From the NCBI GenBank assembly GCA_012842045.1, contig DUTP01000003.1:2532-66531 (forward strand): 64,000 nucleotides of DNA. The letters are read 5' to 3'. Of the stretch, positions 1 to 64,000 are shown piece after piece. The stretch is from Candidatus Dojkabacteria bacterium (lineage in GTDB: Bacteria > Patescibacteriota > Dojkabacteria > SC72). The notes under the pieces are model-generated. The model was given only the letters and a program-made list of their open reading frames with translations, ran no database searches and was not told where the DNA came from. Each line of letters begins with the position of its first letter. The first letter of the stretch is position 1. Both the position numbers and the translations under genes were made by a program.

Positions 1-3000
1 CTCTCCGGACGATTAAATGAATTAGTACCTAAAACAGAAAATTTAGACATACTTGTTGGCTATTTTTACATAAGCGGTTTCTATCAGTTATATAAAAACC
101 TTGAAGAGGTAGATAAGATAAGGATTTTAATCGGACTTAATACAGAATCACAGGTGGTAGATGCTGTACAAGGTAATTTGGAAATACCTTTCGAATCAGC
201 AAAGAAAGTCAAGGACAGCATAAGTAAAAAATATATTGATGAAGTTGCAGCTGCAGATGACGATGTGAATGTAGAAGAAGGAATGTTGAAGTTTGTAGAG
301 TGGTTACAGAGTGGAAAGTTACAGATAAAGATTTATGACAAGGCACCTCTTCATGCAAAGCTATATATCTTCACATTTAATGAAGGACAATTAGATCCAG
401 GTAGGGTAATTACTGGGTCTAGTAATCTTACAAGATCTGGGTTAAAGGAAAACTTAGAATTTAATGTTGAGTTGAAGAATAGCAATGATTATAAATTTGC
501 ATTAGAGAACTTTAATGCTTTATGGGATGAAGCAATAGAACTTTCTGAAACCCTCAATGAAACTATAACTAAGAAGACTCACCTTAACGAAGAAATTACT
601 CCATATCAACTCTATCTTAAATTCCTCTATGAGTATTTTAGAGAAGATTTAACTGTAGACACAGAAATAGAAGACTATATTCCAGATGGATATTTAGAAC
701 TGGAGTATCAGAAACAGGCAGTAGTCAATGCAAAGAAGATAATAGAAGAGTACGGTGGTGTTTTCATCTCAGATGTTGTTGGTCTGGGCAAAACATACAT
801 CACGGCAAGATTGTTAAATGTTTTAGGAGGTAAGACATTGGTGATTGCATCTCCTGCATTGATTGCGAAAGATAATCCAGGCTCGTGGACTAATGTTTTG
901 ATGGACTTTGGCGTAAGAGGTTTTGAGTGTGAATCTGTTGGTATGTTAGAAAAAATTCTTGAGAGAGGTGTTGATAAGTTTGATAATGTTGTTATTGATG
1001 AATCTCATAATTTTAGAAATGAAGCGACACTGTCTTTTGAAAGACTTACAGAGATATGTAGAGGTAAAAAAGTTGTCTTGGTAAGTGCTACTCCGTTTAA
1101 TAACAAACCGAGTGATTTATTAGCGCAGATTAAGCTCTTCCAAAACAGCAGGAAAAGTACTATTCCAGGGGTACCCAATCTAGAGGCATACTTTTCTAGC
1201 CTAAAATCTAGAATAGGGCAGTTAAGTAGAAGAGATAATTATGAACAGTATATGGAAGTGGCGAAAAGCAATGCTCAAGATATTAGAAATAATATTTTGA
1301 AATATCTGATGGTAAGAAGGACTAGATCTGAGATAGAGAAATATTATAGTGATGATTTGAAAAAACAAGGATTGAAATTTCCAGAAGTACATGAACCGGA
1401 ACCGATATTCTATCAACTTGATAGTGAAGAGGAAGGTGCTTTTAACAAGACAATCTCTTTTATAGAGAATTTTAAGTATAGTCGTTACATCCCATTACTT
1501 TACTATACAGGAGAGTTGACTGAGCAAGAAAGGATTTCTCAGAGAAATATGCTTACATTCATGAAAATGCTTCTACTTAAGAGGTTTGAGAGTAGTGTGT
1601 TTGCATTTAAGAAAACACTCAAAAGATTTATTCGTTCATATGAGTTAATGATAAATCAGTTCGACCAAGGGAATGTATATGTAAGCAAAAAGAGAGCAAA
1701 CAAGGTTTTCCAATTGTTAGAGGAAAACAGGATAGAGGAACTAATGGATTTGATTGAGCAGGAGAAAGTAGAGTTTTATAAGAGTGAGGATTTCAATGAG
1801 AATTTCCGAAAGGATTTGGAGTATGATTTATCTCTTTTAAGAAATCTGGATGAAATATGGGAAAATATAGATAGAGATGTGAAGTTTGAAACTTTTGTTG
1901 AAAAATTAAAGTCAGATAAGATACTAAGTAATAATAAATTAATAATATTCACAGAATCTAAAGAAACAGCCAACTATCTGTCAGAAAAAATAGAGGAACG
2001 GCTAGGTGAAGAAAATCTTAACTATACTGGTGATTCAGCAACAGCTCTAAGAGCAGATGTGATTAAGAACTTTGATGCTAAAGCTCCTAAGAAGGAGAAT
2101 ATTTACAGAATTCTTGTTACAACTGAGGTATTAGCTGAGGGTGTAAACCTACATCAGTCTAATGTTGTTATTAACTATGATATCCCATGGAATCCAACAC
2201 GACTAATGCAAAGGGTTGGAAGAATAAATCGTGTTGATACAAAGTTCAAAGATATATATACATACAACATCTTCCCTTCTGTACAATCTAATGACATTCT
2301 TAAGTTAAAAGAGGCAGCAGAAGCTAAGATACAAATGTTCATAGAACTCTTAGGTAATGATGCAAGATTACTCACAGAAGGAGAGGAGATTAAATCAAAC
2401 GAATTGTTTGATAAGTTATCATCTAAAGAAACCATTATTGGTGAAACAGAAGAAGATAGTGAGCTTAAATATCTAACTGTTATTAAAGATATTCGAGATA
2501 AAAATGTAGAACTGTTTAGTCAGATTAAAAACTTACCTAAAAAATCTCGTTCTGCTCGAAGATTAGAACAACAATCAGGTAAACTTTTGACATATTTTAA
2601 GAAAGGGAAGCTTGATAAGTTTATCATCTCTGGTAGTAAAGAACCCCAAGAGTTAGGTTTTCTTGAAGCTATAAAACTATTTGAATGTAAAGAAGATACA
2701 AAGAGAGTAAATATTCCTTCTAGTTTCTACAAACAGATTAAAAAGAATAAGGAATACTTTGGAAGTATAACCTCAGAGGAAGGTGGGATGGTTCTTGAAA
2801 CTAGAACAGGAGCATTAGACAGGAAAATTCTAAAAAGATTAAATGCAAATACAGTAAAAAGATTTGATGGATTTACTGAAGAACAAGAGGAATATCTAGA
2901 GATTGTAAAGCAGAAAATTGATGAGGGTGCTTTACCTAAGAATTCTGCTAAAAGGATTTGGGGTAAAATGAAGAATATGGTGAAGCCATTAGAGATAGTT

Positions 3001-3111
3001 AGTTTACTTCAAAAAGAAATTTCACCAAACCTTCTTAAAGATACACATTCTCAAGCTAAAGAAAGTGTATCTAATGTCAAAGAAGTTATATTATCTGAGT
3101 ATTTTGAATAA
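1..3111 (+). CDS. PLD-family (HKD) nuclease domain fused to SNF2-like SF2 helicase; 5' end lies outside the window (restriction-subunit-like)
   Basis: Frame 1 is open from nt 1 (LSGRLNELVPKTENLDILVGYFYISGF..., no stop before 154), so the track start at 154 is an artefact. HKD motif HAKLYIF...GSSNLTRSG. Helicase motifs VGLGKTYIT (I), VIDESHNF (II), SATPFNN (III), QRVGRINR (VI). Stop TAA overlaps the downstream ATG (TAATG at 3109-3113). Confidence 0.8.
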   Translation, partial: LSGRLNELVPKTENLDILVGYFYISGFYQLYKNLEEVDKIRILIGLNTESQVVDAVQGNLEIPFESAKKVKDSISKKYIDEVAAADDDVNVEEGMLKFVEWLQSGKLQIKIYDKAPLHAKLYIFTFNEGQLDPGRVITGSSNLTRSGLKENLEFNVELKNSNDYKFALENFNALWDEAIELSETLNETITKKTHLNEEITPYQLYLKFLYEYFREDLTVDTEIEDYIPDGYLELEYQKQAVVNAKKIIEEYGGVFISDVVGLGKTYITARLLNVLGGKTLVIASPALIAKDNPGSWTNVLMDFGVRGFECESVGMLEKILERGVDKFDNVVIDESHNFRNEATLSFERLTEICRGKKVVLVSATPFNNKPSDLLAQIKLFQNSRKSTIPGVPNLEAYFSSLKSRIGQLSRRDNYEQYMEVAKSNAQDIRNNILKYLMVRRTRSEIEKYYSDDLKKQGLKFPEVHEPEPIFYQLDSEEEGAFNKTISFIENFKYSRYIPLLYYTGELTEQERISQRNMLTFMKMLLLKRFESSVFAFKKTLKRFIRSYELMINQFDQGNVYVSKKRANKVFQLLEENRIEELMDLIEQEKVEFYKSEDFNENFRKDLEYDLSLLRNLDEIWENIDRDVKFETFVEKLKSDKILSNNKLIIFTESKETANYLSEKIEERLGEENLNYTGDSATALRADVIKNFDAKAPKKENIYRILVTTEVLAEGVNLHQSNVVINYDIPWNPTRLMQRVGRINRVDTKFKDIYTYNIFPSVQSNDILKLKEAAEAKIQMFIELLGNDARLLTEGEEIKSNELFDKLSSKETIIGETEEDSELKYLTVIKDIRDKNVELFSQIKNLPKKSRSARRLEQQSGKLLTYFKKGKLDKFIISGSKEPQELGFLEAIKLFECKEDTKRVNIPSSFYKQIKKNKEYFGSITSEEGGMVLETRTGALDRKILKRLNANTVKRFDGFTEEQEEYLEIVKQKIDEGALPKNSAKRIWGKMKNMVKPLEIVSLLQKEISPNLLKDTHSQAKESVSNVKEVILSEYFE

Positions 3112-6100
3112 TGACAGAGCAAGAATCAAAGAAGCTCATAACAGAGACTTTTGAAAATGATTTTGATGAGGAGAGATTTAAAAGATTCATAGCTAATTTA
3201 CTAACAGAGTTTCAAGGTGTATCAAAACATACAGATAATCAATATGTCAAGGATGCATATAAACAATATATTGAATCATATGATGTAATAGGTAAATTCT
3301 CAGATTCGCAGAAGAAAACGGTAGATGTTTTAATTGTATATCTAAAGACAGAATCGACATTTACAGCACGAACCCGTCAGAGAAACTTTGCTTTAGATTA
3401 CTTAGAAAGCAAAGCTAAGGATGGTATTTTAATTGCATATGTTCATAAGAATAAAAAGGATTGGAGATTTTCATTTGTTAAATTGGAGAGTGATGTAATA
3501 CAGGATGAAGAAGGTAGAGTTAGGGATGTTTCAATCTTTACTGCTGCTAAAAGGTCATCTTTTCTAGTTGGTTCTAATGAGAATTCATATACTGCTAAAA
3601 AACAATTTTTACCTATTCTTCAGAAGGAAGAGAAACCAACATTTGAAGATATTGAGGAGGCCTTTAGTGTAGAGACAGTAACAAAAGAATTCTTTAATAA
3701 ATATAGAGAACTTTTCCATGATGTACACGAAGCGTTAGAGAAAGAAATTAAGAAGAAACCACATATAAAAGAAGAATTTGAAACAAAAGAGATTTCAACT
3801 GTGGACTTTGCAAAAAAGTTGTTAGGACAGATGGTTTTCCTCTACTTCCTACAAAAGAAGGGATGGTTTGGAGTTGCACCTAAAGAGGAGTGGGGTACAG
3901 GTCCGAAGAATTTCTTAAGAAAACTATTTGAGAGAAAGGATAATTATGGTGAGAATTTCTTTAATGATGTTTTAAAGCCACTCTTCTATGATGCACTAGC
4001 ACAGGATCGAGGACGAGATGCAATATACTCGAGACTTAATAATTGTAGAATGCCATTTCTTAATGGAGGACTTTTTGAACCAATGAGAGGGTATTCTTGG
4101 GAGACTACTGATATATTATTGCCAGATGAGCTTTTCTCAAACGAGGATAAAGAAGGAGAAGATGTTGGTACTGGTATTTTAGATGTGTTTGACAGGTACA
4201 ATTTTACTGTAAATGAGAGTAATCCATTGGAGAAAGAGGTTGCTGTTGATCCTGAAATGTTGGGTAAGGTGTTTGAAAATCTTTTGGATGTTAAAGACAG
4301 AAAAAGTAAAGGATCTTACTATACTCCTAGAGAGATAGTTCACTATATGTGTCAAGAATGTCTAATAAACTACCTTGAAACAGAAACAAAAGGAGAAATT
4401 CCTAGAGACGATATTGAGAACCTGTTACTTCATGGTGAGTCCATTATACAGAATGACTTTGTTACTTTAGAAAAACAAAGAGAAAAGGAAGAGAAAGGGT
4501 ATAAGTATTCTGGTGAATATAAGTTAAAACTTCCAGAGTCTATACGAAAGAATGCTAGAAAGATAGATGATTTACTTAAAGATGTTAAAGTTTGTGATCC
4601 AGCAGTAGGTTCTGGAGCATTTCCATTAGGAATGATAAACGAAATTGTTGGAGCAAGACGGGTGCTTCAGGTTTACTTAAGAGATAGACTTACTATATAT
4701 GATCTTAAGTATCATGCTATTGCTAATTCTATTCATGGCGTTGATTTAGATCCAGGAGCAGTAGATATTGCAAGACTTAGACTTTGGCTTTCTTTGGTAG
4801 TTGAGGAAGAGAATCCAAGACCTCTACCTAATCTTGAACACAGAATTATGCAGGGTAACAGTTTAATATCAGAATATGAAGGGATACCGCTTTTTAACAG
4901 AGAGCTTCTTTCTGAGTTTAATAAGGAGAAATTTGTACAGTTAGGTTTTATCTTTGGTTCTGGTATTAAGAAGAAGATGGAGGAGTTAGAAAGAAGTATT
5001 AAAATGTATGTAGGTACTTCACAAAGATCAGTTAAAGAGTCTTTGGGGGATAGAATAGATGAATTGAGGTGGGAATTGATAGAGGAGACATTAAAAGAGC
5101 AGAATAAGTTAGAAAAGGTAGATGAAATTCGGGAATTAAGAGAGAAGAGTATAAGACCTTTCTTTATATGGGAGTTAGAATTTAGTGAAGTATTTATGAA
5201 AAAGGGTGGTTTTGATATTGTTATTGGAAATCCTCCGTATGTTCAACTGCAGAAAAATCATGGGGAATTAGCTAAAATGTATGAAGATACTGGTTTTAAA
5301 ACATTTACAAGGACAGGTGATATTTATACCTTGTTTTATGAAAAAGGTAATGAAATCTTACATTCCAATGGATACTTGGCATACATTACATCTAATAAAT
5401 GGATGAGAGCTGGATACGGAGAGAAGCTGAGGAAATATTTATCAGAAGAAACAACACCTACTGTTTTAATTGATTTGGGGCCAAATATTTTCGAAACAGC
5501 TACTGTTGATACAAACATTTTAATTTTTAGGAAGGGCTTTTCCGACAAGAAATGTAGATCTTGTATTTTAAGGGAAAACTTTAAGAAAAGTGGTCTTTAT
5601 CTACATGAATATGTGAAGTCAAATAATATCTTACTTGATAAGTTTACTAGTGATAGTTGGTTAATACTTTCCCCTATAGAACGAAGTATTAAAGAGAAAA
5701 TAGAGAAATATGGAACTCCTTTAAAGGATTGGGATATAAAGATTTACAGAGGTATCCTTACAGGTTGTAATGAGGCATTTATTATCGATGGGAAAAAGAA
5801 GGATGAATTAATAAAACAAGATCCTAAATCTGCTGACATTATACGACCGATTTTGAGAGGAAGGGACATAAAAAGGTTTAGTTATGACTTTGCTGATTTA
5901 TATTTAATAAATACACATAATGGAATCGAACAAAAAGGAATACCTCCTGTAAAAATTGATAATTACCCTGCAGTTAAGAAACACTTAGATACTTATTATT
6001 CTAAGCTCAAAGAGAGGGATGATAAAGGAATAACACCATATAACCTTCGTAGCTGTGCTTATATGGAGGAATTTAATAAGCAGAAAATCGTCTATTCAGA

Positions 6101-6425
6101 GATAGTACAAAGTCCTCAGTTTTTTCTTGACAAAAGAGGAGAATTCTTTGTCGAAGCTACTAGCTTTTTAATAACTGGTGAACATTTAGACTACTTAGTA
6201 GATTGGTTAAACTCACCAACAATTGCATGGGTATTCAAACAATTCTATGCTGGTGGAGGGCTAGGGAAAAAGGGGTTCAGATACAAGAAGAAATTCTTAG
6301 AACAATTACCTATTCCAAAACCTAGAAATGATATGAAATATAAAAATACTAATAATTTGATAAAGGCTTATTTGGATCTAACTGACGAAGAGATAAATTT
6401 CATTTCCTCATCTGTTAATTTGTAA
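3111..6425 (+). CDS. gamma-class N6-adenine DNA methyltransferase, Eco57I/TaqI-like family, with C-terminal target-recognition domain (TRD-1, inside the invertible segment)
   Basis: Motifs GSYYTPREIV, CDPAVGSGAFPL (SAM-binding FxGxG), GNPPYVQLQ (NPPY catalytic motif). 1104 aa. The C-terminal ~195 aa are homologous to the convergent ORF 6368..6958. Confidence 0.85.
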   Translation: MTEQESKKLITETFENDFDEERFKRFIANLLTEFQGVSKHTDNQYVKDAYKQYIESYDVIGKFSDSQKKTVDVLIVYLKTESTFTARTRQRNFALDYLESKAKDGILIAYVHKNKKDWRFSFVKLESDVIQDEEGRVRDVSIFTAAKRSSFLVGSNENSYTAKKQFLPILQKEEKPTFEDIEEAFSVETVTKEFFNKYRELFHDVHEALEKEIKKKPHIKEEFETKEISTVDFAKKLLGQMVFLYFLQKKGWFGVAPKEEWGTGPKNFLRKLFERKDNYGENFFNDVLKPLFYDALAQDRGRDAIYSRLNNCRMPFLNGGLFEPMRGYSWETTDILLPDELFSNEDKEGEDVGTGILDVFDRYNFTVNESNPLEKEVAVDPEMLGKVFENLLDVKDRKSKGSYYTPREIVHYMCQECLINYLETETKGEIPRDDIENLLLHGESIIQNDFVTLEKQREKEEKGYKYSGEYKLKLPESIRKNARKIDDLLKDVKVCDPAVGSGAFPLGMINEIVGARRVLQVYLRDRLTIYDLKYHAIANSIHGVDLDPGAVDIARLRLWLSLVVEEENPRPLPNLEHRIMQGNSLISEYEGIPLFNRELLSEFNKEKFVQLGFIFGSGIKKKMEELERSIKMYVGTSQRSVKESLGDRIDELRWELIEETLKEQNKLEKVDEIRELREKSIRPFFIWELEFSEVFMKKGGFDIVIGNPPYVQLQKNHGELAKMYEDTGFKTFTRTGDIYTLFYEKGNEILHSNGYLAYITSNKWMRAGYGEKLRKYLSEETTPTVLIDLGPNIFETATVDTNILIFRKGFSDKKCRSCILRENFKKSGLYLHEYVKSNNILLDKFTSDSWLILSPIERSIKEKIEKYGTPLKDWDIKIYRGILTGCNEAFIIDGKKKDELIKQDPKSADIIRPILRGRDIKRFSYDFADLYLINTHNGIEQKGIPPVKIDNYPAVKKHLDTYYSKLKERDDKGITPYNLRSCAYMEEFNKQKIVYSEIVQSPQFFLDKRGEFFVEATSFLITGEHLDYLVDWLNSPTIAWVFKQFYAGGGLGKKGFRYKKKFLEQLPIPKPRNDMKYKNTNNLIKAYLDLTDEEINFISSSVNL
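5839..5866 (+). repeat. left inverted repeat (28 bp, ttatacgaccgattttgagaggaaggga) inside the methyltransferase gene
   Basis: Perfect reverse complement of 6945..6972. Encodes IRPILRGRD in both genes. Imperfect similarity continues ~30 nt inward. Confidence 0.85.
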
Positions 6426-6944
6426 AGTTTTTGAATGTCGTGTAAAGAGTGTTTTCTATTCTCAATATTTAATGGTATCGGAAGTAATAATAGACGATTA
6501 ACTTTTAATTCTCCTTCAATACCACCTCCCATATAAAAATGTCGTAAAGCAAAATAACAGACATCAGAGGTCAAAAAGCTTTCTAAAGGTATAATATTTG
6601 TACCTGTTATTATATTTCCAGGTGCTACTACCATATACTCTTTAGGCACTATTGAGAAAAATGCGCCTCCTGTCATTATTGCAGGGAAAGCTATTTTCTG
6701 CTTATTAAATTCCTCCCAATAACCTATACTATCTTGTGTCTCAAACCATTTGTTATTAGTTTTCTTTCTTGCATTATTTCCTTTAATTCCATAAACATTT
6801 TTCTTACCTGATTGTTCTAACTTCTCTTTTCCAAAAGTTAGAAGATAGTCTTTTACAGCTGGATAGTCATCGATGTTATAGTTTCTAGAAGGAAAAGTTG
6901 CGATTATCCATTTATCTGCAAACTCATAAGAATACCTCTTTATA
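5867..6944. other. putative invertible DNA segment (TRD shufflon) containing two convergent, homologous TRD-coding halves
   Basis: Bounded by perfect 28-bp inverted repeats. Midpoint (~6406) falls inside the 58-nt convergent overlap of the two TRD reading frames. The codon phase is preserved across the repeats, so inversion yields an in-frame fusion. Confidence 0.7.
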
Positions 6945-6958
6945 TCCCTTCCTCTCAA
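6368..6958 (-). other. promoterless alternative TRD cassette (TRD-2), inverted homolog of the methyltransferase C-terminus
   Basis: Begins LRGRDIKRYSYEFADKW (TTG, no ATG) matching ILRGRDIKRFSYDFADLY of the methyltransferase. Shares EEFNKQKI, GGG and LPIP motifs and the terminal LTDEE.FISSSV. Reading frame stays open upstream through the repeat (RPILRGRD). Confidence 0.75.
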
Positions 6959-6972
6959 AATCGGTCGTATAA
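6945..6972 (-). repeat. right inverted repeat (28 bp), partner of 5839..5866
   Basis: tcccttcctctcaaaatcggtcgtataa is the exact reverse complement of the left repeat. Confidence 0.85.
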
Positions 6973-7012
6973 ATACTACAATAAATGTATTAAATTATTA
7001 AAAAATACATAT

Positions 7013-7621
7013 ATGATTTACGGTTACATTAGAGTTAGTACAGATAAACAAACCTTAGAAAATCAAAGGTTTGAAATACATAATTTTTGTAAACAAAGAG
7101 GATTAGTAATCAATTCTTGGATAGAGGAAACAATATCTGGTACTAAAGGGGTGAATGAAAGAAAACTAGGAAGATTATTACACAAGCTTAAAAAAGAGGA
7201 TATACTAATCTGTTCTGAACTATCTCGTTTAGGGAGAAATATGTTTATGATTATGTCTATTCTAAACTACTGTATGGAGAATGAGATAGAGGTGTGGACA
7301 GTAAAGGATGGATATAGGTTAGGAATAGATATTAGTTCTAAAGTTCTAGCTTTTGCTTTTGGTTTAGCAGCAGAGATAGAAAGAAATTTAATTAGTCAGA
7401 GAACCAAAGAAGCTTTAGCAAGAAAAAGAGCAGAGGGAGTAATTCTTGGAAGACCTAAAGGTCGAAAGTCCTCATATTATAAATTAACAGGTAGAGATGC
7501 AAGTATTAAGAGGCTTTTAGATAAAAATTTACCAAAAACAAGTGTAGCTAAAATTCTTGGAGTACATAGAAATACACTAGATAGATATTTAAAAAATTCA
7601 TACAAATACTCTACGACTTAA
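7013..7621 (+). CDS. small serine recombinase, Hin/Gin/Pin-type DNA invertase (resolvase family) with C-terminal HTH
   Basis: N-terminal IYGYIRVSTDKQTLENQ (catalytic Ser motif). 202 aa. C-terminal KTSVAKILGVHRNTLDRYLK helix-turn-helix. Starts 40 bp after the right inverted repeat. Confidence 0.8.
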   Translation: MIYGYIRVSTDKQTLENQRFEIHNFCKQRGLVINSWIEETISGTKGVNERKLGRLLHKLKKEDILICSELSRLGRNMFMIMSILNYCMENEIEVWTVKDGYRLGIDISSKVLAFAFGLAAEIERNLISQRTKEALARKRAEGVILGRPKGRKSSYYKLTGRDASIKRLLDKNLPKTSVAKILGVHRNTLDRYLKNSYKYSTT

Positions 7622-7657
7622 TCTTGCCCTCCCTCTCCACACCCCATATAATAAACC

Positions 7658-8434
7658 ATGTCTAAACTAAAAAAATATCTTCCTCTTCTCCTACTACTAA
7701 TCATATGTATATCCATATACATATATATAACAAATAAAAAAACACCAGAACAAATATCATTTGAAAAGAAATACTCATTAGAACTAAAAGAATTAAAGAA
7801 AACATATAACATAGATAAATATATATATGATTGGAATAAGGATATAGAAGGATATAAACAAATAGATCAATTAGTAAACAAACCTAAATATCAATTAACT
7901 AGAGAAAAATCAGATGTAAATGTAATATGGACATTAAAAGATGAATATACACTAGAACTAAACTGTCCTAAAGAAGATATAGATAACATTGTATATGGAG
8001 ATCCTAAAGGTTGTAATCTGAAATATAACGGTAATGTAGTAGAAGATAATGTAAGGTATGAAGTATGGGAAGATGAAGGGAGTATAGAAGGGGAGGTAAG
8101 TATGGTCATATATTCATCTAGTAAATACGAATACCTAGTAGTAGGGAAATGGGAGAGTGGTTCTAAGGATAGTATAACCATCTACAGACTAGAAGATGGA
8201 AAAGCTGTTAAAATACCGTTTAACACTAAAGATAAAAAAGAAGATAGTTGGATAGTAGAACACCCCATGTCCCTCTGGTTGTATGACAACCAAGGTAAGA
8301 AGAAGTTAGTAACATCTATCCATGACCCATCTATGTCCCATATACAAGTATTTAGAATATGGAAACCTCAAGGCGATTCTTTCATATTAGAGCAAACAAT
8401 TGGTGATATACCATTAGAAAGCTTTAAGGATTAA
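7658..8434 (+). CDS. hypothetical membrane-anchored protein
   Basis: N-terminal hydrophobic segment LPLLLLLIICISIYIYI. No recognised domain. Confidence 0.4.
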   Translation: MSKLKKYLPLLLLLIICISIYIYITNKKTPEQISFEKKYSLELKELKKTYNIDKYIYDWNKDIEGYKQIDQLVNKPKYQLTREKSDVNVIWTLKDEYTLELNCPKEDIDNIVYGDPKGCNLKYNGNVVEDNVRYEVWEDEGSIEGEVSMVIYSSSKYEYLVVGKWESGSKDSITIYRLEDGKAVKIPFNTKDKKEDSWIVEHPMSLWLYDNQGKKKLVTSIHDPSMSHIQVFRIWKPQGDSFILEQTIGDIPLESFKD

Positions 8435-8681
8435 TAATTTATGCTATTAAAGTGACAGATAATACTCTTTTATCTTCTTTGCCATTAACTTTCTTCTTTC
8501 TACTAAGAAATCTTCATAATTTGATATATCTATGTTAAAGATACTCTCAACTATACAGAATTGACTAAAAACCCTTTATAATGGTATAATTAAAGGTTCT
8601 TAATGGATCTGATATCGATTTAATCAATATATCAGGAACAAATAAAAGTACATAGCATATATTGCGTAGAAGGAGGACTAA

Positions 8682-8939
8682 ATGTCTGTGAAAGATCCCA
8701 CAACTTGGGAAGAGTTACTGGAGGAGCTTGATGAGATGATTAAGCATTTTGGAACCATAAGTAAAAGGGTTGCCAGGCTATATATCATAGCGCAAACTTT
8801 ATCTGATACGGCAACTGAAAAACAGATGCAAAGAGTAGAGCATCTATGTAATGTAGATTCTAAGGAATTATGGAAATCTTTAAAGTTTCACCTAATCGGT
8901 ATACTCTTTTACATCCAACAAAGCTTCAAAAATAACTAA
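8682..8939 (+). CDS. hypothetical small protein
   Basis: 85-aa ORF preceded by GGAGG ribosome-binding site (gaaggaggactaaATG). Confidence 0.35.
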   Translation: MSVKDPTTWEELLEELDEMIKHFGTISKRVARLYIIAQTLSDTATEKQMQRVEHLCNVDSKELWKSLKFHLIGILFYIQQSFKNN

Positions 8940-9066
8940 GAAACTCTAAGTTCTATACATGGTATGATATGACCACCTCCTCAACTTGCAATTATGCTAT
9001 GTACTAGAACTCTTTTAGTTAAAATATAGTAGGAGATTACTCTCCTACCACATTTCTTTTTCTCTG

Positions 9067-10077
9067 TTAAATCTTGTATATCAAGTACTCAGCTGTCTCT
9101 TGAAGAGGACCGTACATAATCATTCTGTACAGGTTACTATCCTGAAGGTTCAACATATAGTAACGAACGATACTTGATCCCATTATCTCTTGCTTAATAT
9201 ATACAATGTCTAATCCCTGTCCATATTCATATGTACCACCCTTAGGATTACTCATAGCTCCAACTACCTTAACAACAGATCCATAAGTTCCTCCTAATGT
9301 ATGCTTTGGATTCATTACATCTTTAAGAAGCATGTAGTTTGATGGAGGAGTAGTTTCAGATGTACTTACTTCCCAATCCTCGTTTGGACGTTTAGAATAT
9401 ATTGTATATCGTGTTGGATATGTAGCATCCTGAACATCTTTTAAGATATATTCTTCTCTTGGCTTCTCACATGTATATGCTCCATTTTCTTCTAATGTAG
9501 CAATTTTACAACTCTGTTGTTTTCTTTCAGCTATCAAACCTTGGAAAATGAATGTCTCATTTGTACCGTGATATGATCCAAATTTATCTATACTTATGAT
9601 ACTATTTTGCATCTTATACTCTCCAATATTTTCCATATTCCTTATTGCCTGATCAAAGAACTGAACGAATTCTTTAATCCTATCATCAGGAATCTTCTGG
9701 CTAGGTTGTAGAGGGAATTTAAACTCTTCATCTTGTGCTAGTACCCAGTTATATACTGGTTTTATATCAGATTGTTTTTTGGAAGTATCAGTGGCTTTTG
9801 TAGTAGTGGTAGATTCAGTTTTCTCTGTAGGTATCTCCAAATCTTTTGTATCACTTAAAACTATTTCTGGTTCAGGAGCTATATCAGAAGCATCTACAAA
9901 GTCCTTGAGCTCTACAGTAGCAGCGATTTGCTGTTCTTTCTCCTTCTTCTCTGTTGGCTCAGAGGTGAGATTAATCTGATTGTTTTTGTAGAGATAAACA
10001 AAGAGTCCAGAGACTCCGATAAGGAGGAATAGTAGAACAATACTTACTATTCTCCAAATGTTGGGTTTGTTTTCCAT
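9067..10077 (-). CDS. hypothetical membrane-anchored/secreted protein
   Basis: N-terminal signal-anchor IWRIVSIVLLFLLIGVSGLFVYLY, followed by a Thr/Lys-rich linker. Confidence 0.4.
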   Translation of the reverse strand: MENKPNIWRIVSIVLLFLLIGVSGLFVYLYKNNQINLTSEPTEKKEKEQQIAATVELKDFVDASDIAPEPEIVLSDTKDLEIPTEKTESTTTTKATDTSKKQSDIKPVYNWVLAQDEEFKFPLQPSQKIPDDRIKEFVQFFDQAIRNMENIGEYKMQNSIISIDKFGSYHGTNETFIFQGLIAERKQQSCKIATLEENGAYTCEKPREEYILKDVQDATYPTRYTIYSKRPNEDWEVSTSETTPPSNYMLLKDVMNPKHTLGGTYGSVVKVVGAMSNPKGGTYEYGQGLDIVYIKQEIMGSSIVRYYMLNLQDSNLYRMIMYGPLQETAEYLIYKI

Positions 10078-10221
10078 ATATTACTCTTTAAAATTATATT
10101 TATACTAACCATAGTATATTAGGTAATGTTGAAAGTCAATTAGTTATGTTAGATAAAAATTGGTGATATTTAATATAATCACTGTACTGCAAACTCGTTT
10201 GTTATAGGGTATAATCATAGT

Positions 10222-11460
10222 ATGAAAGGTGAATTTCTTGACAGTGAAAACAATGAAGTAGAGAAGAATGGTGAAGGCAGTAGATTATCTGTATCTCAAT
10301 TTGAGAGTCTCATACCTGTTTTCGATGAATGTAAAAAGTTTGACAGTGAATTAGAAGTTTTACAACACTTAAAGAAAAAGGAAGTAGAAGAACTTGATAT
10401 TGAAGAGGTTAGAGATAATGCAAGAGCTTCAATACGTGGGACACAAATACACCAATTACAATATTTCTATCAACTCTTCTCCAGAGTGGAGAAATTAGGA
10501 AGAAAAATTACACTGGAGGATTTTAGTAGGACATTTCCAAACAAAGATAATTTATTTAAAGATAATCTGTATTACAATGCCCTATATACCATCTATAATC
10601 TAGTAGATAACACAGAGGATCCGTTAGAATTTTGGGAAGCTTGGAGATTAAATGGACATGATTTTACCCTACCAGAAGGTATTACAGCGTTAATACCTCC
10701 AGAGGAGATTAAAGAGATGTGGGAGAGAAGTGCAGTTACAAAGGATGATATCGATAAATTTAGTCAAAATGTCTGGAAGATAGATAGGGAGAAACTAGAT
10801 CCAGATAAAGCCCTACTTGTTAATGAAGCAATGTTTGTAACGAATACCTATTTAAAAAATGGTAATCTACAAGTACCTACCATGGTAGATGAACTTGTTG
10901 TTCCAAAAGAATTTCCTAATAAACCAATACAGTTAATTGATTACAAAACAGGTAAACAATTTAAAGAACCTAGTGATATAGATAAGTTACAGATATTCTT
11001 AATGATGACCTCTGTTTTGACAAATATATATTTCAAGGTTGAAGATATACAATGGAATCAAAGTATGTGGGAGATAGCACATGATAGTTTAAGATTACCA
11101 TTTATTCCCCCAAGAAAATATTTCAATGCCATTGCTATTGGGAAGATTACAGAGGAAGATATTTTCATGGAGAGTGATTTCTTTAGGAAATTAATATTTT
11201 TTAAGTATGTAAATCCTCTCACTCAGGAAAGTATTGAGGTTAATGCAAAGGATTTAGGTATTCATAGGGATGAGGGTATAGGTGATTTTCTAGCATCTCT
11301 TGATGATTTGAACAAATTCTATACTAAATACAAAAAAATACTCAAACACAAGGTTGGAAGGAGTACATTAGTACAATATTGGATACCAGAGTTAGGATAT
11401 GATGGTTTTAAGAAGGGTAATATCTTAAAGGAACAGATGCAGGCTGGGTTGGGGTTTTAA
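10222..11460 (+). CDS. hypothetical protein
   Basis: 412-aa ORF with no recognised motif. Confidence 0.4.
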   Translation: MKGEFLDSENNEVEKNGEGSRLSVSQFESLIPVFDECKKFDSELEVLQHLKKKEVEELDIEEVRDNARASIRGTQIHQLQYFYQLFSRVEKLGRKITLEDFSRTFPNKDNLFKDNLYYNALYTIYNLVDNTEDPLEFWEAWRLNGHDFTLPEGITALIPPEEIKEMWERSAVTKDDIDKFSQNVWKIDREKLDPDKALLVNEAMFVTNTYLKNGNLQVPTMVDELVVPKEFPNKPIQLIDYKTGKQFKEPSDIDKLQIFLMMTSVLTNIYFKVEDIQWNQSMWEIAHDSLRLPFIPPRKYFNAIAIGKITEEDIFMESDFFRKLIFFKYVNPLTQESIEVNAKDLGIHRDEGIGDFLASLDDLNKFYTKYKKILKHKVGRSTLVQYWIPELGYDGFKKGNILKEQMQAGLGF

Positions 11461-11496
11461 TCTACTACCTTCGACATAGATGATATAATTAAATAT

Positions 11497-12438
11497 ATGA
11501 TTAAAGATAACTTCAAAACAGCATCAGGACATAATTGGTTATCTGGTGAAAAGGTTAATGTAGAAGAGATAAAGAGATTCTTCATCTCAAAGAAAGTAGA
11601 TGTAAAAGAAATTAATGAAACAGGTAGATTTCTAAATATTATTGGTAATCTTAATACTCAAAAAGTATTTATCAAAGTATCAACCTCAGAAGGATTAAAT
11701 GAAAAACTTCTCAATGAAATATCTTGGCATGATGAATTAAAAAGAGTAGGAATAGATTTTTATATTACACCTCTCTTAGAGAATGGATATATTGATAATA
11801 CGTTGGTATATGCAATATATGAGTTTGTAGAAGGTAATACTTTAGATTCAATGATAGAGAAGATAGATAGTAAGATATTAAAAGATCTAGCTAATATTAA
11901 TATCAGTATTGATAGTATTAAAGATATTAATCTTTTTAAGAATCAACAAGAGAGAGAACATGCAGAGAAAGCAATTACTTCAATTAAGGATAAAGCTGCT
12001 CACTACTTTAAAATAGCAGAGAATTTTGCAAAAGAGAGTGGTGAGGATTTAACAAAGTTACTTGATATTGTTAAGAACTATGAGAAGATGGATGAGATGG
12101 GTTTGAATCATAATGATTTTACTCCAAGGAATATATTGTATAGTGATGGTAAATTGATATTAACTGATGGAGAATCTGCTAGTACAACATCTCCTAGATT
12201 CTATGATGTTGCTATTATGTACACCAGACTCTATCTCACATACAGCAGACCTGATTTAGCTGAGGAGTATCTTAATGAATTTATTAAACTTCTTCCTAAA
12301 GATTATCTAGATACTTTTAACTTTGCTTTTAAGACAATGTTAGCTAGTAGAACGATAGGGGGTTTTTGGGAAGCTACAACAGGTGGTGCAGATTTAGAAT
12401 ATTGTAAGATGTTAATGGAAGAAATCTTGAGTATGTAA
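11497..12438 (+). CDS. protein-kinase-like phosphotransferase (APH/choline-kinase-like fold)
   Basis: Catalytic-loop-like LNHNDFTPRNILY (HxDxxxxN) and LTDGESA (DFG-like). Confidence 0.45.
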   Translation: MIKDNFKTASGHNWLSGEKVNVEEIKRFFISKKVDVKEINETGRFLNIIGNLNTQKVFIKVSTSEGLNEKLLNEISWHDELKRVGIDFYITPLLENGYIDNTLVYAIYEFVEGNTLDSMIEKIDSKILKDLANINISIDSIKDINLFKNQQEREHAEKAITSIKDKAAHYFKIAENFAKESGEDLTKLLDIVKNYEKMDEMGLNHNDFTPRNILYSDGKLILTDGESASTTSPRFYDVAIMYTRLYLTYSRPDLAEEYLNEFIKLLPKDYLDTFNFAFKTMLASRTIGGFWEATTGGADLEYCKMLMEEILSM

Positions 12439-12441
12439 TAT

Positions 12442-12975
12442 CTATTTCTTCTTCCTTAGGTATTCTTTGAAAAGGAGAATTGCAGATAGATTAACAGTAT
12501 CTTCTGGTTTAAGGTTCTCTAAATACTCATCATATGGTTTAAGTACAACCTCAATATCTTCAATTTTAGAACCTTCCTTAAATACACACCCTTCTATTAA
12601 TACTGCATATTTAGGACTTGATATATATGCACCATCAAAAATTTTACCAAGTAATGTAGCTTTCTTTCCTACATATCCTGTTTCTTCAGTAAGTTCTCTC
12701 ATTGCACAATCTACTGCGTCTTCATCATTACTATCTAACCCTCCACCAGGGATATCTAAGAACTCTTTCATTGGACCTGGTCTAAACTCTCTTACAAGAA
12801 TAATCTGGTTGTCTTCTGTTAGTGCAATTATTGACGAAGAGCCATATATACTTCCACTAGTTTCATATTCCCATTGTTTACCATTCTTATCTACAAAAGT
12901 TCTTAGGATGACTTTTCTGTAGTTTTTGTATTTTACTTCTTCTTTTATTAATTTCATTGTTATGCTATCTCCCAA
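12442..12975 (-). CDS. Nudix hydrolase
   Basis: Nudix box GGGLDSNDEDAVDCAMRELTEETGY (Gx5Ex7REUxEExGU). Confidence 0.75.
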   Translation of the reverse strand: MGDSITMKLIKEEVKYKNYRKVILRTFVDKNGKQWEYETSGSIYGSSSIIALTEDNQIILVREFRPGPMKEFLDIPGGGLDSNDEDAVDCAMRELTEETGYVGKKATLLGKIFDGAYISSPKYAVLIEGCVFKEGSKIEDIEVVLKPYDEYLENLKPEDTVNLSAILLFKEYLRKKK

Positions 12976-13223
12976 TGAGATAATTTCTTATCTCTAAGTA
13001 CAATTAAAAATTGTTTATCAACATACTTCTCTTTTGTTTTATCATAATGATGAGCAAATACTTCATCTTCTGTTAATTCAGAAAGATGTCTTTTTGATAA
13101 ATCTTTATACTCTATACTAGCTCTTCCTAAGTAATATTGATTTTCCCAAAGAGCAATGAACCAATGATCTGTTTCAAAGAGAATTATTTGATTAGGGTAT
13201 GTGGGGTGTGTTTTGTAATTCAT
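12960..13223 (-). CDS. hypothetical protein (overlaps downstream Nudix gene by 16 nt)
   Basis: 87-aa ORF in an operon-like overlap with the flanking genes. Confidence 0.3.
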   Translation of the reverse strand: MNYKTHPTYPNQIILFETDHWFIALWENQYYLGRASIEYKDLSKRHLSELTEDEVFAHHYDKTKEKYVDKQFLIVLRDKKLSHWEIA

Positions 13224-14023
13224 AGTTCCTTCTTAAATATAATAACCCCTTCCTCTTCTTTCAAAACACCTCCCTTATCCTCTATGTACTCTAATATTTC
13301 ATTCTGTATATCTATTGGTATAGAAATCCAATCAATATTTAAATAAAACTCTACTAATGCTATTACTTCATCAAAGTTTTCTTCATATGGGAATCTAAGT
13401 TCTGATTCATTAAGTATTAATTCTGTATTACCTGATTGTTCTTTTAATATACCCAAAGCTTTGTTATAACTTCTTGGCTTCCAATCTTCAGGATATCTAC
13501 TAGGAACTAACATACTCTTAAATCTTTTCTTGAAATCTGTTACTTCATCTATACCTCTCTCTATCCATATTAAAGTACCTGAATCTTCTAAGAGTGAGAT
13601 AAGTTGTGATAGGAATATTGAATATTCATCTTCAGGAAAATGATATAGGTGTGATGCAAGAATAATATCAAATTTATTTTTGTTCTCTGCATGAAAATCT
13701 TCAAAAGTTTCATTTATAGCCTTACAATTACTGTATTGTTGTATATTTGTCTTTAGTGTTTTGAATAGATCCTTTGCTGGTTCTAAGAATGTAATTTCAA
13801 AATTATTTTCTTCAGGAAGAGATTGTAGAAGATATGATCCATCTCCAGAACCCACATCTAGAATTCTGTTCTGATTGTTCTTAAATCTAGAGAGTATTTT
13901 TTGAAGTTGTATCGTTGATGTATCTTTTTGAGTTGAGTATTTAAGATATATTTCATAGGGGATTAGTGTATTAGCTTTCTGTGTATATTGATGGTTAAGA
14001 GTAGATAGTTGTGGTTTCTTCAT
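13220..14023 (-). CDS. class I SAM-dependent methyltransferase
   Basis: Motif I ILDVGSGDGSY. 4-nt overlap with the downstream gene. Confidence 0.65.
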   Translation of the reverse strand: MKKPQLSTLNHQYTQKANTLIPYEIYLKYSTQKDTSTIQLQKILSRFKNNQNRILDVGSGDGSYLLQSLPEENNFEITFLEPAKDLFKTLKTNIQQYSNCKAINETFEDFHAENKNKFDIILASHLYHFPEDEYSIFLSQLISLLEDSGTLIWIERGIDEVTDFKKRFKSMLVPSRYPEDWKPRSYNKALGILKEQSGNTELILNESELRFPYEENFDEVIALVEFYLNIDWISIPIDIQNEILEYIEDKGGVLKEEEGVIIFKKEL

Positions 14024-14129
14024 TACATTGTAATGGTATAGGAAATTAGCTTAGATAGCAATTCTTTTTTGAGATATGTTGAAAATGTTGGTACATATAC
14101 GTTTTAGAAACAAAATGATATAATTACCT

Positions 14130-14780
14130 ATGGATAAGAGAGAAATAGCAATACTAAGCTATGAACATGATGCTTCTAGGGAGCCATATAGTTTAGAAGC
14201 ATTAGGAGAGGATTTTGAAATAGATGTCCCTCCTGAGAATGTTCTGATGGCTCTATCAGCACATCATGAAGCTCGGAAATTAATAGAGGAGGGTATAGGA
14301 GCATCAATTCTAACTGTTGGTGGGGCTGCAGCTTCAAATAAAAGAATAGTTGAAAGAATTAATGACATTACTCATTGTGAAGTTCCAGTTGAAGCAGATG
14401 ATTCTTCATACAGTCTTGCTTCAAATATAGAATCTCTTAAAGAGTACAAAAACCCATTTATTATAATATGCCAAAAGTTTGCTAAGTTAAGAACATATAT
14501 TCATAGTAAATATCATCTCGGGGGAGGTAATTTTGAAGTAAAGGATTGGGAAACATACTTAGAGAATCATCAGATGAGTAATTTTGAAAATAATCTAGTG
14601 GAGGAATTGAGTCAAATAAAACACATACCTTTACAAAGAAAACTAGTGGAAGGTATTCTTACTGTTTTAGCATACTTAGATCCAAAAGATGGTTTTACTT
14701 CAACTGTTGCTTTACTGAGGCAAAAATACAGAGAGCAAAATCCTAAAGATAACTTTTTTAACAAAATAGGTCTTAGTTAG
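14130..14780 (+). CDS. hypothetical protein
   Basis: 216-aa ORF. Confidence 0.35.
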   Translation: MDKREIAILSYEHDASREPYSLEALGEDFEIDVPPENVLMALSAHHEARKLIEEGIGASILTVGGAAASNKRIVERINDITHCEVPVEADDSSYSLASNIESLKEYKNPFIIICQKFAKLRTYIHSKYHLGGGNFEVKDWETYLENHQMSNFENNLVEELSQIKHIPLQRKLVEGILTVLAYLDPKDGFTSTVALLRQKYREQNPKDNFFNKIGLS

Positions 14781-14787
14781 AGAGACA

Positions 14788-14861
14788 CGGAATGGACGGG
14801 GGTCGAACCCGCAACCTTCGCAGTGACAGTGCGATGCTCTAACCAATTGAGCTACCACTCC
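14788..14861 (-). tRNA. tRNA-Asp (anticodon GTC)
   Basis: Reverse complement GGAGTGGTAGCTCAATTGGTTAGAGCATCGCACTGTCACTGCGAAGGTTGCGGGTTCGACCCCCGTCCATTCCG folds as a cloverleaf. Anticodon loop CTGTCAC. CCA not encoded. Confidence 0.85.
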
Positions 14862-14905
14862 ATATAGGTAGTAGAGAGTATATCAAAAGTGCTAGATAAT
14901 AACAA

Positions 14906-15526
14906 TTAGTTTGTATCATCAGACTCCATATAATCTTTCACAGGATCGACATCTTCATGTTTGATATTTCTATCACCAATTCTTCGTTTTGCATCTCTCA
15001 ATGCATCATAATTACGACTACCCATACCATCAGGCATGTAGTAGAAATTAAAGTTTTCTTCTTCTAAGCAAACAGGAACTATCATTTCGGATACAGAAAC
15101 CTTATTTGGATCTCCTTCTTTTCCATCAATTAATTTCTGAACTTTCTGAACGGTTCCTTCAAACACATTGTATATATTATTTAGATCTTCCATTTGCATG
15201 GATTGAAGCAGAAGTTCACGACGCATCTGTTCAAACTGTTTGTCAGTTTCACTCTTATGCTTTGTACGTGGCTTTAACAAGAGGAATAGGTGTTTACTCT
15301 CCTCATCGCTACTGCCTATCATAATGCAATATTCAGGATTTGTCTGTTTCTCCAACCATATTCTCTTGTTATCATCTAGAGGTATTTCTACCATGGCTTC
15401 ATTAAAGTTGTTCTCTATCCTTTGAGTTTCTGCCTCATACTTCCTTTGTTTCTCTACTGGTGAAGGTGGTGGAGGGAAAAGTGGAGCATAATCAGGGTCA
15501 TTATCATTTAATCTCTCTTCTATCAT
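14906..15526 (-). CDS. hypothetical protein
   Basis: 206-aa ORF. Confidence 0.35.
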   Translation of the reverse strand: MIEERLNDNDPDYAPLFPPPPSPVEKQRKYEAETQRIENNFNEAMVEIPLDDNKRIWLEKQTNPEYCIMIGSSDEESKHLFLLLKPRTKHKSETDKQFEQMRRELLLQSMQMEDLNNIYNVFEGTVQKVQKLIDGKEGDPNKVSVSEMIVPVCLEEENFNFYYMPDGMGSRNYDALRDAKRRIGDRNIKHEDVDPVKDYMESDDTN

Positions 15527-15547
15527 TATTATTAAAAATAAATTTAA

Positions 15548-15868
15548 TTAAATATGTTTTTGTATAGCTGCTCTATAAGATTCTTTTGCTTGAGCACCAA
15601 TTAATGTTTCTACTATTTCACCATTCTTAAAGATATGTATGCATGGAATACTCATAATTTCATACTCTTGTGCTAGCTCGCCCTGTTCATCAACATTAAC
15701 CTTACAAATCTTAACACCATCAAATTCACCAACTAAATCATCGATAATAGGACCAAGCATCTGACAAGGACCACACCAAGGAGCCCAGAAATCAACTAAT
15801 GCAACTCCCTCAAAATCTTTTACTTCTTTTTGAAATGTATCTTGTGTTAAATGTAATACTTCTTTCAT
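15548..15868 (-). CDS. trxA: thioredoxin
   Basis: Active-site WAPWCGPC. 106 aa. Confidence 0.9.
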   Translation of the reverse strand: MKEVLHLTQDTFQKEVKDFEGVALVDFWAPWCGPCQMLGPIIDDLVGEFDGVKICKVNVDEQGELAQEYEIMSIPCIHIFKNGEIVETLIGAQAKESYRAAIQKHI

Positions 15869-15946
15869 ATATTAAATTTCTAACAATTTAAAAAGACTGG
15901 GAATATAGGCTTTTTACGATATTCCTAGTATAATATACATTATACC

Positions 15947-17035
15947 ATGAATAGAATTGATATAAAAAATAAAAAGGAAGAAGCAATTAAAAAAGCCATT
16001 GAAGTTTTAAAAAATGGTGGTTTAATTGTATATCCAACAGAGACATGTTATGGATTAGGTGGTGATGCAACAAACCCAGAAGCTCTTAAGAAGATTATGC
16101 AGTACAAAAAGCTCAGGGGTTCTAAACCAATATCAATTGCAGTATCAGATAAAGAGATGGCTGAAGAATACGTAGAGCTTAATGAAATGGCTGAGAATCT
16201 TTACAAAAACTATCTACCAGGACCAATTACAGTAGTATCAATGAGTAAAGGTAATCTTGTTCCACCAGTAGTATCCCAACAAGGAGCAGTAGGTATTAGA
16301 TATCCAGACTATAACTTCACTCTAGAATTGATTAAAAAGTTTGGTAAACCAATTACTGCAACATCAGCAAATATGTCATATAGATCAGCACCGTACAGTA
16401 TTGACCAATTGATTAAAGATTTACCTAAGAAAAGTTTAGATTTAATAGATCTCTTTTTAGATGCAGGTGAGTTGCCTAAGAATCAACCATCTACTGTTCT
16501 AGACACTACATTGAACGAGCTTTCGGTATTAAGACAGGGGAAGATAGAGTTTGAGGATGCATTGGTTAAGAACAAGAAGATTTTGGAAGTAGAGACAAAG
16601 AGTGAGGAAGAGACAATTAAGTTTGCTAAAGATTTTGCAGATAAGTATCTTTCTTCAGATATTCCTACTGTTGTTGCACTAAGTGGAGAACTTGGGGCTG
16701 GTAAGACACAGTTTGCTAAGGGTGTTGGAGAGTCTCTTGGTGTTAATGAGATTGTAAATTCTCCAACATATACATTAATCAATGAGTATGGGTATGTGAG
16801 AGGTGGTAAGAAGAGAGTTTTTGCCCATATGGATACTTGGAGGTTAGAGGAGGGTGAGTTAGAGAAGTCTGGATTGATAGAGCATTTGGAGAATGGTGAT
16901 ATTGTGCTGATAGAGTGGGCGGATAAGTTTTTTCAAGAGATTTCTGCTTTGTGTGATAATATGGGTATAAGGATGTTTAAGGTTGTAATTAAATATATCT
17001 CTTTGGAGGAAAGGAGTATTGAGGTATATGAGTAA
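15947..17035 (+). CDS. fusion of threonylcarbamoyl-AMP synthase (TsaC/YrdC/Sua5 domain) and TsaE (YjeE P-loop ATPase)
   Basis: N-terminal KNGGLIVYPTETCYGLG (YrdC). C-terminal VVALSGELGAGKTQFAKG (TsaE Walker A). 362 aa. Confidence 0.7.
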   Translation: MNRIDIKNKKEEAIKKAIEVLKNGGLIVYPTETCYGLGGDATNPEALKKIMQYKKLRGSKPISIAVSDKEMAEEYVELNEMAENLYKNYLPGPITVVSMSKGNLVPPVVSQQGAVGIRYPDYNFTLELIKKFGKPITATSANMSYRSAPYSIDQLIKDLPKKSLDLIDLFLDAGELPKNQPSTVLDTTLNELSVLRQGKIEFEDALVKNKKILEVETKSEEETIKFAKDFADKYLSSDIPTVVALSGELGAGKTQFAKGVGESLGVNEIVNSPTYTLINEYGYVRGGKKRVFAHMDTWRLEEGELEKSGLIEHLENGDIVLIEWADKFFQEISALCDNMGIRMFKVVIKYISLEERSIEVYE

Positions 17036-18092
17036 AGATCCATTGATAATTGCATTTGATACTAGTTGTGATGATACTTCAGTGGCTGTTTTGAGAGGTC
17101 GTAGGGTACTTAGTTCTGTTGTTTCTTCCCAAGTAGAGATTCATGCTCAGTGGGGTGGTGTTGTGCCTGATATTGCTCGTAGGGAGCATGAGAAGAATAT
17201 ACCTTTGGTATATGAAGAAGCATTAAGGAAAGCTAAGGTTAGTATTGAGGATGTAGAGTATGTTGCTTGTACATATGGTCCAGGTTTAGCTATTGATTTA
17301 GAGGTTGGTTTAAAATTTGCACAGGATTTAGCAATTAAGTACAAAAAGCCATTTGTTCCAGTTAATCATATGGAAGGACATCTTCTTTCTGGTTTACTTT
17401 TGAATTCTAATGGTAATGGTTTAGTAAGGAGTAATGTTGAGTCTCTGTTTCCTGCTTTAGGTTTACTGATTTCAGGAAAGCATACTGAGTTGATATATGT
17501 TGAGAAGATTGGGAAATATGTGAAGTTAGGTGAGACATTGGATGATGCTGTTGGTGAGGCGTTTGATAAGGTGGGGAGGATGCTTAATTTTGGTTATCCA
17601 GGTGGTCCTACTCTTACAGAGTTTGCTAAGAAGGGAAAGAGAGGTAAGATTACTTTTACAATCCCTATGAAGCACTCTAACGATCTTAATTTTAGCTATT
17701 CTGGTGTGAAGACGGCTGCTTTGTACAAGACTAAGGAGTTGAGAGAGGAGTATGAGAGGGATAGTGAATGGGTGTATGATTTTTGTAGAGGTTTTCTTGA
17801 TATGATTATTGAATCTTTGGTTATTAAGCTAACAAAGGCTATTGAGAAGTATCCAGAGGTAAAAGGTTTGTTTGTAGGTGGAGGTGTGTTTAATAGTGAG
17901 GAGATATTAAGGAAGGTAGGTCAGGTTGCTAGAAAGAATGGTTTTAAATATGTATATCCTGAGAAGGAGTTTAGGGGTGATAATGCAGGTATGGTAGGTA
18001 TTGCTGCTTACTATGCTATTCTAAACAAGAAAGTCTTGGAGACTCCATCTAAGATTTTGAGTATAGATAGAGAACCAAGACTTTCTCTTTAG
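17019..18092 (+). CDS. tsaD: tRNA N6-adenosine threonylcarbamoyltransferase TsaD (Kae1/Qri7 family)
   Basis: IIAFDTSCDDTSVAVL, HMEGHLLS metal-binding motif, GGVFNS. Overlaps the tsaC-tsaE stop by 17 nt. Confidence 0.85.
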   Translation: MRYMSKDPLIIAFDTSCDDTSVAVLRGRRVLSSVVSSQVEIHAQWGGVVPDIARREHEKNIPLVYEEALRKAKVSIEDVEYVACTYGPGLAIDLEVGLKFAQDLAIKYKKPFVPVNHMEGHLLSGLLLNSNGNGLVRSNVESLFPALGLLISGKHTELIYVEKIGKYVKLGETLDDAVGEAFDKVGRMLNFGYPGGPTLTEFAKKGKRGKITFTIPMKHSNDLNFSYSGVKTAALYKTKELREEYERDSEWVYDFCRGFLDMIIESLVIKLTKAIEKYPEVKGLFVGGGVFNSEEILRKVGQVARKNGFKYVYPEKEFRGDNAGMVGIAAYYAILNKKVLETPSKILSIDREPRLSL

Positions 18093-18098
18093 ATTCTT

Positions 18099-19898
18099 TT
18101 ACCAATCACTAGTAGCAGACATCACTGCTGTTATTATGTTCTGTCCTTGATAACTTCCTGCCACAGTACCTGAAGGTACCTCAATTCCCCAGTAGGTATT
18201 CTTTTGTTGAGCAGTTGAAGAAATTGGCTTTTTGATTTTAAGTAGTACTGTTGCTGGTGAAGTTGAGAGAGAAGTTCCCGAACCGTATGCTGTTCCTGAA
18301 GTCATAGAGTATTGTTGTTTAGTTATGGAAATGGGTGTTCCTCCTGTACAACTAGGGTAGTTTGTACACATATTAGGCTTTGTAGAATCAACATGATGTG
18401 TTTGGTTTATACCTACATTTCCAGTAGCTCTTGTTGTAAGTGCTACTGTTAGAGACATATTAGCACCTGCACCCACATTACCATATGTTATATTATTTGG
18501 TGAAATACTAAAAGCGATAAGTTTCTTTACTTCTACTCCAGTTGTTGTCTGTGCATTGCCAGTTAGAGAACCACCATCTGTTGCTTTTACTGTTGCTAAC
18601 CAGTTTTCGCTTGCAAATTTAGAACCAGTATCTGTAGGGTCTGCATAGTACTGCATATTGGCAGTACAGTTATAAGTTGCTGTTCTACCACTACAGTTTG
18701 TTGTTGAACATGATAATTCAGGATAGCAGTAATTTCCATTCGGTGTAGCTGTGGCATCACATCCTGAGTAGCCAATACCTGACCTGTAGACATATGCTTT
18801 TACATTTGAAAGGGTACTACATCCGTTATCATCAGAAACTGTTGCTGTTATTGCTACTGGCTGTGTTGTTGATTCGGCTAGAGTGATTTCATTACTCCCT
18901 CCATGTAGTGAGACATCTGTAACTGTTGGTGCTACATTATTTACTGTAAAATGGGCATTTCTAGGTGTGTTACTTGCTAGTAAATTGAAATTATCTATAA
19001 CAAATGCATATGCATCGTTGGATCCTGCTGCATTAGGTTTTGGAACAGAATAAGAGCAGCTAGGATTTGCTGCTATCCCTTTATCTGGACTCCAACACCA
19101 CCTCTGAGATGGTCCTCCAGCACACTCTCCATTGGTTGGTGGGGTGTCTGATTTACATACTAGAAGTCTCACTCTACTTGTAGCATCAGGATTGTCTAAT
19201 AAATCAGGATCAGAAGGATTTAATGGTAATGGATCATCAGTATCTGAGGCTGTAGCTGTCCATGTTACTGTGGCTCCTGGATTAACAGTTGCAGATGATG
19301 GATCAATTGCTATTGCTGAGAATGTTGGAGGGTGGTTTACAAAGAAGGGTGAGCCAGAACCTCCTGTTCCTTGTGACATTGTACATTCAGAAGAAGCATT
19401 ATTATCACATACAAATGCATACCATGGATTTGACCAAGCATTACCAGGCACTGTCTGATATGAACAGCTTGCATCAGCTCCACTAGCTTGAGATGAGACA
19501 GGAGTAGCACAATATGGCGTTGCTCCTGCTGCACAACTAGGAGCATTTCCAGAAGTACCTTTTACTATAGCATTAGTAGAACAGACAATGAAATAGTAAG
19601 GCTCTCCATTCGGGTCTGTTGCATTAGCATTAAATGTTATAGTGGTACCAATAGCTGTTGGGTTAGTATCAGTACTAGTTGTAAATACTAAGGGGTCACT
19701 TGTGGGGACAGATTCTTCAGGACCAGTATTAAATGTAGGTGCACTATTCCCCACAGTAACATATGTAGAAATAGTTTCCACATCCCCTGTCTGAGCCTTA
19801 GCTTTAAAGATATATATAGTAGTTACTACTAAAATAGGTATTAATAGTAACAGGAATGTTTTTAGAAACTTCCCAGAAAAACCTTTTGTTTTCTTCAT
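18099..19898 (-). CDS. Cys-rich Thr/Ser-rich secreted surface protein, paralog A
   Basis: N-terminal signal-anchor. Conserved blocks VTVGNSAPTF, GEPYYFIVCSTN, WYAFVCDNNASSEC. C-terminus ...SATSDW. Paralogous to 21376..23109. Confidence 0.55.
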   Translation of the reverse strand: MKKTKGFSGKFLKTFLLLLIPILVVTTIYIFKAKAQTGDVETISTYVTVGNSAPTFNTGPEESVPTSDPLVFTTSTDTNPTAIGTTITFNANATDPNGEPYYFIVCSTNAIVKGTSGNAPSCAAGATPYCATPVSSQASGADASCSYQTVPGNAWSNPWYAFVCDNNASSECTMSQGTGGSGSPFFVNHPPTFSAIAIDPSSATVNPGATVTWTATASDTDDPLPLNPSDPDLLDNPDATSRVRLLVCKSDTPPTNGECAGGPSQRWCWSPDKGIAANPSCSYSVPKPNAAGSNDAYAFVIDNFNLLASNTPRNAHFTVNNVAPTVTDVSLHGGSNEITLAESTTQPVAITATVSDDNGCSTLSNVKAYVYRSGIGYSGCDATATPNGNYCYPELSCSTTNCSGRTATYNCTANMQYYADPTDTGSKFASENWLATVKATDGGSLTGNAQTTTGVEVKKLIAFSISPNNITYGNVGAGANMSLTVALTTRATGNVGINQTHHVDSTKPNMCTNYPSCTGGTPISITKQQYSMTSGTAYGSGTSLSTSPATVLLKIKKPISSTAQQKNTYWGIEVPSGTVAGSYQGQNIITAVMSATSDW

Positions 19899-19971
19899 AA
19901 TGCTTTTAAATTTGTATTAATTACAATAAGATACAACTGCCTCATAAAAGACAGTTGTATCCATTCTATTC

Positions 19972-21327
19972 CTAATTAACTTCCTTTCTATTAACAGACT
20001 TTATGATTGATTTACTAACCCAACCAGTAGTGCCATTTGGTAGTGAAACTTTATACCAACCAGCTGTTTCCTCAACTACAGTAAATGTCTCATCCTCTTT
20101 TGCTTCATATATAACTTTAGATGTTGTATCTGCTTTTGCATATACTGGGTATATTGTATCTCCTTGACTATCAACACTTTGGATGACATTAAGCATTGGT
20201 TGCTGTTTCTCCTTTATCATATCTTGTGTACCCTGTACTTCTTCCTTTCGATCTTTTACAATTGTTTCTTTAACTTCGATGCCAACAAGACTAGAAGCAA
20301 ACAAACCAACAAATACTAAGAATCCAAAACCTATTGAGAGCACTTGTCTTGTTGATGGTTTACTACCTAATGCGATAGAAGAAGTCTTTTCCTTCTCTTC
20401 TTCTGACTTATCTTTCCATAATTTGCTAATTAAGAAGTAGATTATCATTCCTGCTAGTATTGCTACGACAATCCATACTACATATGTCTTGTTGTCTTGT
20501 AAGAATTTAAATAAGGCAGGTGTAGTATCAACCTCTTCCTTCTCTGTTTTTGCTACTACAGGAGCTTCCTCCATAATTTTGAAAACCAGAAGATCTTTTC
20601 TTAGTGATTTAGCATTAAGAAAAACTTCTATTTCAATATAGTACTCTCCTAAGTCTAAGTCTGTGATGAATTGACCAGAGAGAACTTTTTGTTCATCTTC
20701 TTTTACAACACCTAAATTTGAAAGTTCATGCTCTTCCAATACATTGTTATTAGAATCCATAATAGTCACCTTTGCTGTAGGAGAAACATCTACATTACCC
20801 TCATTCTTAGCGGTAATATCTACTATAACAGGATGACCTTTTACGATATCATCGACCTCTATTAAAGTAATAGCTAAACTCTCAATATTCTCCTCTGTCA
20901 AGGTAAGGTCTCCATCTATCTTTAGCCCTTGTGCTATGGTAACTCCTTTCACTGCAGCATCAGAAGGATTGGCTTTAACTCTTAGAGAACCAGGATATTC
21001 TTTTAATTCTGCTGTTTCTGGTACTCTTACTTGAACCTTGAAAGTTTTAACTCTTTCTCCTTTCTCAAAAATGAATGTTCTACCAGGTGTGAAGACTAAC
21101 CAACTATTAGCTTCACCAAACTCTGGTTCTAAAACAATCATTATTTCATCTAAATTACCAGACCTCGAAAGTTTAAATTCTCGAGTATATGTTGAACCTG
21201 GTTTGAGATGCTTATTAATGATATCTGCAGGAGAAACACCAAAGCCTGCATTTACCAATGCTCCGCTTAGAGCAAGGAACATAACCCCTAGGGCTACTTT
21301 TTGTAAAATATTTTTTATGTTCTTCAT
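19972..21327 (-). CDS. secreted/membrane protein with C-terminal bacterial SH3 (SH3b) domain
   Basis: Signal peptide, internal TM segment YVVWIVVAILAGMIIYFLI, C-terminal GWYKVSLPNGTTGWVSKSII. Confidence 0.5.
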   Translation of the reverse strand: MKNIKNILQKVALGVMFLALSGALVNAGFGVSPADIINKHLKPGSTYTREFKLSRSGNLDEIMIVLEPEFGEANSWLVFTPGRTFIFEKGERVKTFKVQVRVPETAELKEYPGSLRVKANPSDAAVKGVTIAQGLKIDGDLTLTEENIESLAITLIEVDDIVKGHPVIVDITAKNEGNVDVSPTAKVTIMDSNNNVLEEHELSNLGVVKEDEQKVLSGQFITDLDLGEYYIEIEVFLNAKSLRKDLLVFKIMEEAPVVAKTEKEEVDTTPALFKFLQDNKTYVVWIVVAILAGMIIYFLISKLWKDKSEEEKEKTSSIALGSKPSTRQVLSIGFGFLVFVGLFASSLVGIEVKETIVKDRKEEVQGTQDMIKEKQQPMLNVIQSVDSQGDTIYPVYAKADTTSKVIYEAKEDETFTVVEETAGWYKVSLPNGTTGWVSKSIIKSVNRKEVN

Positions 21328-21375
21328 ATTGTTTTTAAATATATGTAAATATTAATTTATTTTGAATTTCTTCAA

Positions 21376-23109
21376 TTACCAATCACCAGTAGCACTCTTC
21401 TGTGCTGTTATTGTATTACTACCACTATATACACCTGTGGCTGTACCACCTGGGATGTTTATACCCCAGTATGTACTTGCTCCTGTAGGGCTTGTACTTA
21501 GTGGCTTTGGAATTTTTAATAGAACAGTAGCAGGACTTGTGCCTAAAACAAAGGCATTGGTTGTATCACTGTAAAGTATATTCGAAGTTAAAGCATATTT
21601 CTGATTGCTTACATAGATAGGTGTAAATCCACTTGCAGTTGAACATGTGTCGAAATCTGTACACATGTATTCAGAACCTGAATGGTCTTGATTTATTCCA
21701 GTATTGCCCGTAGGTGTTGTTGTTAAAACTTTGTCTAAGTATTCATTAGAATCCCCAGGTTCTAATTCGCCATAGTTGATAGTTCCTGTTATGCTAAAAC
21801 CAAGTAAGGAGTTAACTTCTACTCCTGTTCCTAAAACAAGATTACCAGTAGCAGTAGCTACATCAGTTGCATGTACATTTGCTAGCCAGTTGTCAGCTGT
21901 ATATGGAGTGTTTGCATCAGTAGGGTCTGCATGGAACTGCATAGAAACCTTACAAACATAGTTTGCAACACCGCTTGATTCTACACATGAGTTTTCCACT
22001 TGGTTACATGTAACCGGTGTATAACAATTGTTAGGATTGTGGTGTCCAATATTGGTGCATGTTACAGAGGATCTGTAAACATTGGCATATACACTTTGTA
22101 CATTTGAACAACCATTCTTATCAGTAACGGTTGCTTTTACATCAACATTTACAGTAGTGTTTTCTTCAAGTACGATGTTATTGCCATCGTTTAGTGTTAC
22201 ATTAGTTACTACTGGAGCCATATTATTTACAGTAAAAGTAGAGTTTGCTTCTTGTGATCCTCCAGATGCAGGTAAGTTGTGGGCATCTACAACATATACA
22301 TAGGCATCAAATGTCCCCGCTACATGTACTTCATCCATCTCGTATGAGCAGGTAGGATTTGATGCTGAAAGTTCACCTACACACCAACTCTCTCCAACAC
22401 AAGCTCCATTAGAAATTCCTCCACCGTTTGCTGCATCCTTTTTACAAACAACTAATTTTACCTGGTTGTTATCTGGGTCAGAGGCTGTTGCTGTCCATGT
22501 AACAGTTTCTCCTGGATTTTTAGGAGAGTTATTAGAAATTGCTGTAAATGTAGGAGCATGATTTACATAGAAAGGAGAGCTTGCATCTTCCCCTGTAAGT
22601 CCCTGATGTCCAGCAGAACATGCAGGTTGAGCATTATTATCACAAACAAATGCATACCATTCATTATTCCAGGAGTCTCCTGCTTTTGCTGTATACTGAC
22701 AAGTAGCTTGTTGTCCGCTAGCTGTCTCTATACTAGTACAGAGAGTATTAGCAGCAGAAGAACATGTACCTGGACCTGTTGTGTCAGGTTCAGTTATACT
22801 ATTTGTTCTACAGATAGTCATATAGTATGGTTCTCCATTACTATCCTCAGCATTTGCTTTGAAAGTGATAACTCCTCCGATTGCGGTTGGACTTGTGGTA
22901 CTACTTGCAGGAGATTCTACTGGTTCATAACCATCCATAAACTTAGGAGATGCATTTCCAACAGTAACCTCAGTAGGTATATCTACTGTTGTATATGCTC
23001 TTGTTTTGAATCCCTTAATTAAAAAAAAGGTGCATCCAAAGAGAGCAAGAACCACTAAGCTTCCAAGTGCGAAAATTCTTGTGGTAGAAAGGTTTTTAGT
23101 GTTTTTCAT
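21376..23109 (-). CDS. Cys-rich secreted surface protein, paralog B
   Basis: Same architecture and conserved blocks as paralog A (VTVGNASPKF, GEPYYMTICRTN, WYAFVCDNNAQPAC). C-terminus ...SATGDW. Confidence 0.55.
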   Translation of the reverse strand: MKNTKNLSTTRIFALGSLVVLALFGCTFFLIKGFKTRAYTTVDIPTEVTVGNASPKFMDGYEPVESPASSTTSPTAIGGVITFKANAEDSNGEPYYMTICRTNSITEPDTTGPGTCSSAANTLCTSIETASGQQATCQYTAKAGDSWNNEWYAFVCDNNAQPACSAGHQGLTGEDASSPFYVNHAPTFTAISNNSPKNPGETVTWTATASDPDNNQVKLVVCKKDAANGGGISNGACVGESWCVGELSASNPTCSYEMDEVHVAGTFDAYVYVVDAHNLPASGGSQEANSTFTVNNMAPVVTNVTLNDGNNIVLEENTTVNVDVKATVTDKNGCSNVQSVYANVYRSSVTCTNIGHHNPNNCYTPVTCNQVENSCVESSGVANYVCKVSMQFHADPTDANTPYTADNWLANVHATDVATATGNLVLGTGVEVNSLLGFSITGTINYGELEPGDSNEYLDKVLTTTPTGNTGINQDHSGSEYMCTDFDTCSTASGFTPIYVSNQKYALTSNILYSDTTNAFVLGTSPATVLLKIPKPLSTSPTGASTYWGINIPGGTATGVYSGSNTITAQKSATGDW

Positions 23110-23155
23110 ACATATACATTTAACTTAATCTATATAAACATTACATTAGTACTCT

Positions 23156-24448
23156 TTAAAAATCAACACCTTTGAGTAATTTTTCTATCTCTAACAATCT
23201 ATTATATTTTGCAACCCTCTCTCCTCTAACAGGTCCTCCAAATTTTGAGAACTTAGCAGGAGTAGCAACAACTAAATCTGCTATGAAAACATCTACAGTT
23301 TCTCCGCTTCTGTGTGAGACAATACTATCCATACCATTATCAGTAGCCATCCTTATAGCATCCAAGGTTTCTGTCACTGTTCCAATCTGATTAGGTTTCG
23401 CTAAAAGAGTATTGGCAGATTTCTCTTTAATACATTTTTCAATTCTCTTAACATTTGTAGTTAGTAAATCATCGCCAACAGTTCTTTTACCATCTTTACC
23501 AAAGTCAGCTGTGAATTTAGTCCATGTTTCCCAATCATCCTCATGGAAAGGATCTTCAACAGAGATAATTGGATATTTTGAGTACAATTCTTTTTGTTGT
23601 GCATACCACTCATCTGTGGTTAAAGGAGTCTTTCTTGCATTAAGTTTATACACTTTTTCATCCTCATCGTAGAATTCAGAAGATGCTACATCAATAGCTA
23701 AATTAAATTCACTACCTGGTTTAAATCCTGCTTTTTCAATTGCTTCAACCATTATTTGAAATGCTTCTTCATTACTTCCTTTTATCTCTTTTGGTGCAAA
23801 TGCTCCTTCGAAACCAACACCTATTGAGTAGTTTTTTTCGATAAGAATTTGTTCTAAATTTTTGTAAACCTTAACACCAGCTCTTAGTGACTCTGTAAAA
23901 CTTCCAAATCTCTCTATATTAGGTACAACCATATATTCCTGTATATCTGTTGCCCAGTCACCATGCTTTCCACCTTCTAGAACCAAAAGTAGTGGAGTAG
24001 GTAGTTGGAATTTGTCATTAGAATACTTATCTGCCCAATATATCATTCCTAGGTATTGATACATCTCTATTCCAAAGCTGTTAGCAACGGCTCTACAGAA
24101 TGCAATTGAACATGAAAGGATACTGTTTCCACCTAGTTTGGTCTTTAACTCTGTTCCATCTGCTTCTAAAAGAATTTGATCAAATTCTTCTTGATTCTCT
24201 ATTGTTCTATCTTTAAATAGAGGGGCGATAGTTTTGTTTACAATATCAACAGCTTTAAGTACTCCTTTGCCATCGTATCTTTTTTTATCACCATCTCTTA
24301 ACTCAAGTACCTCTGTTTTTCCAGTTGAAGCACCAGATGGTATAGAAGCCACCCCAGTTGTTCCATCTAGCAATTCTATGGTAGTTTCAATTGTAGGATT
24401 ACCATTAGAATCAAGTATTTCTCTTGCGTAAATCTTTTCTATCTTCAT
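23156..24448 (-). CDS. eno: enolase (phosphopyruvate hydratase)
   Basis: MKIEKIYAREILDSNGNPT..., SGASTGKTEVLELRDGD. Start trimmed to the internal Met at 24448; the track's 24523 start adds an implausible 25-aa leader. Confidence 0.9.
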   Translation of the reverse strand: MKIEKIYAREILDSNGNPTIETTIELLDGTTGVASIPSGASTGKTEVLELRDGDKKRYDGKGVLKAVDIVNKTIAPLFKDRTIENQEEFDQILLEADGTELKTKLGGNSILSCSIAFCRAVANSFGIEMYQYLGMIYWADKYSNDKFQLPTPLLLVLEGGKHGDWATDIQEYMVVPNIERFGSFTESLRAGVKVYKNLEQILIEKNYSIGVGFEGAFAPKEIKGSNEEAFQIMVEAIEKAGFKPGSEFNLAIDVASSEFYDEDEKVYKLNARKTPLTTDEWYAQQKELYSKYPIISVEDPFHEDDWETWTKFTADFGKDGKRTVGDDLLTTNVKRIEKCIKEKSANTLLAKPNQIGTVTETLDAIRMATDNGMDSIVSHRSGETVDVFIADLVVATPAKFSKFGGPVRGERVAKYNRLLEIEKLLKGVDF

Positions 24449-24580
24449 ATGCTGATCTATGTTTATGAACTTATTTTGAATCATTTTGAACCAAAACAGC
24501 AAACATTGCAAATTTAAAAACAACTCAATCTGGTTGAGTTTCTTTTTTCTCTTTGATAGAATTACAACATTCTACACTTA

Positions 24581-24666
24581 GCTGAGGTGGTGGAACTGGC
24601 AGACACGCTACCTTGAGGTGGTAGTGGGAGTTAAATCCCTTGCAGGTTCGATTCCTGTCCTCAGCA
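24581..24666 (+). tRNA. tRNA-Leu (anticodon GAG), long variable arm
   Basis: GCTGAGG...CCTCAGCA acceptor. Anticodon loop TTGAGGT. 19-nt variable arm. Confidence 0.85.
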
Positions 24667-24676
24667 TATGTGATAT

Positions 24677-24751
24677 GGACGACTAGCTCAGCTGGTCTAG
24701 AGCATCTCGTTTACACCGAGAGGGTCACAGGTTCGAATCCTGTGTCGTCCA
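24677..24751 (+). tRNA. tRNA-Val (anticodon TAC)
   Basis: GGACGAC...GTCGTCCA acceptor. Anticodon loop TTTACAC. Confidence 0.85.
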
Positions 24752-24819
24752 TTTTCTTTTATCTACAACAAATATTGTCATTGTTGACACAGCTTAATAC
24801 TCATACTATTATAGTTTAT

Positions 24820-25074
24820 ATGAGTATTAAAAGAGCAGGATTGTTAATAGGAGGGGCAGTGATACTGGGTATCATTGCAGGTATTCTCACAAAGAATGTA
24901 TTGATAGGTATCGTCTTTGTAATTCTTGTAGGAGGATTTGGGATGATGTGGAGATATATTCGAAGGAATGAAAGGATGGATACTGCAGAGAGAGAGCATA
25001 TTCCTGAACGTACAAGTCTCTTATCCCCAGAACCTCAGCAGGAAAAGAATGAACCTCCTGTAGAAAAAATGTAA
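24820..25074 (+). CDS. small hypothetical membrane protein
   Basis: MSIKRAGLLIGGAVILGIIAGIL... with two predicted TM segments. The track ORF 24640.. overlaps the two tRNAs and was trimmed to an internal Met. Confidence 0.35.
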   Translation: MSIKRAGLLIGGAVILGIIAGILTKNVLIGIVFVILVGGFGMMWRYIRRNERMDTAEREHIPERTSLLSPEPQQEKNEPPVEKM

Positions 25075-25154
25075 TATCTCTTACCGATTTTTAATGTAGG
25101 AGTTTTAGTTTTATTTCTCAAGTTAGATTTTTGATATAATAATCAACATAGTTT

Positions 25155-25228
25155 GGATGATTAGCTCAGCTGGTTAGAGCACTACATTCACATTGTAGGG
25201 GTCATTGGTTCGAATCCAATATCATCCA
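25155..25228 (+). tRNA. tRNA-Val (anticodon CAC)
   Basis: GGATGAT...ATCATCCA acceptor. Anticodon loop TTCACAT. Confidence 0.85.
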
Positions 25229-25897
25229 TTTTTCTTTTTTCTTTTTGATATAGCTTTGAAGAAAGAAAAGAAATACACCTAAAGCTAAACATGTTTCAGC
25301 TACCTCATAATCCTGTGGCATAAAACCATATTTGTTTCTGGATAACAGATTAATAAAAAGAGGAAAGAAGTAAAAGAAGTAATTCCACTCAGGTATAATA
25401 TGATTAAGTGTTTTCTTAAAAGCTTCTCTAATATTTGTTGATTTTTTAATCAATCTTTTCCCAATCCATGCAAAACAACCTATAAATCCTAATACTATAT
25501 AAATATATCCAATAATAGAGTGAATAGTATCTATATTATGAATATTCTGTTCTCCTTGTACATTTCGCTCCATAAGTTCTGTTGGTAAAGAGAGAATATT
25601 AGGTAAAAAAGGAATTCTCTCTCCCCAACTAATCTCCTCAAAAGCAATGAAGATAAGACCTAAGGTAAGAATAATATATATCACTAAGAGAAACCTGTTT
25701 TCTTTGTACTTAATTGCTAATAGTATTGTTAAAATACCAGAAAATAAGTAGAGAAAGAATTGTCCCCATTCTAAAAGATTGTCTTCAGCTCCTACTCTTT
25801 GGTATACAGGAAAACTAAAGCTCCTTAGTAAAAGCAGATAAATAATTAGGATTAAAGGTAAAATAAGTATAATAATTTTCCAAATGTTTTTCTTCAT
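25202..25897 (-). CDS. polytopic membrane protein, hypothetical
   Basis: Multiple hydrophobic helices. The last 9 codons overlap tRNA-Val on the opposite strand. Confidence 0.45.
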   Translation of the reverse strand: MKKNIWKIIILILPLILIIYLLLLRSFSFPVYQRVGAEDNLLEWGQFFLYLFSGILTILLAIKYKENRFLLVIYIILTLGLIFIAFEEISWGERIPFLPNILSLPTELMERNVQGEQNIHNIDTIHSIIGYIYIVLGFIGCFAWIGKRLIKKSTNIREAFKKTLNHIIPEWNYFFYFFPLFINLLSRNKYGFMPQDYEVAETCLALGVFLFFLQSYIKKKKEKWMILDSNQ

Positions 25898-25906
25898 AAA
25901 CTGCTT

Positions 25907-26392
25907 TTAAATTTCACTAGTACAGAAAGGACATTTCTTAGCATCTTTATCAATACTGGATTTACAGAAAGGACACTTTTTTGTTGTATTTTCATGTTTC
26001 TCCTGTTCATCTTTTTTGTGTTTCTTACTCAATTTGCTAATCCAGGAGATAATAATAAAGAGTGTAAATGAAGTTATTAGAAAAGATATTAAAGCATCTA
26101 TAAAATTACCATATGTAAATACTATTTCTCCTGCTTCTTGGGCTGCCTCAAGAGATTCATAATGATTTTGTCCTAAAACAAAATATCTATGACTAAAATC
26201 AATACCTGAGAGTAATTTAGCTAATGGAGGGTTAATAATATCTTTGATAAGAGATTCTACAACAGAGGTTATGGCTGAACCAATTATCATACCGATAGCA
26301 ATATCTATGACAGATCCTTTAAAAGCGAAATCTTTAAATCTTTCAGCAAATCCCTCAATTTTTTCTTTTATTGTTTTTCTCTTTTTTTTCAT
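25907..26392 (-). CDS. mscL: large-conductance mechanosensitive channel MscL with C-terminal CxxC zinc-ribbon extension
   Basis: FKDFAFKGSVIDIAIGMIIGSAITSVV...INPPLAKLL matches the MscL TM1 signature. C-terminal CPFCKSSIDKDAKKCPFC. Confidence 0.75.
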   Translation of the reverse strand: MKKKRKTIKEKIEGFAERFKDFAFKGSVIDIAIGMIIGSAITSVVESLIKDIINPPLAKLLSGIDFSHRYFVLGQNHYESLEAAQEAGEIVFTYGNFIDALISFLITSFTLFIIISWISKLSKKHKKDEQEKHENTTKKCPFCKSSIDKDAKKCPFCTSEI

Positions 26393-27602
26393 CGCTAATA
26401 TCTTTTATAAATTTAATAACAAGAAACAAAATAGTTGATAATGTTAACAGACTATACAAAATTATTTGATTTTGAACAACAATATCAATAGAAGAGTTTC
26501 TCAAAGTAAACAATATTATCTGTAGTACAGTTGCACAGAAGAGTATTAAAATGTAGGAATATGTATTGTTTGAGATAAAATAGTTGGCAATCATATATAC
26601 AATTGAATATCCAGTCATACATAATCCAAAAATCCCTAGATATTTAACAATACTTAGGTACTGTTCTCCAACAGAGAATTTTACAACCAATTCTCCAAAG
26701 AGGAAGAAGATAGCAGAAAGAACAACTCCTATAGCTAAAGATAAGGCTAGTGCTATTAATAAACTTCTTCTTTTTCGTTTAGCTTTTTCTTCATTGGTTA
26801 ATCTTGCAAACATAACAGAAGAGGTTATCACACATGCAAAATATACAATTTTCCCTAAGAGGGAGAGAGAAGAATATTCTGCTCTAAATGCTTCATTCAC
26901 TAATATCAAGTCTAATGTGAAGGGCATGGTGAGTAGTAGAAATGAGATACTCATTAGAAAAAATTCCTTCCAGTTCTGTCCTGCTATTTTCTTCTTTACT
27001 GTTTTGTATTGAAGCAAAGGAATTATTAAAACAGTAGTAGCAATTGTTGGTAGAGTGTTGGAAAGAATGAGCAAAGGAATATCTCCTCCTCTATTTATTG
27101 CAATTATGCCAACAAGAAACCTTAGTAATGTCTCACCTAGTAAGATAAAGTTAACTGTAATAACTTTTTCTTCTCCTAATAACAAACCTTTAGATACAGG
27201 GGAGATGAATGAGAAAATTAATGCGATTGCTAAATAAATCATATATTCAACAGGGAGAGATGCTATCTCTGCAATAGGATGTCTGAGTAAGAAGAAAATT
27301 CCTGCTACGACTACTCCTAATATTGAGAAGGAGATTAGAGTACTCCATTTGTATGTATTAAGGTCTTTATCTTTGTTTTGAGCAACTGTTTTAGTGACTA
27401 GAGATTGTACTGATGTACCGGCTATTTGTGATAGGTATATAATGCCAAGAGCAGCACTGAATGTCCCAAATATTACAGGTGATGTATATTTAGCTACTAG
27501 GATATTAAAAGCATAGTTTAAGAGACCAACTATTCCTCCTAGTACTGTTGTTAGGAATAGGTTTATTATAAATTTTCTTTCTTTACCTAACAATTTAGCC
27601 AT
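26355..27602 (-). CDS. polytopic membrane protein, oligosaccharide flippase (Wzx/MOP superfamily)-like
   Basis: 415 aa with ~12 predicted TM helices. Architecture only, no diagnostic motif. Confidence 0.4.
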   Translation of the reverse strand: MAKLLGKERKFIINLFLTTVLGGIVGLLNYAFNILVAKYTSPVIFGTFSAALGIIYLSQIAGTSVQSLVTKTVAQNKDKDLNTYKWSTLISFSILGVVVAGIFFLLRHPIAEIASLPVEYMIYLAIALIFSFISPVSKGLLLGEEKVITVNFILLGETLLRFLVGIIAINRGGDIPLLILSNTLPTIATTVLIIPLLQYKTVKKKIAGQNWKEFFLMSISFLLLTMPFTLDLILVNEAFRAEYSSLSLLGKIVYFACVITSSVMFARLTNEEKAKRKRRSLLIALALSLAIGVVLSAIFFLFGELVVKFSVGEQYLSIVKYLGIFGLCMTGYSIVYMIANYFISNNTYSYILILFCATVLQIILFTLRNSSIDIVVQNQIILYSLLTLSTILFLVIKFIKDISDEKKEKNNKRKN

Positions 27603-27646
27603 ATTTGTTGTTATAATAAAGTATTAATATGTAACATTTTATCATT

Positions 27647-28780
27647 ATGTCAGATTCTTTACTAGTAATTATTGCATTGGTTGGAGGTGTACTCTTGGGA
27701 GTAGGTATTTCTTTTCTTTTTAAAAGGGGAAGCAAGAAAGCAACTGAAGAGATGGAGGATAGTATTAGTAACAAACTAAATGAGTTACTTCCTGATGTTT
27801 TGAGTAAGGCTAATGAAGATTTAGTAAGGATGGCGAATGAGAAACTTTCTTCAGAGACAAAGCAAAACAGGGTAGATTTAGAGAATAAGCGAGAGGAGAT
27901 TACTAGGATAGTAAAGGAGATGGAGAAATATATGAAAGGGGCAGAGAAAGAGAGGATTGATACATACTCGGCTCTTAAAACTTCTGTTGATGAGAGTAGA
28001 AAGATTACAGAGCAACTATCTGTTAGTACAGAAGGTTTGAAGAAGGTTCTGTCTGATAATCAAGTTAGAGGTCAGTTTGGTGAGCAGGTAGCAGAAGATC
28101 TTCTTAAGATGGCAGGTTTTGTAAAAGGTGTAGATTATGAATTTAACAAACAGCAGGAAGGTACAAAGACTAGACCTGATTTTTCTGTATTTCTTCCTGA
28201 TGGGACAAGAATTAATGTTGATTCTAAATTTCCATATGCCAATTTACAAAAAATGTCCGAAACTGATGATAAGGGGATGAAGTTAGCATATATGAAAGAT
28301 TTTGAAAAAGATGTTAGAGAGAAGATTAAACAGGTAACATCTAGAGACTATATTAGTCCTGAGGATAATACCGTAGATTTTGTTATTCTTTTTATTCCAA
28401 ACGAGATGATCTTTTCATATATTTATGACAAGATGCCAGAGATTTGTCAGGAAGCAGTAGAGAAGAGGGTGGTCTTGGCTGGTCCTTTTAGTTTTACAGC
28501 TATGTTAAGGATGATTAGGCAGTCATATGAGAATTTTAGAGTACAGAAGAATATTCATAATATAATTGGTCATGTAAAAGAGTTTGAGAAAGAATTTGGT
28601 GTCTTTTCAGAAGCATTTTATAAAATAGGGGACAGATTAGATAGCTTACATAAGCAATATACTGATGTTAGTACTACAAGATTTAGACAGCTAGAGAGGA
28701 AAATAGATAAAGTTAAGTTAGAGGGTCTGGATAAACAACAAACAGAACAACTACTCGTAGACATAAAAAAAGAGGAATAG
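27647..28780 (+). CDS. rmuC: DNA recombination protein RmuC-like
   Basis: N-terminal TM, long coiled-coil, C-terminal DFVILFIPNEMIFSYI block typical of RmuC. Confidence 0.55.
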   Translation: MSDSLLVIIALVGGVLLGVGISFLFKRGSKKATEEMEDSISNKLNELLPDVLSKANEDLVRMANEKLSSETKQNRVDLENKREEITRIVKEMEKYMKGAEKERIDTYSALKTSVDESRKITEQLSVSTEGLKKVLSDNQVRGQFGEQVAEDLLKMAGFVKGVDYEFNKQQEGTKTRPDFSVFLPDGTRINVDSKFPYANLQKMSETDDKGMKLAYMKDFEKDVREKIKQVTSRDYISPEDNTVDFVILFIPNEMIFSYIYDKMPEICQEAVEKRVVLAGPFSFTAMLRMIRQSYENFRVQKNIHNIIGHVKEFEKEFGVFSEAFYKIGDRLDSLHKQYTDVSTTRFRQLERKIDKVKLEGLDKQQTEQLLVDIKKEE

Positions 28781-28797
28781 TGATATTCCTCTTTTTC
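28766..28797. terminator. bidirectional intrinsic terminator
   Basis: aaaaAGAGGAATagtgatATTCCTCTttttt: 8-bp stem, 6-nt loop, A-tract and T-tract on either side, between convergent genes. Confidence 0.6.
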
Positions 28798-28834
28798 ATT
28801 GACCTACTTACTTACTAGTTTATTACTTTGTTAC

Positions 28835-29470
28835 TTATTTATTTGCAGGTTTAGCTTTACCCCAAGCTAAGATTCCCCAAAGAACAATTGCTCCAATAGG
28901 AATTAATGTTAAGAGTCCTAGTAACTTCTCATGTCCTAATTTCTCACAAATCTTTATTGTAACAATTACTGTAAGTACCATGATTACTACTGAACCAACA
29001 ATTGGAATTAGTCCTAGAAGTAATAGCCAAGGGTTTTGTTCACCTAATTGGAATTTGAGTACTAAGTTTAGTATAGGTACCCATGCAAACCATGACTTTG
29101 GATGTCCTAATTTGTCAGCAACCTTTTTAAGTGTAATTGCACTGTAAATATATGTTGCTAAGGAAATTATTATAGCTGTAATATAGATACCAGCAAAGGC
29201 GAGTGCAGAAGCTCCTCCTATTAAACCGAGCAAAGGTCCTGAGATATCTTCTATATTACTATCACTAATTTCTTCTTTTAAATTTTCTAATGATACTTCT
29301 GTAGAATCTATAAGTTTACCATTCTCATACGTATCAAACATTTGGTCAAAATCAAAATCTTCTTCATATTCTATCTCGCCAATACTTTGGGCAAAAGTGC
29401 TTTCTGTATACACAAAAGGTATAAAGAGGATAAGCATAACTGCTAGTAAAATGTTTTTTACTTTCTTCAT
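28835..29470 (-). CDS. hypothetical membrane protein with signal peptide
   Basis: Signal peptide plus 3-4 C-terminal TM helices. Confidence 0.4.
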   Translation of the reverse strand: MKKVKNILLAVMLILFIPFVYTESTFAQSIGEIEYEEDFDFDQMFDTYENGKLIDSTEVSLENLKEEISDSNIEDISGPLLGLIGGASALAFAGIYITAIIISLATYIYSAITLKKVADKLGHPKSWFAWVPILNLVLKFQLGEQNPWLLLLGLIPIVGSVVIMVLTVIVTIKICEKLGHEKLLGLLTLIPIGAIVLWGILAWGKAKPANK

Positions 29471-29556
29471 ATATTAAAAAATAAAATTATATTCTTCATA
29501 TTCTAATGTATTTTGAAAAGTATGACAATATTTAAATAATATGCTAGATTGTATAT

Positions 29557-30144
29557 ATGAAAGAAGAATTTACAGTTATAGAAGGGAAGAGACCATTACT
29601 TCTCTCTGCACCACACAACTCTTTACATAAGAGGCCCAATCTTAGTGGTAGATATAGACAAGCTGAGGAATTTACAGGTGAGATAGTAAAAGAAGTTTGT
29701 GCTTTAACTGGTGCATGGGGTATATATCTATCCAAAAATATTGATTATGACCCTAGCTATTTCCCATTAGTTAGAAATCCATACAAAAAAGCAGTCAAGA
29801 GAATCTGTGAAGGAAATGATATTAAATATTTTATCGATATCCACGGAATGGCACTTGATAGTCATTTAGATTTTGCTTTTTACTATCCTTTAGGGTTTAG
29901 GAATTCAAAAAATCTAACATCATTATTAGAAGCAAATTTAGCAAAAGGGAAACTAGATGGTTGTAGTACAGTTGTGTATAATTTTCCTGAATCTTCGAGG
30001 GAAAGTCTTGGAGAATTTCTTGCTTCGAAACTTAGAATACCTTCCTCACAGATTGAGATAGCGAGATATATTCGAGAAGAAAAAGAACTTAGAGAAGTGT
30101 TTGTAAAAAATCTTGCAGATGTAATTACTAAATATTTTGTATAA
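29557..30144 (+). CDS. hypothetical protein, possibly N-formylglutamate amidohydrolase-like
   Basis: LLLSAPHNSLH ... YFIDIHGM resembles the FGase-family metal-binding blocks. Weak. Confidence 0.3.
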   Translation: MKEEFTVIEGKRPLLLSAPHNSLHKRPNLSGRYRQAEEFTGEIVKEVCALTGAWGIYLSKNIDYDPSYFPLVRNPYKKAVKRICEGNDIKYFIDIHGMALDSHLDFAFYYPLGFRNSKNLTSLLEANLAKGKLDGCSTVVYNFPESSRESLGEFLASKLRIPSSQIEIARYIREEKELREVFVKNLADVITKYFV

Positions 30145-30241
30145 AGAAATTAACCGTTAATTAAATATTTCTCCATCACTCTTTACTCTCAAGTCCCTCT
30201 CTGTTATCCTTAAACATATCTAAATTGACTACCCTATAAAA

Positions 30242-31261
30242 ATGGCAGAAGAAAAGAAAAGTACGGCAAAAACAGCTGTTGAGTCTCCTAAGAAAAAAGC
30301 AATTGATATAGCTGTCTCTCAGATTGAGAAGCAGTTTGGTAAAGGCTCCATTATGAAACTAGGAGATGAGAAAAAAATAGATATTGATGTGATCCCAACA
30401 GGTGCTCTTTCATTGGATTTAGCACTAGGCATAGGAGGTGTTCCTAAAGGTAGAATTGTTGAAATTTACGGCCCTGAATCTTCTGGTAAGACAACTTTGG
30501 CTTTACATATTTTGGCAGAAGCTCAAAAGAAGGGTGAAGCAGTCGCTTTCATTGATGCAGAGCATGCTTTTGATCCTGTATATGCTAAGAACATAGGTCT
30601 TGATATTGATAATCTTTACATCTCACAGCCAGATTTTGGAGAGCAAGCATTAGAGATTCTTGAAACTTTAGTTAGATCTGCAGCTTTTGGTGTAATTGTA
30701 GTTGACTCTGTAGCAGCATTGACACCAAGAGCAGAGATAGAAGGAGATATGGGAGATAGTCATATGGGTCTTCAAGCTAGGTTAATGTCCCAAGCTCTTA
30801 GGAAGATAACAGCTGTTGCTAGTAAGAGTGGAACAACAATTATTTTCCTCAATCAGTTGAGAATGAAGATTGGAATAATGTTTGGTAATCCTGAGACAAC
30901 AACTGGTGGTAATGCTTTGAAGTTCTACTCCTCAATTAGAATGGATATTAGACAGAAGGACAAAATTATGAAAGATGGTGTAGTGATAGGTCATTCTAGA
31001 AGAGTTAAAGTTGTGAAGAACAAGATGGCACCTCCTTTCAAAGAAGCTACATTTAATATGATATATCCAATGGGTATTGATAAAGAGAGTAGTATTTTAG
31101 ATGCTGCTATAGAATTAGGAATTGTAGAGAAATCTGGTTCTTGGATGAAGTATGGAAATGAACAGTTAGCACAAGGTCGAGATGCAGTTATAGACCTTCT
31201 AAAAACAGAAAAAAAGCTTTGTGCAAAGATAGAGAAGGATGTAAGAGCTACAATGAAATGA
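30242..31261 (+). CDS. recA: recombinase RecA
   Basis: [13 protein letters not shown] Walker A plus RecA core. 339 aa. Ends in TGA. Confidence 0.95.
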
Positions 31262-31938
31262 AAATAAGTGCTCTATCAACTCAGAAAAAAGACAGTAACA
31301 GAGTAAATATGTTTCTTGATGGAGAGTTTGCATGTGGTATCTCTGTCAACACTATAGCTAAATATAATCTGTTTGTAGATAAGGAGATAACTTCTGATGA
31401 ATATCAAGAAATTTTGCTTTCAGATTTAGAAGAAAGACTTTTTAACAGAGCTGCAAACTATTTAAACAGGGCAATTAAAAGTAAGAGACAGGTAAAAACA
31501 TATATCAATACTTTGTTGATAAAAAAGAAAGGAAAATGGTTTTCTCATCTTGAGAATGAACAACAGAGAGGTTTAGTAGATAAGGTTCTTGCAAAACTAG
31601 AGGAATATTCTTACATTAATGACGGAGAGTATGCGGAGCAATTTATCCTCTCCAGAATTAAAAACAAACCAAGAGGAAAAGAAGTTTTACTCTCAGAGTT
31701 ATTATCCAAAGGTATATCTAAAGAATTAGCACAGGAGAAACTAGACCTTTTAGTTGAAGATGAATATGCTATGTTAGAACAAGCGTATAGAAAAAAGTTC
31801 AAAGATGCAAAACTACAAAAAGATGATAGGAAGAAGATAGACTATTTACTTAGGAAAGGCTTTAATTGGAGTTTAATTGAAACATTCATAGAAAATGAGT
31901 CTGAGAAGTATGGGAGAGTGGATACTCCCAGAAGGTAA
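31258..31938 (+). CDS. recX: RecX-like regulatory protein
   Basis: ATGA overlap with the recA stop. Repeated helical modules (...[15 protein letters not shown]). Confidence 0.5.
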
Positions 31939-33616
31939 AATTGAGGGTGATATTCTTAACTATCTTCTTAAGAAAAGAGGTATAGAAGATGTTGGAGGAT
32001 ATCTCTCTCCTTCTCTTAAGGATATTCCTTCATCCTCGAAACTTCATGATAGCGAAAGGGCTGCAAAAGAAATTCTCTCATCTGTTAAAAATGGAGAGAA
32101 GATTATCATTCATGGTGATTTTGACAGTGATGGTATATGTGCTAGCTCAATACTTTGGGAATTTCTCTACAGAGACCTAGCAACTTTCCTGGGACAAAAG
32201 ATAGATGTAATCCCATATATTCCTAGTAGGATAGAAGAGGGGTATGGTTTAACAGAAGACTCTCTCAACTCAGTACTTGAGCTCGGAGGGAAACTTTTAA
32301 TCTCTGTTGATTGTGGTGTTAGGGATGAGAAACTAATCAAAAAATATATGAAGGGTGGTGAAGGAAAGCAACCTTTGAAGATAGTTGTAACTGATCATCA
32401 CCAACCACCAGAAGATTTAAGTGAGGATTTAGAATATCCATTAGTACATCAGATGTATCCTAATCATGAATATCCATATACTCAAATATGTGGAACAGCA
32501 GTTGCATTTCTTCTAATACAAGAGATAAAAAAACAGGTTGGCATGGATTTTGAATTAACTCCAGAGACTAGGGGTTTAGATCTAATTGCTATGGCAACAA
32601 TTACAGATATAATGCCTCTGGTAGGGATAAACAGGATATTTGTTAAATATGGATTAGAACAGATTAGAAAAAGAAGTAGAAAAGGTTTAAACCATCTATG
32701 TCTAAGAGCTGGTCTTAATCCTGAAGATGTAAATTCATATCATCTAGGGTATGTTCTAGGTCCTAGAATCAATGCTGCAGGAAGAATAGGTTCTCCTCTA
32801 GATGCTGTTAAACTACTAGTTAGTAATGATGACAAACTATGTCAAGATATAGCAGAGGAATTAGAGAAACTTAATTTTGAAAGACAACAGTTAACTACAA
32901 ATACAAAGGAAGAGGCATTGGTTTTGATAGGGGATGTTTCTAAAAATAACGCTATTTTTGTTCTTGGTAGTGAATGGCATGATGGAATCATTGGTCTTGT
33001 TGCTGGAAAACTACAAGAAGAGTATCACAGACCTGTTATTGTAGCTACTGAGAACACAGATACTGTAAAAGGGTCTGCAAGGAGTATCTCTGGCTTTAAT
33101 ATTACTGAAGCATTAGGAGAGTTATCAAAATATTTAGAAAGATATGGCGGTCATGAATTAGCTGCTGGTTTTACTGCCAAAAAAGATTTAGTTAATGAAT
33201 TTAAAGAAGAATTCATTAAGTTTGCAAACAAACAGATTAAGAAAGAACAACTAATATCAAGAACAGAAGTAGATTTACTACTTAACACGAGTAATATTAC
33301 TAAAAAACTTGTTGAACAACTCTCATTACTTGAACCATTAGGCTTTAAAAATCCAAAACCAATAATATGTTTACAAGATTTGGTAATTGTAACTAAAACA
33401 GTTATGGGTACAGAGAAGAATCATCTAAAACTTCTTGTTAAAGGTGATGGTATAGATTTACTTCAGTTAGTTCTTTTCAATGTTGAAGATGATATTGATG
33501 TTTTAGAGAAAGATACGGTAATTGATGTAATAGGGTATCCAGATATCAATGTTTGGAATAATGTTGAGAGTATACAGTTTAAAGTGAAGGAGTGGAGGTT
33601 TACAGAGGAGAACTAG
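31895..33616 (+). CDS. recJ: single-stranded-DNA-specific exonuclease RecJ
   Basis: DHH motifs IIIHGDFDSDGICASSIL, VVTDHHQPP, and DHHA1 GGHELAAGF. Confidence 0.85.
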   Translation: MSLRSMGEWILPEGKIEGDILNYLLKKRGIEDVGGYLSPSLKDIPSSSKLHDSERAAKEILSSVKNGEKIIIHGDFDSDGICASSILWEFLYRDLATFLGQKIDVIPYIPSRIEEGYGLTEDSLNSVLELGGKLLISVDCGVRDEKLIKKYMKGGEGKQPLKIVVTDHHQPPEDLSEDLEYPLVHQMYPNHEYPYTQICGTAVAFLLIQEIKKQVGMDFELTPETRGLDLIAMATITDIMPLVGINRIFVKYGLEQIRKRSRKGLNHLCLRAGLNPEDVNSYHLGYVLGPRINAAGRIGSPLDAVKLLVSNDDKLCQDIAEELEKLNFERQQLTTNTKEEALVLIGDVSKNNAIFVLGSEWHDGIIGLVAGKLQEEYHRPVIVATENTDTVKGSARSISGFNITEALGELSKYLERYGGHELAAGFTAKKDLVNEFKEEFIKFANKQIKKEQLISRTEVDLLLNTSNITKKLVEQLSLLEPLGFKNPKPIICLQDLVIVTKTVMGTEKNHLKLLVKGDGIDLLQLVLFNVEDDIDVLEKDTVIDVIGYPDINVWNNVESIQFKVKEWRFTEEN

Positions 33617-34989
33617 TTTTTCTTTTTCTCTTCTTTTGGGATCTTTGCTATTAACTTTCCTAACCTATTTGGTGTATTAGGTAGATATGTAGACTCTAAA
33701 ACAGAGTGAAGATCTAATAGCTTCATTAAGAATCTCTCTGTTCCCATCCCAAAACCACCGTGTGGAGGACAACCATACTTAAAGTAATCAAAATATTCCT
33801 CAAGTTCTTCTAAGTGTATACCTCTCTCTTCTGCATTCTTTCTTAACTCTTCATATCTATGCTCTCTTTGTGAACCAGTAGTTATTTCAAGCCCTTTCCA
33901 GAAAAGATCAAAACCTAAGGCTAGGGTAGGGTTCTCTGGATTCTTCATATGATAGAAAGCTCTCTGTCTATGGGGATAATCAATCATAAATACAAATTCA
34001 GAACCTGTTTCTTCTAAAGCAATCTCTCCAATAGCTCTCTCTTCCTCTGGTGAGAAATCTCCCTCATCTTTACTTGGAATACCTTTTGTCTTTAGTTTCT
34101 CTTTTGCTTCTTTTACTGTCCAGTATGGGAAATCACCCTCAGGTACAACAACATCTACACCAAAAACCTCTTTAATCTCATCTCCAAAATTCTCTTTTAC
34201 AGCTTTTAATCCAGCCTTAATCATCTCTTGCTCAAAATGACAAACATCTTTGTATGAATCAATGTATGATAGTTCAACATCAAAGCTAGTATATTCAGTT
34301 AGGTGTCTTGTTGTAAATGATTTCTCTGCTCTAAATACTGGTCCAATACTAACAACTCTCTCAATATCAGCAGCCATTGCCATCTGTTTATGAAACTGTG
34401 GAGATTGTGCTAAATATGCTTTTCTATCAAAATATTTAACTTCAAATACATTTGCACCACCTTCACTAGCAGCACTAATCATTTTAGGAGGATATATCTC
34501 TTCACAACCATTTTTAATACAAAACTCTCTCATTGCTTCAATTGCAACAGTAGACACCTCTATCATCAAATGATTCTTTTTTGATCTAAGGTCTATCCAT
34601 CTGTAGTCAAGCCTTTGATCAAGTGCAGTAAGATTATCAGAATATTCTCCTTCAATTACGATGGGTAGTGGTGTTTCTGCAAGGGAATCAATTATGATGT
34701 CTTTGATCTCAACCTCATATCCCACAGCTACTTGTTTAGCTTCATTTACAACTCCTTTAATATCAACGATTGATTCATGGGTTAAACTTTTAACCTTACT
34801 AAAGAGTTCTTCTCCATTACCAACCCAACAAACAGCTTGAACAATCCCTGTTTTATCTCGAACAAGGAGGAAAATTATTTTTCCTTGGTCTCTAATAGTG
34901 TCAACTCTTCCTCTGATTCTTACTTCTTGACCTATATTGTTTTTTAAGTCTCCTATTAAAAATCTTTTCATATTCTGGCAATTATACAC
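33613..34989 (-). CDS. class II aminoacyl-tRNA synthetase, archaeal/eukaryotic-type AspRS (AsnRS not excluded)
   Basis: Motif 2 FRAEKSFTTRHLTEYTSFD. Motif 3 GGFGMGTERFLM. N-terminal OB fold. 458 aa. Confidence 0.75.
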   Translation of the reverse strand: MYNCQNMKRFLIGDLKNNIGQEVRIRGRVDTIRDQGKIIFLLVRDKTGIVQAVCWVGNGEELFSKVKSLTHESIVDIKGVVNEAKQVAVGYEVEIKDIIIDSLAETPLPIVIEGEYSDNLTALDQRLDYRWIDLRSKKNHLMIEVSTVAIEAMREFCIKNGCEEIYPPKMISAASEGGANVFEVKYFDRKAYLAQSPQFHKQMAMAADIERVVSIGPVFRAEKSFTTRHLTEYTSFDVELSYIDSYKDVCHFEQEMIKAGLKAVKENFGDEIKEVFGVDVVVPEGDFPYWTVKEAKEKLKTKGIPSKDEGDFSPEEERAIGEIALEETGSEFVFMIDYPHRQRAFYHMKNPENPTLALGFDLFWKGLEITTGSQREHRYEELRKNAEERGIHLEELEEYFDYFKYGCPPHGGFGMGTERFLMKLLDLHSVLESTYLPNTPNRLGKLIAKIPKEEKKKN

Positions 34990-34999
34990 CCAAACTTAT

Positions 35000-36349
35000 T
35001 TAGAAAAAAGTGTCTTTTTTCTCGACTTCTTCTTCAGGTGGTGGGGTAGATACTCTCTTATTCTGTATATTATCATAATCAATTGCGGGGTAGTAAATGT
35101 CAAAATCTCCTTTCATACCATCGGCAAATTCTGCTTCTCCTGAGAAAAGGTAAACAGGAACAAGAAATTCTTGTTCCTCTGGGGTTTCGTAGTATACAAT
35201 CCTAACATTCTCTGTGATTGTAAATCTCTTAACATTTTTTTGCATGTACTCAGAAACAAAATCGCCATCTTTTTCATAAAGATATACAATTTTCCCTTCT
35301 CCTGCCATTACCTTGTCAAGAGCAGCTTGTGTAGTTATTAATGGGTATGTACCACAACTATCTGGGAATACTGGCCAGTATGTAAAATCTATTTGATACA
35401 AAGATCTAAGATTAGATTGTAACTTACTTTCTTTGTTCTCAGGTCCAATATATACACTAATATTAGTGTCTTGTATGCGAGGCAGAGTTACCAAAGCATC
35501 GAATGTATATATATCAACTTTCTTGTCATTAATAGTTGTGGCAACCTTTGTTGGTTCTTTTCCAACAGCTTTAATCATTTCTTTAACCATCTCTTCAGCA
35601 CCAACAAGATTAGAACTAATTGTTATCATTGATTTCTCTCTTCTAAAGTTTACCCTTATCAAATCTGCTTGAGATAGAGAAGCTGCTTTGCGATATGTTC
35701 CATCTGAATTGATTCGAATATATGTAATACCAATACTGTCTTCTGATGTGTTCTGCATAGTATCATCAAGTTTGCCAAGTGAACTTAGAATACTTCTTGC
35801 TCTGGTCTTTGCTGTTGCTTCATCAGGTAAGGTTCCACCGTAATGGTCTGAAACCATTCTCATCTGTTGAACATCAGTTTCTAACCTAAAGTTCATATTC
35901 CTTTTGTAAACAGTTAGCCTTCTTTTATTCACAGGATCTCTCCATACATATACATCTTGGTCGTCTCCAGTCATTTTCTCTTTATCAAACCCTAGTCTAG
36001 CAGCAATATTTTCTGCCTCAAACAATGCTTGAGAGGATTGTGTTTTAAGATCATATTTATATACGTTAATAATGGATGGTAGAGTATTAACCTTCCCTGT
36101 GTCTGTATTGACACTAAAGAGGGCTTCAGATGCAGGGTCTATCTCTAAAGATGGTATGTCTAATAGTGCTTTCTCCAAGAATTCTTCTTTTGTATCCGTA
36201 CAAGCGTAGTTTGGAATTAGGTACTCTTCTGGAGGTTTGATTTTTTTAGGCCAGAAAATGATAGACAGGGTGATACCGACGATAAGGATTGCAATTATCG
36301 CTATCACACCTAATCTTCTTGTCCAGAAAGACGCCTCTGTTAATGTCAT
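35000..36349 (-). CDS. hypothetical membrane-anchored protein
   Basis: N-terminal TM VIAIIAILIVGITLSIIFW. 449 aa. Confidence 0.4.
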   Translation of the reverse strand: MTLTEASFWTRRLGVIAIIAILIVGITLSIIFWPKKIKPPEEYLIPNYACTDTKEEFLEKALLDIPSLEIDPASEALFSVNTDTGKVNTLPSIINVYKYDLKTQSSQALFEAENIAARLGFDKEKMTGDDQDVYVWRDPVNKRRLTVYKRNMNFRLETDVQQMRMVSDHYGGTLPDEATAKTRARSILSSLGKLDDTMQNTSEDSIGITYIRINSDGTYRKAASLSQADLIRVNFRREKSMITISSNLVGAEEMVKEMIKAVGKEPTKVATTINDKKVDIYTFDALVTLPRIQDTNISVYIGPENKESKLQSNLRSLYQIDFTYWPVFPDSCGTYPLITTQAALDKVMAGEGKIVYLYEKDGDFVSEYMQKNVKRFTITENVRIVYYETPEEQEFLVPVYLFSGEAEFADGMKGDFDIYYPAIDYDNIQNKRVSTPPPEEEVEKKDTFF

Positions 36350-36365
36350 GATATAATCTTACCAT

Positions 36366-38072
36366 ATGAGAACAAAAGATGAAAATATTAAGATAGCTAA
36401 ATTACTTTTTCCTGATGTAAAGGAAAAAGTAGATGATATTTTTAAAAAGTATCCAAAAAGGAATCTAGAAGAAGGAGCAATGGTTCTAAGATTTGCTCCA
36501 AGTCCAACAGGTTTCTTACACACAGGGTCGGTATATACAAGTATGGTTGGAGTAAAGTTAGCAAAACAGAGCAATGGAATTGCAATTTTAAGAATAGAGG
36601 ACACAGATAAGAAGAGGGAGGTGGAAGGTGGTATTTCTTTGATTGTTAACGGACTTAAAGGTTTTGGTATTGAATTTGATGAAGGTCCAATTAATGAAAC
36701 AGAACAAGTTGGTGAATATGGTCCATATATCCAAAGTCAAAGATTAGATATCTACAAAGTCTTTGCAAAAGATATGGTAGAGAAAGGTACCGCATATCCT
36801 TGTTTCATTACAGACGAGGAATTAGCAGAGATTAGAGAGAAGCAAGAAGAATTAGGAGTTAGAACAGGTTACTACGGTGATTGGGCTAAGTGGAGAAACG
36901 CAACTGTTGAGGAGATTGAAAAAGAAATCAAAGAAGGAAAATCTTTTGTAATTAGATTGTATTCTACTGGTGATATAGATAAGTCATTTGAAATGACAGA
37001 TAGGATTAAGGGTAGGTTTACACTTAGAGAGAATGATATGGATATTGTTTTACTTAAATCTGATGGTTTTCCTACATATCATTTTGCTCATCCAATTGAT
37101 GATACTTTAATGGGTATAACCTTAGTTATCAGAACAGAGGAGTGGTTTGCATCTGTTCCAATTCACTATGAACTTTTCCAAAAGTTAGGATTTAAACAGA
37201 TAGAGTATGCACATCCAGCACCTTTAATGAAGTTAGATAATGAAGGAAAGAGTAAGAGAAAGCTAAGTAAAAGGAAAGATCCTGAAGCAGATGTACAGTA
37301 TTACATAGAGAATGGTTATCCAAATGAAGCCATTATTGAATATTTCCTTACACTAGCAAATTCAAACTTCTATGATTGGAGGATTCAGAATTCCAATATA
37401 GATACTAATGAATTCCAATTGAAGTTAGAGAAGTTTAACAAGGCTGGAGCACTGTTTGATATTGTTAAGCTTGAAGATATTTGTAAGGATTACATTGCAA
37501 CTCTCTCTGCAGAAGAAATATATGGCAGGTCTCTTAATTGGGCAAGGGAATACGATGAGGAAGTAGCTAAGATATTAGAGGAGAACCAGGAATATTGTAT
37601 TAATATCTTTAATATTGAAAGAAGTGGACAGAAGATTAGAAAGGATATGGTTAAGTTTAAGGATAGTAAGGAACAATTAAGAATATTTTTTGACAGATTC
37701 TTTGATGAGGATAGCTATGAGGATATATCAAGTAGAGTAAGTAAGGATGTTCAGAAGGAGATAGTGCAGAAGTATATAAATATATATAACCCTGATGATG
37801 ATAGTACTGTTTGGTTTGATAATGTTAAGAAGTTAGGTGAGGAATTAGGTTTTTGTTCGGATAGGAAGGAGTATGAGACTAACAGAGAGAAATATAAGGG
37901 TACAGTAGGGGATATAGCTATGGTTCTTAGAGTAGCTATTACTAAAAAGACACAGAGTCCTGATCTTTATCAGGTTATGAATGTTTTAGGTAAAGAAAAA
38001 GTGGTTCAGAGATTGGAGAAGTATGCTGGGGAGATTTTGAAACAGAGAGAGTCCCATTGCCTTTTACCATAA
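36366..38072 (+). CDS. gltX: glutamyl-tRNA synthetase
   Basis: HIGH-region FAPSPTGFLHTGSV. KMSKS as KLSKRK. Confidence 0.85.
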   Translation: MRTKDENIKIAKLLFPDVKEKVDDIFKKYPKRNLEEGAMVLRFAPSPTGFLHTGSVYTSMVGVKLAKQSNGIAILRIEDTDKKREVEGGISLIVNGLKGFGIEFDEGPINETEQVGEYGPYIQSQRLDIYKVFAKDMVEKGTAYPCFITDEELAEIREKQEELGVRTGYYGDWAKWRNATVEEIEKEIKEGKSFVIRLYSTGDIDKSFEMTDRIKGRFTLRENDMDIVLLKSDGFPTYHFAHPIDDTLMGITLVIRTEEWFASVPIHYELFQKLGFKQIEYAHPAPLMKLDNEGKSKRKLSKRKDPEADVQYYIENGYPNEAIIEYFLTLANSNFYDWRIQNSNIDTNEFQLKLEKFNKAGALFDIVKLEDICKDYIATLSAEEIYGRSLNWAREYDEEVAKILEENQEYCINIFNIERSGQKIRKDMVKFKDSKEQLRIFFDRFFDEDSYEDISSRVSKDVQKEIVQKYINIYNPDDDSTVWFDNVKKLGEELGFCSDRKEYETNREKYKGTVGDIAMVLRVAITKKTQSPDLYQVMNVLGKEKVVQRLEKYAGEILKQRESHCLLP

Positions 38073-38179
38073 AAGGGGGTTCTCTCTCAGTTCTTAATTA
38101 TACCATTTTTTGTGCTTTAATCGCAAATTGAATTTTGTCTCATTACAACATATCTTTGTGATATAATGAATACTGATAC

Positions 38180-38250
38180 TGCCGGATCGTCTAATGGTAG
38201 GACGACGGTCTCTGGAACCGTTAATCCTAGTTCGAATCTAGGTCCGGCAA
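38180..38250 (+). tRNA. tRNA-Gln (anticodon CTG)
   Basis: TGCCGGA...TCCGGCAA with U1-A72 pair. Anticodon loop CTCTGGA. Confidence 0.75.
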
Positions 38251-38275
38251 TATATTACTTTTAAAAACAAAAGTT

Positions 38276-38959
38276 ATGACAGAGAAATATGTACAAGATA
38301 GTTTCCCAGGATTTTTTGATGATCAAGTTAAGGAGAGTCAGGCAGAAGTCCAAAAAGAGTATACAGTTCAAGTTTCTGAGCAAGAGTATATACCTGAATT
38401 TAGTAGCACACAGGATTTCTATGAAAGTCCTAAAGGTCTACGAGTACAACATAACCCCTACAGTAGAAACTATCTTGCTCTTCTTGAAAAGAATCCTTTA
38501 GGAGATATTGTACAAAAGCCTGGTTTCTTACCAATTCTTAAAGAACAAATAGAATGTGTTAGAGCTATTGGAGGGAATAGTCTTGATTATACTAAACCTA
38601 TTCCAACTGCAGGTGAGTTTGCCAAAGAAGGCAATTCCTTTGTTGGTTTATACAGAAATGGATTTAGGGGTGGGATACCAGGAGGAGATGGGGAAATTTT
38701 TAGAGCAAACACAGAGTGTCATCTGATTCAAACTTCCTTTGATGAGAGAGGTAGAAAAACAATCAAAGTGATTAAACTTTCTATGCCTTCCTATGGAGCG
38801 AAAGAGGTAGATAGTATGTTTTTTGTTACAATTGGGAAACAAAGCAAAGCTAAGTCGAATTCTGAACTACAAAAGAGAATTATGGAATTTGAGGAGAATC
38901 CTAGATCTGCAAAACCAGGAACTTTACACACACTATTTCAAGAGTTAGAAAATTTGTAA
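38276..38959 (+). CDS. hypothetical protein
   Basis: 227-aa ORF. Confidence 0.35.
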   Translation: MTEKYVQDSFPGFFDDQVKESQAEVQKEYTVQVSEQEYIPEFSSTQDFYESPKGLRVQHNPYSRNYLALLEKNPLGDIVQKPGFLPILKEQIECVRAIGGNSLDYTKPIPTAGEFAKEGNSFVGLYRNGFRGGIPGGDGEIFRANTECHLIQTSFDERGRKTIKVIKLSMPSYGAKEVDSMFFVTIGKQSKAKSNSELQKRIMEFEENPRSAKPGTLHTLFQELENL

Positions 38960-39190
38960 GAAAACATATACAGAAGAAAATGATAGGGTATGAGTTTGTT
39001 GATGTATTCTTTTACCTTTTTAGAATGGCAGGAAGAACAGGTATTGATATGGATAAATGTTTTCAAGAGAAATACAAGAAATTAGAAGAGAAATATTACA
39101 TAGGATCAGATCCAACAGCTCAACATGAGAAGTATAGGAAAGAGGGGAAGAATAAATTGTATGAATAATTGTTAAAGCCAACCCTTTCTA

Positions 39191-39422
39191 TGATATAATC
39201 AACCAACACATTGACCCAGCTATCACTGGTGAGTGAGGAAAGAAAGATATATTAATAAATATATTTAGTAGAATCCTAAACCTATACCAGGTTCTAAGAG
39301 AATATTAGAAATAGTATTCTAAAATAGGGTGGTACCGCGATACATTCGCCCCTTGTAGATATTAAAAGATATACAACTCTAAAACATATTGTATAACTCT
39401 TTTAGTAAATACAAGGGGTTTT
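39191..39422 (+). promoter_or_regulatory. T-box riboswitch leader (promoter, specifier region, T-box, terminator) upstream of ileS
   Basis: Extended -10 TGaTATAAT at 39191-39199. Canonical T-box AATAGGGTGGTACCGCG at 39323-39339. Terminator CCCCTTGTA...TACAAGGGG + TTTTTT at 39349-39426. AUCA in the candidate specifier region (gcuAUCAcugg). Confidence 0.55.
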
Positions 39423-39472
39423 TTGTTAGTATATATTTTAGAAAATAAAAAATAAATTAAATAAAAGATTGT

Positions 39473-42364
39473 ATGAGTAAAAACCTTAAACCAGTAAAAC
39501 CAAACCAAGACTTTGTACAGATGGAAAAAGACATTATGAAGTTCTGGGAAGATAATGATATTGAAAAGAAATATGTTGAAAGAAATAGAGGTGCAGAAAA
39601 ACATTTCTCCTTCATAGATGGACCAATTACTGCAAACAATCCAATGGGAGTACATCATGCATGGGGAAGAACATACAAAGATATTGTACAGAGATTTAAG
39701 AACATGCAAGGGTTTGAGCAAAGGTTTCAAAATGGTTTTGATTGTCAAGGGCTCTGGGTTGAGGTAGGTGTGGAGAGAGAGTTAGGTTTTAACAGTAAGA
39801 AGGATATTCAGGATTACGGTCTAGACAACTTCACAAACCAATGTATGGCTAGGGTAAACAAATTTTCTGGTATTCAAACAGAACAATCTAAGAGATTAGG
39901 AATGTTCATGGATTGGGAGAACAGCTACTATACAATGTCTAAGACAAATAACTTGTATATTTGGAAATTTCTTCAACTCTGTCATGAGAAGGGACTTTTG
40001 TACAAAGATAGGTCAGCAACAACATGGTGTCCAAGATGTGAGACGGGTCTCTCACAACATGAACAAGCTGATGGATACAAAGAGATAGCAGATAAATCGG
40101 TGTATGTATTCTTTAAGTTAAAAAATAATGATAAAAAAGAGGAATATGTCTTAGCATGGACAACAACACCATGGACTCTCTCATCTAATGTCCTTTTGGC
40201 TGTAAATCCAGAATTAGGATATGTAAAGACAGAGATTGATGGTAAGACAGTATATTTAGGTGCAGATAGTGCTAAACGATTAGGTTTGAATGATGTTGAA
40301 GAGATAGATATTAAGGATTTAATTGGTAAAGAGTATGAATCTCTACTTGATATTCCTGCACAGAAGGGTATTAAGCATAGCATTGTTGAGTGGGATTTAG
40401 TTGATTCAAAGACAGGGTCAGGTGTTGTACATATTGCACCGGGTTGTGGTCAGGAAGACTTTGAATTAGGACAAGAGTTAGGTGCAGATATAATCTCTCC
40501 TCTTGATTCCACAGGTCATTTTACAGAAGGTTTTGGATTCTTAGATGGTAAATATGCACATGATGTAGCAGATGAGGTAATTGAGGATCTAAAGAAACAA
40601 GGTCTTTTGTACAAAACAGAGGACTTTACTCACAGCTATCCTCACTGTTGGAGATGTAATACAAAGTGTTTGTTTAAGTTAGAAGATAACTGGTTCATTG
40701 ATGTACTAAAGATTAAAGATGAACTTAAGGAGGCAGCAAAAGATGTTAAATGGTTACCAGACTATGCAGGTAAGAGAATGCAAGGTTGGTTAGATAGTAT
40801 GGGGAATTGGATGATTAGTAGAAAAAGATTCTACGGTTTAGCCCTTCCTTTCTATGAATGTGAAAAGTGTGGTCATCTTCATGTAGTAGGTAGTTTGGAG
40901 GAATTAAAGGAGTTAGCAGTAAAGCCAGAGTTAGTAGAGAAACTTCATGATGTTCATAGACCTTGGATTGATGAAATTGAGATTAAATGTCCTAAGTGTG
41001 GTGAGAGTGTAAAGAGAGTAACAGATGTAGGAGACTGTTGGCTTGATGCAGGAGTAGTACCTTTCTCTACACTTGCATATCTTGATGACAAGAAATATTG
41101 GGAGAAATGGTTCCCAGCAGAATTAGTAATTGAGATGATAGAGCAGATTAGGTTGTGGTTCTACTCAATGCTTGTGTTTGGTGTTGTGTTTGAAAAGAAA
41201 GCACCATACAAAGAAGTAATGTGTTTTGCAGAGGTTAGAGATGAGAAGAATGAGAAGATGAGTAAGACTAAACCTAACTATGTAAAGTTTGATGATGCTG
41301 CAGACAAGATGGGTTCTGATATTTTAAGATGGAACTATGCTACAGCATCTATCGGTTCGAATATGAGGTTTGGATGGGGAACTTTGGAAGAAGTGAGGAG
41401 AAGATTCTACATTCAGCTTTGGAATTCATACAACTACTTTGTTACATATGCTAAGTTACATGATTGGGATTGGAAGAAATATGATGTCAAGAAACTAACA
41501 CATTTGATGGATAAATGGATGGTAGCTAAAACAAATGATTTAGTATTTAAGGTTAACAAGTGTTTAGATGAATACAATATGGCTACTGCATCAAGAGATA
41601 TTGAGGAGTATTGTAAAGATCTCTCACAATGGTATATCAGAAGGTCAAGGAACAGATTTAAGAGTGGAGATAGTGATGCCATTGGTACACTTCACTACAG
41701 TCTAGTCACTCTTTCTAAACTTCTAGCTCCATTTACACCATTCATAGCAGAGGAGATGTATCAGAATCTTGTTGTGAATATTGGTTTGAAGAGTGTAGAG
41801 TCTGTACATTTAGAGGATTATCCAACAGTTGATGAAGATGAGATTGATTCTAAGATACTTGAGAATATGCAAAGAGTTAGAGATATTGCGTCAAATGGTT
41901 TGAAGGTGAGAGAGAATGTTAGATTAAATCTAAGACAACCTCTCTCTAAAGCTTTTGTGAATATTAAAGATGAGGAATTAAGAAAGATTGTTAAAGAAGA
42001 GATTAATGTTAAGGAGATATTCTTCTCAGAGAAAGCTGAGAAAGGAGAAGGAATGAACACAGAAGGTGAGGGTAGTGATTTTGTTACAATTGATTGTAAT
42101 TTGACAGATGAATTAAAGAATGAGGCTTTTGTTAATGAATTTATGAGAAGATACAAGGATTTAAGAAAGAAGAAAGGTTTAAAGGTTGATGATATGGTAA
42201 CTCTTCATATTAAGATAGAGGAGAAGGATACAAAGAATCTTATCCAAAAGTATGTTGATGAGAACTTGCCAGAGTTCCATGCAAAGAGTGTTGAGATGAA
42301 TAATGTAACAACAGATGAAGAGATAGAGGTGATGGGTGTGAAGATAGGGGTAGGGATGAGTTAA
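39473..42364 (+). CDS. ileS: isoleucyl-tRNA synthetase (class I, zinc-containing C-terminus)
   Basis: FSFIDGPITANNPMGVHHAWG (degenerate HIGH), GFDCQGLW, editing-domain TTTPWTL, KMSKTKPN, CxxC clusters. 963 aa. Confidence 0.75.
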   Translation: MSKNLKPVKPNQDFVQMEKDIMKFWEDNDIEKKYVERNRGAEKHFSFIDGPITANNPMGVHHAWGRTYKDIVQRFKNMQGFEQRFQNGFDCQGLWVEVGVERELGFNSKKDIQDYGLDNFTNQCMARVNKFSGIQTEQSKRLGMFMDWENSYYTMSKTNNLYIWKFLQLCHEKGLLYKDRSATTWCPRCETGLSQHEQADGYKEIADKSVYVFFKLKNNDKKEEYVLAWTTTPWTLSSNVLLAVNPELGYVKTEIDGKTVYLGADSAKRLGLNDVEEIDIKDLIGKEYESLLDIPAQKGIKHSIVEWDLVDSKTGSGVVHIAPGCGQEDFELGQELGADIISPLDSTGHFTEGFGFLDGKYAHDVADEVIEDLKKQGLLYKTEDFTHSYPHCWRCNTKCLFKLEDNWFIDVLKIKDELKEAAKDVKWLPDYAGKRMQGWLDSMGNWMISRKRFYGLALPFYECEKCGHLHVVGSLEELKELAVKPELVEKLHDVHRPWIDEIEIKCPKCGESVKRVTDVGDCWLDAGVVPFSTLAYLDDKKYWEKWFPAELVIEMIEQIRLWFYSMLVFGVVFEKKAPYKEVMCFAEVRDEKNEKMSKTKPNYVKFDDAADKMGSDILRWNYATASIGSNMRFGWGTLEEVRRRFYIQLWNSYNYFVTYAKLHDWDWKKYDVKKLTHLMDKWMVAKTNDLVFKVNKCLDEYNMATASRDIEEYCKDLSQWYIRRSRNRFKSGDSDAIGTLHYSLVTLSKLLAPFTPFIAEEMYQNLVVNIGLKSVESVHLEDYPTVDEDEIDSKILENMQRVRDIASNGLKVRENVRLNLRQPLSKAFVNIKDEELRKIVKEEINVKEIFFSEKAEKGEGMNTEGEGSDFVTIDCNLTDELKNEAFVNEFMRRYKDLRKKKGLKVDDMVTLHIKIEEKDTKNLIQKYVDENLPEFHAKSVEMNNVTTDEEIEVMGVKIGVGMS

Positions 42365-42377
42365 AAAGATATTCTGC

Positions 42378-42417
42378 GGGTATATCGGAAGTTGAGATGT
42401 ATATTATGATATACCCA
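42378..42417. terminator. possible bidirectional terminator hairpin between convergent genes
   Basis: GGGTATATC ...22 nt... GATATACCC. No strong U-tract. Confidence 0.25.
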
Positions 42418-42437
42418 CAGGCTCAAAAAGATTGATG

Positions 42438-42869
42438 TTAACAACTTTTATATATACGACTTATTGCTGGTATATAGAATATAACAGTTTGTAAGATGCC
42501 TATAATGGCAGATATGCGGATATAGGAACAACAAGATAGAGCGGCAAGAAGACTAAGACCACAATTTATTCCCATGGCCATAAAACTACCTAAAGTTTCT
42601 AAAGGATGTGCATCAACAAGGACTGAGTCTTCAATGAGAAAAAATATGAGTGACACAAATATCATTGTCACATTTCCTATAATTGGGTGTGTTAGTGTTA
42701 TTCCGGAAAGTTTGTATTGTTCATGATTTATATAACAATTTACAAATCCGGCGACAATACCTAGGCAAAATATTGTCAAAATAAAAACATAAGAGAATTT
42801 CTTATCTTTCTCCATTTTTCCTCCTTCTGTTAATAACAAACTCATCAATCTTTTGTAAAAGAGCATCAT
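42438..42869 (-). CDS. small hypothetical membrane protein
   Basis: 143 aa with 3-4 TM helices. Confidence 0.35.
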   Translation of the reverse strand: MMLFYKRLMSLLLTEGGKMEKDKKFSYVFILTIFCLGIVAGFVNCYINHEQYKLSGITLTHPIIGNVTMIFVSLIFFLIEDSVLVDAHPLETLGSFMAMGINCGLSLLAALSCCSYIRISAIIGILQTVIFYIPAISRIYKSC

Positions 42870-42934
42870 ATTATACCATACTATAGGTCTAAGGCGCTAA
42901 TTTGTTTTCGAAAAATGAGATAAATAAGTAGAAC

Positions 42935-43459
42935 CTAATCCTTAACAACCTCTGTTTCAATACCAGTAATCTTTGTAAACTCTTGTGTAGCTTTCTCTAA
43001 GGTAGTACCACTCGCTACTGCTAATTCTCCTACAATATTCTTAATAGCAGATTCTAATTGTTTCTCAATACTAATAGGGATTAATCTACCTTCTTTCTCT
43101 CGATGTTTTTTAACAAAGTTACAAAACTGCAATATCTTTATAGTATCCTCTATATTTGCACTCTCTTCCAATTCTTTAAAGGTACTCAACATCATATTAA
43201 AATCTTTCACTTTTGGATCAACAGTAGGAGTCTTTTTTAATACTTTAATCTTCTCTTTTATCTCTTTAGCTGGTAAAACTGGTCTAATCCCCAATTTCTC
43301 GATATTCTCTACGGGAGTAGAGATACTAAGAAGGCTAGTAATTAATTCAAATTCAAAATACTTCTTTTTTTCTCCACCAAACTCAATCTCTTTCTCATTT
43401 CTAATCCAACCTGCACCATGTAATGGGTAAAAAACTTTTGAACCAACTTTCAAATTCAT
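42935..43459 (-). CDS. carD: CarD/CdnL-family RNA-polymerase-binding transcription factor
   Basis: N-terminal LKVGSKVFYPLHGAGWI matches the CarD_CdnL_TRCF domain signature (F.VGD.VVYP.HGAG). Confidence 0.65.
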   Translation of the reverse strand: MNLKVGSKVFYPLHGAGWIRNEKEIEFGGEKKKYFEFELITSLLSISTPVENIEKLGIRPVLPAKEIKEKIKVLKKTPTVDPKVKDFNMMLSTFKELEESANIEDTIKILQFCNFVKKHREKEGRLIPISIEKQLESAIKNIVGELAVASGTTLEKATQEFTKITGIETEVVKD

Positions 43460-43480
43460 AAAGGAAGTTTAATATATTAA

Positions 43481-44551
43481 TTGTTACATTATACCATAGA
43501 AATGATATACTTTGGTATGAATATTCTTTTGATTGGAGGCGGTACGGGAAGTACCGTTGTTTTAGAAGGGTTAAAGAAGAGAAGGGATCTCAAACTTTCT
43601 GTCATAGTGGGTATGATGGATGATGGAGGAAGCAATGCAGTTATGAGAGATGAGTTTGGTTTACTACCTCTTAGTGATGTGAGGAAGTCACTTCTTGCAT
43701 TGTATGATAGTGGGAATAATGAGGTTTTGAGAAAGTTGTTTCTTTATAGATTTGCATCTGGAGAGGGTATTAAGGGACATACTTTAGGAAATCTTCTAAT
43801 GGTTGCAATGACAGATATTCTTGGTAGTGAGATGGAAGCTATTGAGATGTTTAAAACAATGTTTGGAATTACAGGAGAGATTATTCCTGTAACTTTGGAT
43901 GATGTTAGATTGGTAGCAAAGTATCCTGATGGGAGTGTAATAGAAGGGGAGCATCTTATTGATGAACCTGAGAGTGATATGAATGTGTCCTCGATTACTT
44001 TAAAACCTAGTGCAAAAGCTACGAAACAAGCACTAGATGCTATTAAAAAAGCAGACTATATTCTTTTTGGTCCTGGTGATCTTTATACAACAACTCTACC
44101 TAATTTAGTTGTGAAGGGTATTAAAGAGGAATTAATTAGATCTAAGGCAAAACTTATATACATATCAAATCTAATTAGTAAGAAAGGACAAACTAGGAAA
44201 AGATCCCATTCTCAGTGTGTTGATATTATTACTGAGTATATAGGGAGGGATTTAGATTATGTATTAATTAATAATGGTAAGATTCCACAGACAGCATACA
44301 GAAGATATGTTAAAAAAGGTGAACATATTATGGAAGATGACCTTACTGATGTAAACTTTAGTGGGGAAATAATTAGGGAAGATTTAGTGGCTACAGAACC
44401 CATTAAGAGAGAGAAAGGGGACACTCTAGAAAGAAGTCTTGTTAGGCATGATAGTGATAAGTTGGCAAATGTACTCTATGATATCTTTGTTTCTAAGAAA
44501 GGACCTCTCTTGAAATGGTTGAATAAATTACTGTCATACTACAAGGATTAG
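43481..44551 (+). CDS. YvcK/CofD-family protein (UPF0052, gluconeogenesis factor-like)
   Basis: NILLIGGGTGSTVVLEGLKK N-terminal signature. 356 aa. Confidence 0.6.
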   Translation: MLHYTIEMIYFGMNILLIGGGTGSTVVLEGLKKRRDLKLSVIVGMMDDGGSNAVMRDEFGLLPLSDVRKSLLALYDSGNNEVLRKLFLYRFASGEGIKGHTLGNLLMVAMTDILGSEMEAIEMFKTMFGITGEIIPVTLDDVRLVAKYPDGSVIEGEHLIDEPESDMNVSSITLKPSAKATKQALDAIKKADYILFGPGDLYTTTLPNLVVKGIKEELIRSKAKLIYISNLISKKGQTRKRSHSQCVDIITEYIGRDLDYVLINNGKIPQTAYRRYVKKGEHIMEDDLTDVNFSGEIIREDLVATEPIKREKGDTLERSLVRHDSDKLANVLYDIFVSKKGPLLKWLNKLLSYYKD

Positions 44552-44553
44552 TT

Positions 44554-45150
44554 TTACATCCCTATTACATTCATAACACCTTGAACTTTCCTGCCCCACG
44601 CTTCTGCATTTGGAGGGCAGTACCATCTAGCCATTAATTGAGGTGTTTTTAAACCTTTAGAATAATATTTAGCAATACCAGCAGATACTTTCCATATTCC
44701 ATCTGTCCAGTTGTTAAAACCTCTTTTACCCCATCCCCAAGCATTGTAGGGTTTAAAGTTCTTTTTCCCTCCACCAGATTCGACTATAGATATGGCAGCT
44801 ACAATTCTGTAATCTATACCGTAATGATCTGCTGCTTTTATAAACTCATGTGCGAACTCTGATAAAGGAGATCTTCTTTTTGCTAGATAATTTCTTACTT
44901 TTACAATTCTTACATCTTCTGCAGGATTAATTTTTTCTTCAGAAGCTACTATTATTTCTTCCATCTCGATAGAATCCATTAAACCCTCTGCATTAAATCG
45001 AGTATATGTAGAACCAGTATTTTCAGTTAAATCTCCATAGAACTTTGAAACAGGTATCCTCTGAGATACTGAAGCAAATATAATCCCTAGGAATATGATA
45101 GCACTAATTACGCTTAGTAACTTTCTGCTTTTTAACCACATGGAACTCAT
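44554..45150 (-). CDS. secreted peptidoglycan hydrolase-like protein (glucosaminidase/lysozyme-like)
   Basis: Signal-anchor. IVAAISIVESGGG ... NAWGWG block. Confidence 0.35.
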   Translation of the reverse strand: MSSMWLKSRKLLSVISAIIFLGIIFASVSQRIPVSKFYGDLTENTGSTYTRFNAEGLMDSIEMEEIIVASEEKINPAEDVRIVKVRNYLAKRRSPLSEFAHEFIKAADHYGIDYRIVAAISIVESGGGKKNFKPYNAWGWGKRGFNNWTDGIWKVSAGIAKYYSKGLKTPQLMARWYCPPNAEAWGRKVQGVMNVIGM

Positions 45151-45256
45151 TTGTAATAATAAATAATGTTAGGCAGTTCCTACTACTATTATACCATTAT
45201 TCAACCCATAGTTGCAAGGAAGTGTGGAATCCTCCTATTTGTGGTAAGATGCACCT

Positions 45257-47002
45257 ATGATTAATCATGATTTTTCTAGATTAGAACTGAATATAGAAGG
45301 GGGAAAAGAGAAGGGGAGGAGACCTAGGAGAAGAAATTTAGAGATGGGTTCTGTAAAGGTGTTTAGTAAGAGAGTATTACTCTCTTTATTTTTACTTGCT
45401 TCTTTTTTTGTAATAGTTTTTCTGTTTTTTTCAGATAGAGATGCTTTTCTTGCTAGTTCTAGGTATTTATTTAGTTTAAAGAGAAAATCATATATTTATG
45501 ATACTTTTACCATATCTTTTGAGAAAGAAGTACCAGAAGAGTTTAAGAATTTGTTTGTTGATGGTTTGAAAGACATTGAGTTTAACGGGAAGAATAGATT
45601 TGCTTTTAAAGATAAGGGAGGAGATTTTGTTATTTCTTTAGAAGAAGGGGAAGGCAAAGAGGTTGTGTATAGTAAAGATTTTATTCCAGTCGGACACCTC
45701 TATTCATTAACAACAAATATCGGTAAGGAGGATTTAGGAAATAAGAATGTGTATATGTTGGATGGTGATTTAAAGGATTTCTTAGAGAAGCAGTATGGGA
45801 TGTCTGTAAGTGTTTTAGATAGTAGAGAAAAATTAGTTTCGAAGCTTGCTGAGAGTGATAATAATATTGCTTTAGTGAGTTTTGGTACTCTTGGCTATGA
45901 TTTGAAGGTAATACCTTTTGATGGTAAGTACTATTTGGATAATAGGGAAGGAGGTATTGCTCTGAGATTTTACTCTTCTGTAAAAGATGAAGATGCTTTT
46001 ATCTTGCCTGTTATGACTAGACATATTGATTCTTCTGATGGTTCTTTTGATAGTGAGAGGCTGGCTAAAGTTAATATGGGTGGTGTTGTTGCTATTTCAA
46101 GAAATTTAGCTAGGAAGATGATTAATGTTGGAAGTAATACTTATCCAGCAGATGGTATTGGGAAGTTTTTGGCTGATGCAGATCTGACTCATGTTTCTAA
46201 TGAGGCTTCTTTTGTTCCTGGTTGTACTCCTACTGCTAGTATGACTTTTTGTACTAAACCTGAGCATATTGAGGTACTAAAGCTTAGTGGGGTAGATATT
46301 GTAGAGCTTACAGGGAATCATAATAATGATTATGGGAGTAAGTATAGTGCTAGTACTATAAAAACTTACAAGGATTTGGGGTGGAGGTATTTTGGTGGTG
46401 GACTAGATAGTGAGGATGCTAGTAAGATTCTGTATGAGGAAGTTAAGGGTAGTAAGATAGCTTTTCTTGGTTACAATTATTATGATAGTGTGCTTAATAA
46501 TTATGGTCCGTTGGCAGGAAAGGGAAAATCTGGAGCAAATGCATATAGTGAGGAGAAGGTAAAAAAGGATATTGCTGAGGCAAAAAAGAATGCTGATATA
46601 GTTATTGTTAGCTTTCAATTCCAGGAGTGTTATTGTTATCCTGATGGTGATGTTATTTATCCAATTTGTTACAAACCACTTAGTTCTCCTGACCAGAAGG
46701 GTGTTTTTAGAAAAGCTATTGATTTGGGTGCGAATATAGTTGTTGGTACACAGGCTCACCAGCCTCAGACTTATGAGTTGTATAATGATGGTGTTATTTT
46801 CTATGGTTTAGGTAATCTTTTCTTTGATCAGTATATATGGATTGGTACTAGACAGGGACTTGTACTTACGCATTATTTTTATGAGGGAAAGCATATTCAG
46901 ACAAAGGTGGTACCGATATATATGGGTAAGGATTTTAAGGTTAATCTTGCTACTAAAGAACAAGGAGACTTACTATTGAAATTACTTAAAGAAGCGAGGT
47001 AA
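45257..47002 (+). CDS. CapA/PgsA-family metallophosphoesterase (poly-gamma-glutamate capsule biosynthesis-like)
   Basis: DIVIVSFQFQEC ... GANIVVGTQAHQPQ matches CapA blocks. N-terminal TM. Confidence 0.6.
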   Translation: MINHDFSRLELNIEGGKEKGRRPRRRNLEMGSVKVFSKRVLLSLFLLASFFVIVFLFFSDRDAFLASSRYLFSLKRKSYIYDTFTISFEKEVPEEFKNLFVDGLKDIEFNGKNRFAFKDKGGDFVISLEEGEGKEVVYSKDFIPVGHLYSLTTNIGKEDLGNKNVYMLDGDLKDFLEKQYGMSVSVLDSREKLVSKLAESDNNIALVSFGTLGYDLKVIPFDGKYYLDNREGGIALRFYSSVKDEDAFILPVMTRHIDSSDGSFDSERLAKVNMGGVVAISRNLARKMINVGSNTYPADGIGKFLADADLTHVSNEASFVPGCTPTASMTFCTKPEHIEVLKLSGVDIVELTGNHNNDYGSKYSASTIKTYKDLGWRYFGGGLDSEDASKILYEEVKGSKIAFLGYNYYDSVLNNYGPLAGKGKSGANAYSEEKVKKDIAEAKKNADIVIVSFQFQECYCYPDGDVIYPICYKPLSSPDQKGVFRKAIDLGANIVVGTQAHQPQTYELYNDGVIFYGLGNLFFDQYIWIGTRQGLVLTHYFYEGKHIQTKVVPIYMGKDFKVNLATKEQGDLLLKLLKEAR

Positions 47003-47003
47003 G

Positions 47004-50000
47004 TTAGTTAATGGAGTTACCTTTTATTCTAATAAAGACACCCTCGCTATTACCTATTTTAATTTCATCCCCAAAAATATTATTTTCATTATCTTTTACT
47101 GTATACAAGAAATGACTCTTTGGCATACTCCATTGTGCGATTTGATGCATTAAGTTAAATTCTTGGTCATTTAATATGTCTTGTGCAGTTTTGTTAGTAT
47201 CTGAAGATAATGTCTTTGATGGTATTAGATGCCAACCACTTCTTAAATCTTCAATCTTAAGAGGAATGGGTATTGCAGCTCCTTTAACTGTGAATTTGAA
47301 GTCTAATCTTGCTTTTGATAGAACTAAGTATGTATTTCCACTGATTAGTGGGAAGTCTGGTCCAAATATTTTGTATAGACCAGTTTCACTATCCTTTTCT
47401 AGTTGTACTATTTTAACCCAGCTTCCATTCTGAAAAAGAGCAACTGTGGTGACCCTGTTATCAGACATGTTTATCAATTCATGTGCTGTTGTCGGGGCAG
47501 AACTCTGCTCTCCAATCACATATACAGGATTGATGAAGTTGTATCCTTCACTTATCTTATACTCTTTTGTGTTAAGGCTACAGTAATCGATTGCTATTTC
47601 TCTTCTTATCTCTCCAGGTATCTCCTTGCAGATGTATGGTTTTAATTTGGATAAAGTCTCATTGTTGTCATTGTAACAACATATGTTTGGAGTCTCTATG
47701 ACTCTTCCATCTGTGGTGCATGTTTTACCTATCTTAACATCTTTGTCCTCTATACCACTTCCTTCTGGATATATGCAAATACAGCCAGATTCGTTTTCAC
47801 AATCCCTATCTTCATCTGTTATATATAATTTTTCCTTACCGTATGTGTTCTTAGGTTCAATACTGCCATCTCTTTTACATACATCCTTATTAGTTACTAC
47901 CGCCCAATCAGGTTCTCTAGATATTTCGTCCCACTGGCATATACAATTGTTTCTATCGTTGCAATGCAGATCATTGTCCAAGGGTATATGAAGTATCGTT
48001 CTGATAATTTGAGGGTCAGGTAATGGTGTACAGGCTTCTCCCTGTTTAACTACCAGTTCTGTATTTGCCTCATCTGAGTACATGCAGATACAACCTTTTT
48101 CATTTTCACATACCATATATCTATCGCCCATTTGAATTTCTTCTTTACCGTATCTGTCAACAGGTACAACATCTCCTGGAGGGATTGCTAAACATACATA
48201 TTTATTTTCAACATCTTTCTGTATTCTTGGATCTACTTCGAGCCAGTAGCATATACATCCTTTTCTGTTGTTACAATGTTGGTCTTCATCTGTAATATAG
48301 AGTATGGTTTTTCCATCTCCTCTGATTATTGTACCATCTTTGCCACAGAAATCTCCCAGCTCTACTCTCTCTGTTCTTTCTGGAGGACCTGGATATATAC
48401 ATATACAACCATTTTCATTTTCGCATATAACATCAGTATCCCCTATAATTATGTCTTCTGGGTCATCTTCACTTTCTTTACATTTCTTCCCACATGGTAC
48501 TTCTTTTAAGTATCCTTTATATTCCTCACCATCTTTACTTCTAAAACACTCACAACCACCACCATCCCAACATGTTTCTCCTATGATAATATCTGCCTTA
48601 CCTGGTGGATCTTCAGAACAGTCCTTGTTTCCACCATCACTCTCACTTGGTGGCCCGAATCGACTCCCAGGACCTCCTGGACCTCCACCACCTTTGGTTG
48701 TACCTTTACACACTTCTTCTGAGCTAAACCATTCCATACCTTCATCATCTAGTTGATGACAACGAGTACGAGTGTTTTTTGTTTCTTCACATCCATCATC
48801 TCCCCAATCTGCTGTTCCCCAACATTTATACCAAGGGCCTCCATCAAGACAGTATTCATTTCTTCTAACTTTGAATGGGCCTACAACTTTTAGACCTCCT
48901 ATTACAACAGTACATTCACAACCAGTTATATGTTGACAAAGATGTTCTTCAGACCAAGGATCCATTTGTGGGTGAATGTATACTGTTTTCTCCTCTAATC
49001 CTTCCTCCGTGTATTCTGATTCTCCACCACTCAGCATTTTATCTAGATTGATGGAAGCATTACTATAATTACATGCGTTATGATCTGCGGGAATTAATGA
49101 ATATCCACTATAATAATCTTGAGAACTGCCTATATTTATATAATTTTCAACACCTTCTGTTGTTTTTTCTGCTCCACCAAATAAATATAAAGGACTAAGT
49201 GGCATTTCACTCTGTGCAGTTATTATAGCGTAATGATAATTAGTCTTAGTCCAGTATTTTAACCCATCAAAAAGGGAGCCATCACATCCTGATTTGTATT
49301 TTGCACCCCACTTAGCGTTTGTTTCTATTTTTTCACCCATTAAACGAACGACGTCATCAGAGATTATATCTCTTCTCTTTTTTTTGTCTGTAACCTCCTC
49401 CATATCTAAGAACTCTTGTTCTGATATTGTTCCACCACAATTTGCATAAAGAGTTCCCATCTTAGCAAGCTTTATGAACCAGTCTAATTGATCTTTAAAA
49501 TTTACATAGAGGTCATCTAATCCCGGATCGACACCAAAATCGTGAGTATTATTTGCATTTATTGCTACGTAATTACTGCCAGCAGTTTCTTGGTACCACA
49601 TTGTCAGAGCAAACCATGGGTTTACACCAGATTCCATACTTGTACAGTAAACATCATTGAAACATATTTCTACATAGTTAGCCTTACTATCTGAGTTCTC
49701 TCTTCCGTAATGTCTATCTGCAATAGCTTTTAACCATCCCCAAGAGTAATAAGATCCTGCATAACTCACTACGAAAGCTTCATTATTTATTTCTATACCA
49801 GTTAAACAGTTTGCAGGAAGTTTAAGTCGTTCACCTGGAGTTTGAGCACTACCATCAGCATAAACTCTTCTAACCAACATACTGTTTAATTTCTCTCTTA
49901 ATATCTCTTTAGTACTAATCTGTGCATACTCCTGTTTTGTATACTTTTTCCCCTGAGAGTCAAACGCATATGATCCAACATACCAAGAGTTAATCATAAT

Positions 50001-50492
50001 CTTCTCGCCATCTTCACTAGTCATGAGTAATAACTTATCAAATGTAGCTGTTCCTGTGGTAACAGTAGGCATTGTAATATTGTCTTTTACTTTTGGAGTT
50101 TTAAAAGAGTATCCATCTCTCCACATCTTTCTGTTTGAGATAATATGAAATTCATACTCTGTATCAGGTTTTAATTCTCCTATTCGACCAATATAAAGGT
50201 TTGTTTTTGTTAAATTATCATCAAAAACAAATAAATTTTCAGATACAAATTGAAGAGCCTCTGTAGATCCTTTCTCTCTGTAAGTTAATAACTGTAGACG
50301 ATCTTCACTTGTTTTCCAGAATACCTCAGCACTATTAGGTGAAATATTTGCAACTACAACATCAAATGGTTTCTCTTTAGCTATCTCAATTAGTTTTACA
50401 TTCTCAATAAATATTAATATACCACCAACAATTAGAGATATTGCAAAAATATATTTTAAAGCAAAAAATATTTTTTTCTTTGTTGTGTTCAT
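47004..50492 (-). CDS. giant secreted protein (1162 aa): signal-anchor, FN3-like domain, Gly/Pro-rich linker, tandem Cys-rich 'GCIC' repeats
   Basis: N-terminal TM. FN3-like PFDVVVANISPNSAEVFWKTSE...YEFHI. GGGGPGGPGSRFGPP. At least 5 repeats of [IL]xDEDxxCxNxxGCIC[IMQY][YW]. Confidence 0.6.
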   Translation of the reverse strand: MNTTKKKIFFALKYIFAISLIVGGILIFIENVKLIEIAKEKPFDVVVANISPNSAEVFWKTSEDRLQLLTYREKGSTEALQFVSENLFVFDDNLTKTNLYIGRIGELKPDTEYEFHIISNRKMWRDGYSFKTPKVKDNITMPTVTTGTATFDKLLLMTSEDGEKIMINSWYVGSYAFDSQGKKYTKQEYAQISTKEILREKLNSMLVRRVYADGSAQTPGERLKLPANCLTGIEINNEAFVVSYAGSYYSWGWLKAIADRHYGRENSDSKANYVEICFNDVYCTSMESGVNPWFALTMWYQETAGSNYVAINANNTHDFGVDPGLDDLYVNFKDQLDWFIKLAKMGTLYANCGGTISEQEFLDMEEVTDKKKRRDIISDDVVRLMGEKIETNAKWGAKYKSGCDGSLFDGLKYWTKTNYHYAIITAQSEMPLSPLYLFGGAEKTTEGVENYINIGSSQDYYSGYSLIPADHNACNYSNASINLDKMLSGGESEYTEEGLEEKTVYIHPQMDPWSEEHLCQHITGCECTVVIGGLKVVGPFKVRRNEYCLDGGPWYKCWGTADWGDDGCEETKNTRTRCHQLDDEGMEWFSSEEVCKGTTKGGGGPGGPGSRFGPPSESDGGNKDCSEDPPGKADIIIGETCWDGGGCECFRSKDGEEYKGYLKEVPCGKKCKESEDDPEDIIIGDTDVICENENGCICIYPGPPERTERVELGDFCGKDGTIIRGDGKTILYITDEDQHCNNRKGCICYWLEVDPRIQKDVENKYVCLAIPPGDVVPVDRYGKEEIQMGDRYMVCENEKGCICMYSDEANTELVVKQGEACTPLPDPQIIRTILHIPLDNDLHCNDRNNCICQWDEISREPDWAVVTNKDVCKRDGSIEPKNTYGKEKLYITDEDRDCENESGCICIYPEGSGIEDKDVKIGKTCTTDGRVIETPNICCYNDNNETLSKLKPYICKEIPGEIRREIAIDYCSLNTKEYKISEGYNFINPVYVIGEQSSAPTTAHELINMSDNRVTTVALFQNGSWVKIVQLEKDSETGLYKIFGPDFPLISGNTYLVLSKARLDFKFTVKGAAIPIPLKIEDLRSGWHLIPSKTLSSDTNKTAQDILNDQEFNLMHQIAQWSMPKSHFLYTVKDNENNIFGDEIKIGNSEGVFIRIKGNSIN

Positions 50493-50753
50493 TAATTAAT
50501 AATAGCAGATTTTAAAAATGTTGTGTATGTTATGTTATAGATATTATAATTTGTTAAGATATATAGCAAATCTTTTATTGGGGAATATTAATGATAGATT
50601 TAAAGCTATACAAAATGATATTAGCCCAGGAAGCTAAAGTTATGTATTCTCTCTAGCATCGAATGAAGAGAGGGTAAGTATAGCTACATTTGCAAGAAGA
50701 GTTGGTAGAAGTTCAGAACCCGTTTTTTCTTATCTATATGGGTAAAGAATAAC

Positions 50754-51098
50754 CTATTTACACATTTTAATAGGTTCGATAAGACATTCTTTGTCTCTCG
50801 TGGTTGTAAATGTTCCACATCTCTCTCTTATCTTGTTAGTATCAGTACAAGTTAGACCTTTACCACAAATTTTTGCAACATCAGTACCACATCTTCTTCC
50901 TTTTCTTAGATACTTTACACATCTATATTGGTTAGAATCTCCTATTTGTTTACACACAGAACCGTATCTACAGTCAGTTGATTTGGGGTTGCAAATCTCC
51001 CATAACTTTTTCTTTTTATAATTACTTAGGAGAAATAATACTAGAACACTAATTAAGACTACAATTACTAACATAATGACATATTTATACTTCTTCAT
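50754..51098 (-). CDS. small secreted cysteine-rich protein (10 Cys)
   Basis: Signal-anchor VIMLVIVVLISVLVLFLL, then CNPKSTDCRYGSVCKQ...RCV...RCGTDVAKICGKGLTCT...RCG...ECL...MCK. Confidence 0.5.
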   Translation of the reverse strand: MKKYKYVIMLVIVVLISVLVLFLLSNYKKKKLWEICNPKSTDCRYGSVCKQIGDSNQYRCVKYLRKGRRCGTDVAKICGKGLTCTDTNKIRERCGTFTTTRDKECLIEPIKMCK

Positions 51099-51374
51099 TG
51101 TTGATATATTATCTCATAGGTATGGGAAATGCAAAACTCCGCGACCTTCGTCGTGTGCGAACTTATTATATACAAACTATCTATGGAGAACAAGAATAGC
51201 TAGAAATGTTGTTTTAACAGAGAAGAAAATGAGTATAACTATTTAGTCTTATTCTTAACTATAAAACATTAAGTTTAATAGTATGTGTTAGTTATTCCCA
51301 GATAAATATCAGTGTAGACAGTTATAAGATGGTTTGCTAGAGTACTTACAAGAATTATTTTAATTATTTTTAAA

Positions 51375-52556
51375 ATGGAAGAAAGTACAGATTGGTATGA
51401 CGAAGTAACTAAAGAATTAGATGACTTAGTACATAAAGGACAGGTTTATGCACAAAATCCAGTTAATTTTATACATGCAGACTGTTGGTGTGGTTCTAAT
51501 AAAAAATATAAAGATTGTCACTACAAGCAAATTGATATGGCACCAATGACCAAGGAAGATTGTCGTCTCATATTTAAAAAATATAGAAGAAAGAGTTATT
51601 CTTGTTTGTTTAATGGTTGTTCAGAAAAATCAATAAAGTCTCATTCTATTCCTTCTAGTTGGTTGTCATCTATTATAGATTCAGATAATTTTGTTTATAA
51701 TTTCCCACTAAATCTTTTTAATAGTTCTCCAGAAGAGCCTTTTGAAGTAGAGAAACTTGGGGTTTTTGAGAGTTCAACTTTTAAGGGGTTTTGTTTGGAA
51801 CATGATTCAAAATTGTTTGAAAAGATAGAAAAAGAAGGAGGTTGGGAACTAACCGATGAAAACTGTTTGCTACTTTACTACAGAAGTGTATGTTATGAAC
51901 TTTTTGCCAAATGTAGAGCAATGAGTATTTTAGAAGAAGTGAGGGGAGATATTAGTATGGGAAAAGACCCTGTTTCTCAAGTATGCATATTTGAAGTACT
52001 ATGTGGGAGAATCTTGGGAATGAAAAAAGCGGTTGAAGATTTAAGTGTTTTGAAAGATAAAATAGAGCAATATATCAAAGAAAAAGATTTCAGTGTCGTT
52101 TCTTATACATATATCCCCATAGAGAGTCCAATAAACATAATGGCTAGTGGAATTCATCATCCAGAACAGACATTTGAAGGAAGAGATTTGCAGAATCTGG
52201 CAGAAGATAATTTGATGAATATGTCCTGTATTGTAGGGCAGAATGGGGAGGAGGAATTTGTTTTATTCATAAGCATAGATGAGAATGATGAAAGAGCTGC
52301 AAGATTTCATAAGGATTTATTAACTTGTGATAATTTAGGTAATCGCATAGTAATTTATCTTCTTGAGACAACTGAAAATTTGTTTTGGAGAATTTCTGAT
52401 TGGGATCATTTAACAAATACTCAAAAAGACAAGGTGTATAGTATCTTAGGAGGTTCAGTTAATAGTGATATCTTGGAATACTCAAAAGAGGATTTTATTA
52501 CTGGTATAGAATCCTTTGCTACAAAGGACTCTAAAATACAACAAAAGATTGTTTAA
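51375..52556 (+). CDS. hypothetical protein with N-terminal SEC-C metal-binding motif
   Basis: CWCGSNKKYKDCHY matches the SEC-C motif (CxCGSxxKYKxCH). Confidence 0.5.
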   Translation: MEESTDWYDEVTKELDDLVHKGQVYAQNPVNFIHADCWCGSNKKYKDCHYKQIDMAPMTKEDCRLIFKKYRRKSYSCLFNGCSEKSIKSHSIPSSWLSSIIDSDNFVYNFPLNLFNSSPEEPFEVEKLGVFESSTFKGFCLEHDSKLFEKIEKEGGWELTDENCLLLYYRSVCYELFAKCRAMSILEEVRGDISMGKDPVSQVCIFEVLCGRILGMKKAVEDLSVLKDKIEQYIKEKDFSVVSYTYIPIESPINIMASGIHHPEQTFEGRDLQNLAEDNLMNMSCIVGQNGEEEFVLFISIDENDERAARFHKDLLTCDNLGNRIVIYLLETTENLFWRISDWDHLTNTQKDKVYSILGGSVNSDILEYSKEDFITGIESFATKDSKIQQKIV

Positions 52557-52606
52557 TTCAGAGATGTTGTTATTTTTTTAGTTGAGCATTCTTTTGTTTT
52601 CTGTTC

Positions 52607-53107
52607 TTACCTTTCTTTGTGTCCTATCTTTTCCTCTGTCAAATCTTTGGAAATTTCTTTCTTTATTTCTTTTTTGGTTTTAAATAATTTATACAGTAGA
52701 ATAAATACAAGAATAGATGGTCTACCACCTCCAAACAGAGATAAAAGAACTATAATTATTGAATAAATAATTAGAAAGGTAATAATTCTTTTTATTTTGC
52801 CTGTGTCAGTATCACCTATCTTTCTCATTCGTATTCCACTAACAAGCATAGGTATAAAGAAAATTATAATTAACAAAGCAGCTAGTATAGAACTTCCTTT
52901 TATAAAGAGCATATATAAAGGTAAGATTACAATCTGGATAATAGAATAACCTATTGTAAGATTAGCAAGACTAAGGATGCTTTTCTTAATTGTGTCTTGA
53001 GTAGTAGATTGGGTAATCTTCTTCTTAGAGGTGGGTTTGTCATTCTCATCTAGATGTAAGATGTGTGTTATCCCATCTTTCTCTATCTTCACATCTCTGT
53101 TTTCCAT
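52607..53107 (-). CDS. small hypothetical membrane protein
   Basis: 166 aa with ~3 TM helices. Start codon lies inside the repeated sequence of the structured leader. Confidence 0.45.
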   Translation of the reverse strand: MENRDVKIEKDGITHILHLDENDKPTSKKKITQSTTQDTIKKSILSLANLTIGYSIIQIVILPLYMLFIKGSSILAALLIIIFFIPMLVSGIRMRKIGDTDTGKIKRIITFLIIYSIIIVLLSLFGGGRPSILVFILLYKLFKTKKEIKKEISKDLTEEKIGHKER

Positions 53108-53266
53108 TGGTGTGGTTTTTAAATTTTAGCTGTCTTCTAGAGACCACAAATGGTCTCCCGCTCACCGACAGTCCCTTTCGGAACCATCCATAAACCTTTC
53201 GGCTTATGACCACACCAATGGCTAGCGAGACAGAAGACCATCTCTGCATTGGTGTGGTTTTTGTGC
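53104..53266 (-). ncRNA. GC-rich structured RNA element with mutually exclusive pairings (riboswitch/attenuator-like; strand uncertain)
   Basis: ~50% GC island in a 33% GC genome. Direct repeats ccattggtgtggttttt (53104-53120) and cattggtgtggttttt (53247-53262). The intervening gaccacaccaatgg (53208-53221) can pair with either copy. GAAA-capped hairpins lie between. Confidence 0.4.
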
Positions 53267-53561
53267 CATACCTACAAAAGTAGGGTTAGGCTATTCAATT
53301 GTTCCAGATTATAGCATTTTCTTTAGAAAAAAGTACAAAAAAACAAATAATAAACATATGCTGTAAAACACAACCAAAACCCTCGCCCCAACTTGCTTTT
53401 GATTATTTCCATGTTAAACAAAAATCTTGGAGAATCTTGGAATATGTTGGAAAATGTTGGTATATGTGAACTGGGTGAAATAACAGCTTTTAAGGGGTTG
53501 TAAGGCTGTTTAAACAGTTGATTACAAGCAAGCGGTGTGTTTATATGTTAAAATCTATTGA

Positions 53562-53795
53562 ATGAAAAGATTTGGTAAATCTTCTAAAAAAGAAAAGGAA
53601 GATTTTGGACTAAGAGGGTTCTTTAAGGCTGTTAAAGACATACTAGATAATCCTCAATTCACAATACGATATTCAAAAGGTAAAAAAGACATAACAGGAC
53701 ATGCTTATACAGAAGCTTCAGTAGGTGATGACCTGAATGTTGAGCATACACCAAAAGGAGAAACAAAAAGTAAAGTTATAAAAGTAGATAAATGA
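53562..53795 (+). CDS. small basic protein translationally coupled to the serine recombinase (possible directionality factor/accessory)
   Basis: 77 aa. ATGA overlap with the recombinase start at 53792. Confidence 0.35.
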   Translation: MKRFGKSSKKEKEDFGLRGFFKAVKDILDNPQFTIRYSKGKKDITGHAYTEASVGDDLNVEHTPKGETKSKVIKVDK

Positions 53796-55387
53796 ACAAT
53801 GCAGACACCAAGAAAATTAAGGTGTTGGCATATCTAAGGAAATCAACAGAAGATAACAAAGAGGGGGAGGCTAGAAGGCAAAAAAATTCAATAGAGTATC
53901 AAAGAGAGGTAGTAAAAGAAATTGCTGAGAGAAACAATTTGGAAATTGTACGATATTTTGAAGATAGTAAAACTGGGTATAAAGCTTTTCAAAGAGAAGG
54001 GTTTGATAAGATGTTAGAATTCTTCAGAGAACAAAAACATGAAGGTGTTGTCAAAGGGATAGTTTGTTCTGAACATAACAGATTAGCTAGAAATTTTGGA
54101 GATGGAGGGTTTTTGTTGTGGTATTTACAAGATGGGTTAATAAACACCATATATACATATGACAAGATCTTCACCAATTCAGCTAGTGACCAGATGATGT
54201 TGGCTATAAACTTTGCTATGTCAAAACATTCTAGCGATGAAACAAGTTGGAGAACAAAAAGAACATGGAGTCATAGAGCACATACAGAAGGACAACCACC
54301 AAATCAGCATTTAGCAGGATATAAATATACAGGTGAAAAAGGGAAGAGATTTTGGACAGTTGACAAAAAGAATGCTCCTATCGTCAAAGAAATGTTTGAG
54401 AGGTTTGCAACAGGTGAGTATACAGTAAGTGAAATTTTTGATTATGCTGTATCAGAAGGTTTAACAAGTCCTAAAAGCAAGAAAACATATGATTCAGAGA
54501 AATCAATAAGAGGGCTATTAAAGAAAAAAGAATATACAGGAATATTTATGTATGAAGGTGAGGAAATAAAAGGGAAGTATCCACCTCTTATTAGCTCCGA
54601 ACTATTTTACAAGGTGCAAGAAGTGTTGTCGGGAACAGCACATCCTAAGACACAAGGCAAGAATGAATATGCTTATACTGGCTTAGTAAAGTGTGGTGTT
54701 TGTGGTGGGAATATGTCTGGGACTATTAGAAAAGGAATAACATATTACAGATGTCTTCATCGTTATGAACCTTGTAAGAGTAATAAAGGACAACGACCTT
54801 CTTATCTAAGAGAAACTCTTATAGATGAAGAAATTACTGAACTGTTACTAAAGATTCAGGTTTCTGACAAACAGTTTAATAAGCTAATTCCTTATGTATC
54901 TGACTTTTTTGAAGATGAGAAGTCTAAATACAGATATGAGATAATTCAACTCAAGGGCAAGCTTACAGAGGCACAAAGAAATTTAGATTTTTACAATAAA
55001 GAGTTATTCACAATAAAAAGAGTTCCCGAAAAGGAAAGAGATAAAGATTGGTTAATGGATAAAGAAGGTTTAGAAGGGCTTAGAGAAAATGCTCATCAAG
55101 AAAAAGAGATGTATGAGAGACAGATTTCTAAAGCGGAAAACTTAAAAGATACAGTTCCAACTTTAATGTTTAATTTCCTTAAGGGAATAAAAATTGTTGG
55201 TAGTAGATTTAAAACAGCTTCACCCTCTAATAAGCGACAGATTGTAGATACTCTTTGCGCGAACTTTAAGTGGAATGGCAAAGAACTAAGCTGGGAGTGG
55301 AAAAAACCATACCACCTACTTACAAATTCTAATGAAAAAAGAAGATGGCTCCGCGACCAGGACTCGAACCTGGAACCGAACGGTTAA
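53792..55387 (+). CDS. large serine recombinase (phage-integrase type)
   Basis: N-terminal resolvase domain KVLAYLRKSTEDN. Recombinase domain. Zinc ribbon CGVCGGNMSG...YYRCLHRYEPC. Coiled-coil. The last 14 codons run into tRNA-Asn on the opposite strand. Confidence 0.8.
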   Translation: MNNADTKKIKVLAYLRKSTEDNKEGEARRQKNSIEYQREVVKEIAERNNLEIVRYFEDSKTGYKAFQREGFDKMLEFFREQKHEGVVKGIVCSEHNRLARNFGDGGFLLWYLQDGLINTIYTYDKIFTNSASDQMMLAINFAMSKHSSDETSWRTKRTWSHRAHTEGQPPNQHLAGYKYTGEKGKRFWTVDKKNAPIVKEMFERFATGEYTVSEIFDYAVSEGLTSPKSKKTYDSEKSIRGLLKKKEYTGIFMYEGEEIKGKYPPLISSELFYKVQEVLSGTAHPKTQGKNEYAYTGLVKCGVCGGNMSGTIRKGITYYRCLHRYEPCKSNKGQRPSYLRETLIDEEITELLLKIQVSDKQFNKLIPYVSDFFEDEKSKYRYEIIQLKGKLTEAQRNLDFYNKELFTIKRVPEKERDKDWLMDKEGLEGLRENAHQEKEMYERQISKAENLKDTVPTLMFNFLKGIKIVGSRFKTASPSNKRQIVDTLCANFKWNGKELSWEWKKPYHLLTNSNEKRRWLRDQDSNLEPNG

Positions 55388-55420
55388 CAGCCGTTTGCTC
55401 TACCATTGAGCTATCGCGGA
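55346..55420 (-). tRNA. tRNA-Asn (anticodon GTT), CCA encoded
   Basis: Reverse complement TCCGCGATAGCTCAATGGTAGAGCAAACGGCTGTTAACCGTTCGGTTCCAGGTTCGAGTCCTGGTCGCGGAGCCA. Confidence 0.85.
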
Positions 55421-55527
55421 TTAACAGTACCCATTATATCCCTCACTTTAATTTTCTGCAATAGTGAGTATACAGAGAAGATGTTTTAGTATAAAATGGA
55501 TATATATAATATTAGATATAATATTCT

Positions 55528-56097
55528 ATGAAGTTAGAAGATGTAAGGTTTACATTCCTAGGTATGGATTCTAGTGAAGCAATGAAGAACTATGCTTTAG
55601 AGAAACTTTCTAAAAGAGAAGACCTTTTAGAAAATGCAATTTCTTTAGAGGTAGCTTTTAAAGAACAAGTGACTAATAGGGGGACTAAGGAAGATTTTAG
55701 AGTAGATATTTCAGTAGATTTACCAGAAACACCAATTAGAGTAACAGAGAGAGGTGAGGATATGTATGCTAATATTGATTTTGCAGTAGATACATTAGTA
55801 AGAAGATTAACAAGGTATTCAGATAGGAAGGAGCACTGGAGTGGTGGTAAATCATGGGAGGTGTTAGATGCTAAAGAACCAGAAGAAGAACATATAGATG
55901 ATTATTCTGATTATGTACCAAAGATTGCAAAAAGAAAAAAGATAGAAGATATGTCTCCACTAGAGGAGGGTGAGGCAATTGAAAGGATGGAGATGTTAGG
56001 TTATGACTCATATCTTTTTAGAAGTAACAAGACAGATAAGATATCTCTGGTATACAAAAGAAAGGATGGTTCTTACGGTATTGTAGAACCTGCTTAA
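55528..56097 (+). CDS. hpf: ribosome hibernation promoting factor (long HPF/RaiA family)
   Basis: MKLEDVRFTFLGMDSSEAMKNYALEKLSKRE N-terminal domain plus C-terminal dimerisation domain. Confidence 0.7.
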   Translation: MKLEDVRFTFLGMDSSEAMKNYALEKLSKREDLLENAISLEVAFKEQVTNRGTKEDFRVDISVDLPETPIRVTERGEDMYANIDFAVDTLVRRLTRYSDRKEHWSGGKSWEVLDAKEPEEEHIDDYSDYVPKIAKRKKIEDMSPLEEGEAIERMEMLGYDSYLFRSNKTDKISLVYKRKDGSYGIVEPA

Positions 56098-56107
56098 TTG
56101 TTAAAAA

Positions 56108-56135
56108 ATATCAGGGAATTTTACTTCCCTGATAT
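56108..56135. terminator. bidirectional terminator hairpin
   Basis: ATATCAGGGAA ttttac TTCCCTGATAT: 11-bp stem, between convergent genes. Confidence 0.45.
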
Positions 56136-56160
56136 TCTTAATCGTATTTACTAAACCTTA

Positions 56161-57018
56161 TTACTTCTTCTTTGTTAGTAGATTTCTAATGATTGTTAAG
56201 AAACCATACTTTGGTTGTTCAATACTATTATCTTGGACAACATACTCCTCTTTCTTTCCACTTAACCATTCTGCCTGTTTTTCTTGTACTTTTGTTGTAA
56301 TAAATCTAGCCTTAGTTTCATCTTTGTATTTCTCATAATCCAATTTTTCACCTTCTTTAAGTGCTGCTGCCTCTGTTGGGAATAGCATAGTGCCATACTG
56401 GTCAAAGAATGCTTTTAGTTCTTCTTCGGTATAGGTAATGCTAGGACCGATAACTTTATCATATAGAGCTTGTACTTCAATTTGATCCTTAATTTCCTCT
56501 TCTGTAATATTACTTGCTGTAAGAGCAGCTTCGTATGCTTCTTGTCCACCAATTCTCTGGATAATACTATCTAATTCTTTCTGTATATCCTCTTTAGATA
56601 CAGTAACCTTTGCTTTCTTACTTTCCTGTTTAATGATTTCATCATTAATCAATGTTTGAGCAATAGAAGAGCCATAGTATTTTTCAAGAAGATCATGCCA
56701 TTTATGTTTTGATATTCTTTTCCCATTAACAACTGCTACACTGTAACTGTTATTTAGGTACTGTACTCCTAGGTCTGCAAGAGCAAGAATACCTATTATT
56801 ACTATTACAAAGACAACAACCTTTGTAACCAGTTTTAAGATTGGATTGTCAGCAATCTTCTTTATCTCCACCTTTTTCTTGACAACCTTTTCTACCTTTT
56901 TAACTGTAGTCTTAGGCTTAGTAGTTGCCTTTTTTACAGTCTTTGTTGGAGACTTAGCAGTACTCTTTTTGGGCATGCTTTTTGTTTTTGTTGTAGTACT
57001 TTTTTTCGTTCTAGCCAT
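56161..57018 (-). CDS. membrane-anchored protein with Lys-rich histone-like N-terminus and SurA/PpiD-like chaperone region
   Basis: KKSTTTKTKSMPKKSTAKSPTKTVKK... then TM VVFVIVIIGILALA. No PPIase signature seen. Confidence 0.35.
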   Translation of the reverse strand: MARTKKSTTTKTKSMPKKSTAKSPTKTVKKATTKPKTTVKKVEKVVKKKVEIKKIADNPILKLVTKVVVFVIVIIGILALADLGVQYLNNSYSVAVVNGKRISKHKWHDLLEKYYGSSIAQTLINDEIIKQESKKAKVTVSKEDIQKELDSIIQRIGGQEAYEAALTASNITEEEIKDQIEVQALYDKVIGPSITYTEEELKAFFDQYGTMLFPTEAAALKEGEKLDYEKYKDETKARFITTKVQEKQAEWLSGKKEEYVVQDNSIEQPKYGFLTIIRNLLTKKK

Positions 57019-57100
57019 TTATATATATGTTAAATAAATTATATTATGTCTAACAGTTTATCAAAATTATGGGGAGTTAGCAAAGTGTAGGGGAGGAGTT

Positions 57101-58432
57101 TTATCTTAAATGTAAGTATAAAGAGGCTTCTCCATTACCATGATCGACTATTACATATTTTCCTCCACAAGCATCTGTTTGAACTTTTGTTACCTTCCCA
57201 TCTTTTATAGGGGTTATAGGTGTACCTTCTCCATTGAGTTTTCCTACATATCCTGCTGGTATAGGTGGAAAGTTATAACAAACAACTGCTTTCTTAAGAG
57301 TGTATTCTCCACCACTTAAACTCCCTACCATATCTATTGCATAATGAGAGTTTGCACTATTGTAATTCTGTGTAAGAATAGCTCCTTCACCTAAAGGAAC
57401 TCTTGCACTACCATTGTACAGTTTTCCATAAATTGTACCCCCACGGAAATATCCCAGACCAATAGGGTCTACTCTTTTTCCATTTTTCCAAAGTTCAAAG
57501 TGTAGGTGTGATCCATAACTGTATCCTGTATGTCCTTGATATCCTAATACTGACTTTCCAGCTTTCACAGGAGTATTAGCAGGTATAATACCTGATTGGA
57601 AATTTTCCATAGCCAATGCTGACAGTAGGTTTGTTGCTGCACTTTCTCGGTCGATTAGAACTTTAAGTTCTGCTGCTAATCTTACTTCACGTGTTTTTAC
57701 TTGCGAGAGCAGTGATTCTCTTTCTTTCTGTTGGGCTTTTAAGGATAACTTTTGTTCTCCTAATTCAACTCTTTCTTCTTCAACCTTTTCTCTCTTGGTT
57801 TCAACTTCTTCTTTTTTATCATTTAAGATATTTTCTTCTTGAGTTAAAGCTATTGTTTTTGCTGTGTGTTTACCTAAGATTGCTCTGTCTTGTGTTCTTG
57901 TCGTCCTTAAGTATTTTACTCGCCTAAGTATGTCTGAAATGTTCTTAAAATCAAGTAAATACTCAAATTGGTTAACAAATGAGTACTTATACATTTCTGT
58001 TATTCTCTCATTTACAGTATTACTTAAAACTCCAACTTCTAATTTTAAAACTGAAATTGCATCTTCCTTCTCTTTAATCTCTTTCTCTAAGATATTAATC
58101 TCGATATCGGTAGCAGATATTTCCAATTGTAACTTTTTTATTTCATTTTCAGTCTGTTCTATCAAGGTGTTGGTATACAGGATCTTTTCCTCTAAAGATA
58201 GTTTTTGATATTCAACTCCTTGTAGTTCTTTTTGTACACGGTTTTTCTGTGTTGTGATTTTTGTTAACTCATTTTGTAGGTAATAGTAGCACTCCAATGA
58301 ATTGGGATCCATATTTGCAGGACACTTAATTTGTGCTAGTACCCTCTTTTGTCCAAACCCAGCCAAAAATCCAAACAAAACAACAGTTAGGAATATTACT
58401 CCAATTGTAATAACTAACCTCCTTCTCTTCAT
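57101..58432 (-). CDS. M23 (LytM) family peptidase with N-terminal coiled-coil (EnvC-like)
   Basis: HTGYSYGSHLHFELWKNGKRVDP (HxH). C-terminal DHGNGEASLYLHLR. Long coiled-coil. Confidence 0.7.
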   Translation of the reverse strand: MKRRRLVITIGVIFLTVVLFGFLAGFGQKRVLAQIKCPANMDPNSLECYYYLQNELTKITTQKNRVQKELQGVEYQKLSLEEKILYTNTLIEQTENEIKKLQLEISATDIEINILEKEIKEKEDAISVLKLEVGVLSNTVNERITEMYKYSFVNQFEYLLDFKNISDILRRVKYLRTTRTQDRAILGKHTAKTIALTQEENILNDKKEEVETKREKVEEERVELGEQKLSLKAQQKERESLLSQVKTREVRLAAELKVLIDRESAATNLLSALAMENFQSGIIPANTPVKAGKSVLGYQGHTGYSYGSHLHFELWKNGKRVDPIGLGYFRGGTIYGKLYNGSARVPLGEGAILTQNYNSANSHYAIDMVGSLSGGEYTLKKAVVCYNFPPIPAGYVGKLNGEGTPITPIKDGKVTKVQTDACGGKYVIVDHGNGEASLYLHLR

Positions 58433-58440
58433 ATCAATAA

Positions 58441-59367
58441 CTAATCTAAATATTTTCTAACAGCACTTAAACTACTAAAAACACCAATACCAACACCAAA
58501 TAATATATGTACAATATAATAGGCTAATACGAATACAATATTAATAGGTTTTATAAAAGACAAACCAATATCTCTTAATAATTGATTTAACCAGAATGCA
58601 ACCTCCGCATCCTTCATCAAATTAAATAATATTAATTGGGAAGGTACTAATATTATAGTAGCAGCTATAGCTCCCCCAGCAACACCATAAAAGATACCTT
58701 CTAATATGTAAGGTAATCTAATATGCTTATTTGAGCCACCAACCAACTTCATAACCTTAATCTCTTCTTTATGTGAATTGATATTAAAACCAATTGTAAT
58801 CCTTATTAAGAAGAAAGCTATTACTAACAAACCTCCTATTAAGAACGAGGAAGAAATCTTAATAGCAAAGGATATTGTTTTAAGATTATTAACAACATCT
58901 TTAAAGTACATAATCTCATCTATCTGTGAATTAGTCTCTTTCTGTTTGTTAATATCTTCTATAACTTCAAGTAGAGCATCTACAGACTTAGCTCTAATCT
59001 CAAGGCTAGGAGGTAGAGAATCTGCTGTAACTGTAGCTAAAAGATCTTGATTATCTGCAAAATCCTCTTTATATATCTCTAAAGCATCCTCTTGTGATAT
59101 ATATTCAATACTCTCTATTACTTCTGGATTATTTAGTCCCTCTTTAATCTTAAGTATATCTTGTTCTCTAGTATCTCTTTTGAAAAAAACTATTACCTGT
59201 GCTCTCTTTTCATAGTAATCAATTCCTTTTTGTGCAATTATCCCTACACTTATAAAGAAAGAAGAAACTACTAACACTGTAGCAAAAACAAGTGTAGTAG
59301 ATATGGTGAGAAACTTATTTCTCTTCATATTCTTTTTTGTTGATTCTAATAATTTTTTCCAATCCAT
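58441..59367 (-). CDS. ftsX: cell-division permease-like protein FtsX
   Basis: N-terminal TM, large periplasmic loop, three C-terminal TMs. Immediately downstream of ftsE. Confidence 0.75.
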   Translation of the reverse strand: MDWKKLLESTKKNMKRNKFLTISTTLVFATVLVVSSFFISVGIIAQKGIDYYEKRAQVIVFFKRDTREQDILKIKEGLNNPEVIESIEYISQEDALEIYKEDFADNQDLLATVTADSLPPSLEIRAKSVDALLEVIEDINKQKETNSQIDEIMYFKDVVNNLKTISFAIKISSSFLIGGLLVIAFFLIRITIGFNINSHKEEIKVMKLVGGSNKHIRLPYILEGIFYGVAGGAIAATIILVPSQLILFNLMKDAEVAFWLNQLLRDIGLSFIKPINIVFVLAYYIVHILFGVGIGVFSSLSAVRKYLD

Positions 59368-59368
59368 A

Positions 59369-60364
59369 TTATTTTTTCTGTTTTTTATTTAAATATTCAG
59401 TTAAGAAATCTTCAAGTTTATCTCTCTGTGCTCCTTTAATATCTAAGTTATCTAAGTCTTCTTCTGTTAAATTAAAGATAAGGTTAATAGTTGTTATTTG
59501 AGCATTCAAGAGTTTTTCTAAAACCTCTTTATCTAATCCATCCATATCTTTATCATACTTTACTTTGTTCGCTTTCTTTTCCAATCCCTCATTAGCTTCA
59601 TCTCCTATTTTAATATTTGGATCTATCTTCTTTACTTCTGGTTTCTCAACTTTCTCTTTTGGCTTTTTAAGAGTATCGTAATTACCTTTACTGTCAGAAA
59701 CAATCTTTCCTTCTTCCATTCTAATAACTCTGGTTTTCATCTTGTTTACCATTTCTCTGTCGTGTGTAATTACCATTACTGTAGTTCCTGCCTTATTTAT
59801 ACTATTCAATATATCTAAGATTTGAAAGGAACTATCAGGATCAAGATTACCTGTTGGTTCGTCTGCGACTAAAAAGTCAGGATTATTAGCCAATGCTCTT
59901 GCAATAGCACCTCTTTGTTGTTCACCACCTGAGAGTTGTTGTGGAAAGAGATTCCTTCTGTCTTGTAACTTAACTAATTCTAAAAGATAATCCGTTGTTT
60001 CTTTAATCTCTTTCTCTTGCTTACCTAAAATCTCTAGAGCAAAGTTAATATTCTCCTCTAATGTCTTACCCTCAAGCAATTTTATATCTTGAAATACAAT
60101 ACCTAATCTCTGTCTATATGTAGGAAGAAGTTTGTTTGGTAATTGAGGTACATCTATTTTATCAAAGATAATCTGACCAGATGTTGGTAATTCCTCCCTA
60201 ATCAATAATCTTAGAAGGGTAGTTTTACCTGCTCCAGATGGTCCTACCAAGAACGAGAATTCCCCTTTATCGAGGGAGAAAGATACATCCTCTAGGGCTG
60301 TGATTTTGTCTGAATATTTTTTTGTTACTTTATCAAATATTACCATGGCAGTTTCCTGTTCCAT
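59369..60364 (-). CDS. ftsE: cell-division ABC ATPase FtsE with ~100-aa C-terminal extension
   Basis: GPSGAGKTT, LSGGEQQRGAIARAL, DEPTGNLD. Extension is Lys/Glu-rich. Confidence 0.8.
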   Translation of the reverse strand: MEQETAMVIFDKVTKKYSDKITALEDVSFSLDKGEFSFLVGPSGAGKTTLLRLLIREELPTSGQIIFDKIDVPQLPNKLLPTYRQRLGIVFQDIKLLEGKTLEENINFALEILGKQEKEIKETTDYLLELVKLQDRRNLFPQQLSGGEQQRGAIARALANNPDFLVADEPTGNLDPDSSFQILDILNSINKAGTTVMVITHDREMVNKMKTRVIRMEEGKIVSDSKGNYDTLKKPKEKVEKPEVKKIDPNIKIGDEANEGLEKKANKVKYDKDMDGLDKEVLEKLLNAQITTINLIFNLTEEDLDNLDIKGAQRDKLEDFLTEYLNKKQKK

Positions 60365-60377
60365 ACTATATCATATA

Positions 60378-61463
60378 TTACTCTATTCTAACTTGCGCTT
60401 CAAGAAATTTGTCTAAATTCCCATCCAGTACATCTTCAGGATTGTTAGATTGTATATCTGTTCTCAAATCTTTAACCATTTTGTATGGATGAAGTATGTA
60501 ATTTCTGATCTGGTTTCCCCATCCTGCTATTTTGTAATCACCTTTGATATCAGATAGTTTTTGTAATTTCTCCTCATCTTTAATTCTCCATAATTTCCCT
60601 TTTAAGATATTCATTGCATTCTCTCTGTTTTGAGCTTGGCTCCTTTGGGTTGAACAATTAACAACGATTCCAGTAGGGATATGAGTTATCTGGACTGCAG
60701 ATGATGTTTTGTTAACATTCTGTCCTCCCGGACCTCCAGACTTTACAGCTTTGAATTCAATATCAGTATCAGGTATCTCTAATTTTTCTTCTTCTTTTTC
60801 AAAAAGGGGTATAACTTCCACTCCAGCAAATGTTGTTTGTCTTAAACCTTGTGCATTGTATGGTGATATTCTAACTAATCTGTGAACTCCGTGTTCTTTC
60901 TTAAGAAATCCAAAAGCCAATGGAGCTCTAACCTCTATACTTACAGTCACAAGTCCCACCTCTGTACCTTTAGTCATCTCAGTTACTTTGTAATTCCAAC
61001 CTTGTTTTTCAAAAAACATTGTATACATTCTAAAAAGCATCTGAGTCCAATCGTTAGCTTCTGTCCCTCCCTGTCCTGCATGTATTGTTACTACAGCAGG
61101 GTAGGAGTCATATTCTCCAGATAGAAATCTTCTTAGAGAAAATTTCTCTAGTTGTTCCTTAAGTTTTTCAAATTCACCAATCAGTTGATTCTGTTCGTCT
61201 TTGTTCTCTATGGAAGAGAAAAGATCTGAGAGTGAGTTGATGTTCTCTTCTAGTTTTTCAATAGTTTCAATATCATTCTTTAGGTATGATATTTTATCCA
61301 TTACCTCTCTTGCATACTCTGCATCTTTCCAGAAGTTTTTATCAAGGCTTTCTTTTTCAAAAGAGAGTAATGTTTCTTTCTGCTTTGGAATATCTAAAGC
61401 TGACAGGACTTCTTTGATTTCTAGTTGTAATTTTTCTATATCCTTTTTACTTAAATCTTCCAT
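60378..61463 (-). CDS. prfB: peptide chain release factor 2
   Basis: GGQ motif SGGPGGQNVNKTSSAVQITHIPTGIVV. SPF-region GVHRLVRISPYNAQGLRQTTF. Uninterrupted ORF. Confidence 0.8.
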   Translation of the reverse strand: MEDLSKKDIEKLQLEIKEVLSALDIPKQKETLLSFEKESLDKNFWKDAEYAREVMDKISYLKNDIETIEKLEENINSLSDLFSSIENKDEQNQLIGEFEKLKEQLEKFSLRRFLSGEYDSYPAVVTIHAGQGGTEANDWTQMLFRMYTMFFEKQGWNYKVTEMTKGTEVGLVTVSIEVRAPLAFGFLKKEHGVHRLVRISPYNAQGLRQTTFAGVEVIPLFEKEEEKLEIPDTDIEFKAVKSGGPGGQNVNKTSSAVQITHIPTGIVVNCSTQRSQAQNRENAMNILKGKLWRIKDEEKLQKLSDIKGDYKIAGWGNQIRNYILHPYKMVKDLRTDIQSNNPEDVLDGNLDKFLEAQVRIE

Positions 61464-61511
61464 TCGTGTTATATTATATTCAACTTAAGATTATATATCT
61501 ACAAACTGCCC

Positions 61512-63206
61512 ATGCTTGATTTTTTAGGTATCAAAAAAAATGGTAAAAATGGTGAGGAGGAAGCCAAAACAAGGCAAGATGGATTTACTAATGGGCACAA
61601 CAATCTTTTGGATATTAGAAGATTTGTTACATTAATAATATTGGATGGTTTTGGTGTGTTTCCAGATGCAGAAGGAAATGCTGTCTGGGCTGCTAAGACA
61701 CCTTTCCTTGATACATTGTGGACACAAGGGAGGTCTACTTTGCTTCATGCTTCAGGAACTCATGTTGGTTTACCTGGTGAAGATGCAGGTAACTCTGAGG
61801 TAGGTCACCTTAATATCGGTTCTGGTCAAGTGGTATATCAAACACTTCCTAGAATTAATGATGCAATTAAAGCACATGAGTTAGAGAATAATCCTGTGGT
61901 TAAACAGATGTTTACATTTCTTAGGAAGTATAAAGGTAGATTACACCTTACAGGTGTACTTAGTCCTGCTGGTGTTCATGGACATATTAAACATCTGTTT
62001 TCAATATTGGATTTGTGTGCAGCAAAAGGGATTGACCCTTGTATTCATGTTATGTTAGATGGTAGAGATACAGGACCCACAGAAGGTCTTCTCTATGTAG
62101 AAAAGTTGTTGGCTAAAATTAGAGAGGTTGGTGTTGGTGAAATAGGGTCAATAATGGGTAGGTTCTATGGTATGGATAGAGATAGTAGATGGGAAAGAGT
62201 TAAGTTAGCATATGATGCTTTTGTTGGACTCTCGGAGGAAACATTTACAGACCCAATTAAAGTTGTAAAGGATGCTTACAGTAAAGGAGAGTATGACCAG
62301 TTCTTTAAACCAAGAATAAGAGTGGATGAGAAAGGAGAACCTGTAGGTATTGTTAAATCACACGATGCAGTACTCTTCTGGAATTTTCGTGAGGACAGGG
62401 CAAGAGAGTTAACCAAAGCTTTTGTACTGAAAGATTTTCCACATTTTACTAGAAGAAACTATCCAGAAGATATCTACTTTGCAACTATGACAGGTTATGA
62501 AGAAAATCTGCCTGCAAATGTAATTTTCCCACCTTTACGAATTAAAAAACCTCTTGCAAAGTACTTATCAGAAAATGGTAAGAGGCAATTACATGTTTCT
62601 GAAACAGAAAAGTATATGCATGTAACATATTTCTTTAATGGTGGTTATGAGGAAGCTCATCCAGGAGAAACTTTCTTTAATATTCCTTCACAAAGAGTAG
62701 ACAGCTATGCAAAGGTACCTGAAATGAGTGCATATATCATTAGAGATGAAGTTGTAAACAAGATTAAGAAAATAGATACACATCCTTTAGATTTCATTGT
62801 TCTAAACTTTGCAAATCCCGATATGTTAGGACATACAGGAAACTTTAAGGCTGCCGTAAGGGGAAATAGTATTGTAGATACCTGCTGCGCGGATATTGCA
62901 AAAGCAACCATAGAAATGGGAGGTTCTTTAATGGTAACTGCAGACCATGGAAACTGTGAGACAATGATAAACAGGGTGACAAAAGAGATAGATATTGCAC
63001 ATACTAACAATCCAGTTCCTCTTGTAATTGCAAATAGTATGAAGGAGATTGAGCCAATTGCTGGTACTCCTCAAATTAAGATAGGTACGGGACCAAATGC
63101 TAGGACTACAGGAATTTTGGCTGATATTGCTCCTACAGTTCTAGGTCTTTTAGGTATGGGTACTCCATCCAGTATGACTGGTGTGGACTTAAGGTCTATG
63201 CTTTAG
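61512..63206 (+). CDS. gpmI: 2,3-bisphosphoglycerate-independent phosphoglycerate mutase
   Basis: ILDGFGVFPDAEGNAVWAAKTPFLDTL, DGRDTGP, TADHGN blocks. Confidence 0.85.
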   Translation: MLDFLGIKKNGKNGEEEAKTRQDGFTNGHNNLLDIRRFVTLIILDGFGVFPDAEGNAVWAAKTPFLDTLWTQGRSTLLHASGTHVGLPGEDAGNSEVGHLNIGSGQVVYQTLPRINDAIKAHELENNPVVKQMFTFLRKYKGRLHLTGVLSPAGVHGHIKHLFSILDLCAAKGIDPCIHVMLDGRDTGPTEGLLYVEKLLAKIREVGVGEIGSIMGRFYGMDRDSRWERVKLAYDAFVGLSEETFTDPIKVVKDAYSKGEYDQFFKPRIRVDEKGEPVGIVKSHDAVLFWNFREDRARELTKAFVLKDFPHFTRRNYPEDIYFATMTGYEENLPANVIFPPLRIKKPLAKYLSENGKRQLHVSETEKYMHVTYFFNGGYEEAHPGETFFNIPSQRVDSYAKVPEMSAYIIRDEVVNKIKKIDTHPLDFIVLNFANPDMLGHTGNFKAAVRGNSIVDTCCADIAKATIEMGGSLMVTADHGNCETMINRVTKEIDIAHTNNPVPLVIANSMKEIEPIAGTPQIKIGTGPNARTTGILADIAPTVLGLLGMGTPSSMTGVDLRSML

Positions 63207-64000
63207 AGGAAAAAAGATAGTAGTACTACAATTCCTAGTAGAATTCTGTAAATACCAAAAAAGGTTAGCCAATTTTTCTTCTTAAATCTTTCAATTAGTT
63301 TTAAAGATAGGAAACCAAAGAGGAAAGTTGTTATCAATATTACAATAGTATTTATCCGAAATGGTTCTCCTACAGTATTTAGCAGCATATTTCTTTCCTT
63401 AAAGTTTTGAAAAAGAAATAAAGTAAATGAACCTAGTAATATTGGAATGCTTAATACAAAAGAAAATTTAAGTGCAATATACTTGGGAAGTCCTACTAGA
63501 ATCCCTGTGATAGTAGTGATTGCAGACCTTGAGGTTCCAGGAATTAATGCTAGAGCTTGTGAAAACCCAACAGCTAAGGCTTGTTTTAGAGATATATCCT
63601 CTACTGTTTGTAGTTTTTCTCCTTTTATCATAGTGGTTTCTTTTTTCTCTAAAACGATCATGACAATTCCCCAAATAATTAGTGATATGCCAATAATCCA
63701 ATCTGCTCGGAGATGTCTTGAGATTATATCTTCGAAGAGAAAGCCAATTACTCCTGCAGGTATTGTTGCTATTAGAATCTTTCCATAGAAAGCAAGTTTC
63801 TTTTTAGAAAAAAAGTTTTTAAAGAGTTGTTTCCTTAAAAAAAATATAACTGCAATTGTAGTACCTAAGTGAAAAAGGATTAGTAAAGAGGAGGTAGTAT
63901 TAATGTTTAAAATATTTCCCAAAAGCAACATATGGGCGGAGCTGGAGATGGGTAGTAGTTCTGTTATACCTTGGATAACCCCTATACCTATTAACTTTAA
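63203..64000 (-). CDS. uppP: undecaprenyl-diphosphate phosphatase (UppP/BacA); start lies beyond the window end
   Basis: GTSRSAITTITGILVGL. Frame stays open to nt 64000, encoding ...GVIQGITELLPISSSAHM. Confidence 0.8.
   Translation of the reverse strand, partial: LKLIGIGVIQGITELLPISSSAHMLLLGNILNINTTSSLLILFHLGTTIAVIFFLRKQLFKNFFSKKKLAFYGKILIATIPAGVIGFLFEDIISRHLRADWIIGISLIIWGIVMIVLEKKETTMIKGEKLQTVEDISLKQALAVGFSQALALIPGTSRSAITTITGILVGLPKYIALKFSFVLSIPILLGSFTLFLFQNFKERNMLLNTVGEPFRINTIVILITTFLFGFLSLKLIERFKKKNWLTFFGIYRILLGIVVLLSFFL

Follow-up and report, generated by a model that had tools for sequence, protein, structure and literature searches.

The locus considered here, in which the gene for a large serine recombinase (LSR) runs into the 3' end of a tRNA gene, raises the question of whether the two mark one border of an inserted DNA element and, if so, what kind of element it is and whether it moves. 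The window, by which we mean the whole stretch of Dojkabacteria DNA that was analysed (64,000 nucleotides, identical in sequence to the Dojkabacteria contig DAITKO010000001.1), had previously been read from its sequence alone as containing an integrated element at tRNA-Asn. Empty sites in two genomes of the same species and a nearly identical copy in a second host now bear this out, and we consider it highly probable that positions 51147-55358 represent a small mobile element of the integrative type in Dojkabacteria (Patescibacteria/CPR), whose own LSR placed it in the 3' end of tRNA-Asn(GTT). The features on which the argument draws are these:

51137-51146, no strand: attL common core CTCCGCGACC, the left copy of the direct repeat
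51147-55358, no strand: highly probable integrated element, 4,212 bp counting one copy of the core, delimited by junctions, empty sites and a second host
51147-51172, plus: arm of attL on the side of the element (P' arm); the conserved GTGCGAAC occupies 51155-51162
51375-52556, plus: SEC-C-motif protein, 393 aa, cargo (Pfam SEC-C only)
52607-53107, minus: membrane protein, 166 aa (ORF call)
53104-53117, minus: start-codon region AACCACACCAAUGG, with the AUG at 53107-53105
53130-53292, minus: LOOT RNA (RF03000) with its 3' hairpin, the Rfam model covering 53167-53292
53308-53316, minus: predicted extended -10 box TGcTATAAT, 15 nt upstream of LOOT, a reading of the sequence only
53562-53795, plus: 77-aa ORF, translationally coupled to the LSR by an ATGA overlap with the recombinase start
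53792-55387, plus: LSR, 531 aa, with Resolvase, Recombinase and Zn_ribbon_recom domains
55320-55348, plus: arm of attR on the side of the element (P arm), coinciding with the 3' end of the recombinase ORF
55349-55358, no strand: attR common core CTCCGCGACC, the right copy of the direct repeat
55346-55420, minus: tRNA-Asn(GTT), intact, the integration target (ARAGORN; Rfam 71.5 bits)

The domain order of the recombinase (PF00239, E 7.7e-18; PF07508, 1.6e-14; PF13408, 4.4e-09), its catalytic arginine and serine residues and the features of its att sites together identify it, as far as sequence can, as a serine integrase, and its match among the PHROGs is the integrase family phrog_95 (9.5e-61). 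The motif Y-L-R16-K-S18 aligns to the R-x-S catalytic motif of 3guv and TnpX. Among 18 relatives of the LSR, R16, K17 and S18 are invariant, as are C301, C304 and C321 of the zinc ribbon, with C328 nearly so. LSRs have a coiled-coil insertion in the zinc-ribbon domain that governs directionality; here the ribbon is followed by about 130 residues (~353-480) in which heptad-like sequence abounds. At the sequence level the resemblance to solved LSRs is very weak (E 2e-4 to 2e-6). Matches to the NCBIfam CcrA/CcrB models are also weak (E ~1e-17), and at 60-63 bits they lie so far under the cut-offs of 700-900 that orthology with Ccr was rejected. The LSR gene takes its final 13 sense codons and its stop codon from the antisense of tRNA-Asn, with the TAA overlapping the complement of the anticodon, and the 42-nt overlap described in the sequence-only reading was recovered in full. 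All 13 distinct LSR relatives inspected, down to 40% identity, terminate within tRNA-Asn(GTT).

The decamer CTCCGCGACC occurs exactly twice in the 64 kb and lies at both ends of the element, as had been proposed, although the right copy had been placed at 55350-55359 and is in fact one nucleotide to the left. Within the tRNA, this copy covers the 3' acceptor strand with the discriminator base and continues into the first two bases of the T-stem. The left copy is preceded by a host trailer (…TGCAAAA) which, like the empty sites, is without TGG/CCA. It is situated in an intergenic spacer and not inside a core gene, some 38 nt away from where a gene on the minus strand begins, and this spacing is the same as that of the tRNA end in empty sites. 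It might be supposed that the repeat is coincidental and that the recombinase serves inversion or resolution instead, ten nucleotides being short and serine recombinases needing only 2 bp of identity. We regard this as extremely improbable, since none of 100 dinucleotide-preserving shuffles of the sequence yielded any match to the repeat, the window contains no inverted partner site, the flanking arm is conserved at about nine independent loci, and homology with the empty sites and with the second host breaks exactly at the core.

The conserved left arm proved informative in fixing the left boundary. The attL junction CTCCGCG-N11-GTGCGAAC has a single occurrence in the window and is also present in L004, L005, L021, L063/L109, L077, L081, L089, L115 and L147. 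At least eight related elements, which differ in their cargo, have it at their left end; those in L004, L005, L021, L077, L089 and, in part, L115 extend from 3.7 to ~10.5 kb and have unrelated cargo. The boundary at 51137-51146, which had been offered as tentative, is thus correct. No empty site carrying the left flank of the window strain itself (with its 114-aa gene) was found in the search, and the left boundary therefore rests on this conserved junction motif. The common core of the att sites amounts to 7-10 bp, and because the two ends of related elements share only CTCCGCG, the crossover should fall within those 7 bp. At all junctions, counting from the start of the core, CGAAC occupies +17..21 in the arm of the tRNA and +22..26 in that of the element, which puts the CGAAC of the attL element arm 5 bp farther from the core than that of the tRNA T-arm. 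In the att sites of serine integrases the zinc-ribbon motif is 5 bp nearer the centre in attB than in attP (PMC3783163). The shift seen here is visible on one arm only, the other being uninformative, and there is little recognisable inverted-repeat similarity between the symmetric arms of either the B or the P type. The GC content of the element, which had been suggested as a further check, could be determined (0.326 versus 0.338 for the window) but was uninformative, the composition not being distinct from that of the host.

Two loci of the same species, L008 (98.97% identical to the window from 55349 rightwards) and L007 (94.8% from 55348 rightwards), have an empty site in which tRNA-Asn adjoins hpf and the recombinase, SEC-C, membrane-protein and 77-aa genes are all missing, the homology break falling at 55348/55349; the homologous genomes do not show the same gene order with only the recombinase left out. 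Among 16 Dojkabacteria loci that cover the site, four are occupied (one of them L011, which has TGG together with a complete ORF for the recombinase), three hold remnants, eight are empty and without CCA, and one, L024, has an encoded CCA yet no recombinase; the site is occupied in L040, L041 and L042 as it is in the window. The TGG at 55346-55348 is a Trp codon of the recombinase and, on the opposite strand, the encoded CCA of the tRNA. It precedes the core in every occupied site and is missing from empty sites, where in all eight cases an A-rich trailer stands directly before CTCC(G/A)CG. An encoded CCA is found in none of the five other tRNAs of the window. The CCA of the tRNA is thus supplied by the element.

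That the element has moved is borne out by its distribution. Over positions 52783-55380 L001 matches the window at ~99% identity, against no more than ~70% in its host flank: per 100 nt, identity is 96-100% over 52983-55381 and 89-94% over 52783-52982, whereas past the element it is 0.42-0.89 and mostly ~0.70. The left junction of this copy is provided by L077, set against a different host flank. Samples that carry the element include ERR14232071, SRR17318398 and JGI 3300002837. Such a disparity implies a transfer far more recent than the split of the hosts, and on this sequence comparison we judge the element to be mobile. The identities of LSR and host are likewise decoupled in L011 (LSR 49%, hpf 78%) and L004 (LSR 64%, hpf 54%). 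It could still be argued that this copy is a fixed remnant that is no longer mobile, with a recombinase that is inert or domesticated and repeats that are a historical scar. A scan of viral_contigs gave neither an attP nor a circular junction, the contigs of ~4.2 kb with relatives being short integrated fragments and not circles; the element is tiny and without transfer or replication genes; and decayed relatives do exist, L063/L109 retaining an 81-aa fragment of the LSR and L009/L012/L013 its last ~61 nt. We nevertheless think this quite improbable in view of the copy beside diverged host genes, an LSR ORF that is of full length with its catalytic residues intact, and a site that is both occupied and empty within one species.

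It is also possible, though rather unlikely, that the unit is larger, and that the 114-aa Cys-rich gene and the 1162-aa giant gene to the left (47004-51098) belong to an older stacked island of which the 4.2 kb is the newest layer. Even within the species, what lies to the left of the tRNA is hypervariable, and flank DNA cannot be aligned between genomes of the same species; the 114-aa gene is always beside the element, some attL sites have TGG and a P-arm-like stretch, and tandem stacking seems to occur in L063, where a LOOT copy lies 1.1 kb left of the attL junction. The window, however, has no further core- or arm-like site, a match at 44849 being intragenic and without a core, and homologues of the giant gene adjoin the tRNA in empty sites too, which indicates that they are host genes, though fast-evolving. 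This explanation would in any case add a layer to the 4.2-kb element without contradicting it.

The general mechanism that we propose for the 4.2-kb element is ordinary site-specific integration. The attP of the free element would span the 3' end of the LSR gene (…GAAGA-TGG / CTCCGCGACC / TTCGTCGTGTGCGAAC…) and the attB of the host would be the tRNA end (…AAAA / CTCCGCGACC / AGGACTCGAACC…). Dimers of the LSR would bind both, cut with a 2-bp stagger inside CTCCGCG and, by rotation and rejoining, produce attL at 51137 and attR at 55349, so that the tRNA would be rebuilt unchanged with its discriminator-proximal end and encoded CCA coming from the element. Rebuilding of the tRNA with the element end would explain why the LSR ORF ends in antisense tRNA sequence. 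The scheme presumes a circular intermediate, an exact crossover dinucleotide and an element that is currently active, and excision may be aided by the coupled 77-aa protein. The ATGA coupling of this ORF to the recombinase was confirmed (53562-53795 overlaps the start at 53792), and it belongs to a family of conserved small proteins ahead of these recombinases in which P31 and Q32 are invariant. Its structure model is poor (pLDDT 55) and a search with it gave no fold match; that it is an accessory or directionality factor is a guess. Neither transfer nor replication genes were detected within the element by domain, PHROGs or NCBIfam profiles, and movement between cells must then depend on something else, which may be an FtsK-like translocase of its relatives or DNA uptake.

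Both cargo ORFs previously reported between the repeats, for a SEC-C-motif protein and a small membrane protein, were recovered. The former belongs to a large, uncharacterised family (2,289 representatives at E<=1e-3), and its AF2 model (pLDDT 91) found no match in PDB or BFVD. The SEC-C gene is missing in the otherwise near-identical copy of the L001/L077 host. The 166-aa membrane protein probably corresponds, in shortened form, to the 421-aa ORF of L077.

Comparison with known systems helps to place the element. As in the phage serine integrases (A118/LI, phiC31, Bxb1), its LSR is built of three domains, resolvase, recombinase and zinc ribbon, and has a catalytic Ser; the att sites are short, their common core is small and a half-site motif is shifted by 5 bp between attB and attP (PMC3783163); and excision is expected to require a separate directionality factor. 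The element differs from them in that the target is a tRNA and not a protein-coding gene, and in that attP overlaps the 3' coding end of the integrase. A prophage or phage satellite was rejected, as PHROGs match the integrase only, no virion, packaging or phage replication genes are present in the element, and no relatives were found in IMG/VR. The SCC elements (SCCmec) are small, non-conjugative cassettes inserted by LSRs (CcrA/CcrB) at the 3' end of rlmH between short direct repeats, with variable cargo and with remnants and stacked copies at one site. Insertion of a small cassette by an LSR at the 3' end of a conserved housekeeping gene, short repeats and variable cargo are common to both, whereas here the target is tRNA-Asn, there is one LSR with a small coupled ORF, and the phylum is another.

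In Islander-type islands a tyrosine integrase adjoins the intact tRNA, which is regenerated by element sequence as it would be here, and the displaced tRNA 3' end lies at the far boundary (PMC4383910). The present element has a serine enzyme, a repeat of only 7-10 nt and no arm-type sites. Tycheposons of Prochlorococcus, 27 of 937 of which use a large serine recombinase (bioRxiv 10.1101/2020.12.28.424599), are similarly small cargo elements at tRNA genes in streamlined genomes, with the LSR in a minority. They often carry replication genes (primase, helicase); given an element without polymerase, primase or helicase domains and a host in the Dojkabacteria, a different lineage, only the tRNA site and LSR use are common and assignment to this group was rejected. 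Transfer of actinomycete integrative conjugative elements (AICEs) uses an FtsK/SpoIIIE-type translocase, and the relatives L004 and L021 do unite an LSR, a tRNA target and an FtsK_SpoIIIE protein. An integrative conjugative or AICE-type element was rejected for the window, where the element has no transfer (FtsK/TraB-like, T4SS) or replication gene, and it could be at most a stripped-down relative.

Mobile elements of CPR/Patescibacteria are poorly described, and in a full-text literature search no paper was found on the insertion of serine-integrase elements at tRNA genes in this group. The present locus offers one clean case, for which both junctions are at hand along with empty sites, a second host and a family of relatives. 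The inferred attP and attB are short and the target is a conserved tRNA end, the type of recombinase-site pair used in genome engineering, and genetic tools for CPR bacteria could perhaps be developed from them.

The structured leader earlier attributed to the membrane protein is real and is the orphan LOOT RNA, for which RF03000 scores 74.5 bits against a gathering score of 46.4 with model positions 1-121 fully covered, and for which our own model, R1, gives 138 bits as its sole match in the window. A conserved 3' hairpin (GTGAGCGGGAGACCA…) follows the part covered by Rfam. In the Rfam entry LOOT is a trans-acting sRNA; the sequence here places it as the 5' leader of the membrane-protein mRNA. 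The start-codon region AACCACACCAAUGG is a perfect complement of the 3' strand in the long stem of LOOT (13 bp, dG -21 kcal/mol) and the MFE structure of the whole leader contains this helix, a model in which LOOT could sequester the downstream start codon. With rather more doubt than confidence, we suggest that these elements might form an undescribed CPR-wide family of serine-integrase elements dedicated to tRNA-Asn, characterised by an attP in the LSR 3' end, CCA donation and LOOT as its own cis-acting switch. With attP inside the 3' coding end of the LSR, integration would swap the C-terminal tail of the enzyme (…WLRDLRRVRTYYIQTIYGEQE to …WLRDQDSNLEPNG in this copy); it would also give an encoded CCA to a tRNA gene natively without one, and the long stem of LOOT would pair alternatively with the start codon of the downstream gene as a cis-acting translational switch. 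Such a family would provide the orphan RNA with a genomic home and a testable mechanism. LOOT recurs across related elements, and an equivalent predicted -10 box stands ahead of every copy seen.

The 4,212-bp unit at positions 51147-55358 is a genuine element of a known general class, the serine-integrase integrative elements, and has been transferred recently between species. Its uncommon features are the tRNA target, an attP site inside the integrase open reading frame, the donation of a CCA to the tRNA, a CPR host and the association with LOOT RNA. The large serine recombinase (LSR) has all three Pfam domains typical of such enzymes (Resolvase, Recombinase and Zn_ribbon_recom), matches the phrog_95 integrase family of PHROGs at 9.5e-61 and keeps the R-x-S catalytic motif in its sequence (R16/S18). 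No phage, replication or transfer genes were found in the element with Pfam, PADLOC, PHROGs and NCBIfam, and its GC content and skew, which the sequence-only reading had put forward as a check, are not anomalous. Contig DAITKO010000001.1 (Candidatus Dojkabacteria MAG GCA_036836175.1) and a JGI contig are 100% identical to the window. Samples in which the element occurs are ERR14232071/63/64/72, SRR17318398, SRR17318448, ERZ2931791 and JGI 3300002837. The features are as follows.

51137-51146 and 55349-55358, direct repeat CTCCGCGACC, exactly two copies in the 64-kb window
51375..52556, plus strand, SEC-C-motif ORF
52607..53107, minus strand, membrane ORF of 166 aa
53167..53292, minus strand, LOOT RNA (Rfam, 74.5 bits), upstream of the membrane ORF
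53562..53795, plus strand, 77-aa ORF with an ATGA overlap with the LSR start
53792..55387, plus strand, LSR ORF of 531 aa, converging on tRNA-Asn with a 42-nt overlap
55346..55420, minus strand, tRNA-Asn(GTT) (ARAGORN and Rfam)
Right flank of the element: hpf, a SurA-like gene, an M23 peptidase gene and ftsX/ftsE

The sequence-only reading had proposed an element integrated at tRNA-Asn, with the LSR reading into the tRNA 3' end, and both proposals are borne out. Using the hpf protein as a genome query we obtained 18 Dojkabacteria loci, two of which (L007 and L008) belong to the species of the window and have neither the recombinase nor any other element gene. Locus L008 aligns with the window at 98.97% from 55349 onward and L007 at 94.8% from 55348 onward, so that homology breaks precisely where the core begins. 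The 10-nt repeat that forms this core had been proposed previously, and it was matched in none of 100 dinucleotide-preserving shuffles; only its right-hand coordinate needed moving, by one base (55349-55358, not 55350-55359).

The same comparison accounts for the end of the tRNA gene. At eight empty sites an A-rich trailer stands ahead of the tRNA and CCA is not encoded, as in L008 (…GGAAAAA running directly into CTCCACGACC…), while every occupied site reads TGG followed directly by CTCCGCG, the TGG being a Trp codon of the LSR and, on the opposite strand, the CCA of the tRNA. An encoded 3' CCA is also absent from all five other tRNAs of the window (14787, 24581, 24676, 25154 and 38180), tRNA-Asn alone having one, and it follows that the CCA of tRNA-Asn is element DNA. 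Sixteen of the Dojkabacteria loci cover the site: three have a full LSR (four counting L011), three have remnants, eight are empty without CCA, and one, L024, has an encoded CCA and no recombinase. The remnants (L012 9307-9441, L013 2271-2405 and L009 1686-1822) consist of only the last ~61 nt of the LSR ORF and TGG before tRNA-Asn. They represent two LSR lineages with a common start point, CTAAGCTGGGA, and are preceded by degenerate stretches resembling the left arm of the element. Instead of random scars they could be elements in miniature form or with an internal deletion.

Direct comparison of the left boundary is impossible: left of the tRNA, where a giant surface-type protein of 1162 aa and small ORFs are encoded, even genomes of the same species fail to align. 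An exact-protein look-up found no empty site with the 114-aa left-flank gene, every contig with that gene having the element. The boundary tentatively placed at 51137 is nevertheless strengthened by a conserved arm after the 10-mer. The motif CTCCGCG-N11-GTGCGAAC has a single occurrence in the window (51137); it also marks the left ends of the related L004, L005 and L021 elements and is found in metagenome contigs L063/L109, L077, L081, L089, L115 and L147; the metagenome scan for it returned 102 stretches, mostly GC-rich chance matches, with eight low-GC loci being relevant. Elements with the conserved arm measure about 1.6 kb (decayed), 3.7, 4.2, 7.8, 8.6 and 10.5 kb. In the window, L077, L089, L115 and L147 an A-rich, host-like stretch without TGG lies left of the core. 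Such an arrangement is as expected of attL (host arm, core, element arm), and the tRNA side is attR (element arm, core, tRNA). Since CTCCGCG is the only stretch common to the two ends of the L004, L005, L021 and L089 elements, the crossover is placed within those 7 bp. Left of the element the sole near match to an att site, at 44849, falls within a gene and lacks the core, and no convincing attL came from a simple core search of L154 and L156, two distant relatives.

Some left junctions are built differently. In L004 (1037-1075), L005 (1080-1115), L021 (1205-1245) and L081 (1-50), TGG and a stretch like the LSR 3' end lie ahead of the core, so that these junctions resemble a whole attP and not a host arm. 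It is possible that they reflect integration beside an earlier remnant (stacking), or a host tRNA natively encoding CCA; L024 has TGG and no recombinase. In metagenome contig L063 a LOOT copy (5368-5495) and a membrane-protein gene lie ~1.1 kb left of the attL junction at 6638, itself the boundary of the decayed 1.6-kb element, which suggests two elements stacked at one tRNA. The host region next to the tRNA in the window encodes a repeat-rich, Cys-rich protein of 1162 aa (47004-50492, minus strand) and a Cys-rich secreted protein of 114 aa (50754-51098, minus strand). Homologues of the giant protein at the same position in other Dojkabacteria are only 30-45% identical, also in genomes whose neighbouring genes are 93-99% identical, and the region is a hypervariable surface-protein locus.

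In serine integrases attB has the recognition motif of the zinc ribbon 5 bp nearer the crossover than attP does (PMC3783163). Counted from the core start, CGAAC occupies positions 17-21 in the tRNA arm (T-loop region) and 22-26 in the element arm at every junction, a spacing that, for this one arm, agrees with recombination of attP x attB about a centre in CTCCGCG. The predicted attP junction reads …AATGAAAAAAGAAGATGGCTCCGCGACCTTCGTCGTGTGCGAACTTATTATATAC… and the attB junction …GGTATGGGAAATGCAAAACTCCGCGACCAGGACTCGAACCTGG…. In its attP form the LSR tail remains open for 18-31 codons in nine of nine junctions. Coding constraint on this tail was considered and is not claimed, the extension after the motif being not clearly longer than AT-rich sequence permits; DNA binding can explain the conservation.

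Homologues of the LSR are plentiful in Patescibacteria. We inspected 13 distinct elements (the window, L001, L004, L005, L011, L018, L021, L033, L034, L035, L089, L154 and L156), a set that includes other CPR lineages and LSRs as little as 40% identical. In all 13 the LSR terminates within tRNA-Asn(GTT), which it overlaps by 13-42 nt. Upstream of each LSR, and overlapping it, is a small ORF of 70-110 aa. These ORFs are homologous, with P31 and Q32 invariant, and the closest Dojkabacteria relatives share the motif PQxTxRYxKG. Database relatives number 36, none annotated. The AlphaFold model of the 77-aa protein is poor (pLDDT 55) with no match in PDB; the protein is a candidate directionality factor.

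Movement between hosts is evident from loci L001-L003, whose LSR is 99.4% identical to that of the window while hpf is 76%, SurA 62% and M23 40% identical. In 100-nt steps the DNA of the window and L001 agrees at 96-100% over 52983-55381 and 89-94% over 52783-52982; in the host flank beyond 55381 the values are 0.42-0.89, mostly about 0.70, and the tRNA anticodon stem is already of host type. Metagenome contig L077, 100% identical to L001 in an overlap of 700 nt, supplies the left junction of the L001 copy and has an identical element arm on a different host flank. This copy is about 3.7 kb long, with a longer membrane protein of 421 aa and no SEC-C gene, which makes SEC-C exchangeable cargo. 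Similarity of LSR and host is also decoupled in L011 (LSR 49%, hpf 78%) and L004 (LSR 64%, hpf 54%). Contigs of ~4.2 kb from relatives, considered as excised circles, are really short integrated fragments beside host genes and tRNA-Asn. The attP junction had no match in viral_contigs, and IMG/VR held no LSR relatives.

The SEC-C protein belongs to a family of 2,289 cluster representatives that appears uncharacterised, with invariant residues C37, C39, C48, H49, C77, C82, H90, C140, H143 and D144. A second invariant Cys/His/Asp cluster is present in the family (window 51375-52556, plus strand). For the confident AlphaFold model of the SEC-C protein (pLDDT 91) Foldseek found no similar fold in PDB and BFVD, and PADLOC, PHROGs and NCBIfam gave nothing beyond the SEC-C motif. 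Among elements with the conserved left arm the cargo is unrelated:

L004, 4211-8784, FtsK-like protein and HpaII-type restriction-modification pair
L005, HNH protein
L089, 710-4042, DNA methyltransferase-like gene

Further related elements carry an NmeDI-like endonuclease, or AbiEii with a reverse transcriptase (L154 6815-7858 and the JGI contig of P0049). Cargo of defence type is frequent among the related elements. An FtsK/SpoIIIE-type translocase occurs in L004 and L021 and could have a role in DNA transfer.

The structured RNA noticed ahead of the small membrane protein proved to be Rfam LOOT. It is present in six distinct elements:

Window (also L077), 53098-53316, minus strand
L004, 3611-3808
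L005, 7249-7451
L021, 1453-1653 (42.7 bits, below threshold)
L063, 5368-5567
L115, 8695-8904

Our own model found none in L011, L018, L089, L154, L156, the empty-site loci or the rest of the window. Every copy has an extended -10 box upstream and a same-strand gene directly downstream, the proteins encoded there being mutually unrelated. Conservation runs 3' of the Rfam model into another hairpin; the pattern of this extension had two matches in viral_contigs, both unrelated. The long LOOT stem has as its 3' strand CCAUUGGUGUGGU, which in both the window and L115 can form 13 perfect base pairs with the start-codon region:

53104-53117, minus strand, start-codon region AACCACACCAAUGG, partner of the LOOT stem 3' strand

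When the whole leader of this type is folded, the structure of minimum energy contains the alternative start-codon helix. The other type has a weaker alternative helix of 10-11 bp just upstream of the AUG, in which one position co-varies with the stem. Pairing of the LOOT stem would alternate with pairing of the start region, through segments CCAUUGGUGUGGU and ACCACACCAAUGG, as a translational switch. These predicted pairings, in few lineages, suggest that LOOT may be a cis-acting translational switch carried by the elements. Rfam lists LOOT (RF03000) as an sRNA; here it is 5'-leader-like.

Follow-up and report, generated by a model that had tools for sequence, protein, structure and literature searches.

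The window analysed here, a 64,000-nucleotide stretch of Candidatus Dojkabacteria DNA, holds a short segment in which two copies of one sequence accompany a complement of both, and the question it raises is whether this segment encodes an RNA that can fold in two ways and, if so, which RNA it is and which gene it governs. The two direct copies of CATTGGTGTGGTTTTT described in the first-pass annotation are present and exact over 16 nt (53105-53120 and 53247-53262, 1-2 nt away from the coordinates first given), and the complement said to be able to pair with either copy, ACCACACCAATGG, lies at 53209-53221, from where it makes 13 perfect pairs with 53104-53116 and 12 with 53247-53258. Allowing up to three mismatches, the 16-mer was matched four times in the window against 0.55 expected, a count that none of 100 shuffles reached. 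A three-mismatch match at 15766-15781 on the minus strand, CCTTGGTGTGGTCCTT, is probably due to chance. Read on the minus strand, the copy at 53120..53105 closes with the ATG (53107..53105) of the open reading frame 52607..53107, as had already been seen in the sequence, and the two GAAA-capped hairpins reported earlier are found on the same strand (GCCGAAAGG, 53203..53195; GUUCCGAAAGGGAC, 53184..53171). The G+C content of the segment is 48% in a window of about 30-35%, and for the 221-nt RNA of the minus strand the folding energy is -82.4 kcal/mol (z = -7.2 relative to dinucleotide-shuffled sequences). The interval first proposed, 53104-53266, does contain structured RNA and is too short at the 5' end of that RNA, where it misses P1 and the promoter-proximal part; the structured element spans from about 53304 (53292 in the Rfam model) down to 53104.

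The first-pass annotation could not assign the element to a known class; the class is, however, a known one. On the minus strand, cmscan identified LOOT RNA (Rfam RF03000) at 53292..53167, full-length (model positions 1-121 of 121) and above threshold (score 74.5 bits, gathering score 46.4, E 3.6e-12). A run of Rfam on both strands had been proposed as a check; performed permissively (E<=10), it returned this known family as the only significant match and no other credible family, no ykkC and no other riboswitch on either strand. The diagnostic parts of LOOT are all in place: P1 with CCUAA and AUGG, followed by the AAAAA linker (GCCUAACCC...GGUAUGGCACAAAAAC at 53291..53257), a long P2 of 11 perfect pairs, P3 (GCCGAAAGG) capped by GAAA and P4 (CCGAAAGG) capped by a GNRA loop. 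The window element is a copy of LOOT RNA, a catalogued family of ultra-small (CPR) bacteria with no known function, whose members come from metagenomes and CPR genomes. Among the papers that we reached, it figures only as one of the metagenome-derived additions of Rfam 14 (PMC7779021), as a family refined with R-scape in Rfam 15 (PMC11701678), and as an example with about 43 base pairs, six helices and 28 'cross-covariations' (PMC7657543). It goes back to a survey of 224 motifs (Weinberg et al. 2017), the main text of which does not discuss LOOT. Rfam assigns it the type 'Gene; sRNA', and the literature that we reached contained no study of its function. The locus adds no new RNA class and is a member of a known, functionally orphan family. 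Whereas the Rfam model ends at P4, the element described here continues on both sides, with a promoter-proximal 5' motif, a 3' tail engaged in a covarying pseudoknot, and a downstream b2/a2 platform on the start codon (labels as in Table 1), the last of these present in about 17% of members, among them the window element. The open reading frame 53046..53249, which lies on the LOOT strand within the RNA, is very probably spurious coding, as had been supposed; at loci L006, L008, L009 and L010 the 77-aa and 166-aa genes have no called gene between them.

Table 1. Parts of the LOOT element and its gene in the window, listed from the promoter to the coding sequence.
Feature	Position	Strand	Basis
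Extended -10 promoter element TGCTATAAT	53308..53316 (read 53316 to 53308)	minus	sequence; family position
Conserved 5' motif ACAAUUGAAU (family ACAAYUKAAU); probably the first transcript bases	53293..53302	minus	1-8 nt before GCCUAA in most of 52 loci
LOOT core, Rfam RF03000 (P1, linker, P2, P3, P4)	53167..53292	minus	cmscan
P1 hairpin; internal loop CCUAAC / UAUGG, like the 11-nt GAAA-tetraloop receptor	53265..53291	minus	alignment
Linker ACAAAAA and P2 basal 5' strand a, CCACACCAAUG (upstream repeat copy)	53247..53264	minus	
P2 apical segment b, 5' strand of the pseudoknot; alternatively a small apical hairpin	53222..53246	minus	duplex energy with tail; family covariation
P2 basal 3' strand a', CCAUUGGUGUGGU; partner common to a and a2	53209..53221	minus	
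P3 hairpin, GAAA loop	53189..53208	minus	covariation
P4 hairpin, GNRA (GAAA) loop	53167..53188	minus	Rfam and covariation
3' tail b', GGUGAGCGGGAGACCAUUUGUGG, beyond the Rfam model; pairs with the P2 loop, conserved U-rich UUUGUG at its end	53144..53166	minus	
Local hairpin b':b2, GGAGACCA-UUUG-UGGUCUCU; excludes the pseudoknot	53139..53158	minus	-11.7 kcal/mol
a2, downstream copy AAAAACCACACCAAUGG, holding the start codon 53107..53105; 13-nt pairing with a'	53104..53120	minus	
Controlled gene (putative): 166-aa protein, about four transmembrane segments, no family	52607..53107	minus	

Relatives were collected with a pattern derived from the conserved 5' part of LOOT, which matched 119 loci in species-representative genomes (51 of them LOOT by structure) and 120 loci in metagenomes (68 LOOT). 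CPR genomes and metagenomes together supplied about 120 LOOT loci for comparison, aligned as 52 and as 117 sequences. The genome loci belong nearly all to Patescibacteria/CPR, ranging over Levy-, Doudna-, Gottesman-, Curtiss-, Yanofsky- and Saccharibacteria, Paceibacterota and others, and all 17 relatives of the a2 class that were rechecked with Rfam scored as LOOT at 76-95 bits. The window locus itself (166-aa gene and leader) is identical in five public assemblies, and the window matches a contig of GCA_036836175.1; because the five assemblies show no difference anywhere in 53060-53340 (100% identity), they are uninformative for covariation. Five pattern matches in viral contigs of IMG/VR included no LOOT by Rfam and were set aside as chance matches. 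At two loci (L067, 5182-5330; L039, 7138-7260) a LOOT-like start with P1, linker and the 5' strand of P2 diverges past the P2 loop or lacks P3 and P4, and these elements may be truncated or disrupted LOOT genes. Two metagenome-assembled genomes carry two LOOT copies each (L013 and L099 in Doudnabacteria MFD04434.bin.1.36; L052 and L061 in bacterium WY2.bin75), so a single genome can hold several LOOT-led genes.

Covariation in relatives, which the first-pass annotation had named as a check, was found in the helices and in a pseudoknot across the 52-117 sequences. The basal helix of P2 retains 9-12 perfect pairs with a sequence that differs in almost every locus. P3 is paired in 98.4-98.8% of alignment cells, with compensatory changes in 8 of 8 pairs, and its GAAA loop is nearly invariant. 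Beyond P4, the family has a 3' tail with the consensus GCUGGCGGCGAGCUU followed by UUGUGUU, and this tail complements the apical segment of P2. In the alignment of 52 sequences the resulting pseudoknot comprises 14 pairs, 90% paired, 13 of which change on both sides; in that of 117, pairing reaches 95% over 11 core pairs, of which 10 vary on both sides or in a compensatory manner, one column pair being GC in 44, CG in 40, AU in 12, UG in 12 and UA in 5. The corresponding duplex of the window, with an energy of -31.7 kcal/mol, joins loop 53246..53223 to tail 53166..53144. The 5' strand of the pseudoknot also serves a small apical hairpin in the Rfam model, and this hairpin covaries too; the sharing of the strand probably accounts for the cross-covariations reported for LOOT. 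A further local hairpin between b' and b2, of the CUGGCGG...CCGCCAG type, is seen at about half of the loci and at each of the ten a2-class loci of the genome set. Duplex energies of b':b2 were not significantly different from shuffles overall (median z -0.6), and a stem-length test gave p<=0.05 at 7 of 49 loci; b2 is a moderately supported, frequent feature of LOOT loci.

Moreover, the scaffold is likely to be braced by a tertiary contact. The 11-nt GAAA-tetraloop receptor has the sequence CCUAAG/UAUGG (PMC11381326). In the window the internal loop of P1 reads CCUAAC/UAUGG, most relatives having CCUAAA/CAUGG; it deviates from the canonical G-U at the sixth/seventh position, and the P3 loop is almost always GAAA. 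The P1 internal-loop columns are invariant in the 117 sequences, an invariance that the search pattern itself demanded. Docking of the P3 GAAA loop into this receptor-like loop is a reasonable inference from these motifs. Where the receptor has its G-U pair, base six of CCUAAN and base one of NAUGG mostly change jointly (A with C, C with U), with a few exceptions (L181, L223). In the search for a pairing partner of the 5' ACAAUUUAAU motif, the MAFFT alignment broke the motif apart; an ACAA:UUGU pairing of the 5' motif with the U-rich tract is possible and varies too little for a covariation test.

The position of LOOT relative to its neighbours points to its role. Across 51 LOOT loci, TATAAT-like hexamers cluster 22-26 nt before GCCUAA and are followed by the conserved ACAAYUKAAU, making an own promoter of LOOT likely; the -10 box of the window was not flagged by a simple -35/-10 scan, and no -35 match was present. 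Among loci with enough flank, the longest open reading frame just downstream is co-oriented with LOOT in 98 of 103, and the one upstream in 39 of 100. Since the ATG usually follows a few tens of nucleotides past the U-rich tract, there is hardly space for a separate promoter. LOOT is most likely the 5' leader of the gene behind it, with a 5' end, strand and read-through that we infer from sequence. The same architecture could, however, describe a stand-alone, trans-acting sRNA that ends at the pseudoknot and its U-rich tract and for which a2 is a target on the neighbouring mRNA, reached through a'. The Rfam type agrees with such an sRNA, as do the genomes with more than one LOOT (L013 with L099; L052 with L061) and the appearance of the b:b' helix, which is G+C-rich, preceded by A residues and directly followed by UUUGUGUU, as in an intrinsic terminator. 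Nevertheless, we consider the sRNA unlikely. A co-oriented gene begins within a few tens of nucleotides in those 98 of 103 loci, leaving no room for a promoter of its own; a' is held in a perfect 9-12-bp helix and offers no exposed seed; and the supposed terminator, atypical in having a loop of about 65 nt as well as a pseudoknot, is not called by a terminator scan.

What connects the leader to translation is a2, a near-exact copy of the 5' strand of P2. It is present at 10 of the 52 loci from genomes and at 9-12 of the 68 from metagenomes, together about 20 loci or about a sixth of the family. It always lies 115-142 nt past the linker and either ends 0-12 nt from the ATG or overlaps it. At least 13 different a2 sequences occur, each matching its own P2 (for example CCACACCAAUG in the window, and CCUACCAGGGU, CUGUUCAGGU, CCCACUACAGG, CCUAGUAGAG, CCAUACCUACA, CCGACCAAGGC and CCUACGCGAA elsewhere), and the start region is more complementary to its own LOOT than to other LOOTs in 89% of a2 loci compared to 8% of the rest. 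The a':a2 duplex of the window has an energy of -23.9 against a control mean of -5.1, and over the a2 loci the two competing duplexes are about equally strong (median -21.2 kcal/mol for a:a' and -23.7 kcal/mol for a':a2). The strand of the Rfam match and about 20 independent LOOT loci of different sequence thus back the claim that, on the minus strand, the ATG of 52607..53107 is hidden or freed by alternative pairing; the general view of a structured RNA with mutually exclusive helices is supported as well.

Repeats of this kind could also be scars of a DNA-level duplication, or att-like sites of a serine-recombinase element, rather than RNA partners. A large serine recombinase is encoded 500 bp away, its homologues occur at 41 of 119 LOOT loci, and the ends of mobile elements typically carry direct repeats. 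Such an origin is very improbable on several counts. The repeats enclose only 126 bp, which are the 3' part of LOOT itself, and serine recombinases leave behind only a 2-bp crossover. Furthermore, the pattern demands a third, complementary copy, and its G-U pairs make the helices strand-specific. The elements are ordered a, b ... b2, a2, mirrored as nested helices need and not in tandem, and where a and a' pair imperfectly (L047 and L082), a2 is the better complement of a' than a is; both observations argue for pairing in RNA and not for duplication of DNA, as does the constant placement of a2 at the start codon. An intrinsic terminator on the plus strand, in which the hairpin 53209-53258 and TTTTT would compete with an anti-terminator, had been put forward as well. 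That hairpin and its T5 run do exist on the plus strand, but the reading is scarcely credible: only the minus strand gives a match to the covariance model, the T run is what the family-wide AAAAA linker looks like on the opposite strand, the loop measures 26 nt, the terminator scan calls nothing, and the whole would stand antisense to, and within, a minus-strand transcription unit. A guanidine-I (ykkC)-like or other known riboswitch, suggested solely by an early impression of GGGA/CUAG-like elements, can be dismissed at the level of Rfam models, which matched no riboswitch family on either strand even at E<=10.

We therefore favour, with a probability of roughly 0.6, a cis-acting switch in which a LOOT leader with two folds would gate translation of the 166-aa membrane-protein gene. 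For the 220-nt leader, energies of nested structures were -79.5 kcal/mol with a:a' paired (the LOOT fold) and -81.7 kcal/mol with a':a2 paired, a comparison that omits the pseudoknot and any tertiary contacts, both of which would count in favour of the LOOT fold. Up to about nt 195 the LOOT fold has the minimum energy; the flip comes at nt 202, where a2 is complete. In the second fold the a':a2 helix, 53221..53209 with 53116..53104, spans the AUG and the nine bases before it; no Shine-Dalgarno sequence was found in the start region of the window. A course of events consistent with these features would begin with minus-strand transcription from the extended -10 promoter of LOOT, starting just past the -10 box. 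The LOOT core (P1, P2 through a:a', P3, P4) would fold first, the tail b' would then close the pseudoknot with b, and the start codon would be left single-stranded; the P3 GAAA loop docked in P1 probably braces this first fold. As b2 and a2 emerge, the RNA could isomerise to b':b2 and a':a2, burying the AUG with the 9 nt before it and blocking initiation. The second fold would be slightly more stable once a2 is made, so that anything stabilising the LOOT tertiary fold would keep translation on and its loss would turn it off; candidate triggers are a ligand, a protein, Mg2+ or folding kinetics only. The proposed direction of the switch, on while the LOOT fold stands, would follow from this order of folding. 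As a counterpoint, the pseudoknot followed by UUUGUGUU looks like a terminator, and some transcripts may end before a2.

The a2 platform is a property of a subclass. At loci without a2 the start region was not specifically complementary to the LOOT of its own locus, and because about 80% of LOOT leaders thus lack both, translational control through such a platform is not the general output of the family. For leaders without a2 we conjecture that the output is a long-range terminator, formed by the A tract, the G+C-rich helix and the U tract of the pseudoknotted form. Judged by the features of riboswitches, LOOT has a conserved, structured domain in the 5' UTR (a pseudoknotted, promoter-proximal scaffold, co-oriented with the following gene as counted above), and the a2 class has mutually exclusive pairings at initiation (a:a' versus a':a2 at the AUG, and b:b' versus b':b2). 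A metabolic or transport theme downstream was not observed, the themes being membrane or secreted proteins and DNA methyltransferases, and the label 'riboswitch' is unproven for LOOT because of this heterogeneity, by which LOOT differs from classical metabolite riboswitches, and because no ligand is known.

Several characterised systems offer partial parallels. With translational riboswitch platforms (anti-SD/anti-anti-SD logic; aptamers stabilised by a pseudoknot, for instance the SAM-II or preQ1 classes) the window element shares a conserved, structured 5' mRNA domain, a strand, a', with two partners, one of them at the start region, and the competition of a pseudoknot with a local hairpin; it differs in having no known ligand or common pathway, in the restriction of the platform to a subclass, and in hiding the AUG instead of an SD sequence. 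In the metastable folds of hok mRNA and in the leader of the MS2 maturation gene, an early co-transcriptional fold opens the start and a later long-range pairing closes it, and the products are often small membrane proteins. The LOOT leader would, by analogy, follow a similar early-open, late-closed logic, without an evident antisense RNA or processing step and with a far more elaborate conserved tertiary scaffold. The bridge RNA of IS110 likewise combines a conserved scaffold with a hypervariable segment beside a recombinase gene in mobile elements. In LOOT, by contrast, the recombinase is of the large serine type, its distance and orientation vary, and the variable segment is an internal helix with an additional partner on the start codon.

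The genes behind LOOT are diverse, with 74 singletons among 114 downstream proteins and a median length of 172 aa. Membrane or secreted proteins make up 66% of them compared to 28% of neighbouring open reading frames (p 3e-12), and a DNA methyltransferase was found at 9 of 19 a2 loci versus none of 95 other loci (p 1.4e-8). For the 166-aa protein of the window and its neighbours, Pfam and PADLOC returned nothing beyond a SEC-C motif and recombinase domains. A 1162-aa cysteine-rich repeat protein with an N-terminal signal or transmembrane segment and a weak match to purple-acid-phosphatase-N/FN3 is encoded at 47004-50492; relative to the tRNA-Asn/recombinase end it lies on the LOOT side, as does the SEC-C-motif protein (51375..52556).

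Apart from this functional diversity, a link between LOOT and mobile DNA was observed. In the window, a large serine recombinase gene on the plus strand (53792..55387) overlaps, by 42 nt, the 3' part of a tRNA-Asn gene that converges on it from the minus strand (55346..55420). The homologues of this recombinase at 41 of the 119 LOOT loci whose flanks were examined are mostly divergent and 0.1-6 kb upstream, and of 16 LOOT loci with a tRNA, 11 have the stop codon of the recombinase within a tRNA gene on the opposite strand (Asn four times, Tyr twice, Leu, Ala, Met, His, Arg). The arrangement points to a CPR family of serine-integrase elements that target tRNA genes and, on account of the recombinase homologues and the stop within the tRNA, LOOT modules look like regulated cargo units of such elements. 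Within 34 kb, neither a second 3' part of tRNA-Asn nor another long direct repeat marked a border of the island, which is expected of an element of the serine-recombinase type. The 77-aa open reading frame had no homologues at other LOOT loci. Between the LOOT promoter and the operon of the 77-aa open reading frame and the recombinase lies a divergent region of 268 bp, where four tandem repeats of about 10 nt (AATCTTGGAG, AATCTTGGAA, TATGTTGGAA and AATGTTGG) occupy 53423-53460 and may be a binding array for a regulator or for the recombinase.

Other arrangements of LOOT and recombinase genes were also seen. At eight loci (L027, L114, L132, L154, L206, L217, L218, L243) a shorter serine recombinase of about 440 aa on the LOOT strand stops 22-40 nt before GCCUAA, so that the -10 box of LOOT overlaps its stop codon. 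At two further loci (L178, 4375-6613, and L149) LOOT heads an operon in which a 116-aa tail-anchored membrane protein is followed, after 20 nt, by a serine recombinase ending in tRNA-Asn. LOOT may control the integrase itself in some elements. A bolder extension holds that LOOT is a functional RNA part of widespread CPR integrative elements whose large serine recombinases end in tRNA genes, for example by tying the expression of integrase, methyltransferase or envelope genes to the state of the element, or even by acting with the recombinase, its hypervariable P2 strand recognising a nucleic-acid partner in the manner of the guide-like RNAs of other recombinase systems; we regard this as improbable.

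The locus and its relatives offer a concrete and testable mechanism for LOOT, namely two competing folds, one of which would bury the start codon. New here is a covarying pseudoknot that is absent from the current Rfam model, and LOOT is placed in a setting of CPR mobile elements with serine recombinases, DNA methyltransferases and envelope proteins. To our knowledge, few regulators are recognised in CPR bacteria, and for this reason a widespread RNA switch in their mobile DNA, if true, would provide a useful handle on the control of defence and surface genes.
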